Positions 1 to 64,000 of a DNA stretch of 64,000 bases are shown one piece after another. A model generated the notes under the pieces. It saw only the letters and a program-made list of their open reading frames with translations. It was not told the origin of the DNA and did no database searches. The stretch comes from Eledone cirrhosa. Taxonomy: Eukaryota. Each line of letters begins with the position of its first letter. Positions within the stretch are counted from its first letter, which is position 1. The stretch covers positions 9,300,001-9,364,000 of the forward strand of contig OZ024759.1 of NCBI GenBank assembly GCA_964016885.1. The letters are read 5' to 3'. The translations under genes were made by a program, and so were the position numbers.

Positions 1-159
1 TGTGACAGGGTGGTCAGTAATGTGACAGGGTGGTCAATTAAGTTGACCAACAGGAATTAACCGGGACTTATTTTATGCCAGAAGTGATGATTATTTGTTC
101 CTATCTGGTCTCAGGCCATATTAACTTGTCCAACCCATGCCAGTAAAATGGTGAGACAA

Positions 160-672
160 TGGTGATGGTGGTGGTGGTGGTGATGGTGGTGATGGTGGTG
201 ACAATGATGGTGATGGTGGTGATGGTGATGATGGTGATGGTGGTGATGGTGGTGACAATGATGGTGGTGGTGGTGACAATGATGGTGATGGTGGTGATGG
301 TGGTGATGATGGTGGTGATGGTGATGATGGTGGTGATGATGATGGTGATGGTGGTGATGGTGGTGACAATGATGGTGGTGATGGTGACAATGATGGTGAT
401 GGTGGTGATGGTGGTGATGATGGTGGTGATGGTGGTGATGATGGTGGTGATGGTGGTGACAATGATGGTGATGATGGTGACAATGATGGTGATGGTGGTG
501 ATGATGGTGGTGATGATAGTGACAATGATGGTAATGGTGATGATGGTGATGGTGACAATGATGGTGACAATGACAATGATGGTGACAATGATGGTGATGA
601 TGGTGACAATGATGGAGACAATGATGGTGATGGTGACAATGATGGTGACAATGACAATGGTGACAATGGTGG
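160..672. repeat. (GGT/GAT/GACAAT)n compound trinucleotide microsatellite
   Basis: Visible low-complexity run directly after the donor of exon 684-866; source of the poly-His and poly-Met/Val ORFs. Confidence 0.95.
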
Positions 673-683
673 TGAATACTTAC

Positions 684-866
684 TTTGAATGCTTGATCCA
701 TTTCAAGGAATTTTGTCTCAGTTCGTTTTTGCATCAGACCCAAACAGAAAGACACAAAGTTCAAATCATGCCTCAGTGAGCGAACTATCTCCCTAAAAAG
801 GGCCCTTAATGCTCTCAGGTAGTCCTCTTTGTTGACCAACAGGTCCTGGAAAATTTCAGCAAGGAT
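684..866 (-). CDS. INTS1: INTS1 coding exon (ILAEIFQDLLVNKEDYLRALRALFREIVRSLRHDLNFVSFCLGLMQKRTETKFLEMDQAFK)
   Basis: ctaccAG acceptor, GTAAGT donor, 183 nt, phase 0/0; resembles the remembered human INTS1 segment FLAMVFQDLLTNKDDYLRASRALLREII..FCLGLMQER. Confidence 0.93.
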
Positions 867-918
867 CTGGTAGGGTAGAGAGAGAGAGGACATTAGATGG
901 TGGTTGTGTGTGTAAATA

Positions 919-1117
919 TGAGGGTTGGCTGGAAAGCTCCTAAGCTGGCTATGAATGAGTGATGCTAGAGCTGTGAAATCTTGCATGCATGCATTAATTT
1001 CAACTCTTCTTATCAGTAACTATGTTTTGTTTTTTTCGGGATTATGTTTCTAAATATCCCTCATTTGGTCATTCCATGAAAGTATCTTGGTCAGCCTATC
1101 AACTTTTCAGCCGACTC

Positions 1118-1118
<1 letters not shown>
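919..1118. mobile_element. Tc1/mariner-type MITE
   Basis: TA|TGAGGGTTGGCTGGAAAG...CTTTTCAGCCGACTCG imperfect TIRs; second copy at 38862-39059. Confidence 0.65.
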
Positions 1119-1155
<37 letters not shown>

Positions 1156-1186
1156 GCACACACACACATACGCATATATATTATAT

Positions 1187-1525
1187 GGAGGCACATGGCT
1201 TAGTTGTTAGAGCATTGGGCTTGCAATCGAAAGGTTGTGAGTTCAATTCTCAGACCGGGTGATGTGTTGTTTCCTTGATCAAGACACTTTATTTCACATT
1301 GCTCCAGTTTACTCAGCTGTAGAAATGAGATGATAGGGACTGCGGTCCCTATCATTCCACTGCAAAGTGGTCGTGGAGGTGCCACGGCAAAAAAGCACCC
1401 AGCACTCACTGTAAATGAGGTTGGTGTTAGGAAGGGTATCCAGCTGTAGAAATGAAGCCAGAATCAGTTCCCATCCCACCCTTGCAAGCAGGGAAAAAGC
1501 GGACATTAAATGAAATAATGAAATG
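1187..1525 (+). mobile_element. tRNA-derived CORE-SINE with RTE-type 3' tail
   Basis: A box TGGCTTAGTTG, B box GAGTTCAATTC, CORE-like CCTTGATCAAGACACTT...CAGTTTACTCAGCTGTAGAAATG; near-identical copies at 8376-8715 (-) and 32362-33110 (+). Confidence 0.8.
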
Positions 1526-1538
1526 ATATATATATACA

Positions 1539-2131
1539 CTAGCCAAATTACCCGTGCCTTGCTGCGTTTCACACATTTTTTTTGTGAGAAAATGATGATT
1601 GATTTTAAATCAGTGATATAATTTATGGAGAAAAATCTGCATTTCAATATTACTCAATGTAAAATATAATGCATGAAAAATTGGAAAACATTATTTTTTT
1701 ATAATATATCAACTCAAAATTACATTATTAAATCTTATTTTTTGTTTCTTGTATATAATTTTTATCAAAATATCAATTCAAAACTTGATCATTTCATTTT
1801 GGTGTAAAGCATTATTTTATTTATGCTTCCAAAATGTTCACTCTAGGGGGTTTAAACCCCATTAGGGTGCCTTAATATTATTGAAATTTGCTGAAATTTA
1901 GTGAATAGGCATCATATTGTGTCATTTACCTATGGTTTAAATTTCATATATATCGAAGGGTTTGTGCCCCCAGGGAACTCTTTGAATAAAATGAAATATA
2001 CTTATCCAAGTACCCTGGGCAATGTAGTTTCAGAATATATAGGGTTATGGGGGTCTATCTCCAAAACCATAGGAGGAGTTTGTGAACAAATAAACAAACA
2101 GACAGGAACTACAACTTTAGATATATATAGA
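1539..2131 (-). mobile_element. Non-autonomous Helitron-like element
   Basis: On the minus strand begins A|TCTATATAT...CTGTCTGTTTG and ends with GC-rich CGCAGCAAGGCACGGG then GGCTAG|T; same architecture as 27755-28539. Confidence 0.55.
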
Positions 2132-2465
2132 TATATTTCATCATCGTTGATTAACGTCTAGCTATATATACACATATAACATGTTTGGTGACATGACAAA
2201 AGGTGGCCAACCCACATTGTTAAATGGTCATGTTGGTGGTACAACAAAAAGCCCCTAGCCCACACTATAAGGTGGTTGGTTTGGTCCCACAATAAAAAGC
2301 ACCCAGTCCACACTGTAAATGAGGTTGGTGTTAGGAAGGGCATCCAGCTGTAGAAAATGAGCCAAAATAGAGATCTGTATGATGTGGTCTGTGGACCTGA
2401 CATGTCTCATAAGGTAACAACTGCGTGGAACATTAAACAGTGATGATGACATATAAGGTACATAC

Positions 2466-2607
2466 TCTAGCAGATGTTTCTGGGGAGCTCTGACATATGA
2501 CACCCAGTAAAGCCATGTTGTTAGGGTTTCGTGCGCTCGACAATTCATTGTAGATAGTTTGTGTTAGAATCATCCGTAAATTCTCAGAGTTTTGGGATAG
2601 AAGTTCT
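2466..2607 (-). CDS. INTS1: INTS1 coding exon (ELLSQNSENLRMILTQTIYNELSSARNPNNMALLGVICQSSPETSAR)
   Basis: ttctAG acceptor, GTATGT donor, 142 nt, phase 2/0; NELSSARNPNNM is an INTS1 motif. Confidence 0.94.
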
Positions 2608-2861
2608 CTAGAATAACAAAAATATAAAAATAAAATAAATATAAAAAAATCAATTTTGGGGGGCAAGGGAAAGTACCAGTAATTCACTGATCCCAGTACA
2701 TTACTGGTACTTTATTATATCGACCCCTTAACCCTTTAGTATTCACATTAATTTGTCAAATGTCATGTTTATCTATTTTCAGTTAATTGTACTCAAGAGG
2801 GTTATCAATTTTATTTGTTTGTAATTTTCTTAATTTTCTATGTGCAGGCTTGAAATTTTAT

Positions 2862-3325
2862 CAGTAGATGTTTAAATGTCAATAATTTAAAATTTTATAA
2901 TTTTACCTGATTTTTTTGGTTAAATTTGACTTTTATGGACAGGTGAAATTAATTAATAGGGGCATTTGAAGTATCAACCAGGTGCAAATACTGGTTTAAT
3001 TTTAAATACCTTGTTTTGTCAGTAGATGTTTAAATGTCAATTTACAATTTTATAATTTTACCTGATTTTTTGGTTAAATTTGACTTTTATGGACAGGTGA
3101 AATTAATTAATAGGGGCATTTGAAGTATCAACCAGGTGCAAATACTGGTTTAATTTTAAATACCTTGTTTTGTCAGTAGATGTTTAAATGTCAATTTACA
3201 ATTTTATAATTTTACCTGAATTTTTTGGTTAAATTAGACTTCTATAGACAGGTGAAATTAATTAATAGGGGCATTTGAAGTATCAACCAGGTGCAAATAC
3301 TGGTTTAATTTTAAATACCTTGTTT
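2862..3325. repeat. About 155-bp tandem triplication
   Basis: CAGTAGATGTTTAAATGTC...AAATACCTTGTTTT occurs three times head to tail. Confidence 0.85.
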
Positions 3326-4362
3326 TCGGCATAATACTTGATATATAAGGATCACTAAACCTTATATCAGTGCTTCAGTAATTCCACAGTCTTGGTAATT
3401 GTTTTATTCTGAACATAATATTTACGGTAAAAAATGCTTGCATTTCCGCAGCATCTGTCGGTCGCCAAACAGATCGGGTTTTCCTTCAAATGTTTATAGT
3501 ATCTTTGAAGGCGTGTGGCTGAGTGGTTAGAGAATTGGATTCGCAATTGCGAGGCTGTGAGTTCGATTCCCGGACCAGGCGATAAGTTATGTCCTTGAGC
3601 AAGACACTTTCTTTCACATTGCTCCTTCTACCTGGAGTTGCAACCGATAGATAGTATTAGCAATTGGAAAGACTAATGGAAACTAGCTTCCTTGGTCCGA
3701 TTTGACGAAAGTCGATCGACTGTCGATAGTTTCTTTACAATTAGATAAACCATTGTGAGAATTTGCAGTATTACAGGAAAGTCTTTAATATTTATTGTCA
3801 TGAAGTCATAGTGTTGTTTTATACTTTTCAAAAATGTCTTGCTGATGTGATGCAGACATAGAATATCTTAACGCGGTTTGTTCATTCAAATGTCTATAGT
3901 ATCTTTACTAGGGGAAAGTACATTTTGAACATTTTCAATATTAGAGTAAAGACTTTAATTTTTAATGTGATATTTTTTTACTTTTCAAGAATATCTTGCT
4001 AATGCTGTTTAATATGGTACAGGATCTTAAAGTTAATTTAAATCTTTAGAATATCTTTAGTAGTGGACTGATCTTTGTGGAAATTTATAGTAGTAAAGTA
4101 AAGATTTCAATTTTGAATGTGATACAGCCATAGTGCTGTTTTATATTTTTCAACAATATCAACTATAAATGTGGTTGGTGTTAGGAAGAGCATCCAGCCA
4201 TAGAAACCAAGCCAGTAAGACATGGTCACCTGACCTGACTTGTCTCTAATGGGACAACTCATCTAACCAATGCTAGCATGAAAAAAATGGATGTTAAACA
4301 ATGATGATGATCTTGCTAATGTGGTTTCATGTGGTACAGGATGTTATGAATTAAAAAGTTAA

Positions 4363-4856
4363 CCCTTTAGCATTCACATTACTCTACATATACTATTATA
4401 TTTTCACAGTAAAGGCTTTACCTCACATAATATCTCACATAACATTTACATTACTCTATATATACTATTGTATTTTCACAGTAAAGGCTTTACCTCACAT
4501 AATATCTCACATAACATTTACATTACTCTATATATACTATTGTATTTTCACAGTAAAGGCTTTACCTCACATAATATCTCACATAACATTTACATTACTC
4601 TATATATACTATTGTATTTTCACAGTAAAGGCTTTACCTCACATAATATCTCACATAACATTTACATTACTCTATATATACTATTGTATTATCACAGTAA
4701 AGACTTTACCTCACATAATATCGAATCTATGAGATTTTGAAAGTATTTATTTTGAAAACAATACCTTAACATCAGTTTGAGCGACCGGTTACAGCCAGTT
4801 TCACAGAAACAGGTAGAGAATTCTGGCTGGTTTTGGCCGGTTTGAACATTAAAGGG
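4363..4856. mobile_element. piggyBac-like MITE containing a 72-bp internal tandem repeat
   Basis: TTAA|CCCTTTAGCATT...AACATTAAAGGG|TTAA (TTAA target duplication, CCC/GGG termini); related copies at about 9850-10045 (partial) and 30195-32276. Confidence 0.7.
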
Positions 4857-4894
4857 TTAAAGGAAAAAAGAAAGAATAACCATATCAGCCTTAC

Positions 4895-5040
4895 CTCAAA
4901 CTTGAAAGGTAATGGTTTATCAGGGGTTTGGTTTTTAGACGTATTTTGGTCAACTGGACAATGGTCTCTACATCCATTGACGAGGACTGGTCACAGTTGA
5001 GACACACGGACAGGAGCAGGTCTTGGGCTGATCTAGACAA
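4895..5040 (-). CDS. INTS1: INTS1 coding exon (LSRSAQDLLLSVCLNCDQSSSMDVETIVQLTKIRLKTKPLINHYLSSLR)
   Basis: attccAG acceptor, GTAAGG donor, 146 nt, phase 0/2; collinear with INTS1 LTRPAQDLLMSVCMNC...KIRLK. Confidence 0.93.
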
Positions 5041-5770
5041 CTGGAATACATGAGTGAGAGTGTAAGTGTGAGTGAGAGGTGACAGTTGAGACATAATAGA
5101 ATACAACAGGTCCAGGGCTGATCTGGACAACTGGAATACATGAGTGAGAGTGTGAGTGTGAGTGAGAGTGTGAGGTGACAGCTGAGACATAATAGAAGGC
5201 AGCAGGTCCAGGGCTGATCTGGACAACTGGAATACATGAGTGAGAGTGTGAGTGAGAGGTGACAGTTGAGACATAATGGAAGGGAGCAGGTCCAGGGCTG
5301 ATCTGGACAACTGGAATACATGAGTGAGAGTGAGAGTGTGAGTGAGAGGTGAGACATAATAGAAGGCAGCAGGTCCAGGGCTGATCTGGACAACTGGAAT
5401 ACATGAGTGAGAGTGTGAGTGAGAGGTGACAGTTGAGACACAATAGAAGGCAGCAGGTCCAGGGCTGATCTGGACAACTGGAATACATGAGTGAGAGTGT
5501 GAGTGAGAGTGTGAGGTGACAGTTGAGATATAAAAGAAGGCAGCAGGTCCAGGGCTGATCTGGACAACTGGAATACATGAGTGAGAGTGTGAGTGTGAGG
5601 TGACAGTTGAGACATAGAAGGCAGCAGGTCCAAGGCTGATCTGGACAACTGGAATACATGAGTGAGAGTGTGAGTGAGAGTGGGAGGTGACAGTTGAGAC
5701 ACAATAGAAGGCAGCAGGTCCAGGGCTGATCTGGACAACTGGAATCCATGAGTGAGAGTGTGAGTGTGGT
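5041..5770 (-). repeat. 81-96-bp tandem array made of the INTS1 3' splice site plus exon start (8 extra copies)
   Basis: Unit CATGTATTCCAG|TTGTCCAGATCAGCCCTGGACCTGCTG...TCTCAACTGT matches the real acceptor and first ~48 nt of exon 4895-5040. Confidence 0.92.
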
Positions 5771-5803
5771 ATCAAGAGGAGGGTCAACAGAGAAAGAACC
5801 AAC

Positions 5804-5990
5804 CTTTGGGTTTTGCAGCCACATTTCTAGGCGTTGTGCTGCAGTGAGTCGGATTTCTCCGGAGCCGCAGGTGACTGTCATCAGTCGGATCAGGTTACGA
5901 GTTGATCCATCCATGGGTTGACGTTTGTTCAGCTGTTCTCTCACAATTTCCAGGACATCTGATTCAATCATCTCTTGACGGTAGACATAC
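5804..5990 (-). CDS. INTS1: INTS1 coding exon (YVYRQEMIESDVLEIVREQLNKRQPMDGSTRNLIRLMTVTCGSGEIRLTAAQRLEMWLQNPK)
   Basis: acttgAG acceptor, GTTGGT donor, 187 nt, phase 2/0; LEMWLQNPK is an INTS1 motif. Confidence 0.93.
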
Positions 5991-6029
5991 CTCAAGTAAT
6001 GACATTCGTAAACAGATGGTAAATATCAT

Positions 6030-6395
6030 CATACACACACAGTGTCACATACACACACACTAGTGTCACATACACACACACACTAGTGTCACATACACAC
6101 TAGTGTCACACACACTAGTGTCACCTACACACACACTAGTGTCACATACATACACACTAGTGTCACACACACACACACAAGTGTCACATACATACACACA
6201 CACACTAGTGTCACATACACACACACACACACACTAGTGTCTCATACACACACACTAGTGTCATATACACACACATGCACTAGTGTCATACACACACACA
6301 CACTAGTGTTACATACACACACACATGTACAGACATACACAGAAGCACACATACACACACACTACACAGTTATAAACACACACACACACGCACAC
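6030..6395. repeat. CA-rich minisatellite (CACACTAGTGTCACATA)n
   Basis: Visible tandem units with a palindromic ACACTAGTGT core. Confidence 0.85.
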
Positions 6396-6480
6396 CAACA
6401 TTATCTCACCTGGAGATTCATCAAACCTCCACCCTTAATTTTACCTCTCCTGGGTGTTATCAGGGCGCTCCCCTGCTCTG

Positions 6481-8144
6481 CAACATTACCTCACCTGAGA
6501 ATTATTGGACTCTCCCCTCTCCACCAACTTTATCCCACCTGGGAGTTATTGGAGAGTGATTAGACCCTGCCATCCACCCCAACATTACCTCACCTGAGAA
6601 TTATTGGACTCTCCCCTCTCCACCAACTTTATCCCACCTGGGAGTTATTGGAGAGTGATTAGACCCTGCCATCCACCCCAACATTACCTCACCTGAGAAT
6701 TATTGGACTCTCCCCTCTCCACCAACTTTATCCCACCTGGGAGTTATTGGAGAGTGATTAGACCCTGCCATCCACCCCAACATTACCTCACCTGAGAATT
6801 ATTGGACTCTCCCCTCTCCACCAACTTTATCCCACCTGGGAGTTATTGGAGAGTGATTAGACCCTGCCATCCACCCCAACATTACCTCACCTGAGAATTA
6901 TTGGACTCTCCCCTCTCCACCAACTTTATCCCACCTGGGAGTTATTGGAGAGTGATTAGACCCTGCCATCCACCCCAACATTACCTCACCTGAGAATTAT
7001 TGGACTCTCCCCTCTCCACCAACTTTATCCCACCTGGGAGTTATTGGAGAGTGATTAGACCCTGCCATCCACCCCAACATTACCTCACCTGAGAATTATT
7101 GGACTCTCCCCTCTCCACCAACTTTATCCCACCTGGGAGTTATTGGAGAGTGATTAGACCCTGCCATCCACCCCAACATTACCTCACCTGAGAATTATTG
7201 GACTCTCCCCTCTCCACCAACTTTATCCCACCTGGGAGTTATTGGAGAGTGATTAGACCCTGCCATCCACCCCAACATTACCTCATCTGAGAATTATTGG
7301 ACTCTCCCCTCTCCACCAACTTTATCCCACCTGGGAGTTATTGGAGAGTGATTAGACCCTGCCATCCACCCCAACATTACCTCACCTGAGAATTATTGGA
7401 CTCTCCCCTCTCCACCAACTTTATCCCACCTGGGAGTTATTGGAGAGTGATTAGACCCTGCCATCCACCCCAACATTACCTCACCTGAGAATTATTGGAC
7501 TCTCCCCTCTCCACCAACTTTATCCCACCTGGGAGTTATTGGAGAGTGATTAGACCCTGCCATCCACCCCAACATTACCTCACCTGAGAATTATTGGACT
7601 CTCCCCTCTCCACCAACTTTATCCCACCTGGGAGTTATTGGAGAGTGATTAGACCCTGCCATCCACCCCAACATTACCTCACCTGAGAATTATTGGACTC
7701 TCCCCTCTCCACCAACTTTATCCCACTTGGGAGTTATTGGAGAGTGATTAGACCCTGCCATCCACCCCAACATTACCTCACCTGAGAATTATTGGACTCT
7801 CCCCTCTCCACCAACTTTATCCCACCTGGGAGTTATTGGAGGGTGATTAGACCCTGCCATCCACCCCAACATTATCTCACCTAGGTATTATAAGACCCAC
7901 ACCTGCCCAACATTAATTATCTCACCTGGGAGTTATTGGAGGGTGATTAGACCCTGCCATCCACCCCAACATTATCTCACCTAGGTATTATAAGACCCAC
8001 ACCTGCCCAACATTAATTATCTCACCTGGGAGTTATTGGAGAGTGATTAGACCCTGCCATCCACCCCAACATTACCTCACCTAGGTATTATAAGACCCAC
8101 ACCTGCCCAACATTAATTATCTCACCTGGGAGTTATTGGAGAGT
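6481..8144 (-). repeat. 99/100-bp tandem array derived from an INTS1 exon 3' end and donor (about 14 + 2-3 units)
   Basis: Unit contains CTCTCCAATAACTCCCAG|GTG, identical to the end of exon 8126-8228; period 99 (6481, 6580, 6679) then 100 (7921, 8021, 8121). Confidence 0.92.
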
Positions 8145-8228
8145 TATCAGCCTCCCAGAAGCCAGGTTTGAAACTGTCACTGTCGATACTTTTGTCTTCT
8201 TCTTCACACACACTCAACGATGGACTTG
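8126..8228 (-). CDS. INTS1: INTS1 coding exon (SPSLSVCEEEDKSIDSDSFKPGFWEADNSPITPR)
   Basis: Long pyrimidine tract plus atcAG, GTGAGA donor, 103 nt, phase 1/2 fits both neighbours; aligns to INTS1 SPHPSLTEEED...MPR. Not in the ORF track. Confidence 0.85.
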
Positions 8229-8375
8229 CTGATTGAAAAAGAAAATAAAGTGAAACAAGTAGAAAACAATTAATTTAATTGATTCTTAACATCCTCTAAC
8301 GAGTTAGCAGAAAATATCAAAACACAGGTTGGTTAATTCCAATGTTTATAATATCTTTACTAATGGACAGATTTA

Positions 8376-8715
8376 CATTTCATTTTCATTTCATTTTACG
8401 TCCACTTTTCCCTGCTTGCAAGGGTGGGACGGCAACTGATTCTGGCTTGATTTCTACAGCTGGATGCCCTTCCTAACACCAACCTCATTTACAGTGAGTG
8501 CTGGGTGCTTTTTTGTCGTGGCACCTCCACGACCACTTTGCAGTGGAGTGATAGGGACCCAGTCCCTATCATCTCATTTCTACAGCTGAGTAAACTGGAG
8601 CAATGTGAAATAAAGTGTCTTGCTCAAGGAAACAACACATCACCCGGTCTGAGAATTGAACTCACAACCTTTCGATTGCAAGCCCAATGCTCTAACCACT
8701 AAGCCATGTGCCTCC
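8376..8715 (-). mobile_element. CORE-SINE copy
   Basis: Reverse complement of 1187-1525. Confidence 0.8.
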
Positions 8716-8811
8716 ATGATCATCATGAAAATTTGCAGTATTAAAGACTTCAAATTTGAATGTGATGCAGTCATAGTGTTGTTTTCTACTTTTCAAGAAA
8801 GTTTTGTTAAT

Positions 8812-9000
8812 GTCATCATCATCATCTTCGTTTAACGCCCATCTTCCATGCTAGCATGGGTTAGACAGGAGTTGTCCCACTTGAGGCAAGGTTGGTCGGG
8901 TGACCGTGACTCGCTCATATAGGACTACCTGGCAGGTTTTCTACGGCTGGGTGCCCTTCCTAACACCAACTACATTTACAGTGTGGAACTGGGAACTTTT
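8812..9000 (-). mobile_element. SINE/RTE-tail repeat ending in (ATG)n
   Basis: GTTGGTGTTAGGAAGGGCA...CCCATGCTAGCATGGAA...GTTAAACGA(TGA)n; relatives at about 2290-2450, 4165-4310, 11160-11347, 20695-20880 and 43797-44015. Confidence 0.65.
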
Positions 9001-9850
9001 TACACGGCCACATTACAGCGTGGACTGTGTGTTTTTTTTCTCGTGACACCTACACAACCACATTACAGTGTGGACTGTGTGTTTTTTTTCTCGTGACACC
9101 TACACGGCCACATTATAGCGTGGACTGTGTGTTTTTTTCCTCGTGACACCTACACGGCCACATTACAGCGTAGACTGTGTGTTTTTTTTCTCGTGACACT
9201 TACACAGCCACATTACAGCGTGGACTGTGTGTTTTTTTTCTCGTGACACCTACACGGCCACATTACAGCGTGGACTGTGTGTTTTTTTTCTCGTGACACC
9301 TACACGGCCACATTACAGCATGGACTGTGTGTTTTTTTCCTCGTGACACCTACACGGCCACATTACAGCGTGGACTGTGTGTTTTTTTTCTCGTGACACC
9401 TACACGGCCACATTACAGCGTGGACTGTGTGTTTTTTTTCTCGTGACACCTACACGGCCACATTACAGCGTGGACTGTGCGTTTTTTTTCTCGTGACACC
9501 TACACAACCACATTACAGCGTGGACTGTGTGTTTTTTTTCTCGTGACACCTACACGGCCACATTACAGCGTGGACTGTGTGTTTTTTTTCTCGTGACACC
9601 TACACGGCCACATTACAGCATGGACTGTGTGTTTTCTTTGTCGTGACACCTACACGGCCACATTACAGCGTGCACTGTGTGTTTTTTTTCTCGTGACACC
9701 TACACGGCCACCTTACAACGTGGACTGTGTGTTTTTTTCCTCGTGACACCTACACGGCCACATTACAGCGTGGACTGTGTTTTTTTTCTCGTGACACTTA
9801 CATGGCCACATTACAGCGTGGACTGTCAGTTTTTTTCTCATGACACCTAC
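9001..9850. repeat. 50-bp minisatellite, about 17 copies, seeded by a SINE-internal segment
   Basis: TACACGGCCACATTACAGCGTGGACTGTGTGTTTTTTTTCTCGTGACACC, period 50; contiguous with the element at 8812-9000. Confidence 0.92.
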
Positions 9851-10254
9851 ACATACTATTGTATTTTCACAGTAAATGCTTTATCTCACATAATTATCTC
9901 ACATAATATCGAATCTATGAGATTTTGAAAGTATTTATTTTGAGAACAATACCTTAACATCAATTTGAGCAACCAGTTACAGCCAGTTTCAACAGAAAGA
10001 AGTAGAGAATTCTTGTCGGTTTTGGCCGGTTTGAACATTAAAGGGTTAAACTGGAGTTTAGAATGTAACAAAAGTTCTTACATGAAATTATGACAGAAGC
10101 TTATTTTAGATAAACACCTAAACTTTTTTGTTAAGATATTTCTAATGTGGTTTCATATATTTCTGTTATTTAAATGTTTATATTATCTTTACTAGTGGAC
10201 AGATTGTTGTGAAAATTTACAGACGATGATGATGATGACGGTGATGATAGTAAA

Positions 10255-10442
10255 AATAATTGTTTCTACTTATGGCACAAGGCCAGCAATTACCCAATGC
10301 ATTACTGGTACTTTATTTTATCGACCCCGTAAGGATGAAAGGCAAAGTCAACCTCAGCGGGATTTGAACTCAGATCGTAAAGGGACGTAACTCTATGCTT
10401 CAAAGCATGGCGTCCGACCCTCTACCGATACTGCCAATCCAT
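10255..10442 (-). mobile_element. tRNA-derived Nin/Deu-domain SINE
   Basis: A box TGGCAGTATCGG, B box GAGTTCAAATCCC, then GTTGACTTTGCCTTTCATCCTTACGGGGTCGATAAAATAAAGTACCAG (Nin/Deu-like core); many copies in the window. Confidence 0.75.
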
Positions 10443-11122
10443 GCCCTATGCCAATCCATGCCCCATACCAATCCATGCCCTATGCCAATCCATGCCCCAT
10501 ACCAATCCATGCCCTATGCCAATCCATGCCCTATGCCAATCCATGCCCTATGCCAATCCATGCCCTATGCCAATCCATGCCCTATAACAATCCACTGCCC
10601 TATGCCAATCTATGCCCTATGTCAATCTATGCCCTATGTCAATCCATGCCCTATGCCAATCCATGCCCTATGCCAATCCATGCCCTATGCCAATCCATGC
10701 CCTCTGCCAATCCATGCCCTATGCCAATTTATGCCCTATGCCAATCTATGCCCTATGCCAATCCATGCCCTATGCCAATTTATGCCCTATGCCAATCCAT
10801 GCCCTATGCCAATTTATGCCCTCTGCCAATCCATGCCCTATGCCAATTTATGCCCTATGCCAATCTATGCCCTATGCCAATCCATGCCCTATGCCAATCT
10901 ATGCCCTATGCCAATCCATGCCCTATGCCAATTTATGCCCTCTGCCAATCCATGCCCTATGCCAATTTATGCCCTATGCCAATCTATGCCTTATGCCAAT
11001 CCATGCCCTATGCCAATCTATGCCCTATGCCAATCCATGCCCTATGCCAATTTATGCCCTATGCCAATCCATGCCCTATGCCAATTTATGCCCTATGCCA
11101 ATCCATGCCCTATGCCAATCCA
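10432..11122. repeat. 17-bp minisatellite (TGCCAATCCATGCCCTA)n, about 40 copies
   Basis: Visible tandem array that starts inside the SINE 5' terminus TGCCAATCCA. Confidence 0.93.
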
Positions 11123-11352
11123 CCGATGACAGTAACAATAATTGTGATGAATATGACAGGAAAAAAGCACCAAGTACACACTGTAATGTGGTTGGCATTA
11201 GGAAGGACATCCAGTTGTAGAAACCAAACCACAATCATTTCTGTGTGAACAAGACATGGTCACTTTCCCTGGCTTGTCTTACAATGAGACAACTTGTCTA
11301 ACCCATACTAATGTGGAAAAATGGACGTTAAACGGTGATGAAGATGACTTAC

Positions 11353-11515
11353 AACTTCCAGATTGTTCCCCAGATTTGGAACTGTCGATATTTGACATTA
11401 ATCTGTTCTTGGCAGGAGTCTTTGTGTTAAATGCCGTGAGAATATTATCAACAAATTTCTTGCATTCCTCCCTGTCCACCCAATTATGTTCACCGACGGA
11501 ATCTTCAACATAAAC
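11353..11515 (-). CDS. INTS1: INTS1 coding exon (VYVEDSVGEHNWVDREECKKFVDNILTAFNTKTPAKNRLMSNIDSSKSGEQSGS)
   Basis: gtttAG acceptor, GTAAGT donor, 163 nt, phase 0/1; resembles INTS1 VYIEDSLGERIWVD...FVDNIQTAFNT. Confidence 0.94.
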
Positions 11516-11832
11516 CTAAACAGCAAAAGAAAAAAGAAAAAAAATCAATCAATAAATATACTGAAAATTACAATCAACAGGAGAGAGAGAGGGGGGGAGG
11601 GGGTAATAGACAGAGTCGGTAGAGCGTCAGAATATTTTGTGGTGTTTCTTCCTGCCCACTGATCTCCGAGTTCAAATCCCACCGAGGTCAACTTTGCTTT
11701 TCATCCTTTCGATGTTGATAATAAAAAAAAGTACCAGTCATATACTGGGTTGATTATTCCTTTTTATCCAGTTCTGGAAGAAATCTGTGTGTTCAGACCT
11801 GGAGAGGGATGGGCTCCACCAGGCTTGTCTAG

Positions 11833-14800
11833 ACACCCCACCCTTCACCTATGTCCTACACCCCACCCTTTACCTATGTCCTACACTCAACCCTTCACCT
11901 ATGTCCTACACCCCACCCTTCACCTATGTCCTACACCCCACCCTTCACCTATGTCCTACACCCCACCCTTCACCTAAGTCCTACACCCCACCCTTCACCT
12001 ATATCCTACACCCCACCCTTCACCTATGTCCTACACTCAACCCTTCACCTATGTCCTATACGCCACCCTTCACCTATGTCCTACACTCAACCCTTCACCT
12101 ATGTCCTACACCCCACCCTTCACCTAAGTCCTACACTCAACCCTTCACCTATGTCCTACACCCCACCCTTCACCTATGTCCTACACCCCACCCTTCACCT
12201 ATGTCCTACACTCAACCCTTCACCTATGTCCTACACCCCACCCTTCACCTATGTCCTACACCCCACCCTTCACCTATGTCCTACACGCCACCCTTCACCT
12301 ATGTCCTACACCCCACCCTTCACCTATGTCCTACACCCCACCCTTCACCTATGTCCTACACCCCACCCTTCACCTATGTCCTACACCCCACACTTCACCT
12401 ATGTCCTACACGCCACCCTTCACCTATGTCCTACACCCCACCCTTCACCTATGTCCTACACCCCACCCTTCACCTATGTCCTACACCCCACCCTTCACCT
12501 ATGTCCTACACCCCACCCTTCACCTATGTCCTACACCCCACCCTTCACCTATGTCCTACACCCCACCCTTCCCCTATGTCCTACACCCCACCCTTCACCT
12601 ATGTCCTACACCCCACCCTTCACCTATGTCCTACACCCCACCCTTCACCTATGTCCTACACTCAACCCTTCACCTATGTCCTACACCCCACCCTTCACCT
12701 ATGTCCTACACCCCACCCTTCACCTATGTCCTACACCCCACCCTTCACCTATGTCCTATACGCCACCCTTCACCTATGTCCTATACCCCACCCTTCACCT
12801 ATGTCCTACACCCCATCCTTCACCTATGTCCTACACCCCACCCTTCACCTATGTCCTACACCCCACCCTTCACCTATGTCCTACACCCCACCCTTCACCC
12901 ATGTCCTACACTCAACCCTTCACCTATGTCCTACACTCAACCCTTCACCTATGTCCTACACCCCACCCTTCACCTATGTCCTACACCCCACCCTTCACCT
13001 ATGTCCTATACGCCACCCTTCACCTAAGTCCTACACTCAACCCTTCACCTATGTCCTACACCCAACCCTTCACCTATGTCCTACACCCCACCCTTCACCT
13101 ATATCCTACACCCCACCCTTCACCTATGTCCTACACTCAACCCTTCACCTATGTCCTACACCCCACCCTTCACCTATGTCCTACACTCAACCCTTCACCT
13201 ATGTCCTACACCCCACCCTTCACCTATGTCCTACACCCCACCCTTCACCTATATCCTACACCCCACCCTTCACCTATGTCCTACACTCAACCCTTCACCT
13301 ATGTCCTATACGCCACCCTTCACCTATGTCCTACACTCAACCCTTCACCTATGTCCTACACCCCACCCTTCACCTAAGTCCTACACTCAACCCTTCACCT
13401 ATGTCCTACACCCCACCCTTCACCTATGTCCTACACCCCACCCTTCACCTATGTCCTACACTCAACCCTTCACCTATGTCCTACACCCCACCCTTCAACT
13501 ATGTCCTACACCCCACCCTTCACCTATGTCCTATACGCCACCCTTCACCTATGTCCTACACCCCACCCTTCACCTATGTCCTACACCCCACCCTTCACCT
13601 ATGTCCTACACCCCACCCTTCACCTATGTCCTACACCCCACACTTCACCTATGTCCTACACGCCACCCTTCACCTATGTCCTACACCCCACCCTTCACCT
13701 ATGTCCTACACCCCACCCTTCACCTATGTCCTACACCCCACCCTTCACCTATGTCCTACACCCCACCCATCACCTATGTCCTATATGCCACCCTTCACCT
13801 ATGTCCTACACCCCACCCTTCACCTATGTCCTACACCCCACCCTTCACCTATGTCCTACACCCCACCCTTCACCTATGTCCTATACGCCACCCTTCACCT
13901 ATGTCCTATACCCCACCCTTCACCTATGTCCTACACCCCATCCTTCACCTATGTCCTACACCCCACCCTTCACCTATGTCCTACACCCCACCCTTCACCT
14001 ATGTCCTACACCCCACCCTTCACCTATGTCCTATACGCCACCCTTCACATATGTCCTACACTCAACCCTTCACCTATGTCCTACACCCCACCCTTCACCT
14101 ATGTCCTACACCCCACCCTTCACCTATGTCCTATACGCCACCCTTCACCTAAGTCCTACACTCAACCCTTCACCTATGTCCTACACCCCACCCTTCACCT
14201 ATGTCCTACACCCCACCCTTCACCTATGTCCTACACCCCACCCTTCACCTATGTCCTACACCCCACCCTTCACCTATGTCCTATACCCCACCCTTCACCT
14301 ATGTCCTACACCCCATCCTTCACCTATGTCCTACACCCCACCCTTCACCTATGTCCTATACGCCACCCTTCACCTATGTCCTATACCCCACCCTTCACCT
14401 ATGTCCTACACCCCACCCTTCACCTATGTCCTACACCCCACCCTTCACCTATGTCCTACACCCCACCCTTCACCTATGTCCTATACGCCACCCTTCACCT
14501 AAGTCCTACACTCAACCCTTCACCTATGTCCTACACCCCACCCTTCACCTATGTCCTACACTCAACCCTTCACCTATGTCCTACACCCCACCCTTCACCT
14601 ATGTCCTACACTCAACCCTTCACCTATGTCCTACACCCCACCCTTCACCTATGTCCTACACCCCACCCTTCACCTATGTCCTATACCCCACCCTTCACCT
14701 ATGTCCTACACCCCATCCTTCACCTATGTCCTACACCCCACCCTTCACCTATGTCCTATACCCCACCCTTCACCTATGTCCTACACCCCACCCTTCACCT

Positions 14801-17800
14801 ATGTCCTACACCCCACCCTTCACCTATGTCCTACACCCCACCCTTCACCTATGTCCTATACTCAACCCTTCACCTATGTCCTACACCCCACCCTTCACCT
14901 ATGTCCTCCTACACCCCACCCTTCACCTATGTCCTACACCCCACCCTTCACCTATGTCCTACACCCCACCCTTCACCTATGTCCTACACTCAACCCTTCA
15001 CCTATGTCCTACACCCCACCCTTCACCTATGTCCTACACCCCACCCTTCACCTATGTCCTACACCCCACCCTTCACCTATGTCCTACACTCAACCCTTCA
15101 CCTATGTCCTACACCCCACCCTTCACCTATGTCCTCCTACACCCCACCCTTCACCTATGTCCTACACTCAACCCTTCACCTATGTCCTCCTACACCCCAC
15201 CCTTCACCTATGTCCTACACCCCACCCTTCACCTATGTCCTACACCCCACCCTTCACCTATGTCCTATACGCCACCCTTCACCTAAGTCCTACACTCAAC
15301 CCTTCACCTATGTCCTACACCCCACCCTTCACCTATGTCCTACACTCAACCCTTCACCTATGTCCTACACCCCACCCTTCACCTATGTCCTACACTCAAC
15401 CCTTCACCTATGTCCTATACCCCACCCTTCACCTATGTCCTACACCCCATCCTTCACCTATGTCCTACACCCCACCCTTCACCTATGTCCTATACCCCAC
15501 CCTTCACCTATGTCCTACACCCCACCCTTCACCTATGTCCTACACCCCACCCTTCACCTATGTCCTACACCCCACCCTTCACCTATGTCCTATACTCAAC
15601 CCTTCACCTATGTCCTACACCCCACCCTTCACCTATGTCCTACACTCAACCCTTCACCTATGTCCTCCTACACCCCACCCTTCACCTATGTCCTACACCC
15701 CACCCTTCACCTATGTCCTATACGCCACCCTTCACCTAAGTCCTACACTCAACCCTTCACCTATGTCCTACACCCCACCCTTCACCTATGTCCTACACTC
15801 AACCCTTCACCTATGTCCTACACCCCACCCTTCACCTATGTCCTACACCCCACCCTTCACCTATGTCCTATACCCCACCCTTCACCTATGTCCTACACCC
15901 CATCCTTCACCTATGTCCTACACCCCACCCTTCACCTATGTCCTATACCCCACCCTTCACCTATGTCCTACACCCCACCCTTCACCTATGTCCTACACCC
16001 CACCCTTCACCTATGTCCTACACCCCACCCTTCACCTATGTCCTACACTCAACCCTTCACCTATGTCCTACACCCCACCCTTCACCTATGTCCTACACTC
16101 AACCCTTCACCTATGTCCTACACCCCACCCTTCACCTATGTCCTACACCCCACCCTTCACCTATGTCCTATACCCCACCCTTCACCTATGTCCTACACCC
16201 CACCCTTCACCTATGTCCTCCTACACCCCACCCTTCACCTATGTCCTACACTCAACCCTTCACCTATGTCCTACACCCCACCCTTCACCTATGTCCTACA
16301 CTCAACCCTTCACCTATGTCCTACACCCCACCCTTCACCTATGTCCTCCTACACCCCACCCTTCACCTATGTCCTACACTCAACCCTTCACCTATGTCCT
16401 ACACCCCACCCTTCACCTATGTCCTACACTCAACCCTTCACCTATGTCCTCCTACACCCCACCCTTCACCTATGTCCTACACTCAACCCTTCACCTATGT
16501 CCTCCTACACCCCACCCTTCACCTATGTCCTACACCCCACCCTTCACCTATGTCCTACACTCAACCCTTCACCTATGTCCTCCTACACCCCACCCTTCAC
16601 CTATGTCCTACACCCCACCCTTCACCTATGTCCTACACTCAACCCTTCACCTATGTCCTCCTACACCCCACCCTTCACCTATGTCCTACACTCAACCCTT
16701 CACCTATGTCCTCCTACACCCCACGCTTCACCTATGTCCTCCATTCAACCCTTCACCTATATCCTACACCCCACCCTTCACCTATATCCTACACCCCACC
16801 CTTCACCTATGTCCTACACTCAACCCTTCACCTATGTCCTACACCCCACCCTTCACCTATGTCCTCCTACACCCCACCCTTCACCTATGTCCTCCACTCA
16901 ACCCTTCACCTATATCCTACACCCCACCCTTCACCTATATCCTACACCCCACCCTTCACCTATGTCCTACACTCAACCCTTCACCTATGTCCTACACCCC
17001 ACCCTTCACCTATGTCCTACACCCCACCTTTCACCTATGTCCTACACTCAACCCTTCACCTATGTCCTACACTCAACCCTTCACCTATGTCCTACACCCC
17101 ACCCTTCACTCAACCCTTCACCTATGTCCTATACGCCACCCTTCACCTATGTCCTACACTCAACCCTTCACCTATGTCCTATACGCCACCCTTCACCTAT
17201 GTCCTACACCCCACCCTTCACCTATGTCCTACACTCAACCCTTCACCTATGTCCTACACCCCACCCTATGTCCTACACCCCACCCTATGTCCTACACCCC
17301 ACCCTTCACCTATGTCCTACACTCAACCCTTCACCTATGTCCTATACGCCACCCTTCACCTATGTCCTACACCCCACCCTTCACCTATGTCCTACACTCA
17401 ACCCTTCACCTATGTTCTACACGCCACCCTTCACCTATATCCTACACCCCACCCTTCACCTATATCCTACACCCTACCCTTCACCTATGTCCTACACCCC
17501 ACCCTTCACCTATGTCCTACACTCAACCCTTCACCTATGTGCTATACGCCACCCTTCACCTATGTCCTCCTACACCCCACTCTTCACCTATGTCCTACAC
17601 CCCACCCTTCACCTATGTCCTACACTCAACCCTTCACCTATGTCCTACACTCAACCCTTCACCTATGTCCTCCTACACCCCACCCTTCACCTATGTCCTA
17701 CACTCAACCCTTCACCTATGTCCTACACTCAACCCTTCACCTATGTCCTACACCCCACCCTTCACCTATGTCCTCCACTCAACCCTTCACCTATATCCTA

Positions 17801-20622
17801 CACCCCACCCTTCACCTATATCCTACACCCCACCCTTCACCTATGTCCTACACTCAACCCTTCACCTATGTCCTACACCCCACCCTTCACCTATGTCCTA
17901 CACCCCACCTTTCACCTATGTCCTACACTCAACCCTTCACCTATGTCCTACACTCAACCCTTCACCTATGTCCTACACCTCACCCTTCACTCAACCCTTC
18001 ACCTATGTCCTATACGCCACCCTTCACCTATGTCCTACACTCAACCCTTCACCTATGTCCTATACGCCACCCTTCACCTATGTCCTACATCCCACCCTTC
18101 ACCTATGTCCTACACTCAACCCTTCACCTATGTCCTACACCCCACCCTATGTCCTACACCCCACCCTTCACCTATGTCCTACACTCAACCCTTCACCTAT
18201 GTCCTATACGCCACCCTTCACCTATGTCCTACACCCCACCCTTCACCTATGTCCTACACCCCACCCTTCACCTATGTCCTACACCCCACCCTTCACCTAT
18301 GTCCTACACTCAACCCTTCACCTATGTCCTACACGCCACCCTTCACCTATATCCTACACCCTACCCTTCACCTATGTCCTACACCCCACCCTTCACCTAT
18401 GTCCTACACTCAACCCTTCACCTATGTCCTACACTCAACCCTTCACCTATGTCCTATACGCCACCCTTCACCTATGTCCTATACGCCACCCTTCACCTAT
18501 GTCCTACACTCAACCCTTCACCTATGTCCTACACTCAACCCTTCACCTATATCCTACACTCAACCCTTCACCTATGTCCTACACTCAACCCTTCACCTAT
18601 GTCCTACACTCAACCCTTCACCTATGTCCTACACCCCACCTTTCACCTATGTCCTACACTCAACCCTTCACCTATGTCCTACACTCAACCCTTCACCTAT
18701 GTCCTATACGCCACCCTTCACCTATGTCCTATACGCCACCCTTCACCTATGTCCTACACTCAACCCTTCACCTATGTCCTATACGCCACCCTTCACCTAT
18801 CTCCTACACCCCACCCTTCACCTATGTCCTACACTCCACCCTTCACCTATGTCCTACACTCCACCCTTCACCTATGTCCTACACTCAACCCTTCCCCTAT
18901 GTCCTACACTCCACCCTTCACCTATGTCCTACACTCAACCCTTCACCTATGTCCTACACCCCACCCTTCACCTATGTCCTACACCCCACCCTTCACCTAT
19001 ATCCTACACTCCACCCTTCACCTGTCCTATACGCCACCCTTCACCTATGTCCTACATCCCACCCTTCACCTATGTCCTACACTCAACCCTTCACCTATGT
19101 CCTACACTCAACCCTTCATCTATGTCCTCCTACACCCCACCCTTCACCTATGTCCTACACCCCACCCTTCACCTATGTCCTACACTCAACCCTTCACCTA
19201 TGTCCTACACTCAACCCTTCACCTATGTCCTCCTACACCCCACCCTTCACCTATGTCCTACACTCAACCCTTCACCTATGTCCTACACCCCACACTTCAC
19301 CTATGTCCTACACTCAACCCTTCACCTATATCCTACACCCCACCCTTCACCTATATCCTACACCCCACCCTTCACCTATGTCCTACACTCAACCCTTCAC
19401 CTATGTCCTACACCCCACCCTTCACCTATGTCCTACACCCCACCTTCACCTATGTCCTACACTCAACCCTTCACCTATGTCCTACACTCAACCCTTCACC
19501 TATGTCCTACACCCCACCCTTCACTCAACCCTTCACCTATGTCCTATACGCCACCCTTCACCTATGTCCTACACTCAACCCTTCACCTATGTCCTATATG
19601 CCACCCTTCACCTATGTCCTACACCCCACCCTTCACCTATGTCCTACACTCAACCCTTCACCTATGTCCTACACCCCACCCTATGTCCTACACCCCACCC
19701 TTCACCTATGTCCTACACTCAACCCTTCACCTATGTCCTATACGCCACCCTTCACCTATGTCCTACACCCCACCCTTCACCTATGTCCTACACCCCACCC
19801 TTCACCTATGCCCTACACTCAACCCTTCACCTATGTTCTACACGCCACCCTTCACCTATATCCTACACCCCACCCTTCACCTATATCCTACACCCTACCC
19901 TTCACCTATGTCCTACACCCCACCCTTCACCTATGTCCTACACTCAACCCTTCACCTATGTCCTACACTCAACCCTTCACCTATGTGCTATACGCCACCC
20001 TTCACCTATGGCCTATACGCCACCCTTCACCTATGTCCTACACTCAACCCTTCACCTATGTCCTACACTCAACCCTTCACCTATATCCTACACTCAACCT
20101 TTCACCTATGTCCTACACTCAACCCTTCACCTATGTCCTACACTCAACCCTTCACCTATGTCCTACACCCCACCCTTCACCTATGTCCTACACTCAACCC
20201 TTCAACTATGTCCTACACTCAACCCTTCACCTATGTCCTATACGCCACCCTTCACCTATGTCCTATACGCCACCCTTCACCTATGTCCTACACTCAACCC
20301 TTCACCTATGTCCTATACGCCACCCTTCACCTATGTCCTACACCCCACCCTTCACCTATGTCCTACACTCAACCCTTCACCTATGTCCTACACTACACCC
20401 TTCACCTATGTCCTACACTCCACCCTTCACCTATGTCCTACACTCAACCCTTCCCCTATGTCCTACACTCCACCCTTCACCTATGTCCTACACTCAACCC
20501 TTCACCTATGTCCTACACCCCACCCTTCACCTATGTCCTACACCCCACCCTTCACCTATATCCTACACTCCACCCTTCACCTATGTCCTATACCCCACCC
20601 TTCCCCTATGTCCTACACTCAC
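11833..20622. repeat. 25-bp intronic minisatellite (CACCCTTCACCTATGTCCTACACCC)n, about 350 copies
   Basis: Uninterrupted 8.8-kb array; the stop-free unit yields the spurious giant ORFs in all three + frames. Confidence 0.97.
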
Positions 20623-21093
20623 CCCATCACCAGATAAATCAGCCCCCCCTACCCTATATCTACCTCTCCTATCCCCATGCACCTCCACCACCTCAGTCCA
20701 CACTGTAAATATGGCTGGTGTTAGGGAGGACATCCAGGCCGTAGAAACAATGCCAAAATCAGTTCTGCATGAGCAAGACATAGTCATCTGGTTTTGCTTG
20801 TATCACAACAGGAAAACTCGTCTAACCCATCCTAGCGTGGGAAAGTGGACATTAAATGGTGATGATGATGTAATGATGACTCTTATATGAAATTATATTG
20901 AAAGATTTTAATTTAAATAGGAGCCCGTTAAAATGGATGATTTTGTTTCATAAGACCAGAGCTGGTTTTCTATGAAAAGGGTTTTAATATGTAACAGCCT
21001 GTATTGTATGAAACAACAGCAAATTCCTTAAACAGCCATGGCTGCATGTTCACAGTAGAAATGTTGAGAGAAAAGGAGACATATTCCACTTAC

Positions 21094-21231
21094 CTTGACA
21101 AAATCATCAGGCCAGCTGTCATCCTCGTTGTAAGCTGCCATTAAAATATTACACGCCAAGACTGAAACAAGTGGGTTGCCTTTTGCTTTGAAATTTATTG
21201 ACACATCCCGTTTCAACAGACTGCAGAAGGC
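21094..21231 (-). CDS. INTS1: INTS1 coding exon (AFCSLLKRDVSINFKAKGNPLVSVLACNILMAAYNEDDSWPDDFVK)
   Basis: atttAG acceptor, GTAAGT donor, 138 nt, phase 0/0; nearly identical to INTS1 ALCSLLRRDASINFKAKGNSLVSVLACNLLMAAY. Confidence 0.96.
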
Positions 21232-21366
21232 CTAAATAAATATATAAGGATATATAGACAGAGTCAAACATTAACTGAATCAGCACTCAATACATGTGAG
21301 CATGGTATTAAAATTTATTTTTTGTGTGTATATATTCTTTCATCCTTCCTCAACAAATGCCCCAAC

Positions 21367-24300
21367 CATCACAGGCTCTACTCCGCTCACCCAGCCACTT
21401 TCACCTACAACACATGACTTAACCATCTCATTCCATTTCTCTTCACAACATTCATCACAGGCTCTACTCCTCTCACCCAGTCACTTTCATCTACAACACA
21501 TGACTTAACCATCTCATTCCATTTCTCTTCACAACATCCATCACAGGCTCTACTCCGCTCACCCAGCCACTTTCACCTACAACACATGACTTAACCATCT
21601 CATTCCATTTCTCTTCACAACATTCATCACAGGCTCTACTCCTCTCACCCAGTCACTTTCATCTACAACACATGACTTAACCATCTCATTCCATTTCTCT
21701 TCACAACATTCATCACAGGCTCTACACCGCTCACCCAGCCACTTTCACCTACAACACATGACTTAACCATCTCATTCCATTTCTCTTCACAACAACCATC
21801 ACAGGCTCTACTCCGCTCACCCAGTCACTTTCATCTACAACACATGACTTAACCATCTCATTCCATTTCTCTTCACAACAACCATCACAGGCTCTACTCC
21901 GCTCCCCCAGTCACTTTCACCTACAACACATGACTTAACCATCTCATTCCATTTCTCTTCACAACATTCACCACAGGCTCTACTCCGCTCCCCCAGTCAC
22001 TTTCACCTACAACACATGACTTATCTCATTCCATTTCTCTTCACAACAACCATCACAGGCTCTACTCCGCTCACCCAGTCACTTTCACCTACAACACATG
22101 ACTTAACCATCTCATTCCATTTCTCTTCACAACATTCACCACAGGCTCTACTCCGCTCCCCCAGTCACTTTCACCTACAACACATGACTTATCTCATTCC
22201 ATTTCTCTTCACAACAACCATCACAGGCTCTACTCCGCTCACCCAGTCACTTTCACCTACAACACATGACTTAACCATCTCATTCATTCCATTTCTCTTC
22301 ACAACAACCATCACAGGCTCTACTCCGCTCAACCAGTCACTTTCATCTACAACACATGACTTAACCATCTCATTCCATTTCTCTTCACAACATTCATCAC
22401 AGGCTCTACTCCTCTCACCCAGTCACTTTCATCTACAACACATGACTTATCCATCTCATTCCATTTCTCTTCACAACATCCATCACAGGCTCTACTCCTC
22501 TCACCCAGTCACTTTCACCTACAACACATGACTTAACCATCTCATTCCATTTCTCTTCACAACATCCATCACAGGCTCTACTCCGCTCACCCAGCCACTT
22601 TCACCTACAACACATGACTTAACCATCTCATTCTATTTCTCTTCACAACATCCATCACAGGCTCTACTCCTCTCACCCAGTCACTTTCACCTACAACACA
22701 TGACTTAACCATCTCATTCTATTTCCCTTCACAACATTCATCACAGGCTCTACTCCTCTCACCCAGTCACTTTCACCTACAACACATGACTTAACCATCT
22801 CATTCTATTTCTCTTCACAACAACCATCACAGGCTCTAGTCCGCTCCCCCAGTCACTTTCACCTACAACACATGACTTAACCATCTCATTCTATTTCTCT
22901 TCACAACATCCATCACAGGCTCTACTCCTCTCACCCAGTCACTTTCACCTACAACACATGACTTAACCATCTCATTCCATTTCCCTTCACAACATTCATC
23001 ACAGGCTCTACTCCTCTCACCCAGTCACTTTCACCTACAACACATGACTTAACCATCTCATTCCATTTCTCTTCACAACATCCATCACAGGCTCTACTCC
23101 GCTCACCCAGCCACTTTCACCTACAACACATGACTTAACCATCTCATTCTATTTCCCTTCACAACATTCATCACAGGCTCTACTCCTCTCACCCAGTCAC
23201 TTTCACCTACAACACATGACTTAACCATCTCATTCTATTTCTCTTCACAACAACCATCACAGGCTCTAGTCCGCTCCCCCAGTCACTTTCACCTACAACA
23301 CATGACTTAACCATCTCATTCTATTTCTCTTCACAACATCCATCACAGGCTCTACTCCTCTCACCCAGTCACTTTCACCTACAACACATGACTTAACCAT
23401 CTCATTCCATTTCCCTTCACAACATTCATCACAGGCTCTACTCCTCTCACCCAGTCACTTTCACCTACAACACATGACTTAACCATCTCATTCTATTTCT
23501 CTTCACAACAACCATCACAGGCTCTAGTCCGCTCCCCCAGTCACTTTCACCTACAACACATGACTTAACCATCTCATTCTATTTCTCTTCACAACATCCA
23601 TCACAGGCTCTACTCCTCTCACCCAGTCACTTTCACCTACAACACATGACTTAACCATCTCATTCCATTTCCCTTCACAACATTCATCACAGGCTCTACT
23701 CCTCTCACCCAGTCACTTTCACCTACAACACATGACTTAACCATCTCATTCTATTTCTCTTCACAACAACCATCACAGGCTCTAGTCCGCTCCCCCAGTC
23801 ACTTTCACCTACAACACATGACTTAACCATCTCATTCTATTTCTCTTCACAACATCCATCACAGGCTCTACTCCTCTCACCCAGTCACTTTCACCTACAA
23901 CACATGACTTAACCATCTCATTCTATTTCCCTTCACAACATTCATCACAGGCTCTACTCCTCTCACCCAGTCACTTTCACCTACAACACATGACTTAACC
24001 ATCTCATTCTATTTCTCTTCACAACAACCATCACAGGCTCTAGTCCGCTCCCCCAGTCACTTTCACCTACAACACATGACTTAACCATCTCATTCTATTT
24101 CTCTTCACAACATCCATCACAGGCTCTACTCCTCTCACCCAGTCACTTTCATCTACAACACATGACTTAACCATCTCATTCCATTTCTCTTCACAACATT
24201 CATCACAGGCTCTACTCCGCTCCCCCAGTCACTTTCATCTACAATACATGACTTAACCATCTCATTCCATTTCTCTTCACAACATTCATCACAGGCTCTA

Positions 24301-26447
24301 CTCCGCTCCCCCAGTCACTTTCATCTACAATACATGACTTAACCATCTCATTCTATTTCTCTTCACAACATCCATCACAGGCTCTACTCCTCTCACCCAG
24401 TCACTTTCATCTACAACACATGACTTAACCATCTCATTCCATTTCTCTTCACAACATTCATCACAGGCTCTACTCCGCTCCCCCAGTCACTTTCATCTAC
24501 AACACATGACTTAACCATCTCATTCCATTTCTCTTCACAACATTCATCACAGGCTCTACTCCGCTCCCCCAGTCACTTTCATCTACAATACATGACTTAA
24601 CCATCTCATTCCATTTCTCTTCACAACAACCATCACAGGCTCTACTCCGCTCACCCAGTCATTTTAACTACAACACATGACTTAACCATCTCATTCCATT
24701 TCTCTTCACAACATTCATCACAGGCTCTACTCCTCTCCCCCAGTCACTTTCACCTACAACACATGACTTAACCATCTCATTCCATTTCTCTTCACAACAT
24801 TCATCACAGGCTCTACTCCTCTCCCCCAGTCACTTTCACCTACAACACATGACTTAACCATCTCATTCCATTTCTCTTCACAACAACCATCACAGGCTCT
24901 ACTCCTCTCACCCAGTCACTTTCATCTACAACACATGACTTAACCATCTCATTCCATTTCTCTTCACAACATTCATCACAGGCTCTACTCCTCTCACCCA
25001 GTCACTTTCACCTACAACACATGACTTAACCATCTCATTCCATTTCTCTTCACAACATCCATCACAGGCTCTACTCCGCTCACCCAGTCACTTTCATCTA
25101 CAACACATGACTTAACCATCTCATTCCATTTCTCTTCACAACAACCATCACAGGCTCTACTCCGCTCACCCAGTCATTTTAACTACAACACATGACTTAA
25201 CCATCTCATTCCATTTCTCTTCACAACATTCATCACAGGCTCTACTCCTCTCCCCCAGTCACTTTCACCTACAACACATGACTTAACCATCTCATTCCAT
25301 TTCTCTTCACAACATTCATCACAGGCTCTACTCCTCTCCCCCAGTCACTTTCACCTACAACACATGACTTAACCATCTCATTCCATTTCTCTTCACAACA
25401 ACCATCACAGGCTCTACTCCTCTCACCCAGTCACTTTCATCTACAACACATGACTTAACCATCTCATTCCATTTCTCTTCACAACATTCATCACAGGCTC
25501 TACTCCTCTCACCCAGTCACTTTCACCTACAACACATGACTTAACCATCTCATTCCATTTCTCTTCACAACATCCATCACAGGCTCTACTCCGCTCACCC
25601 AGTCACTTTCATCTACAACACATGACTTAACCATCTCATTCCATTTCTCTTCACAACAACCATCACAGGCTCTACTCCGCTCACCCAGTTACTTTCATCT
25701 ACAACACATGACTTAACCATCTCATTCCATTTCTCTTCACAACAACCATCACAGGCTCTACTCCGCTCACCCAGTCACTTTCACCTACAACACATGACTT
25801 AACCATCTCATTCCATTTCTCTTCACAACAACCATCACAGGCTCTACTCCTCTCACCCAGTCACTTTCATCTACAACACATGACTTAACCATCTCATTCC
25901 ATTTCTCTTCACAACAACCATCACAGGCTCTACTCCGCTCACCCAGTCACTTTCACCTACAACACATGACTTAACCATCTCATTCCATTTCTCTTCACAA
26001 CATTCATCACAGGCTCTACTCCTCTCACCCAGTCACTTTCAACTACAACACATGACTTAACCATCTCATTCCATTTCTCTTCACAACATTCATCACAGGC
26101 TCTACTCCGCTCCCCCAGTCACTTTCATCTACAACACATGACTTAACCATCTCATTCCATTTCTCTTCACAACATTCATCACAGGCTCTACTCCGCTCCC
26201 CCAGTCACTTTCATCTACAACACATGACTTAACCATCTCATTCCATTTCTCTTCACAACATTCATCACAGGCTCTACTCCGCTCCCCCAGTCACTTTCAC
26301 CTACAACACATGACTTAACCATCTCATTCCATTTCCCTTCACAACATTCATCACTGGCTCTACTCCGCTCCCCCAGTCACTTTCACCTACAACACATGAC
26401 TTAACCATCTCATTCCATTTCTCTTCACAACATTCATCACTGGCTCT
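21367..26447. repeat. 86-bp intronic satellite, about 59 copies
   Basis: CATCACAGGCTCTACTCCGCTCACCCAGTCACTTTCACCTACAACACATGACTTAACCATCTCATTCCATTTCTCTTCACAACATT, period 86. Confidence 0.96.
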
Positions 26448-26600
26448 ATTCCCACCATTTTCGGCAATTCATTGTTTGTCCACCCCTCTCTCTCTCTGCC
26501 CCAGCATGGCCACAATCTCATTGGTTGGAACAGATAAAAGAGTAAATGAGAAAACAAACAAACAAAAAAGCCAGGTAAATCCTGTTAAGAGTTAACCTAC

Positions 26601-26794
26601 CTCAGTTACGAGTTCACTGAGAAAGATTCTGGGTTTAGCTCTGACCAGGTATAGTAGACTGAGGTAGAAGCAGGGGTCTGGTTTGGATCGGTTGGCCCGC
26701 AGTGACTTCACTGCCCCACACAGCAGGCCATATACCCTCTCCATGTCATCATCAAAGGCATCAAGAACTTCACTCAGGAAATCAGCAGCATCAA
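26601..26794 (-). CDS. INTS1: INTS1 coding exon (VDAADFLSEVLDAFDDDMERVYGLLCGAVKSLRANRSKPDPCFYLSLLYLVRAKPRIFLSELVTE)
   Basis: tttcAG acceptor, GTAGGT donor, 194 nt, phase 1/0; resembles INTS1 GVLCGAVKQLKVTRAKPDSTLYLSLMYL. Not in the ORF track. Confidence 0.93.
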
Positions 26795-26818
26795 CTGAAA
26801 CATAAGATTAAATAGAAA

Positions 26819-29806
26819 ATAATTGTTTCTACTTTTGGCACAAGGCCAGCAATTACCCCAGTACATTACTGGTACTTTATTTTATATAATATAAGTGTTT
26901 CTACTTTAGGCACAAGGCCAGCAATTATCCCAGTACATTACTGGTACTTTATTTTATATAATATAAGTGTTTCTACTTTTGGCACAAGGCCAGCAATTAC
27001 TCCAGTACATTACTGGTACTTTATTTTATATAATATAAGTGTTTCTACTTTAGGCACAAGGCCAGCAATTATCCTAGTACATTACTGGTACTTTATTTTA
27101 TATAATATAAGTGTTTCTACTTTAGGCACAAGGCCAGCAATTATCCCAGTACATTACTGGTACTTTATTTTATATAATATAAGTGTTTCTACTTTTGGCA
27201 CAAGGCCAGCAATTATCCCAGTACATTACTGGTACTTTATTTTATATAATATAAGTGTTTCTACTTTTGGCACAAGGCCAGCAATTACTACAGTACATTA
27301 CTGGTACTTTATTTTATATAATATAAGTGTTTCTACTTTAGGCACAAGGCCAGCAATTATCCTAGTACATTACTGGTACTTTATTTTATATAATATAAGT
27401 GTTTCTACTTTAGGCACAAGGCCAGCAATTATCCCAGTACATTACTGGTACTTTATTTTATATAATATAAGTGTTTCTACTTTTGGCACAAGGCCAGCAA
27501 TTACTCCAGTACATTACTGGTACTTTATTTTATATAATATAAGTGTTTCTACTTTTGGCACAAGGCCAGCAATTACCCAGTACATTACTGGTACTTTATT
27601 TTATATAATATAAGTGTTTCTACTTTTGGCACAAGGCCAGCAATTATCCCAGTACATTACTGGTACTATATTTTATATAATATAAGTGTTTCTACTTTTG
27701 GCACAAGGCCAGCAATTATCCAAGTACATTACTGGTACTTTATTTTATATAATACTAGCAGTAAAGCCCGGCGTTGCTCGGGGTCGCTCAGTAGCTGTGT
27801 TAAAGTTACAATGTTAAGTTTCTTTCTTGGCTTAAAAACTGTAGTGTCTACTGTGCAGACTTGCATGTGGTGTTTTTGATTAATATTCCCTCAACCAACA
27901 ATATTCCTTATGAAGTTAAGAAAACATAACGATAACCCGAATGTTATAACAAAAGAGGATGCTGGGGATAAAAACTGCACTGGTTATTTATTAACAAAGA
28001 TCGAAAATGTAAACACTGCAACGCAGAGAAAAACATTAGCGTAACCAAATTATCAGTTATGTCTGTCTGCACGCCTATATCACCTCTCTGCACGACTGTC
28101 TGTCTGCACGCCTGAAATATTTGCTTGTTTTACGTAGTCTTTAAATAGACTTGTTTTCAAGTAAAAATATTGTTTTAAAATGCTTTTAAATGGAAATGAA
28201 GCAAAACGGAAGCTTAGTGTTCGAACTGATGAATTTTGCAGCAATGTCATTTTAAACGCTGAGAAAGCCAGCGTAATTTTTTACGTAAGACGCTCAATGT
28301 AAACAGAACAAAGGGAAATAACTGATAACTTACGCTCAAAAATCGATACATTATATTCGATTTCGTCACATAGGGTGGGTCAATTTGAAATTTTTTTTTT
28401 TCCGATGTCTTCGCTAGGGCTCAATGTACAAGTATAGCAATTTCGGTGCAATTCCGTGAGAGATTCTAAGAGGAGATGTGTGCCAAAAATCGATAGACAG
28501 ACAGACAACCACAGTTTTATATATATATATATATATAGATAAGTGTTTCTACTTTAGGCACAAGGCCAGCAATTATCCCAGTACATTACTGATACTTTAT
28601 TTTATATAATATAAGTGTTTCTACTTTTGGCACAAGGCCAGCAATTACCCCAGTACATTACTGGTACTTTATTTTATATAATATAAGTGTTTCGACTTTA
28701 GGCACAAGGCCAGCAATTATCCTAGTACATTACTGGTACTTTATTTTATATAATATAAGTGTTTCTACTTTTGGCACAAGGCCAGCAATTATCCTAGTAC
28801 ATTACTGGTACTTTATTTTATATAATATAAGTGTTTCTACTTTAGGCACAAGGCCAGCAATTATCCTAGTACATTACTGGTACTTTATTTTATATAATAT
28901 AAGTGTTTCGACTTTAGGCACAAGGCCAGCAATTATCCTAGTACATTACTGGTACTTTATTTTATATAATATAAGTGTTTCTACTTTTGGCACAAGGCCA
29001 GCAATTATCCTAGTACATTACTGGTACTTTATTTTATATAATATAAGTGTTTCTACTTTTGGCACAAGGCCAGCAATTATCCTAGTACATTACTGGTACT
29101 TTATTTTATATAATATAAGTGTTTCGACTTTAGGCACAAGGCCAGCAATTATCCTAGTACATTACTGGTACTTTATTTTATATAATATAAGTGTTTCTAC
29201 TTTTGGCACAAGGCCAGCAATTATCCTAGTACATTACTGGTACTTTATTTTATATAATATAAGTGTTTCTACTTTAGGCACAAGGCCAGCAATTACCCAG
29301 TGCATTACTGGTACTTTATTTTATATAATATAATTGTTTCTACTTTTGGCACAAGGCCAGCAATTACCCAGTACATTACTCGTACTTTATTTTATATAAT
29401 ATAAGTGTTTCTACTTTTGGCACAAGGCCAGCAATTACTCCAGTACATTACTGGTACTTTATTTTATATAATATAAGTGTTTCTACTTTTGGCACAAGGC
29501 CAGCAATTATCCCAGTACATTACTGGTACTTTATTTTATATAATATAAGTGTTTCTACTTTTGGCACAAGGCCAGCAATTATCCCAGTACATTACTGGTA
29601 CTTTATTTTATATAATATAAGTGTTTCTACTTTTGGCACAAGGCCAGCAATTATCCCAGTACATTACTGGTACTTTATTTTATCGACCTCGTAAGGATGA
29701 AAGGCAAAGTTAACCTCGGCGTGATTTGAACTCAGATCATACAGGGAGGTAACTCTATGCTTCGAAGCATGGCGTCCGACCCTCTACCGATACTGCCAAT
29801 CCACCA
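26819..29806 (-). repeat. Nin/Deu SINE whose 72-bp 3' tail is tandemly amplified (about 29 copies), interrupted by a Helitron-like element
   Basis: Unit GTTTCTACTTTTGGCACAAGGCCAGCAATTATCCCAGTACATTACTGGTACTTTATTTTAT... runs into an intact SINE head at 29680-29806. Confidence 0.9.
27755..28539 (-). mobile_element. Non-autonomous Helitron
   Basis: Minus strand 5' TC..., 3' hairpin CCCGAGCAACGCCGGG then CTAG; sits between A and T with no target duplication, and neighbouring repeat units show the empty site TATAATA|TAAGTG. Confidence 0.8.
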
Positions 29807-30194
29807 TCAGCTGTAAGCTATCATCACTATCACCTTCATTTTCCTTCTCTCATCGATGTCATCTCTACCATCATTGTCACCACCACCACCACTACCACCA
29901 TCACTATCACCACCACCACTATCACCACTACTATCACCACCACTATCACCACCACCACTAAAAGGATGAAGATGTACATAAAGTTGAAACAAAAAGCTTC
30001 AATTTAAATGTGAACAATTTAAAAGAAGAAAACCAGTGGCTTCAGGGTGGCTCATGACAAATTCATTTATAACCCTTGAAAGCTATAGGTAGTGTCTTTC
30101 ATTAGAAATATGGTAATGAACAGATCTCTACCTTATTACCTCTAACCCTGCAGATTGTTAAGTTTGCAATAAACTATAAGCATGTCAAACTTAA

Positions 30195-32276
30195 CCATTT
30201 ACATTACTCTATATTTACTATTGTATTGTCACAGTAAAGGCTTTACCTCACATAATATCTCACATAACATTTACATTACTCTATATTTACTATTGTATTG
30301 TCACAGTAAAGGCTTTACCTAACATAATATCCCACATAACATTTACATTACTCTATATATACTATTGTATTTTCTCAGTAAAGGCTTTACCTCACATAAC
30401 ATTTACATTACTCTATATATACTATTGTATTGTTACAGTAAAGGCTTTACCTCACATAATATCTCACATAACATTTACATTACTCTATATATACTATTGT
30501 ATTTTCTCAGTAAAGGCTTTACCTTACATAATATCTCACATAACATTTACATTACTCTATATATACTATTGTATTTTCACAGTAAAGGCTTTACCTCACA
30601 TAATATCTCACGTAACATTTATATTACTCTATATATACTATTGTATTTTCACAGTAAAGGCTTTACCTCACATAAAATTTACATTACTCTATATATACTA
30701 TTGTATTGTCACAGTAAAGGCTTTACCTCACATATCTCACATAACATTTACATTACTCTATATATACTATTGTATTTTCTCAGTAAAGGCTTTACCTTAC
30801 ATAATATCTCACATAACATTTACATTACTCTATATATACTATTGTATTTTCACAGTAAAGGCTTTACCTCACATAATATCTCACGTAACATTTATATTAC
30901 TCTATATATACTATTGTATTTTCACAGTAAAGGCTTTACCTCACATAAAATTTACATTACTCTATATATACTATTGTATTGTCACAGTAAAGGCTTTACC
31001 TCACATATCTCACATAACATTTACATTACTCTATATATACTATTGTATTTTCTCAGTAAAGGCTTTACCTTACATAATATCTCACATAACATTTACATTA
31101 CTCTATATATACTATTGTATTTTCACAGTAAAGGCTTTACCTCACATAATATCTCACGTAACATTTATATTACTCTATATATACTATTGTATTTTCACAG
31201 TAAAGGCTTTACCTCACATAACATTTACATTACCCTATATATACTATTGTATTGTCACAGTAAAGGCTTTACCTCACATAATATCTCACATAACATTTAC
31301 ATTACTCTATATATACTATTGTATTTTCACAGTAAAGGCTTTACCTCACATAATATCTCACGTAACATTTATATTACTCTATATATACTATTGTATTTTC
31401 ACAGTAAAGGCTTTACCTCACATAACATTTACATTACTCTATATATACTATTGTATTGTCACAGTAAAGGCTTTACCTAACATAATATCCCACATAACAT
31501 TTACATTACTCTATATATACTATTGTATTTTCACAGTAAAGGCTTTACCTCACATAATATCTCACGTAACATTTATATTACTCTATATATACTATTGTAT
31601 TTTCACAGTAAAGGCTTTACCTCACATAACATTTACATTACTCTATATATATACTATTGTATTGTCACAGTAAAGGCTTTACCTCACATAATATCTCACA
31701 TATTTATATTACTCTATATTTACTATTGTATTTTCACAGTAAAGGCTTTACCTCACATAACATTTACATTACTCTATATATACTATTGTATTGTCACAGT
31801 AAAGGCTTTACCTCACATAATATCTCACATAACATTTATATTACTCTATATTTACTATTGTATTTTCACAGTAAAGGCTTTACCTCACATAACATTTACA
31901 TTACTCTATATATACTATTGTATTGTCACAGTAAAGGCTTTACCTCACATAATATCTCACATAACATTTACATTACTCTATATATACTATTGTATTTTCA
32001 CAGTAAAGGCTTTACCTCAATAATATCTCACATAACATTTACATTACTCTATATATACTATTGTATTTTCACAGTAAAGGCTTTACCTCACATAATATCT
32101 CACATAACATTTACATTACTCTATATATACTATTGTATTGTCACAGTAAAAGCTTTACCTTAGATAACATCGAAACTATGAAATTTTGATATTTATGCAT
32201 GGCCAGTTACAGCTTGTTTGAAGAAGAAGAGGTGAGAGAATTATGGCCAGATACGGGCGGTTTAAATGCTAAAGGG
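30195..32276. mobile_element. piggyBac-like MITE expanded by about 29 copies of its 72/60-bp internal repeat
   Basis: Same unit as 4377-4720; right end AAATGCTAAAGGG|TTAA; left end TTAA|CCATTTA degenerate. Confidence 0.7.
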
Positions 32277-32361
32277 TTAAAAGAAGAGATTACCTCTCCT
32301 TTTCATTCCTTCTAAATATATGTGTGAGAGACAGAGCTTTTCATTTATAATATAGATAGAT

Positions 32362-33110
32362 GGAGGCACATGGCTTAGTGGTTAGAGCATTGGCCTTGCA
32401 ATCGAAAGGTTGTGTGTTCAATTCTCAGACCGGGTGATGTGTTGTTTCCTTGAGCAAGACACTTTATTTCACATTGCTCCAGTTTACTGTGTCCTTGAGC
32501 AAGACACTTTATTTCACATTGCTCCAGTCCACTGTGTCCTTGAGCAAGACACTTTATTTCACATTGCTCCAGTCCACTGTGTCCTTGAGCAAGACACTTT
32601 ATTTCACATTGCTCCAGTCCACTGTGTCCTTGAGCAAGACACTTTATTTCACATTGCTCCAGTCCACTGTGTCCTTGAGCAAGACACTTTATTTCACATT
32701 GCTCCAGTCTACTGTGTCCTTGAGCAAGACACTTTATTTCACATTGCTCCAGTCTACTGTGTCCTTCAGCAAGACACTTTATTTCACATTGCTCCAGTCT
32801 ACTGTGTCCTTCAGCAAGACACTTTATTTCACATTGCTCCAGTTTACTGTGTCCTTGAGCAAGACACTTTATTTCACATTGCTCCAGTTTACTCAGCTGT
32901 AGAAATGAGATGATAGGGACTGGGGTCCCTATCATTCCACTGCAAAGTGGTCGTGGAGGTGCCACGGCAAAAAAAGCACCCAGCACTCACTGTAACTGAG
33001 GTTGGTGTTAGGAAGGGCATCCAGCTGTAGAAATCAAGCCAGAATCAGTCCCCGTCCCACCCTTGCAAGCAGGGAGAAGCGGACGTAAAATGAAATGATG
33101 ATGATGATGA
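32362..33110 (+). mobile_element. CORE-SINE with its 45-bp CORE segment repeated about 10 times
   Basis: Head and tail as in 1187-1525; TGTGTCCTTGAGCAAGACACTTTATTTCACATTGCTCCAGTYYAC tandem at about 32447-32892. Confidence 0.85.
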
Positions 33111-33149
33111 TAGATGTAGGAATGAAGACAATGTAATAGAGACACAAAC

Positions 33150-33425
33150 CTTCAATGGCAGATTCTTCATACATCGGTATCTGGACAATGGAAGAACTTT
33201 TCTTCTCCAATTCTGAAGGACGTCCAAGGGGGGTGAAAGTAGCACCGAGGAGTTTGGGTTTTTTAGCCAAACTGACTGGCACGGCAGCACCAGGTTCACG
33301 TTTGCGGTCAGCATTGGACAAACTTGATTTCTTGCCAGCACTGCTAGAAGTTACCCTTAGTTCGGTCTCAGATGAAGATTTTGTCTGTTTACCGAGGGCT
33401 ATGAAGTCGCCGGGGGGAGGAAGAG
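33150..33425 (-). CDS. INTS1: INTS1 N-terminal coding exon (LPPPGDFIALGKQTK...DRKRE...KKPKL...PLGR...AIE)
   Basis: gttctAG acceptor, GTTTGT donor, 276 nt, phase 1/1; PPPGDFIALG is the INTS1 N-terminal motif. Confidence 0.93.
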
Positions 33426-36400
33426 CTAGAACAATACATACATGTAGAATTAGATATATATATATTATACATACATGTAGAAGTAGATATATATATATTA
33501 TATACATACATGTAGAAGTAGATATATATATATATATTATACATACATGTAGAATTAGATATATATATATATATATTATATACATACATGTAGAATTAGA
33601 TATATATATATTATACATACATGTAGAGTTAGATATATATATATATATTATACATACATGTAGAATTAGATATATATATATTATACATACATGTAGAAGT
33701 AGATATATATATATATATATTATATACATACATGTAGAATTAGATATATATATATATATATTATATACATACATGTAGAATTAGATATATATATATTATA
33801 CATACATGTAGAGTTAGATATATATATATATATTATACATACATGTAGAATTAGATATATATATATTATACATACATGTAGAAGTAGATATATATATATA
33901 TATATTATACATACATGTAGAGTTAGAAATATATATATATTATACATACATGTAGAGTTACATATATATATATATTATACATACATGTAGAGTTAGAAAT
34001 ATATATATATATTATACATACATGTAGAATTAGATATATATATATTATACATACATGTAGAATTAGATATATATATATTATACATACATGTAGAATTAGA
34101 TATATATATATTATACATACATGTAGAATTAGATATATATATATTATACATACATGTAGAATTAGATATATATATAGATATTATATACATACATGTAGAA
34201 TTAGATATATATATATTATACATACATGTAGAATTAGATATATATATATATATTATATACATACATGAAGAATTAGATATATTATACATACATGTAGAAT
34301 TAGATATATATATATTATACATACATGTAGAATTAGATATATTATACATACATGTAGAATTAGATATATATATATATATTATACATACATGTAGAGTTAC
34401 ATATATATATATATTATACATACATGTAGAATTAGATATATATATATATTATACATACATGTAGAATTAGATATATATATATATTATATACATACATGTA
34501 GAAGTAGATATATATATATATATATTATACATACATGTAGAATTAGATATATATATATTATACATACATGTAGAAGTAGATATATATATATTATATACAT
34601 ACATGTAGAATTAGATAGATATATATTATACATACATGTAGAATTAGATAGATATATATATATTATACATACATGTAGAATTAGATAGATATATATTATA
34701 CATACATGTAGAATTAGATAGATATATATTATACATACATGTAGAATTAGATATATATATATATATTATACATACATGTAGAATTAGATATATATATATA
34801 TATTATACATACATGTAGAATTAGATATATATATATATATTATACATACATGTAGAATTAGATATATATATATATATTATACATACATGTAGAATTAGAT
34901 ATATATATATTATATACATACATGTAGAATTAGATAGATATATATTATATACATACATGTAGAATTAGATAGATATATATTATACATACATGTAGAATTA
35001 GATAGATATATATATATTATACATACATGTAGAATTAGATAGATATATATTATATACATACATGTAGAATTAGATAGATATATATTATATACATACATGT
35101 AGAATTAGATAGATATATATTATACATACATGTAGAATTAGATAGATATATATTATATACATACATGTAGAATTAGATAGATATATATTATACATACATG
35201 TAGAATTAGATAGATATATATTATATACATACATGTAGAATTAGATAGATATATATTATATACATACATGTAGAATTAGATAGATATATATTATACATAC
35301 ATGTAGAATTAGATAGATATATATTATATACATACATGTAGAATTAGATAGATATATATATATATACATACATGTAGAATTAGATATATATATATATATA
35401 TTATATACATACATGTAGAATTAGATATATATATATATATTATATACATACATGTAGAATTAGATATATATATATTATACATACATGTAAAATTAGATAT
35501 ATATATATATATTATACATACATGTAGAATTAAATATATATATATATATTATACATACATGTAGAATTAGATATATATATATATATATATATTATACATA
35601 CATGTAGAATTAGATATATATATATATATTATACATACATGTAGAATTAGATATATATATATATATTATACATACATGTAGAGTTAGATAGATATATATT
35701 ATACATACATGTAGAATTAGATATATATATATTATATACATACATGTAGAATTAGATATATATATATATATTATACATACATGTAGAATTAGATATATAT
35801 ATATATATTATACATACATGTAGAATTAGATATATATATATATATTATACATACATGTAGAATTAGATATATATATATATATATTATACATACATGTAGA
35901 ATTATATATATATATATATATATTATACATATATGTAGAATTAGATATATATATATATATTATACATATATGTAGAATTATATATATATATATATATTAT
36001 ACATACATGTAGAATTAGATATATATATATATATTATACATACATGTAGAATTAGATATATATATATATATTATACATACATGTAGAATTAGATATATAT
36101 ATATTATACATACATGTAGAATTAGATATATATATATTATATACATACATGTAGAATTAGATAGATATATATTATATACATACATGTAGAATTAGATAGA
36201 TATATATTATACATACATGTAGAATTAGATAGATATATATTATATACATACATGTAGAATTAGATAGATATATATATATATACATACATGTAGAATTAGA
36301 TATATATATATATATTATACATACATGTAGAGTTACATATATATATATATTATACATACATGTAGAATTAGATATATATATATTATATACATACATGTAG

Positions 36401-37403
36401 AATTAGATAGATATATATTATACATACATGTAGAATTAGATATATATATATATATTATACATACATGTAGAATTAGATATATATATATTATACATACATG
36501 TAGAATTAGATATATATATATTATACATACATATAGAATTAGATATATATATATATTATATACATACATGTAGAATTAGATATATATATATTATATACAT
36601 ACATGTAGAATTAGATAGATATATATTATACATACATGTAGAGTTACATATATATATATATTATACATACATGTAGAGTTACATATATATATATATTATA
36701 CATACATGTAGAGTTACATATATATATATTATATACATATATGTAGAATTAGATATATATATATATATTATACATACATGTAGTATTAGATATATATATA
36801 TTATACATACATGTAGAGTTACATATATATATATATTATACATACATGTAGAGTTATATATATATATATATATTATATACATACATGTAGAATTAGATAT
36901 ATATATATTATACATACATGTAGAGTTACATATATATATATATTATACATACATGTAGAGTTACATATATATATATATTATATACATACATGTAGAATTA
37001 GATATAGATATATATTATATACATACATGTAGAATTAGATATAGATATATATTATATACATACATGTAGAATTAGATAGATATATATTATACATACATGT
37101 AGAATTAGATATATATATATTACACATACATGTAGAGTTAGAAATATATATATATTATATACATACATGTAGAATTAGATAGATATATATTATACATACA
37201 TGTAGAATTAGATATATATATATATATTATACATACATGTAGAATTAGATATATATATATTATATACATACATGTAGAATTAGATAGATATATATTATAC
37301 ATACATGTAGAATTAGATATATATATATATTATACATACATGTAGAGTTACATATATATATATGGAGGAGGTTATAGTTGACTTGAAGCGTTGTGTAATG
37401 AGG

Positions 37404-37796
37404 TATAAACGTTTGTATATGTATAATAAAGCCAAAACAATGCAGGTATGGACATAGAATAACGAATGCAAATGCAAAAGATATTGTTGACAATTAGTCT
37501 TTTACCTTAGATTTATTTAAATGTCCTTAATTTTCGAGATAATATCTCATCTTCAGAGGGAAGTAAAGCTCTCAAACCAGTGTTCTAAATAGCTTGCCAA
37601 GTCATGCTATAGTAGAACACTGGTTTGAGAGCTTTACTTCCCTCTGAAGATGAGATATTATCTTGAAAATTAAGGACATTTAAATAAATCTAAGGTAAAA
37701 GACTAATTGTCAACAATATCTTTTGCATTTGCATTCTTTATTCTATGTCCATACCTGCATTGTTTTGGCTTTATTATACATATACAAACGTTTATA
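37404..37796. mobile_element. Fold-back element (about 184-bp arms) with a hammerhead-like motif in each arm
   Basis: Arms 37404-37587 and 37613-37796 are reverse complements (hence the mirrored ORFs MSTISFAFAF...). Confidence 0.85.
37641..37675 (+). ncRNA. Very minimal hammerhead-like motif (mirror copy 37525-37559 on -)
   Basis: CCT-CTGAAGA-TGAGATATTATCTY-GAAA-AT-TA-AGG; 3-bp stem I and AATT palindromic stem III. Confidence 0.5.
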
Positions 37797-38674
37797 TATA
37801 TATATATATATTATACAGACATGAAGAGTTACATATATATATATATTATACATACATGTAGAGTTACATATATATATATATTATACATAGATGTAGAGTT
37901 AGAAATATATATATTATATATATACATGTAGAATTAGATATATATATATTATACATACATGTAGAGTTACATATATATATATATTATACATACATGTAGA
38001 GTTACATATATATATATATTATACATACATGTAGAGTTACATATATATATATATTATATACATACATGTAGAATTAGATATATATATATTATACATACAT
38101 GTAGAGTTACATATATATATATTATACATACATGTAGAATTAGATATATATATATTATACATACATGTAGAATTAGATATATATATATATATTATACATA
38201 CATGTAGAGTTAGAAATATATATATATTATATACATACATGTAGAGTTACACATATATATATATATTATACACATACATGTAGAGTTACACATATATATA
38301 TATTATACATACATGTAGAGTTACATATATATATATTATATACATACATGTAGAGTTACATATATATATATTATATACATACATGAAGAGTTACATATAT
38401 ATATATATTTTATACATACATGTAGAGTTACACATATATATATTATATACATACATGAAGAGTTACATATATATATATATATATTTTATACATACATGAA
38501 GAGTTACATATATATATATATTATACATACATGTAGAGTTACATATATATATATTATATACATACATGTAGAGTTACATATATATATATATTATATACAT
38601 ACATATATATATTATATACACACATGTAGAATTAGATATAGATATATATATATTATATACATACATGTAGAATT

Positions 38675-38718
<44 letters not shown>

Positions 38719-38861
38719 CATACATGTAGGATTATATATATATATATATATATATAATATACATACATATAGAATTATATATATGTATATATATATATAA
38801 TATACATACATATAGAATTATATATATATATATATTATATACATACACAAGTGTAGAATTA

Positions 38862-39056
38862 TGAGGGTTTGCTGAAAAGTTCATAGGCTGACTATGAAGG
38901 AGTGATGCTAAAGCAGTGAAATCTTGCATGCATTAATTATAACTCTTCTTCTTAATAACTGTATTGCTTCTTTCCAGGGACCATGTTGAAAAATAAACCT
39001 CATTTGGTCCTTCCATGAGAGTATCTTGGTCAGACTATGGACTTTTCAGCTGACCC

Positions 39057-39059
<3 letters not shown>
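38862..39059. mobile_element. Tc1/mariner-type MITE, second copy
   Basis: TA|TGAGGGTTTGCTGAAAAGT...ACTTTTCAGCTGACCCTTG; homologous to 919-1118. Confidence 0.65.
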
Positions 39060-39091
<32 letters not shown>

Positions 39092-39974
39092 ATATGTAAA
39101 AAATATATAAACAAATAAAAAACTATCAAACTTTAGCTTTGTCCACAACCAAAAAGCCACTCATACTCTAACCTCCCCCACTCAACTGATGAGTGTAATG
39201 TCGCACTCCAATCTCTAGTCCACTCAACTGATCAGTATGAGGTCACACTCACACTTCAGTCTGTCACAAGCCTCTACTGACTCCATTGCCAGTGTATACA
39301 AGAGTGTTCTAGTTGGTCAACTGTACAGCCTGCTTGTGAGATTAATGTGCAAGTGGCTGAGCATTCCAGACATGTGTACCTTCAATGTAAGTCTCAGGGA
39401 GATTTAACACAACAAAGATGGCCCTTTGAATTCCAGGTAGAGTCCATCTTATATTACAGTGTAGGTATAGTGTAGTATTCCACAGACATGTGTACCTTCC
39501 GTCTCCCTAATTTCCCTCACAAGGTAAATAATACCCAAGATTCCACACAATGGCAACCCAGCAAAGTGAACCCCTTAAACAGCCATACCACAGTCACGAC
39601 CATAGATAAGGCTATTATTAATAATTTTAAAAAATGTTAATTCTGAAATGAAAAAAAAATAAAATAAAATGTTGTAAGAAAAAATGAGGAGGGAATATCC
39701 TCAAAAGTAGAATTAGCATTAAATTAAAATTATTTAAAAAATTGTAATTAGCATAAAAATATTAACATAACCTTTTTCATTAAATATTTTAATAAAATTA
39801 ATATTTGCATCAAAATATAAACTGCTTGAAAATTAGAAAACAAAAACTTTTTTTTTTTTTAAATTAAAAACATTCTTGATAGTTATCTAAAGAAACACTT
39901 TTAACATCCACCAATTTCTTGTTTAAAATGAAAGAGGGGAATATAAACTGTCAAGAAATGTCAAGTTGTTAATA

Positions 39975-41133
39975 ATAATTTCAATTTAGGCACAAGGCCA
40001 GTAATTGGGGGCGTGGGGGAGTCAATTAACTCAACCCAAGGACATGACTGGTACTTCATTTTACCAACCTCGAAAAGATGAAAGGCAGAGTTGACAAACA
40101 GCGGCGGGATTTGAAACTCAGAATGTAAAGAACCAATGGCTTTAGTCATTTTATCTGTCTTCCTAACAATTGTGTCAATCCACTGCCACTTCATAATGGT
40201 TTCTAAATTAGGCACAAGGCCAGCAATTTTGGTGGAAAGGTAAAGTCAAATATACAGATCCTAGTACTTTATTCTATCAACCTTGGAAGTTAACCTTGAT
40301 GGAATTTGAACTCAGAACATAAATAGCTGTAACTAAATGCCACACTAATGATTTTGCCAATTTATCTCTCTTTAATAATTGTTTCTACTTTTGGCACAAG
40401 GCCAGCAATTATCCCAGTGTATTACTGGTACTTTACTTTATCGATCCCCGTAAGGATGAAAGGCAAAGTTAAGCTCGGCAGGATTTGAACTCTAATTCTG
40501 TCCACCATTAGCATAACTAAATGTCCAATGCTCTAACGATTCTGACAATCCAACAATCATTAATAATTGTTTCTACTTTTGGCACAAGGCCAGTAATTAT
40601 CCCAGTGTATTACTGGTACTTTATTTTCTCGATCCCCGTAAGGATGAAAGGCAAAGTTAACCTCGGCAGGATTTGAACTGAGACCATAAAGGGCCGTAAC
40701 TCTTTGCTGCAAAGCATGGCGTCCGACCCCAGACACAAGGCCAACAATTTATGGGGAAGAGGAAAGTTAATTGAATCAACCCCAGTGAATTACTGGTGCT
40801 TTATTTTATCAACCAAATAAGGGTAGAAAGCAAAGCTAACCTCAGCAGGATTTGAACTCTAATTCTGTCCACCATTAGCATAACTAAATGAGACACAGCA
40901 TTTTGTCCAATGCTCTAACGATTCTGACAATCCAACAATCGTTAATAATTGTTTCTACTTTTGGCACAAGGCCAGCAATTACCCCAGTGTATTACTGGTA
41001 CTTTATTTTCTCGACCCTCTAAGGATGAAAGGCAAAATTAACCTCGGCGGGATTTGAACTCAGAATGGCAAGGGCCGTAACTCTATGCGTCAAAGCATGG
41101 CGTCCGACCCTCTACCAATACTGCCAATCCACC
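39975..41133 (-). mobile_element. Cluster of about six full or partial Nin/Deu SINE copies
   Basis: Repeated GGCACAAGGCCAG...GATGAAAGGCAAAGTTAACCTCGGC...GATTTGAACTC blocks; intact copy at 40945-41133. Confidence 0.75.
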
Positions 41134-41293
41134 TAATAAATAGTCTCTAATTTAGACACAAGAGACTCTGCCCCCCACGACCCTATCAGGAATAAGTGGG
41201 TGATGAAGTCTCAAGGTCAGCAACACTGGAAGAGGTGGAGGTGTTAATAATAATAATAAAGATAATGTCAATATTTGGTACAAGGGTACAAAC

Positions 41294-41356
41294 CAAAGCG
41301 GAGAGCATTTTTTGTTGGTCGTCTTGGAAGTGGCGCAAGATCAATTTTGGTCTTTT
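41294..41356 (-). CDS. INTS1: Candidate INTS1 upstream exon (KTKIDLAPLPRRPTKNALRF)
   Basis: ttttcAG acceptor, GTTTGT phase-1 donor compatible with exon 33150-33425; RRP recalls the INTS1 N-terminus. The 5' boundary is uncertain. Confidence 0.4.
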
Positions 41357-41450
41357 CTGAAAATTTGGTCAGTTTATTTATTCAAAAGAAATAAAAGCAA
41401 AATTATATATATATATATATATCCCATCTAACCCATGCTAGCGTGGAAAA

Positions 41451-41980
41451 TGGACGTTAAACGATGATGATGATATATATATATATGTATATATATATGT
41501 ATATATATATTTATATCTATATATATATATATAGTTAAAAGAATAGAGGTGTATTAATAGTTATTATATATTGGTAAACGGAATAGAAAATGCTGACAAA
41601 TTGTTCACAGTTGAAAAATAGTTTAATTAGGAATAAAAAAGTATTAGTAATTGTATTGGTTAGTATTCAGTTGTGAACAGAGCAAACAACACGGACGCTC
41701 TATCTCAAAATTATTTTTGAAAAGCATTTAGAAATGCGCAACCGGTAAAAACTTAAAAACTTAAAACCACAACTGAATACTAACCCATACAATCACTAAT
41801 ACTCTTTTATTCCTAATTAAACTATTTTTCAACTGTGAACAATTTGTCAGCATTTTCTATTCCGTTTACCAATATATAATAACTATTAATACACCTCTAT
41901 TCTTTTAACTATATATATATATATATAGATATAAATATATATATACATATATATATATCATCATCATCGTTTAACGTCCA
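41451..41980. mobile_element. Fold-back element with a decayed hammerhead in the loop
   Basis: Arms about 41451-41675 and 41768-41980; loop has TTGAAAA-GCATTTAGAAATGC-GCAA-CCGG-TA-AAAA. Confidence 0.75.
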
Positions 41981-42313
41981 AAATATGGTTAAAAGAGTTC
42001 CAAGTATTTTATGATGCGCATTTCAAAAACAAATATCATCATGAGATGATATCTGCGTTTTCATCAAATAAAATAGGGATACATGATATGAAGGTTAAAA
42101 AACACTTGTGAATAGTGAAGTTTTAAATCAACATATGAAAAATAATTTAAGATTGATGTGTGATATTTTGAAATGCGCATAATAAAATACTTGGAACTCT
42201 TTTAACCATCTTTTGAACTTATATTATTTATACTCCAGTCCTACAAATTGTAGAGTGCTACTTATCCGATATTTGCATTGCTTTATTGTGCTACAATAAA
42301 ACTCACCTCCTAC

Positions 42314-42354
<41 letters not shown>

Positions 42355-42357
<3 letters not shown>

Positions 42358-43330
42358 ATGATATTAAATAAATGGAAACTATATTTATAAAACCATATTT
42401 ATTCTATTATATATATTTCAAGGGCACTAAGACACATTGGTACGCTTTCATCAGATAAAATACAAAGTTTGTTTTATAAATAGAGACATACCCATGAAAA
42501 TCATACCTTATCGGTTGGCAATTTACTGGATAGTGGAAATATATTAGGAATTTTTCAAACTTATGTGTGAATATGCAAATGAATATGTAAATAATTGAAA
42601 AACAACGGTTTATTTAAACGAGTATGGATAGAGAGAGAGACAGAGAGAAGAAACATAGGAGGAGAGGATAAAATAGTGCTAGTGAGAGAGAGAGATAGAA
42701 GAAAGAAACAAAAGAAAGATGAATAAAATTCATATAACATTAATTTGAGGGAAATATATTCTAAGTATATATCATAATATTACGTGTATTTACGATTATT
42801 ATAATATATTTTTCTTCTGTTTTAAAAATAATAATAATAATAAGAGATAAGTAATTTTTAAATAGATAAAAATTGAAAAAATAGAAATAAAGAAATAAGA
42901 ATTATTACAATTGAAATTAAAATTAAAATTAAAATTATAAAAAAATTAGAATTATATAAGTGGAAATTATAGCAAATGTTATAGATATTATGATTTAGAG
43001 ATATCAATATATTAGAAGATTGTTATGGAAATAAGTAGAAATATTATAAGTATATTTATAAGTTATATATAGTTCTGAATGTGGAATTCAGGCGATGTCT
43101 ACAAGAATTAAATAAATTTGTTCTTAGATTAATAGAGTTTTTACATTTAAGTATGAAAAAAATTTCCTCAATACACAATTTGCAGAATCTAGATAAAGCT
43201 GTGTTCCGGTATGCGGATGCTTTTGAAATTGTTTCCCAAGCTAATGAATAGTCCATATTCTTGCATTTTAAGTTCCATATCAAATATGGTTTTATAAATA
43301 TAGTTTCCATTTATTTAATATCATTGAATA
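42355..43330 (-). mobile_element. Truncated Penelope-like element: GIY-YIG C-terminal remnant, 3' UTR, hammerhead pLTR, and a 5' inverted pLTR piece
   Basis: ORF 43056-43310 IWNLKCKNMDYSLAWETISKASAY...CKLCIEEIFFI...INLRTNLFNSCRH; 43285-43328 is an inverted copy of 42355-42398. Confidence 0.7.
42402..42460 (-). ncRNA. Minimal type-I hammerhead ribozyme
   Basis: TTTTAT-CTGATGA-AAGCGTACCAATGTGTCTTAGTGCCCTT-GAAA-TATATA-TA-ATAGAA; decayed + copy near 47058-47115. Confidence 0.72.
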
Positions 43331-43493
43331 TTTACTCCAGTAAACTGTTGAGTGCTCTAAATCAGTTATAAACATTTGTATTTGTCGGACTTCCAACAAA
43401 TTAAATACCCCTCTACTTATATATATATATATATCTATATAACCCATGCAAGCGTGGAACACGGACGTTAAACGTTGATGATGATGATGATGA

Positions 43494-43546
<53 letters not shown>

Positions 43547-43609
43547 CATATATATATATATATTATGGAATACTGTTGGCTTTTTGCTACAATGTTTTCT
43601 ATACCTTTC

Positions 43610-43656
<47 letters not shown>

Positions 43657-43722
43657 GATATATATATATATATATATATGTATATAGATATATATATATG
43701 TATATAGATATATGTATATATA

Positions 43723-43762
<40 letters not shown>

Positions 43763-44021
43763 GATATATAGATATGTATATAGATATATGTATATATATC
43801 ATCATCATCATCATCATCAACGTTTAACGTCCGTGTTCCACGCTTGCATGGGTTTGGACGGGGGTAGTCCCACTTGAGGCAAGAGTGATTGTCTTGCTCG
43901 CATAGGACTGTCTGGCAGGTTTTCTACAGTTGGATGCCCTTCCTAACACCAACCACATTTACAGTGTGGGTCTGGGAGGTTTTTACCGTGTTGCCTACAC
44001 GGCCACATTACAGCGTATGTG

Positions 44022-44056
<35 letters not shown>

Positions 44057-44125
44057 GTATATATATGTATATATATGTATATATATATATGTATATATAT
44101 ATATGTATATATATATATGTGTATA

Positions 44126-44198
<73 letters not shown>

Positions 44199-44261
44199 GT
44201 GTATATGTATATGTATATATATATATATATACGTATATATATATGTATATGTATATATATA

Positions 44262-44295
<34 letters not shown>

Positions 44296-44510
44296 GTATA
44301 TGTATATGTATATATGCGTATATATATATATATAAAAAGAAAATTTTACTCTACATGGCTGAATACAATAAATATAATCTGAGTTTTTCGAATATTAATA
44401 ACATTCATCAATTTGTTTGCAATTATGCAAACAAGCCTCAATTTTATAGCCATGTCAGTAGAATAAACTCTTCATTCTTGTGTTGGCATGTGAACAGAAC
44501 ATGTGAACAG

Positions 44511-44558
44511 AACTGCAGACACTAATGTTTCTGGGTATCACCCTTCATCAGTACAGCT
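44511..44558 (-). ncRNA. Minimal type-I hammerhead ribozyme
   Basis: AGCTGTA-CTGATGA-AGGGTGATACCCA-GAAA-CATTAGTG-TC-TGCAGTT; GUC cleavage triplet. Confidence 0.78.
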
Positions 44559-45590
44559 CAGTTCACCTGCGAAACTGTCAGAGCTAGTGAAAATATATGC
44601 TATTTTCAAAAATACAGTGACATGGCTATAAAATTGAGGCTTGTTTGCATAACTGCAAACGAATCGAATGTTATTATTAATATTCGAAAAACTCAGATTA
44701 CATTTATATATATATGTGTATACGTACATACATATACGTATACAGACGTACAGTAGTATGTGTAGTGACCTATATTCCGCGGGCTCACATACATTCTCTG
44801 TGCGTGATTTGGCTCAGTTCAGCCAATCAGCGCCAGTAGAAGAGGATGTATCCCTACGCGCCCTGAGGAAGAAATTCCCCGCGAAGATTTGAAGAATCTC
44901 TCTCTTGTACCAGGAACTTCGAGCCAGCAACACGCATAATGTAACGGTGAGATATTGCACCCTAGCCTCGCCGGCTTTCCGGCGCAATGGCACATTCCCT
45001 TTTGTAACCTCTTTTTATCTGTAACTTCAACCATATAAGTTAACAAACATTGTTTGTGCTACATCAAAAATAAACATACATTTCATCTCTAATTTCTGCT
45101 GTTGAAATCATTATTATGTTACTCGTGTCTCAATAACATCTATAATCCATGCTGCTGGAATTGGCGACCTGACGAAAGGAATATTGTAAATACTAAGATG
45201 GTAAATAGATCTAGGGACCTTCCCTCACGTCTATGTCAACAAGATAATCCAACGAGGATACTATCACTTACCACACTGGCAACTCACGACCTTCATACTT
45301 CTACCCTGCTAAAGTGGTGACATTTATATATATATAAGTGTGTATACGTACATACATATATGTATACAGACATACAGTAGTATGTATATACATACATACA
45401 TGCACACATATATATAAGTACATATGGGTTTATCGAACATTTATTATAATGTTCGGTTTGTTTGCCAGCTCGTATACAGGAAACTGATTGGCCAGTCTGC
45501 TAATATGCAAATCAGGTCGATCAGTCACTGTATATTTTTGAAAATAGCATATATTTTCACTAACTCTAACAGTTTGGCAGGTGAACAGTG

Positions 45591-45638
45591 AGCTGTACTG
45601 ATGAAGGGTGATACCCAGAAACATTAGTGTCTGCAGTT
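45591..45638 (+). ncRNA. Minimal type-I hammerhead ribozyme (inverted twin of 44511-44558)
   Basis: Same sequence on the + strand within an inverted repeat spanning about 44380-44615 and 45535-45760. Confidence 0.78.
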
Positions 45639-45758
45639 CTGTTCACATGCCAACACAAGAGCAGGAATGAAGGGTTCATTCTACTGACATGGCTATAAAA
45701 TTGAGGCTTGTTTGCATAATTACAAACGAATCGAATGTTATTATTAATATTCGAAAAA

Positions 45759-45794
<36 letters not shown>

Positions 45795-45872
45795 TAGATT
45801 GTAGATGAGTGATATGTAGATTTAAAACTGCACTATCCACAAGTGTTTTTTAGCCTTCATATCATGTTCTCC

Positions 45873-45943
45873 TGTTTTATCTGATGAAAACACAAATATT
45901 ATTGCATGATGATGTTTGTTTTTGAAATGCGCATAATAAAATA
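45873..45943 (+). ncRNA. Minimal type-I hammerhead ribozyme
   Basis: TGTTTTAT-CTGATGA-long stem II-GAAA-TGCGCA-TA-ATAAAATA; palindromic ATGCGCAT stem III. Matching copy at 62240-62310 (-), mutated copy near 42005-42075 (-). Confidence 0.78.
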
Positions 45944-45973
45944 CATGGAACTCCTTTAACCATCTTTTGATCT

Positions 45974-46010
<37 letters not shown>

Positions 46011-46286
46011 GATAAATCTACCAAAATAAACGGTAGTGTCCAATCCGTATGAAGAACTCAATGTAATCCAAATATAGAAGATATCATGAAAAGAGAAAAT
46101 GCATTAAAAAATTAATGATAAAAATTCTAGGAAAACAGAGTCAAGATAAATTAATAAAAACAATGAAATAAAAACAAAGAACAGGTTCCTTATATTGAAG
46201 AATTCATCATTTTACCATCGTTTCTGGGATATATATGTGTGTTGGTATGTATATCATGTTAAAAATCTACATAGATTTTTAACATG

Positions 46287-46331
<45 letters not shown>

Positions 46332-47170
46332 GGGTCACTCTTGAGTGCTACTGGTAACATGTAACCCAGTACAACCTGTCGCATGGTCGGGTCTTCGGCG
46401 ACTAAACAACCAGCAACCCCACCAAGTTTACTTGGTAAGGAGGGTGATTTTGAACACCCTGCAGGACAAAAAACAAAACCTGACAAAGGGTGGAAGAACT
46501 CATACGAGTCAACGGCCATCCAAAAGTGTGTAATTATGTATATACACATGTACATATGTATATGCACAGGGACATAGAAATAGTCGGGCTGGACACCTGA
46601 TCGCGCGGTTAAACCACTGGGAGTGAAGGACCCCTAGCCTTTTGTCAGGGCATTCTTCTAAAATGCAACTCAGGAAGCTGGGATAACTCCGACATAAAAC
46701 CCGCGGCTCAGTAGTAACCGATGATGTTGATCTTTTCTGATGTTATAGCTACTGTCGCTCAGAGAGTGGGATTGGCTCAGTGCACAGTCTTTACTCACTT
46801 TAAAAAATATTTTCACGCACAGGCATTGCACAATAGAATTAATAATTAATTAATAATGGTATATCGTGCAATAGCCATACTCGATAACGAGGAGGCAGCC
46901 ATCATATATATATATATATGTGTGTATATATATATATGTATAATATAAGATCAAAAGATGGTTAAAAGAGTTCCAAGTATTTTATTATGCGCATTTCAAC
47001 TCACCTCCTACATATATATATGTATATATATATATATATTTATATAACAAATCTGTATTTTATTTGATGAAAGCGCACCATAATTTACCTTGGTCGCCCT
47101 TGAAATATATATAAAATAATAATTATGGTTTTATAAATATAGTTTCCATTTATTAATATATTGTATATGC

Positions 47171-47203
<33 letters not shown>

Positions 47204-47770
47204 TGTATGTATATATATAAATACATATGTATATATAAATAGTAATAGGATATACGTTCCTTCACGCACAAGGCGCCAAGGTACGCATGTATTGTCCAAC
47301 CAAATGCCAGTGTGGTTCAATGGCGGGTTAATAAATATGTATATGCATATACTGTATGTGTGTGTGCATGTATATATATATGAGGATTAAACCTGTTTTA
47401 AACTAGTTAGACTATTATTCAACAGAGTACTCAATACTTGGGATAGTAGAGTGTGACTCTCTCTCTCTCTATATATATATAGAGAAAGAGAGAGGGGGGA
47501 GGGAGTCTCAGAAGGGGACGAAACGTCTGTAAATCAACATCTAATATAAAAACGTATTTAGTTTAATGAATAATTTGCTTCATACATAATTATTATTTTT
47601 AACACAATAGTATTTTGTACACATGCTGTTTATTATAATAAATTACTGTATTTTGAGCTGTTTTAACTTCTCCACCTACGTCCTTCCAATTTTTTATATT
47701 ATTTTTGTAAAATACGACATTTTTTCATATGTATATATATATATATGCGGGCAACGCACATACATATGTT

Positions 47771-47819
<49 letters not shown>

Positions 47820-47885
47820 AAATGAAGTAATTCCGTCGGAAAAGTCCAGGAAAAAAGAGTGCTCTATGTAGGTAACAGAGCTTAA

Positions 47886-48131
47886 TAGTTATGTAATAAA
47901 CAACATAAGGTGATTATTCCATTTACCAGTGGTTTCTTAAAAGCAAAAAATGTTGCTTTCAATCCTCAGAATGAAAAAATCCTGGTCTGTTTATTGAATT
48001 TGGATTTTAGAATCCAAATTCAATAAACAGACCAGGATTTTTTCATTCTGAGGATTGAAAGCAAAATTTTTTGCTTGTAAGAAACCACTGGTAAATGGAA
48101 TAATCGCCTTATGTTGTTTATTACATAACTA
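47886..48131. mobile_element. Near-perfect 246-bp palindrome with a hammerhead in each arm
   Basis: Symmetry axis at 48008/48009; right end abuts a (TA)n tract. Confidence 0.85.
48041..48100 (+). ncRNA. Minimal type-I hammerhead ribozyme (mirror copy 47917-47976 on -)
   Basis: TTTCATT-CTGAGGA-TTGAAAGCAAAATTTTTTGCTTGTAA-GAAA-CCACTGG-TA-AATGGAA; GUA triplet. Confidence 0.78.
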
Positions 48132-48204
48132 TATATATATATATTATGTATGTACTCGTATCTCCTAATGAAGCTGTAGTGACACTGTAGTGACATATGA
48201 CGAT

Positions 48205-48452
48205 CAGGGCCGGATTTAGATTTGATGAGGTCCTAAGCTATTTAAGATAATGGGGTCCTTTATATGTTATAAAAACTGCAAAACGTTCAATATTAAAGCA
48301 GAAAACTGTTTAAAACTAATGCATTATTTTAGTTCTTTTTTATCTTATATTTTGGAAATGTACACAGTTTTTTTTTTCAATTTTTTCGGGGTCCCAAGAA
48401 AGTAGGAGCCCGAAGCTATAGCTTGTTTAGCTTATACGTAAATCCCACTCTG
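48205..48452. mobile_element. hAT-type MITE
   Basis: TIRs CAGGGCCGGATTTA / TAAATCCCACTCTG; 8-bp target duplication ATGACGAT / ATGACAAT. Confidence 0.75.
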
Positions 48453-48487
48453 ATGACAATTTTTGAAAACCTAGCAGAACCCATCAC

Positions 48488-48495
48488 CTCTCCAT
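48488..48495 (-). CDS. INTS1: Candidate INTS1 start-codon micro-exon (ATG GAG AG|GT)
   Basis: gacATGG context followed by AG|GTGATG; M-E-R resembles INTS1 starts. Speculative. Confidence 0.2.
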
Positions 48496-48936
48496 GTCGG
48501 AACATAACCGATTTCTGAGAGAGAGAGAGATGAAAAATTGATTCCAGAACTAAACTGGTTCTTTTATTATCTCAAAAGATAACCCCGGCGTGTTTTTGAG
48601 CGCAGAAAGTCGGAAGGAAAACTCAAAGCATTCTAACAACTCTGCTAATTCGCCACCTCTATATATATTTTTTTATCTGACGAACGAGCTGGACGTTTCT
48701 GTAAGAATTGTATAGTTTCTTGAAACGTTTGGTAATGGAATAATTATATTTTGTTGTTTATTATGTAATTAAGTAAATTATATATATACATGTGATCTAT
48801 CATTGTTTTTCCAATTTGCAGTGAAATACGTTAGATTGGTATGTTTACATGTGTAAATTCATACATATTTACGCAGTCCCTGTTGTCTTTACTGTATACG
48901 GATGTAAATAATGTGCGGTTTGCGTATAAATGCGGC

Positions 48937-48983
<47 letters not shown>

Positions 48984-49889
48984 CCGAAACAAGTTTTCCA
49001 GATATCACAATAGAGAAGAGAAAAATAGGAAATTATTTCAGTAAAGTACCTTTGCTTTTCCCTCTTTTGCTGCTGCCAGGCTTCATTGTTAATATAAAGT
49101 TATTTTTCACAAGAAGATATATATATATATACAATAGGTATATATATATATATAGACTAAATTACTAATGGTTTACATACATAAATTGTCTAATGTAGAA
49201 AGAAAAAGGAAAAATTTAAGTTATGATTTAATACCGAAACATTTTGAAAAGATTTTCAAACAAATAAAAAAAATAAGAGTTTCCCTCTAAGGGGACATAA
49301 CTTTGTGTGAAATATTAAAACCGGTGAAACACGAAAATAGTAGACATGGTGTCAATGGGTGGTGTTTTGTAGGCGTAACTGAATGCTTAAGAAATTTGCC
49401 TTGCAATCATGAGTTCCTGAGTTCGATCTCATTGGCCGGCATCTTAGTTAAATGTGATTTACCATAGCTTAACGGTCATTCAATCTCTGTGAATCGAACT
49501 GGTTAGACAGAAATCGTGTCTGCTATATATTTTGTTGAACTTCTTTTACAGGATATAACCAAACAGTAAATGTGAACACAAACACACACACATACTCTCT
49601 CCGTATATATATATATATATATATATATTTATTAGTTGTATAAATTCACAGTAGAATAGCGTTGCAAATATGTTTTAAACAAATACATAAATAACATATA
49701 TAAATTGCGAGCAATTTATAATGTTATTACATTATATTTCAGAAGGACAAATATAATGTCTAAACCGTGTATAAAAATATAATAATACAAATTCATCGAA
49801 CAAAAATGATGAAGAAAAGAAGAAAGAAGGGGGGGGGGGCAATTTACTACCAGGTGTGATAAGCGGCCGCACCTCACACCTTAGGGGTT

Positions 49890-51538
49890 AACTACACACT
49901 TTCAGGCAAGCCAACACACTGCCAACATTACCACAGGTGATGGCAAGGTTAAGACACTGAAATAACCAGGCACCCTCACAAGTATCACCTAACACCTCAG
50001 TAAGGTGAGGCAAGGCACTGAAATAACCAGGCACCCTTACGGGTATCACCTAACACCTCAGTAAGGTGAGCTGTCAGTGATGACAAGAACTTCGCTGTCA
50101 GCGGCACAACTCCACCAAACGTCTCGGCTGGAAAAAATAATTATTTGATAAGTCCTGGTATTTCCGAATTTTATTCCGTTCAGCAACGGAAGCAGTAACC
50201 CCCCACATTCACTGCGGCGTCTATGATGTGGGAGGGAGCATAAGAGCCACTGACTGTGACGTCCTAGACGAGACACCTAGTTCTCACCCAGGGACAAAGG
50301 GTAAGACCGTCTGGTCTCTTCCCATCACTTCTGGAGAAACCAGCCGGCTCCAGAACTGTGGGGGATATTTACCCGAGCCAGGGCCCGTTTGATTATCAGG
50401 TTTAGCTCGGTGTGACGGGCAAAACGACCAGCATTCAGGCAGCAGGACAAACCATGTAAACCTGTGGAGTCGAGGGACCTACCGCAGCAACATCTCAGAC
50501 CTCCACAAAGTGCAATGGAGATGCGGAGTTCGTCCTGACTGAGATGGCCACCAATGTTGGCCACAGGAAGGGCATCGATCCGGTCCCCCGAGAACTTTGC
50601 GCTAGCAGAAAGTAAGCGACACCTAGAAAATTGATCGGAAAAATCAAAGAGAGAGTTGAAAGTCTCCCTCGAACGCAGATTGTCCCATACTCTCAGCTTC
50701 AGTCTATCCTCATAACTAACTGTCACTGACAAACCCAGCTCTCTCCACTGTAGTAAAGCTTCATCCAACTCCCTGGTGGAACTAGTCCAAGTTAGGAAGG
50801 AAAAGATGTCACCCACCAAAGAGGAGCAGGCGTGGATGGAGGAAAGAATGCAAGGTAGGGACAACGAAGTACACTTACGCAAACCGAAACCTCAAAACCG
50901 TTTGCGTAAGGCGGCTTGGTCGCGGGACTCTGGAGAGAGTCGGACATTGACCAAACCTTCGAGCTCACTGAATATTAGGTCGTCGAAGTGTTGGAGAAAC
51001 GACGAGACTTTGTAAGAGGGACTAACTCTAAGGAAATACAACAACCTATTGATTGACAGATAATTCCGGAGAATGAAAAAAACTTGGTGAGACTCAATGA
51101 CTTCAAGGGTTTTTAAAAGCTGCTTGAGGTTAGCTAACTTAGATTGAAAGATGAACTCGAAAACTTGGTCAGTAACTGGGGCCCCAAGGGAGCACCACGC
51201 CGATCGGGGAGAAACCTCGATGGGGGGGGGGGGGGAGACTCTGTGAACAGATGAACAGTCTCTTGGTGTGAAGCTGGTTGGTTGAGGAGTCAGAGCTCGC
51301 ATTTGGAGCTGTTGACGTGAAGGCCCATACGGCCCAGCTCCCCAATCATCGTCTTCGCAGTTGCAAGGACCTTGTCTGGAGGACCCCCAAGCAAGCATCA
51401 TCCAGATACCAGACATTCAGATCTAGGTCAACTCCCAACTTGGTGACGTCATCAATGCCCAGAGCAAAAAGTGCAGGTCCGAGCAAGTCACCCTGTTGTA
51501 TCCCTGTGGCAGATAGAAGGAGATGGTCACCAAATAGT
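49890..51538 (-). mobile_element. Degenerate 5'-truncated CRE-like non-LTR retrotransposon (RT + Zn knuckle + RLE)
   Basis: GIQQGDLLGPALF and VWYLDDA (RT), CCCG...GLHGLSC...RH (CCHC), DGKRPDGLT (PD-D/ExK nuclease), WLFQCLNLAITCGN C-terminus; frameshifts and stops present. Confidence 0.8.
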
Positions 51539-51753
51539 TAATAAATGGAACAAAACAAACACAAGAACGCAAAAATACAGTTATATCAAGATCTTGCTAG
51601 GATGAAGTGGAGGGGGGTTCAACTTTTCGGACGGAAGTCTTTCACCAGTAAAGTCCAGATAAGGAGAGAACAGGTTGATGTATGAGTAGTGTGTGAAGGT
51701 TAGGAAAAGACATGATCTGGATTTTGGTTTTTGTATTTATTATTACTACTACA

Positions 51754-52148
51754 AGGGCGGTGAATTGGCAGTATCGGTAGAACGTCGGACGCCATGCTTT
51801 GAGACATAGAGTTATGGCCCTTGCCATTCTGAGTTCAAATCCCGCCGAGGTTAACTTTGCCTTTCATCCTTTCGGGGTCGATAAAATAAAGTACCAGTAA
51901 TGCACTGGGATAATTGCTGGCCTTGTGCCAAAAGTAGAAATAATTATCACTACTATATGGATTGGCAGTATCGGTAGAGGGTCGGGCGCCATTCTTTGAC
52001 GCTTAGAGTTACGGCCCTTGCCATTCTGAGTTCAAATCCCGCCGAGGTTAACTTTGCCTTTCATCCTTACGGGGTCGATAAAATAAAGTACCAGTAATGC
52101 ACTGGGGTAATTACTGGCCTTGTGCCAAAAGTAGAAACAATTATTACT
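51754..52148 (+). mobile_element. Two tandem Nin/Deu SINE copies
   Basis: Two TGGCAGTATCGGTAG...GAGTTCAAATCCC...GTGCCAAAAGTAGAAA units. Confidence 0.8.
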
Positions 52149-52311
52149 ACTATATATATAGCAGGCATCCACACAGTTTCCGTCGGTCTAATTTCACTTA
52201 CAAAGCATTGGTGTCAATACGAGGCTACAGAAATCAAACTCACGGCTTTACGATCTTCAGCTGAACACTCTAACCACTAAGCTAGGCGCCTTCTACAATA
52301 ATATTTGTCTC

Positions 52312-52482
52312 TTCTTTTGGCACAAGGCCAGCAATTACCCAGTGCATTACTGGTACTTTATTTTATCGACCCCGTAAGGATGAAAGGCAAAGTTAACCTC
52401 GGCGGGATTTGAACTCAGAATGGCAAGGGCCGTAACTCTATGCTGCAAAGCATGGCGCCCGACCCTCTACCGATACTGCCAG
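52312..52482 (-). mobile_element. Nin/Deu SINE copy
   Basis: Reverse complement of 51958-52130; further - copies at about 55700-55881, 57400-57520, 62040-62180 and 62740-62924. Confidence 0.8.
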
Positions 52483-52739
52483 TGCAGAGAGATAGGGAGG
52501 GAGAAGAAAGGAATTGTGACGTTACGCTGTTTGTGTCTGATCGATCTGTCTATCTCTGTATTCTCTTACAAAGACTTATCGATAATGAGTGAGTAGTTTA
52601 TGGAAATAGAGAGTAGGAGTAGGGGAGAGATAGGGAGAAGGGGAAGGACAGAGAATGAGTTTGAGTGGGAGGTGACTTGCAGTTAAAAGACTAAGAGATA
52701 AAGAGAAAGGGGTGGAGGGTGAGAATGTGAAGTGTGTAT

Positions 52740-52896
52740 GTAGATAGATAGGTAGATATAGATAGATAGATAGATGTATATAGGTAGATAGATAGATATA
52801 GAGATAGGTAGATAAATAGGTAGAAGGTGGAATTAAGTATAATGGAGTGCAATGAGTAGGGGCGGGGGTAGAGAATGAATGCCTGAGTGAATGAAT

Positions 52897-52943
<47 letters not shown>

Positions 52944-53074
52944 TAGTAGTAGCAGCAGCAGCAGTAGTGTTGGTGGTGGTAGTAGTAGTAGTGGTAGTAG
53001 TAGTAATGTTGGTGGTGGTAGTAGTGGTAGTAGTAGTGGTAGTGGTAGAAGAAGGGAATGAGTTTGAAGAGAAT

Positions 53075-53111
<37 letters not shown>

Positions 53112-53190
53112 AAAAAGAAGGTAGAAAGACTAACAGTAGAGGGGAGAGATAGGAGAGAGAGAGAGAGAAGAGAGAGGAGAGAGAGGAGGG
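52740..53190. repeat. Compound microsatellites (GATA, CAG, TAG/TGG, GAAA, GA)
   Basis: Visible simple repeats. Confidence 0.9.
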
Positions 53191-53746
53191 AGGAATCGAA
53201 CCATCAATGTCTATTTACGATAGATTTTAATATTTTATACTGTAAATCTGGTAAACCTTTCGAACGCTATGAGGGTGATTTTGCTGCTATTACTAGTAAT
53301 TCGGGCAACCACTGGTTGGTCCGTTTAACTAGATGTTGTTTAACCCTAGGCTGGTCTTGAACAAACAGATCTTATGAATATAGGGAGTTTTTTTCTAACC
53401 ACGACCATCTCGCCTTCTTATATATAGAATATATTATAATCGTATTGAATATATTATCATCACCCAGTGTGCCGTCCTTCTGTAATGTGTTATTTAGGGG
53501 GGGATTTGGCTGCTATTTCTAACAGGTCACGCGCAAGGTTTAAACGAAAGAGAAAGGAGGAGGAGAGATTGAGAAATGAAGTAATAGGGAGAGGGGGAAT
53601 TATTAGAGAGAAATACGATATGTAAAACAATGCATGTATCTATGTGTATGGGTTTATATATATATATATACACGTGTACATATGTGTGTGCTTGTTTGTG
53701 TGTCGCTGTGTATGTGTATGTATAAGTGTGTATATAGGTGTATCTG

Positions 53747-53794
<48 letters not shown>

Positions 53795-53807
53795 CATTGG
53801 TGAACCA

Positions 53808-53861
<54 letters not shown>

Positions 53862-54502
53862 ATATATATATATATATATACATGTATGTATATACATATA
53901 TATATATATATGTCTATGTGTGCACATTTGTGAGTGTAAATAAGAGATTTAAAGTGAAAGAGAGTCGGATGAGAAGAGAGTAAAAGATAAATAGAGAGAA
54001 AATATAGAGAAAGAGATAGATAGAGGGAGTGGGTGTGGCTGGAGGAGGAGGAGGAAAGAAACGGGTAAGAGAGAAAGGGAGTAACGAGAGAAAATAGATA
54101 AAGAGATAGATATTGAGAGAGGGGGGGAGAAACAGTGCAACGTGTTTGAATAGAAAGAGAGAGAGAGAGTAAAGGTTATTAGAGAGAAAAGAGATAGATA
54201 GAGAGATAGATATAGACGAAGGAGGAGGCAGCTCAGTTTTTGAGTGTAAAAATGAGAAGAGTTTCTAAAATGTCAACAACTGGCAGATGTAGAGTTATGG
54301 TCGGCTTCACAACAGACGTTTGAAACGATAGGAAAAGCCACCAACATCAGCAAGCCATCAATTCTATCTTATTATTATTATAGCCCTAGACACGACATTG
54401 GAAATAATATCATGATACCAGAGGGATTTTACCTACCTTAGTCACTCAATTATCTTGCCTGGCTGGTCTTGTCCACCCGTGATCTTTACACACTCAGAGG
54501 GA

Positions 54503-54898
54503 TCTACCTACATACCTACCTACCTATCTACCTGTCTACCTACCTACATACCTACCTACCTACCTACCTACCTACTTACCTACCTATCTACCTACCTATC
54601 TATCTACCTATCTCTATTTATCTATTTACCTATTTACCTATTTACCTACCTATCTACCTACCTATCTACCTATCTACATATCTACCTATCTATTTATCTA
54701 CCTACCTACCTATCTACCTACCTACCTATCTACCCACCTGCCTATCTATCTACCTACCTACAGATCTACCCACCTACCTATCTACCTACCTACAGATCTA
54801 CCTACCTATCTATATCTACCTACCTACAGATCTACCCACCTACCTATCTACCTACCTACAGATCTACCTACCTACCTACCTATCTGTCTATTTACCTA

Positions 54899-54989
<91 letters not shown>

Positions 54990-54990
54990 A
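54503..54990. repeat. (TACC/TATC)n followed by (TA)n
   Basis: Visible simple repeats. Confidence 0.92.
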
Positions 54991-55911
54991 TTTCTCTATC
55001 GATCTATTCGATTATATTATCTTGCCTGTCCACCCCGAGCTGTTTACTACCATAAAAACACCACCAACAGCAGCTAACAGCTCCCGAGCAACCACTGATC
55101 GTTGGGATTGTAGGAGACCACCACTCATTATTATAATTGATTTAAAAAAAGAGCAGAAGCAATTAATCACCAGAGAGAAAATAAATTAGGTTTTGAAACC
55201 TAAATTGAAATTTTAGTGGGACAATCTTCAACCACCTTCGCCTTAATTTTCATTATATATATATATTTTAACGTCAACATCATATATATATACATATATA
55301 ATAATATATATTTATATATATATGTGTGTGTGTGAATCAACATTATATTATATTATTGATGTTGATCTCGTTGCGTTATAATTGCTAACTTTGCACCAGA
55401 AAAGAAACAGGGAAACCAAAACAAAACTCATTTATATATCTGCATATATCGGTATATATCTATATATATATCTATATATATCTGTATATTTAATATATAT
55501 ATATATTGAACACGGACAAACATCACACCAAGGTAAGTGATAAAAACATTCTCAGTATTTTGGTCTTAATGCAGTTTATAGAAATACATTTCATTTAGTT
55601 CAAAGTATATTATATATTATTGTTTTTAGGAAACAAACCATTCTGTGCTGCGAGAGAAAGTCTTTTATTCACAGTAGTATAAAGAATTATAATAGTATAA
55701 TTACTTCTACTTTTTAGCACAAGGCCAGCAATAACCCAATGTATTACTGGTACTTTATTTTATCAACCCCGTAAGGATGAAAGGCAATGTTAACCTCAGC
55801 GGGATTTGAACTCAGACTGTAAGAGGCCGTAACTCTATGCTGCAAAGCATGGCGTCCGACCCTCTACCGATATTGCCAATCGACCCGACAACACAAACCC
55901 ATATACTATAT

Positions 55912-56870
55912 ACAAAGCAGGTAATACAAACATCTAGGACCAAATACAGCGCACAAACGGGTAATACATACATCTAAGACCACATACAACACACCAGCAG
56001 GTAATACACACACCTAGGACCACATAATACACACAAGCAGGTAATACACACATCTAGGACCACATAATACACACAGGCAGGTAATACATACATCTAGGAC
56101 CACATACCACACACAAGCAGGTAATACATACATCTAGGACCACATAGAACACACAAGCAGGTAATACACACATCTAGGACCACATACAACACACCAGCAG
56201 GTAATACACACATCTAGGACCACATAGAACACACAAGCAGGTAATACACACATCTAGGACCACATAGAACACACAAGCAGGTAATACATACATCTAGGAC
56301 CACATACAACACACCAGCAGGTAATACACACATCTAGGACCACATACAACACACCAGCAGGTAATACACACATCTAGGACCACATACAACACACCAGCAG
56401 GTAATACACACATCTAGGACCACATAGAACACACAAGCAGGTAATACACACACCTAGGACCACATAGAACACACAAACAGGTAATACACACATCTAGGAC
56501 CACATACAACACACCAGCAGGTAATACACACACCTAGGACCACATAGAACACACAAGCAGGTAATACACACACCTAGGACCACATAGAACACACAAACAG
56601 GTAATACACACATCTAGGACCACATACAACACACCAGCAGGTAATACATACATCTAGGACCACATACAACACACCAGCAGGTAATACATACATCTAGGAC
56701 CACATACAACACACCAGCAGGTAATACACACACCTAGGACCACATACAACACACCAGCAGGTAATACACACATCTAGGACCACATACAACACACCAGCAG
56801 GTAATACACACATCTAGGACCACATAGAACACACAAACAGGTAATACACACATCTAGGACCACATACAAC
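55912..56870. repeat. 40-bp minisatellite, about 24 copies
   Basis: GCAGGTAATACACACATCTAGGACCACATACAACACACCA, period 40. Confidence 0.94.
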
Positions 56871-56934
56871 AAACGGGAGGCGAAAGGGGTGGACAAGAGA
56901 TAACAATATCGCAAGGAGCACTGGGAAACCTCTC

Positions 56935-57098
56935 TAATAATTTTTTAAGCAAGCCAGCACTTTGGCAGCGTTACTTCTGGTGATGGCGAGGCTGAGGTGC
57001 TGAAACAGCCAGGCACAATCACCATGATCATCACCAGTTACCTCTATAGGCGAACCGCCAGTGAAGACAAGAACCTCGCAGGGGCCCGACTCTCCCAG
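56935..57098 (-). mobile_element. 3' fragment of a related CRE-like retrotransposon
   Basis: Translates to ...EVTGD...AWLFQHLSLAITRSNAAKVLACL, homologous to the end of 49890-51538. Confidence 0.65.
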
Positions 57099-58189
57099 TT
57101 TCTGTATTTGGGTCTTAATGTTATTTATGGAAATATATTTAGTTCAATATATATGATATATTAATGTTTTTAGGAAACAAACCATTCTGTGCTTCTAGAG
57201 AAAGTTATATTACTAAATCTCTGGCTCCAAATTATGGATTATTTTGAAAATTATTTGAAAATATTAGGCAGTGTGTTTCATCAAGTATTATATGGCAACG
57301 GAAGGTTCAAAGTGTTTATATTTATCTAAAAACCCTCCATCATGATTTTATGTAAGAACTTTCATTAAGTTATGTTCCAAACACCAATTTAACAATGAGA
57401 AAATGTTTCTATTTTTGGCACAAGGCCAGCAAATTCACCAGTACATTACTGGTACTTTATTTTATCGACCCCGTAACGATGAAAGGCAAAGTTAACCTCG
57501 ACGGGATTTGAACTCAGACTAGAAAATAATATTACTAAATCTCTCCTGCAAATTTCTCAATAATTTTCAAATTTATTTCAAGAACCGTAGGCAGTATCTT
57601 TCATTAGACTATATAGAGCAATGGAAGTGTTAGACTGGTTCATTGCTGTCCTGCTCTGTTAACTAAATAGTATTGTTTGCCGTGGCTGTTAGTTACAGAG
57701 AGGGGGAGAGAGAGTAAGGTACTCAGAGAGACACAGAGGCAGAGAGAGTAAGGCTCACAGAGAGAGAGAGAGAGAGAGTCAGAGAGAGTAAGGCTCACAG
57801 AGAGAGAGAGAGTAAGGTACTCAGAGAGAAAGAGAGAGTAAGGCTCACACAGAGAGAAAAAGAGAGTAAGGCACAGATAGAGAGAAAGAGAGAGTAAGGC
57901 ACAGATAGAGAGAAAGAGAGAGTAAGGTCACACAGAGAGAGAGAAAGAGAGTAAGACACACAGAGACACATGACAAAAGAGGAAAATCGTTAAATATGTT
58001 TATAAGCCCCGTCCCTGGAGGATTAGTTGTAGCTACAGTATTAATCTTATCACCTATGTTTCGGTGTTTAGAAAGACTGCAGTGTGTGGCTCAAACGAAG
58101 AGGAACCAGGACGTGTTGCAATAAATATCTGCTGTTTTCTATTTTATAGCATGACAGTGAATATAATTTATGTATATATATATATATAT

Positions 58190-58592
58190 ATATTAATAAG
58201 AGGAATTCCAACTTTGTCTGATTTACTCGTTTTATTTACAATCCTTTAAAATATATAATGATATTATAATGAAATAGTATGATAGAATATTAAATTCTAA
58301 GTGTTAATTGAACAAGTACTGTCATGCTTTCGCAATCTTCAGGTTCATGATATGTGGTGACAGTCGAGTTTGCAATTTCCACAGTTGAAAATTGCAAACT
58401 CGACTGTTACCACATATTATGAACCTGAATATTATGAACCTGAAGATTGCGAAAGCATGAAAGTACTTGTTCAATTAACACTTAGAATTTAATATTCTAT
58501 TATACTATTTCATTATAATACCATTATATATTTTAAAGGATTGTAAATAAAACGAGTAAATCAGACAAAGTTGGAATTCCTCTTATTAATAT
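58190..58592. mobile_element. Fold-back element (about 190-bp arms) with hammerhead
   Basis: Arms are reverse complements around about 58383; left end in (TA)n. Confidence 0.85.
58435..58473 (+). ncRNA. Minimal type-I hammerhead ribozyme
   Basis: TGAAC-CTGAAGA-TTGCGAAAGCAT-GAAA-GTAC-TT-GTTCA; palindromic AGTACT stem III. The mirror copy at 58309-58347 has GAAA changed to GACA. Confidence 0.72.
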
Positions 58593-58647
58593 AATCTTCT
58601 ATACACAATCATACACACCCGTGTATATCTATCTATCTATCTATCTA

Positions 58648-58702
<55 letters not shown>

Positions 58703-58757
58703 CGTTTCTGAATTTGTTTAGCAAGATTCTTTATCTGAAAACGTGTGTTGAAACCGA

Positions 58758-59190
58758 TATTGTTATATTTTGGGAGGGTCATGTTGCCAATAAGAAACAC
58801 ACGCACCAGTTGCTTTCACTTAAATTTATTATAATAAATTTATAAATTTAGGAATTTATAAATTTCCGGTTGGTTGGTTGGTTCCACAACCAGATTGTTG
58901 TTTATATATTGTCAAAGTTCTTTCGTCACACATTCTGTGTGGCGTAGGACAGAACAAAGGAGAGGCACAAAAAAAACAAAGAAAAGAACCCCCAGTCACT
59001 GAAGAGGTCACAGAATGTGTAACGAAAGAACTTTGACAATATATAAACAACCATCTGGTTGTGGAACCAACCAACCAACCGGAAATTTAAAAATTCCTAA
59101 ATTTATAAATTTATTATAATAAATTGAAGTGAAAGCAACTGGTGCGTGTGTTTCTTATTGGCAACATGACCCTCCCAAAGTATAACAATA
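58758..59190. mobile_element. Fold-back element (about 180-bp arms) with hammerhead
   Basis: Arms about 58758-58938 and 59009-59190 (mirrored ORF ends ...WEGHVANKKHTHQLLSL). Confidence 0.85.
58995..59037 (+). ncRNA. Minimal type-I hammerhead ribozyme
   Basis: GTCA-CTGAAGA-GGTCACAGAATGTGTAAC-GAAA-GAAC-TT-TGAC; stem III imperfect. Confidence 0.62.
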
Positions 59191-59199
59191 TATATATTT

Positions 59200-59351
59200 A
59201 TATATATACACAAGCATACATGCGTATATGTGTGCTTGTATTTATATTTATGTATATGTGTCTGTGTGTACATATATATATATATATATAAACACAAGCA
59301 TACATGCGTATGTGTGCTTGTGTTTATATTTATGTATATGTGTCTGTGTGT

Positions 59352-59411
<60 letters not shown>

Positions 59412-59782
59412 ACAAGCATATATGTGTTCTTGTGTTTATATTTATGAATATGTATCTGTGTGTACATATATATATATATAAACACAAGCATACATGCGTA
59501 TGTGTGCTTGTGTTTATATTTATGAATATGTATCTGTGTGTACATATATATATATATATATAAACACAAGCATACATGCGTATATGTGTGCTTGTGTTTA
59601 TATTTATGTATATGTGTCTGTGTGTACATATATATATATAAACACAAGCATACATGTGTATATGTGTGCTTGTGTTTATATTTATGTATATGTATCTGTG
59701 TGTACATATATATATATATATATAAACACAAGCATACATGCGTATATGTGTGCTTGTATTTCTATTTATGTATATGTGTCTG

Positions 59783-59800
<18 letters not shown>
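59200..59800. repeat. About 80-110-bp tandem repeat with an internal hairpin, about 7 copies
   Basis: ATAAACACAAGCATACAT-GCGT-ATGTGTGCTTGTGTTTAT units separated by (TA)n. Confidence 0.85.
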
Positions 59801-59871
<71 letters not shown>

Positions 59872-60182
59872 GTATGCTTGTTGATTACGTTCGTGTTTTC
59901 GAGAGAGAGGAGTAGAGGGGGGGGGGACTTTTACTCGGATGATTATCGTGGGAAACAGGGAAAATGTATAACTACAGCGAAACATTCCTCAATCACCACC
60001 AATACTTACTACCAATGATAACAATAGTGAGCAGGAGAGGAGATTCCGTTGGTATGGACACACCTCCCTCGCTGTAATTATCCCACCCCTATACCTACGT
60101 CTCCAATTCCCCAAGCAGCTTCACCACCCCACCCAAGTCCCCAACCCACACCATAAAGTGGTCCCCAAAAGTGTCCAGTCCT

Positions 60183-61010
60183 CACTATAAAGTGGTTCTG
60201 TAGGTGTCACAACAAAAAGCACCCAGTCCACACTGTAAAGTGGTTGTGTAGGTGTCATGATAAAAAGCACCCAGTCCACTCTGTAAAGTGGTTGTGTAGA
60301 TGTCACAACAAAAAGCACCCAGCACACACTGTAAAGTGGTCGTGTAGGTGTCATGATAAAAAGCACCCAGCACACACTGTAAAGTGGTTGTGTAGGTGTC
60401 ACGACAAAAAGCACCCAGCACACACTGTAAAGTGGTCGTGTAGGTGTCACAACAAAAAGCACCCAGTCCACACTGTAAAGTGGTCATGTAGGTGTCACGA
60501 CAAAAAGCACCCAGTCCACACTGTAAAGTGGTCATGTAGGTGTCACGACAAAAAGCACCCAGCACACACTGTAAAGTGGTCGTGTAGGTGTCAGGACAAA
60601 AAGCACCCAGCACACACTGTAAAGTGGTCGTGTAGGTGTCAAGATAAAAAGCACCCAGCACACACTGTAAAGTGGTCGTGTAGGTGTCACAACAAAAAGC
60701 AGCCAGTCCACACTGTAAAGTGGTCGTGTAGGTGTCACAACAAAAAGCACCCAGTCCACTCTGTAAAGTGGTCATGTAGGTGTCACGACAAAAAGCACCC
60801 AGTCCACACTGTAAAGCAGTCGTGTAGGTGTCAGAACAAAAAGCACCCAGTCCACTCTGTAAAGTGGTCATGTAGGTGTCACGACAAAAAGCACCCAGTC
60901 CACACTGTAAAGCAGTCGTGTAGGTGTCACGACAAAAAGCACCCAGTCCACACTGTAAAGCAGTCGTGTAGGTGTCACGACAAAAAGCACCCAGCACACA
61001 CTGTAAATGT
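60183..61010. repeat. 48-bp minisatellite, about 17 copies, from a SINE-internal segment
   Basis: TGTAAAGTGGTCGTGTAGGTGTCACGACAAAAAGCACCCAGTCCACAC matches SINE positions 1361-1412 and continues into GTTGG...TAGGAAGGGCATCC. Confidence 0.92.
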
Positions 61011-61039
61011 GGTTGGATTTAGGAAGGGCATCCCACCAT

Positions 61040-61378
61040 TGCAACAGCAATGTGCGTGAATGATCAAGCATAGACGAGTTTTGAGTGAAACTGTGTATAA
61101 GAGGGATAAACTGTAGTGTTTGAGAGAGAAGACTGCGTTGGTATGCATGGAAAATGACAGCTGGGTGAAGAAGTGCCAAGAAATTCCGGTGGAAGGAAGA
61201 CGCAGTAGAGGAAGACCACGGAAAACATGGGCAGAGGTGGTGAGAGCTGACCTCAGATCGCTGAAACTCACAGAGGAAATGACGAAGAGCCATGACGAAT
61301 GGAGAGATGTTGTGCTGAAAAGGACCCATCCCACCCTTGCAAGCAGGGAAAAGCGGATGTAAAATGATGATGATGATA
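61040..61378 (+). mobile_element. RTE-clade LINE 3' fragment
   Basis: WVKKC...VEGRRSRGRPRKTWAEVVRADL...W is a typical RTE ORF2 C-terminus; short 3' UTR with (ATG)n tail. Confidence 0.8.
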
Positions 61379-61402
61379 TATGTGTGTGGGTGTGTCTGTA
61401 TT

Positions 61403-61446
<44 letters not shown>

Positions 61447-61532
61447 AGTTAAACAAGATTCAATGAATAAATCAAAGAATGAGTTTTACAATAGATTGGA
61501 AGCACTCTACAGTCAAATATTTTCCAGAGTTA

Positions 61533-61853
61533 TTAATATTAATTCCAAATATTAACAAAATAGATATTCTTGTGATCAATTATATTTTATTATACATATT
61601 TCAGAGGTACTGAATTAAGTTCAACAGTACGTCCTCATCAGATAAAATAAAATAATACATGACATACCCTGACATACCCTGACATGGTAGATGGTTAAAT
61701 CTTAACCATCTACCATATCAGGGTATGTCATGTATCATTTTATTTTATCTGATGAGGACGTACTGTTGAACTTAATTCAGTACCTCTGAAATATGTATAA
61801 TAAAATATAATTGATCACAAGAATATCTATTTTGTTAATATTTGGAATTAATA
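61533..61853. mobile_element. Fold-back element with an intact hammerhead in both arms
   Basis: Axis near 61700 (ATGGTAGATGGTTAA-ATC-TTAACCATCTACCAT); (TA)n tracts nearby on both sides. Confidence 0.85.
61741..61807 (+). ncRNA. Minimal type-I hammerhead ribozyme (mirror copy 61583-61649 on -)
   Basis: TATTTTAT-CTGATGA-GGACGTACTGTTGAACTTAATTCAGTACCTCT-GAAA-TATGTA-TA-ATAAAATA; 8-bp stem I. Confidence 0.8.
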
Positions 61854-61876
61854 TATATATATATACATATATATAC

Positions 61877-61908
<32 letters not shown>

Positions 61909-62204
61909 GCAAAAGGCAAACAGAAATAAAGCAAATGACACAATACAATGAAGAAAAGTATTATTAGTTTTATGCTTGATACAGTACGAAAAGAGTCTTA
62001 ATGTTTTGGATGCTAGTCCTTTATCAGAAATATATATATATAATTGTTTCTACTTTTGGCACAAGGCCAGCAATTACCCAGTGTATTACTGGTACTTTAT
62101 TTTATCGACCTGGTAAGGATGAAAGGCAAAGTTAACCTCGGCGGGATTTGAACTCTGATCATAAAGGCAGGTAACTCTTTGCTAAATATATATATATATA
62201 TATA

Positions 62205-62730
62205 ATATAAAATCAAAAGATGGTTAAAGGAGTTCCATGTATTTTATTATGCGCATTTCAAAAACAAACATCATCATGCAATAATATTTGTGTTTTCATC
62301 AGATAAAACAGGAGAACATGATATGAAGGCTAAAAAACACTTGTGGATAGTGCAGTTTTAAATCAACATATGAAAAGTGGTTTTAGATTGATGTGTGATA
62401 TTGGGAAAAAATATTTTATTTAGAGAGGGGGGGGGGTGGAAAGGATGAAAAAGGGAAGGAGATGAGAGGGAGAGATGGGTGATAGAGAGAAAGAGATAGT
62501 TTTTATAACTGAGAGGAGATATATTGTTTTACATAGAGAGGTTGAAAACCGTTGGAAGATAATGTATAAATTAAAAATTAAAAATTAAAAATTAAAAATT
62601 AAAAATTAAAAAAAATTTTGAAAATTAACGAAGGGAGGATATGTGCGAGGAAAAAATATTTTATTTAGGGATATTATCCGATATCTGCATTGCTTTATTG
62701 TACTACAATAAAACTCACCTCCTACATTAT
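62205..62730 (-). mobile_element. Non-autonomous hammerhead-bearing element (hammerhead at 62240-62310)
   Basis: Shares AAAAGATGGTTAAA...hammerhead end and the AAAACTCACCTCCTACATTA(TA)n end with pieces at 41980-42320, 45790-45980 and 46940-47015. Confidence 0.7.
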
Positions 62731-63137
62731 ATATATATATAATTGTTTCTACTTTTGGCTCAAGGCCAGTAATTATCCCAGTGCATTACTGGTACTTTAT
62801 TTTATCGACCCCATAAGGATGAAAGGCAAAGTTGACCTCGGCGGGATTTGAACTCAGAATGGCAAGGGCCGTAACTCAATGTGTCAAAGATGGCATCCGA
62901 CCCTCTACCGATACTGCCAATCCACATATAATAAATACAATTTACATGTAACGATATCTATAGTGAATATGATTTATATATAAACACAATATATATTTAT
63001 ATAATAAATATGATCTGCAAATTAATAGAAATTAATCAGAGAAAAAAACCCTCGGAAAAATGGCTAAGACATACACACTACAAGAGGGAATGTTGAGGTA
63101 AGCCGAGACCTCAGGTGATAGGAGTTCACTGGATTAC

Positions 63138-63472
63138 ACACTACAATAGGGTGTGTTGGTGTTTCCCTCTATATTTGAGGTAAGCTGAGGTACCCATGAC
63201 ATTACCACAGGTGATCGGGTGTTCCTCAAATATACATTACAATAGGGTGTGTTGGTGTTTCCCTCTATATTTGAGGTAAGCTGAGGTACCCATGACATTA
63301 CCACAGGTGATCGGGTGTTCCTCAAATATACATTACAATAGGGTGTGTTGGTGTTTCCCTCTATATTTGAGGTAAGCTGAGGTACCCATGACATTACCAC
63401 AGGTGATCGGGTGTTCCTCAAATATACATTACAATAGGGTGTGTTGGTGTTTCCCTCTATATTTGAGGTAAA
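63138..63472. repeat. 96-bp tandem repeat, about 3.5 copies
   Basis: Period 96 (32-aa periodicity in ORF 63134-63610). Confidence 0.9.
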
Positions 63473-64000
63473 CCAAGACATAGCATTACCACACGTGGTA
63501 GTGGGTCCCTCACCTTGCTCTTTCCCACCTTTTCTCTCATTTATAGTCCTTTCCTTTACTTTCCTACACAGCCAGATCTGTCCTTTTTTACCCTTTCCCC
63601 TTTTCATCATTTGTTTTTATCCTTTTTTTTTTATATTCTCATCATTGTATGACTTTAGTTCAATAAATACAAGATGATGTAGTGAATGTTGGTCTTTCTA
63701 TATTTGGGGTAAGCCAAGACAAGCCATTGCCAGAGGTGATAGCGAGGCTAAGGTGTTGTAACAGCTAAGAACTCTGGCACTAGTTTCTATTTGAGAGAAA
63801 CATAACAGACAGCTGCTCCTCTCCTCAATTATTGAACCCTGTCTTATATTGAAAGAAATCAATACTACCTGTAGTAATGGCAGTTGAAAACCAACAACAC
63901 AAGTAAATAATGATATGTTTATTGAAGTGATGCTGACTTGTTCTTGTTTCTGCTTTGGAGGCACAATGCCAGGTTCTGTTAAGTAGTATTTATATATAAC

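Follow-up and report, generated by a model that had tools for sequence, protein, structure and literature searches.

An INTS1 intron of Eledone cirrhosa built largely from tandem copies of its own 3' splice junction

Results

Anatomy of the array-bearing intron

The window analysed here is a stretch of 64,000 nucleotides (nt) from Eledone cirrhosa (assembly GCA_964016885.1, contig OZ024759.1, positions 9,300,001 to 9,364,000 of the forward strand), and coordinates refer to this window unless they carry the prefix C20. On its minus strand lie two coding exons of INTS1, identified by their matches to positions 1 to 57 and 59 to 104 of the Pfam family INTS1_RP2B-bd (PF12432); the matches of this family in the species' own genome are confined to the INTS1 locus (three exon matches). 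The intron between them (5041 to 5803, minus strand, 763 nt, with donor GTTGGT at 5803) carries an array that TRF places at 4989 to 5768, with a period of 90, 8.9 copies, 85% matches and a score of 1112, far over chance. A motif made up of the acceptor and the exon start occurs nine times on the minus strand, with exon starts, in transcription order, at 5738, 5648, 5567, 5477, 5393, 5310, 5226, 5130 and 5040 and spacings of 90, 81, 90, 84, 83, 84, 96 and 90 nt. We could thus reproduce from the sequence the original prediction that eight decoy acceptors, the first of them 65 nt from the donor, precede the true one at 5040. The array is a tandem repeat whose unit spans the exon-intron boundary of its host gene, and it is of local origin and confined to a single locus; a search of the own genome with the array returned one full match, the remaining 16 matches being 33 to 59 nt of its hexamer tract.

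The features of the intron and its two exons are given below, read from the sequence unless another basis is named; X4 and X1 are sequencing runs that are described with the splicing results.

5804 to 5990, minus strand: INTS1 coding exon 5' of the array, 187 nt, ending at donor GTTGGT (PF12432 positions 1 to 57; contained without mismatch in the spliced X4 contig)
5041 to 5803, minus strand: intron, 763 nt, nearly all tandem array (from the motif positions; skipped in the X4 contig)
5739 to 5803, minus strand: first 65 nt of the intron, with the donor, about 20 nt of unique sequence and the first acceptor copy, which has one change at -8 relative to the others
5649 to 5738, minus strand: decoy unit 1, 90 nt, comprising a diverged exon start (about 50 nt), the hexamer tract and the acceptor; +2 frame if used
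5568 to 5648, minus strand: decoy unit 2, 81 nt, with a 3-nt deletion and a private change at +16; +2 frame (variants also in X1 contigs)
5478 to 5567, minus strand: decoy unit 3, 90 nt; +2 frame
5394 to 5477, minus strand: decoy unit 4, 84 nt; +2 frame
5311 to 5393, minus strand: decoy unit 5, 83 nt, with a 7-nt deletion that is the source of the frameshift of decoys 1 to 5 (deletion also in an X1 contig of depth 7)
5227 to 5310, minus strand: decoy unit 6, 84 nt; in frame, +90 amino acids (aa), would give a 416-nt exon
5131 to 5226, minus strand: decoy unit 7, 96 nt; in frame, its use would add 62 aa and produce a 332-nt exon
5041 to 5130, minus strand: decoy unit 8, 90 nt, the edge unit of the array and the most diverged one; in frame, its use would add 30 aa and produce a 236-nt exon
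4895 to 5040, minus strand: true INTS1 exon, 146 nt (Pfam positions 59 to 104; agreement with the residues conserved in orthologues after LQNPK; spliced to 5804 in X4)

The segment from 5739 to 5803 is probably close to the ancestral short intron. The acceptor of the upstream exon (5991 to 6010, minus strand) is itself unusual, with GAG, a poor pyrimidine tract and the lowest of 38 scores, yet it is used in X4; in a relative (run X6), the same site has a normal pyrimidine tract.

The decoys had been described as near-perfect copies, a description that holds for the intron side but not for the exon side. The last 20 intron bases of seven of the eight decoys are identical to those of the true acceptor, and TTCCAG is present at all eight, so that the AG signal is kept and each decoy is a potential cryptic site. 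Beyond the junction, all eight decoys share differences from the true exon at +6, +17 and +18, and they have additional changes as well as one extra base around +27 to +38. Over a core of 46 nt, the decoys differ from one another at 0 to 2 positions and from the true copy at 3 to 4, and the unit at 5130 shows 4 to 8 mismatches to the other units, which show 0 to 6 among themselves. As judged from these counts, the array is subject to concerted evolution, with the edge unit the most diverged, as in the amphioxus gene BflGb6 (see Discussion). Most of the 23 long orthologous proteins printed read L-x-R-x-A-Q-D/E-L-L after the junction, mostly LTRPAQDLLMSVCxNC or near; the copy at 5040 encodes LSRSAQDLLLSVCLNC, and the decoys encode LSRSALDLLPS, in which the conserved Gln after the junction is changed to L.

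The acceptors at 5130, 5226 and 5310 are in frame and stop-free, adding 30, 62 and 90 aa, respectively, and use of any of the five upstream decoys would produce a +2 shift that runs into a stop within the true exon, exactly the division into three proximal and five distal decoys that had been proposed. All five frameshifts go back to the 7-nt deletion in the single 83-nt unit, and the other changes in unit length are hexamer steps and one 3-nt loss, which agrees with the earlier suggestion that hexamer slippage lies behind the multiples of 3. The 698-nt array contains no TAA, TAG or TGA in any frame, and the stop-freeness of the in-frame decoys is therefore compositional. Since, in addition, one deletion sets five frames and slippage mostly proceeds by hexamers, the frame pattern says little about selection, and we rejected selection for frame or for stop-freeness. 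An array that is open in three frames may be mis-called as coding and is therefore an annotation hazard.

Splicing across the array

Contigs of four runs were mapped on positions 5649 to 6025, a region that takes in the upstream exon, the first part of the intron and a single decoy unit. One run, X4, was taken to be RNA, given that both ends of its contig are spliced. In this contig (2,232 nt, depth 11.9), 5804 is joined straight to the exon at 5040, with the private letters of the true exon present, and at its other loose end the contig continues into the upstream exon, which terminates at its first donor. It is the sole X4 record on 5649 to 6025 and the only spliced contig found; no X4 contig on a decoy unit was found in this mapping, in which contigs of a depth of about 12 may have dropped minor forms. 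A decoy contig of X4 would have been caught, because an X1 contig of the true exon and the neighbouring unit did map there. Because contigs drop rare variants, the result describes the dominant form and not an absence of leakage; for that form, in this one run, normal mRNA splicing is undisturbed by the array. The sole spliced contig thus bears out the proposal that the spliceosome skips the decoys. As far as one contig set shows, junctions use 5040 alone, the outcome that the original prediction had set against itself in advance.

The two consequences proposed for the array, insertion isoforms and dosage control coupled to NMD, found no support, in that no X4 contig lies on a decoy unit, minor forms being beyond contigs of this depth. 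A regulatory array of this kind would use its in-frame decoys to produce INTS1 isoforms longer by 30, 62 or 90 aa, or its frameshifting decoys to tune dosage through NMD, with copy number as the dial. The three decoys nearest the true exon are indeed in frame and stop-free, exons of 236 and 332 nt would be of usable size, and VNTRs are reported, in excerpts of PMC5954066 and PMC10078293, to alter splicing in humans. However, stop-freeness has a compositional origin here and the frame split stems from one deletion, as set out above, and any insert would land in the conserved Pfam RP2B-binding domain. In addition, the insert-plus-exon frame found no protein match among 776 candidates of 75 to 242 aa, a weak argument, as the true exon part was likewise unmatched. 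Together with the missing decoy contig in X4, these points make a regulatory array improbable in our judgement.

We also considered the decoy units as mini-exons of 72 to 87 nt, running from AG to an internal CAT/GTATTC donor, which would represent an early stage of the mirage route to intron gain, a model proposed in PMC3087553 (available text). Each unit does have a GT near its end, and seven of the eight such pieces are divisible by three, but the internal donor is weak, with no G at -1 or +5, and no mini-exon was seen in X4; we give this reading very little credence.

A mis-assembly could also have enlarged a short intron; the whole stretch is spanned by no listed contig, and X1, a DNA run, may be the source sample of the assembly. 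On the other hand, the differences of the units from one another and from the true exon are shared and non-random, and X1 contigs show the 7-nt deletion (depth 7), 3-nt deletions (depth 14.5) and private single-unit substitutions (depth 7 to 10). The array is real and its unit variants are genuine, although X1 provides no piece that spans the array for a copy number; an assembly artefact is unlikely, indeed scarcely credible, and largely refuted. As for relatives, run X5 gave only 31-nt matches to the hexamer tract and run X6 only the upstream exon, at 88% identity, and no look-alike of the array was found among the windows scanned.

Minisatellites across INTS1

INTS1 was mapped with five long homologues over C20:9178363-9333424 (155 kb), using 200 kb fetched downstream, and arrays with a period of at least 15 and at least three copies were collected and merged. 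The gene span holds 53 merged minisatellite arrays, which cover 58% of it. Splice sites were called by a heuristic, with 38 of 40 exons covered; putative junction arrays at 9203894 and 9208464 proved to be wrong site calls when the sequence was read and were dropped. Four of the 53 arrays span a junction, namely, the acceptor array described above and three donor arrays, in which the extra copies number 15, 17 and at least 9, and two single duplications also copy a junction. The donor arrays and the exon belonging to the first of them are as follows.

6481 to 8144, minus strand: donor array (a donor mirage) in the neighbouring intron, 99-nt unit, about 17 copies, with 15 copies of the upstream exon end and donor (TRF and sequence; X4 uses the first donor)
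8126 to 8228, minus strand: INTS1 exon whose donor seeded the 99-nt array (sequence; the X4 contig has the end of this exon as its loose end on the upstream side)
C20:9296487-9297287: donor array, 17 extra copies of exon end and GTTTGT donor (sequence)
C20:9180001-9181937: donor array with a 160-nt unit in about 10 copies; every copy has some 55 nt of exon end, the GTAAGG donor and some 100 nt of intron, and closely matches the true junction (sequence)

Under a chance model with uniform seeding on the collapsed gene, which is crude and relies on the heuristic splice sites, 2.1 to 3.6 junction arrays are expected and the probability of four or more is 0.17 to 0.48. Enrichment of arrays at splice sites is not supported by these figures; they suggest that junction arrays arise at chance rate and are not strongly purged. 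In the flanks of 60 kinase and DEAD loci used as controls, a small sample, repeats were far sparser than in INTS1, making up 2.3% in the 27 loci on C1 to C6 and 7.6% in the 33 loci on C7 and later. At none of the 60 loci did an array come within 30 nt of where a match ended, which gives no estimate of a rate, as many exons are long and match ends are inexact.

In the 160-nt array, nine copies carry the true donor, and the predicted fold over 30 nt on either side is the same in the seven copies listed. Because these copies equal the true donor in both sequence and predicted fold, masking would not generally be needed in INTS1, and position alone would have to be able to select sites in this gene.

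Several other elements were observed along the gene. A single copy of an intron end with about 65 nt of exon start (C20:9230150-9230350) lies upstream of the true exon at 9228568, at a distance of 1.65 kb, and is followed by GT, making it a possible pseudo-exon, and a two-copy 103-nt duplication at C20:9253750-9253940 repeats a likely GTCAGT donor. An element with inverted ends TTAA-CCCTT around a 72-nt tandem repeat is present at 4359 to 4860 and 9860 to 10050 and recurs several times in INTS1; we take it to resemble a piggyBac-type MITE. Two intronic minisatellites, at 11833 to 20618 (25 nt, 351 copies) and 21366 to 26452 (86 nt, 59 copies), are rich in AG/GTGA on the transcribed strand and are not copies of INTS1 junctions.

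Choice of the last acceptor

The reading we favour, with a probability of roughly 0.74, is that the array is a real minisatellite with eight copies of its own 3' splice junction, of which the spliced contig found uses the last copy only, and that it is a neutral by-product of heavy local repeat expansion. It may have originated in a once-short intron when about 40 nt from the intron end and about 50 nt from the exon start were duplicated in tandem; the decoys would then have multiplied and become homogenised, and coding constraint would have preserved the last copy. Because the last 20 nt of the intron are the same in seven of the eight decoys, the choice of site must come from exon sequence, structure or distance. 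Exon definition would pair the downstream donor at 4894 with the nearest acceptor; the exon measures 146 nt from 5040 and 236 to 844 nt from the decoys. The decoys may further be disfavoured by their purine-poor downstream sequence (the purine fraction over 80 nt after the acceptor is 0.44 in the true exon and about 0.30 in the decoys) and by the lack of a good donor of their own, and a predicted hairpin over the decoy exon start might assist. A distinguishing branch point was considered and rejected, CTCAC-type candidates being present in all units. Any rare use of decoys 1 to 5 would lead to premature stops and thereby to removal by NMD.

Choice of the exon-proximal 3' site under exon definition has been described for long-intron settings (PMC9225289, available text), but according to section 9 of the same paper, a short intron before a long one tends to intron definition, with the upstream 3' site preferred. 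Because splicing to decoy 1 would create an intron of 65 nt ahead of a long one and so fall into this short/long class, plain exon definition is not guaranteed, and we would count this setting as the main point against it. Three further points weigh against the neutral reading as a whole: the RNA side is one contig set from one run of inferred kind, in which rare forms are dropped, the shared changes, which are predicted to stabilise a hairpin, hint at selection to silence the decoys, and the chance model for junction arrays is crude.

5718 to 5736, minus strand: predicted 6-bp hairpin at +3 to +21 of decoy 1, in the same place in all eight decoys and imperfect in the true exon (prediction; z-scores of -0.3 to -1.3)

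According to this structural alternative, once the first duplication had taken place, the copy gained changes through which its exon start, joined in most units by its CAG, folds into a hairpin, and amplification then became tolerable; the array would then be a passenger with a selected self-silencing step. The three shared changes within +1 to +26 all fall in the stem and complete its 6 bp. The predicted ensemble energy is -10.7 to -13.7 kcal/mol in the decoys versus -4.8 kcal/mol at the true site, and the changes at +6, +17 and +18 alone take it from -4.8 to -10.9 kcal/mol, a gain of about 6 that 2.3% of 3,000 random three-change sets reach. The CAG is predicted to be unpaired at 0.01 to 0.04 in seven of the eight decoys versus 0.31 at the true site, and the first decoy sits just where intron definition could favour its use. 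However, the test was post hoc, the shuffle z-scores are only -0.3 to -1.3, and the three changes alone would leave the CAG as open as at the true site (0.28), a value that 22% of the random sets reach. Moreover, the CAG of the decoy at 5310 is also predicted to be that open (0.28), 5 of 30 true INTS1 acceptors are predicted to be equally paired, and the donor arrays in INTS1 do without consistent masking. Template switching that perfects a near-palindrome produces the same pattern without selection, which counts against a selected hairpin. Our literature search found no paper on hairpin-masked decoys in minisatellites. We regard the predicted hairpin over the decoy exon starts as a weak, post hoc lead. 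In its full form, the idea holds that acceptor mirages survive only after self-silencing. The three shared changes and a fourth would bury the decoy CAG, and a 65-nt intron, in which the first decoy should have been preferred under intron definition, could then expand to an array of eight acceptors even though the gene is essential; we consider this unlikely.

Discussion

The neutral reading places the INTS1 array in a known class, that of the "mirage" or of "exon stuttering," and the array is probably neutral (statements on published systems here follow the available text of the papers cited). Mirages have been described in amphioxus in the globin gene BflGb6 and in Adh3, troponin C and PGBD5 (PMC3087553, PMC3902484). 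The BflGb6 mirage has the same build as the INTS1 array, being composed of minisatellite-like tandem copies of the intron 3' end and the 5' part of the next exon; it comprises three to six units with 81 to 100% identity and shows concerted evolution from which edge units are excluded, and RT-PCR showed normal splicing (PMC3087553). Apart from phylum and gene, the INTS1 array differs from the amphioxus mirages in its shorter units (81 to 96 nt versus 150 to 160 nt) and in that AG is kept in all eight decoys.

On avian dot chromosomes, local tandem repeats of unrelated sequence fill the introns, and in 190 of 5,572 dot introns (3.4%) such a repeat copies the edge of an exon along with the adjoining splice site, donor or acceptor (PMC12954441). 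Similarly, INTS1 has four junction arrays in about 39 introns and combines heavily repeat-covered introns (58%) with intact exons; its contig, C20, is small, at 37 Mb. The bird chromosomes, in contrast, are GC-rich and individual length variation is central there (PMC12954441), whereas the window studied here is mostly 25 to 50% GC.

Two human genes provide further parallels. In CBS, the 844ins68 allele duplicates an intron/exon junction, and the distal copy is used, as in INTS1, with normal mRNA as the outcome; it is a single 68-bp duplication, unlike the eight-acceptor array, and the same gene has a 31-bp VNTR made up of 24 exon and 7 intron bases in 16 to 21 copies (PMC2630376). The 37-bp VNTR in intron 7 of F7 is a junction-spanning minisatellite with silent pseudo-sites and a direct analogue of the three INTS1 donor arrays (PMC1557585). 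Being a donor array, it has its site choice explained by a first-come scan, a mechanism that cannot be transferred to the INTS1 acceptors because there the last copy must win.

We found no paper on such arrays in cephalopods, and a paper on Octopus vulgaris repeats (PMC13282606) does not treat them in its available text. The INTS1 array thus adds to the known mirages a case from a core gene of an invertebrate for which we found none in print, and it offers a natural experiment on how the last of many near-identical 3' splice sites gets chosen. If self-silencing were confirmed, this array, together with the stuttering introns of small octopod chromosomes, would be a natural test bed for last-site choice. 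With 58% minisatellite, one acceptor array, three donor arrays and two single duplications, INTS1 suggests that sequence stuttering of the bird type extends beyond vertebrates.
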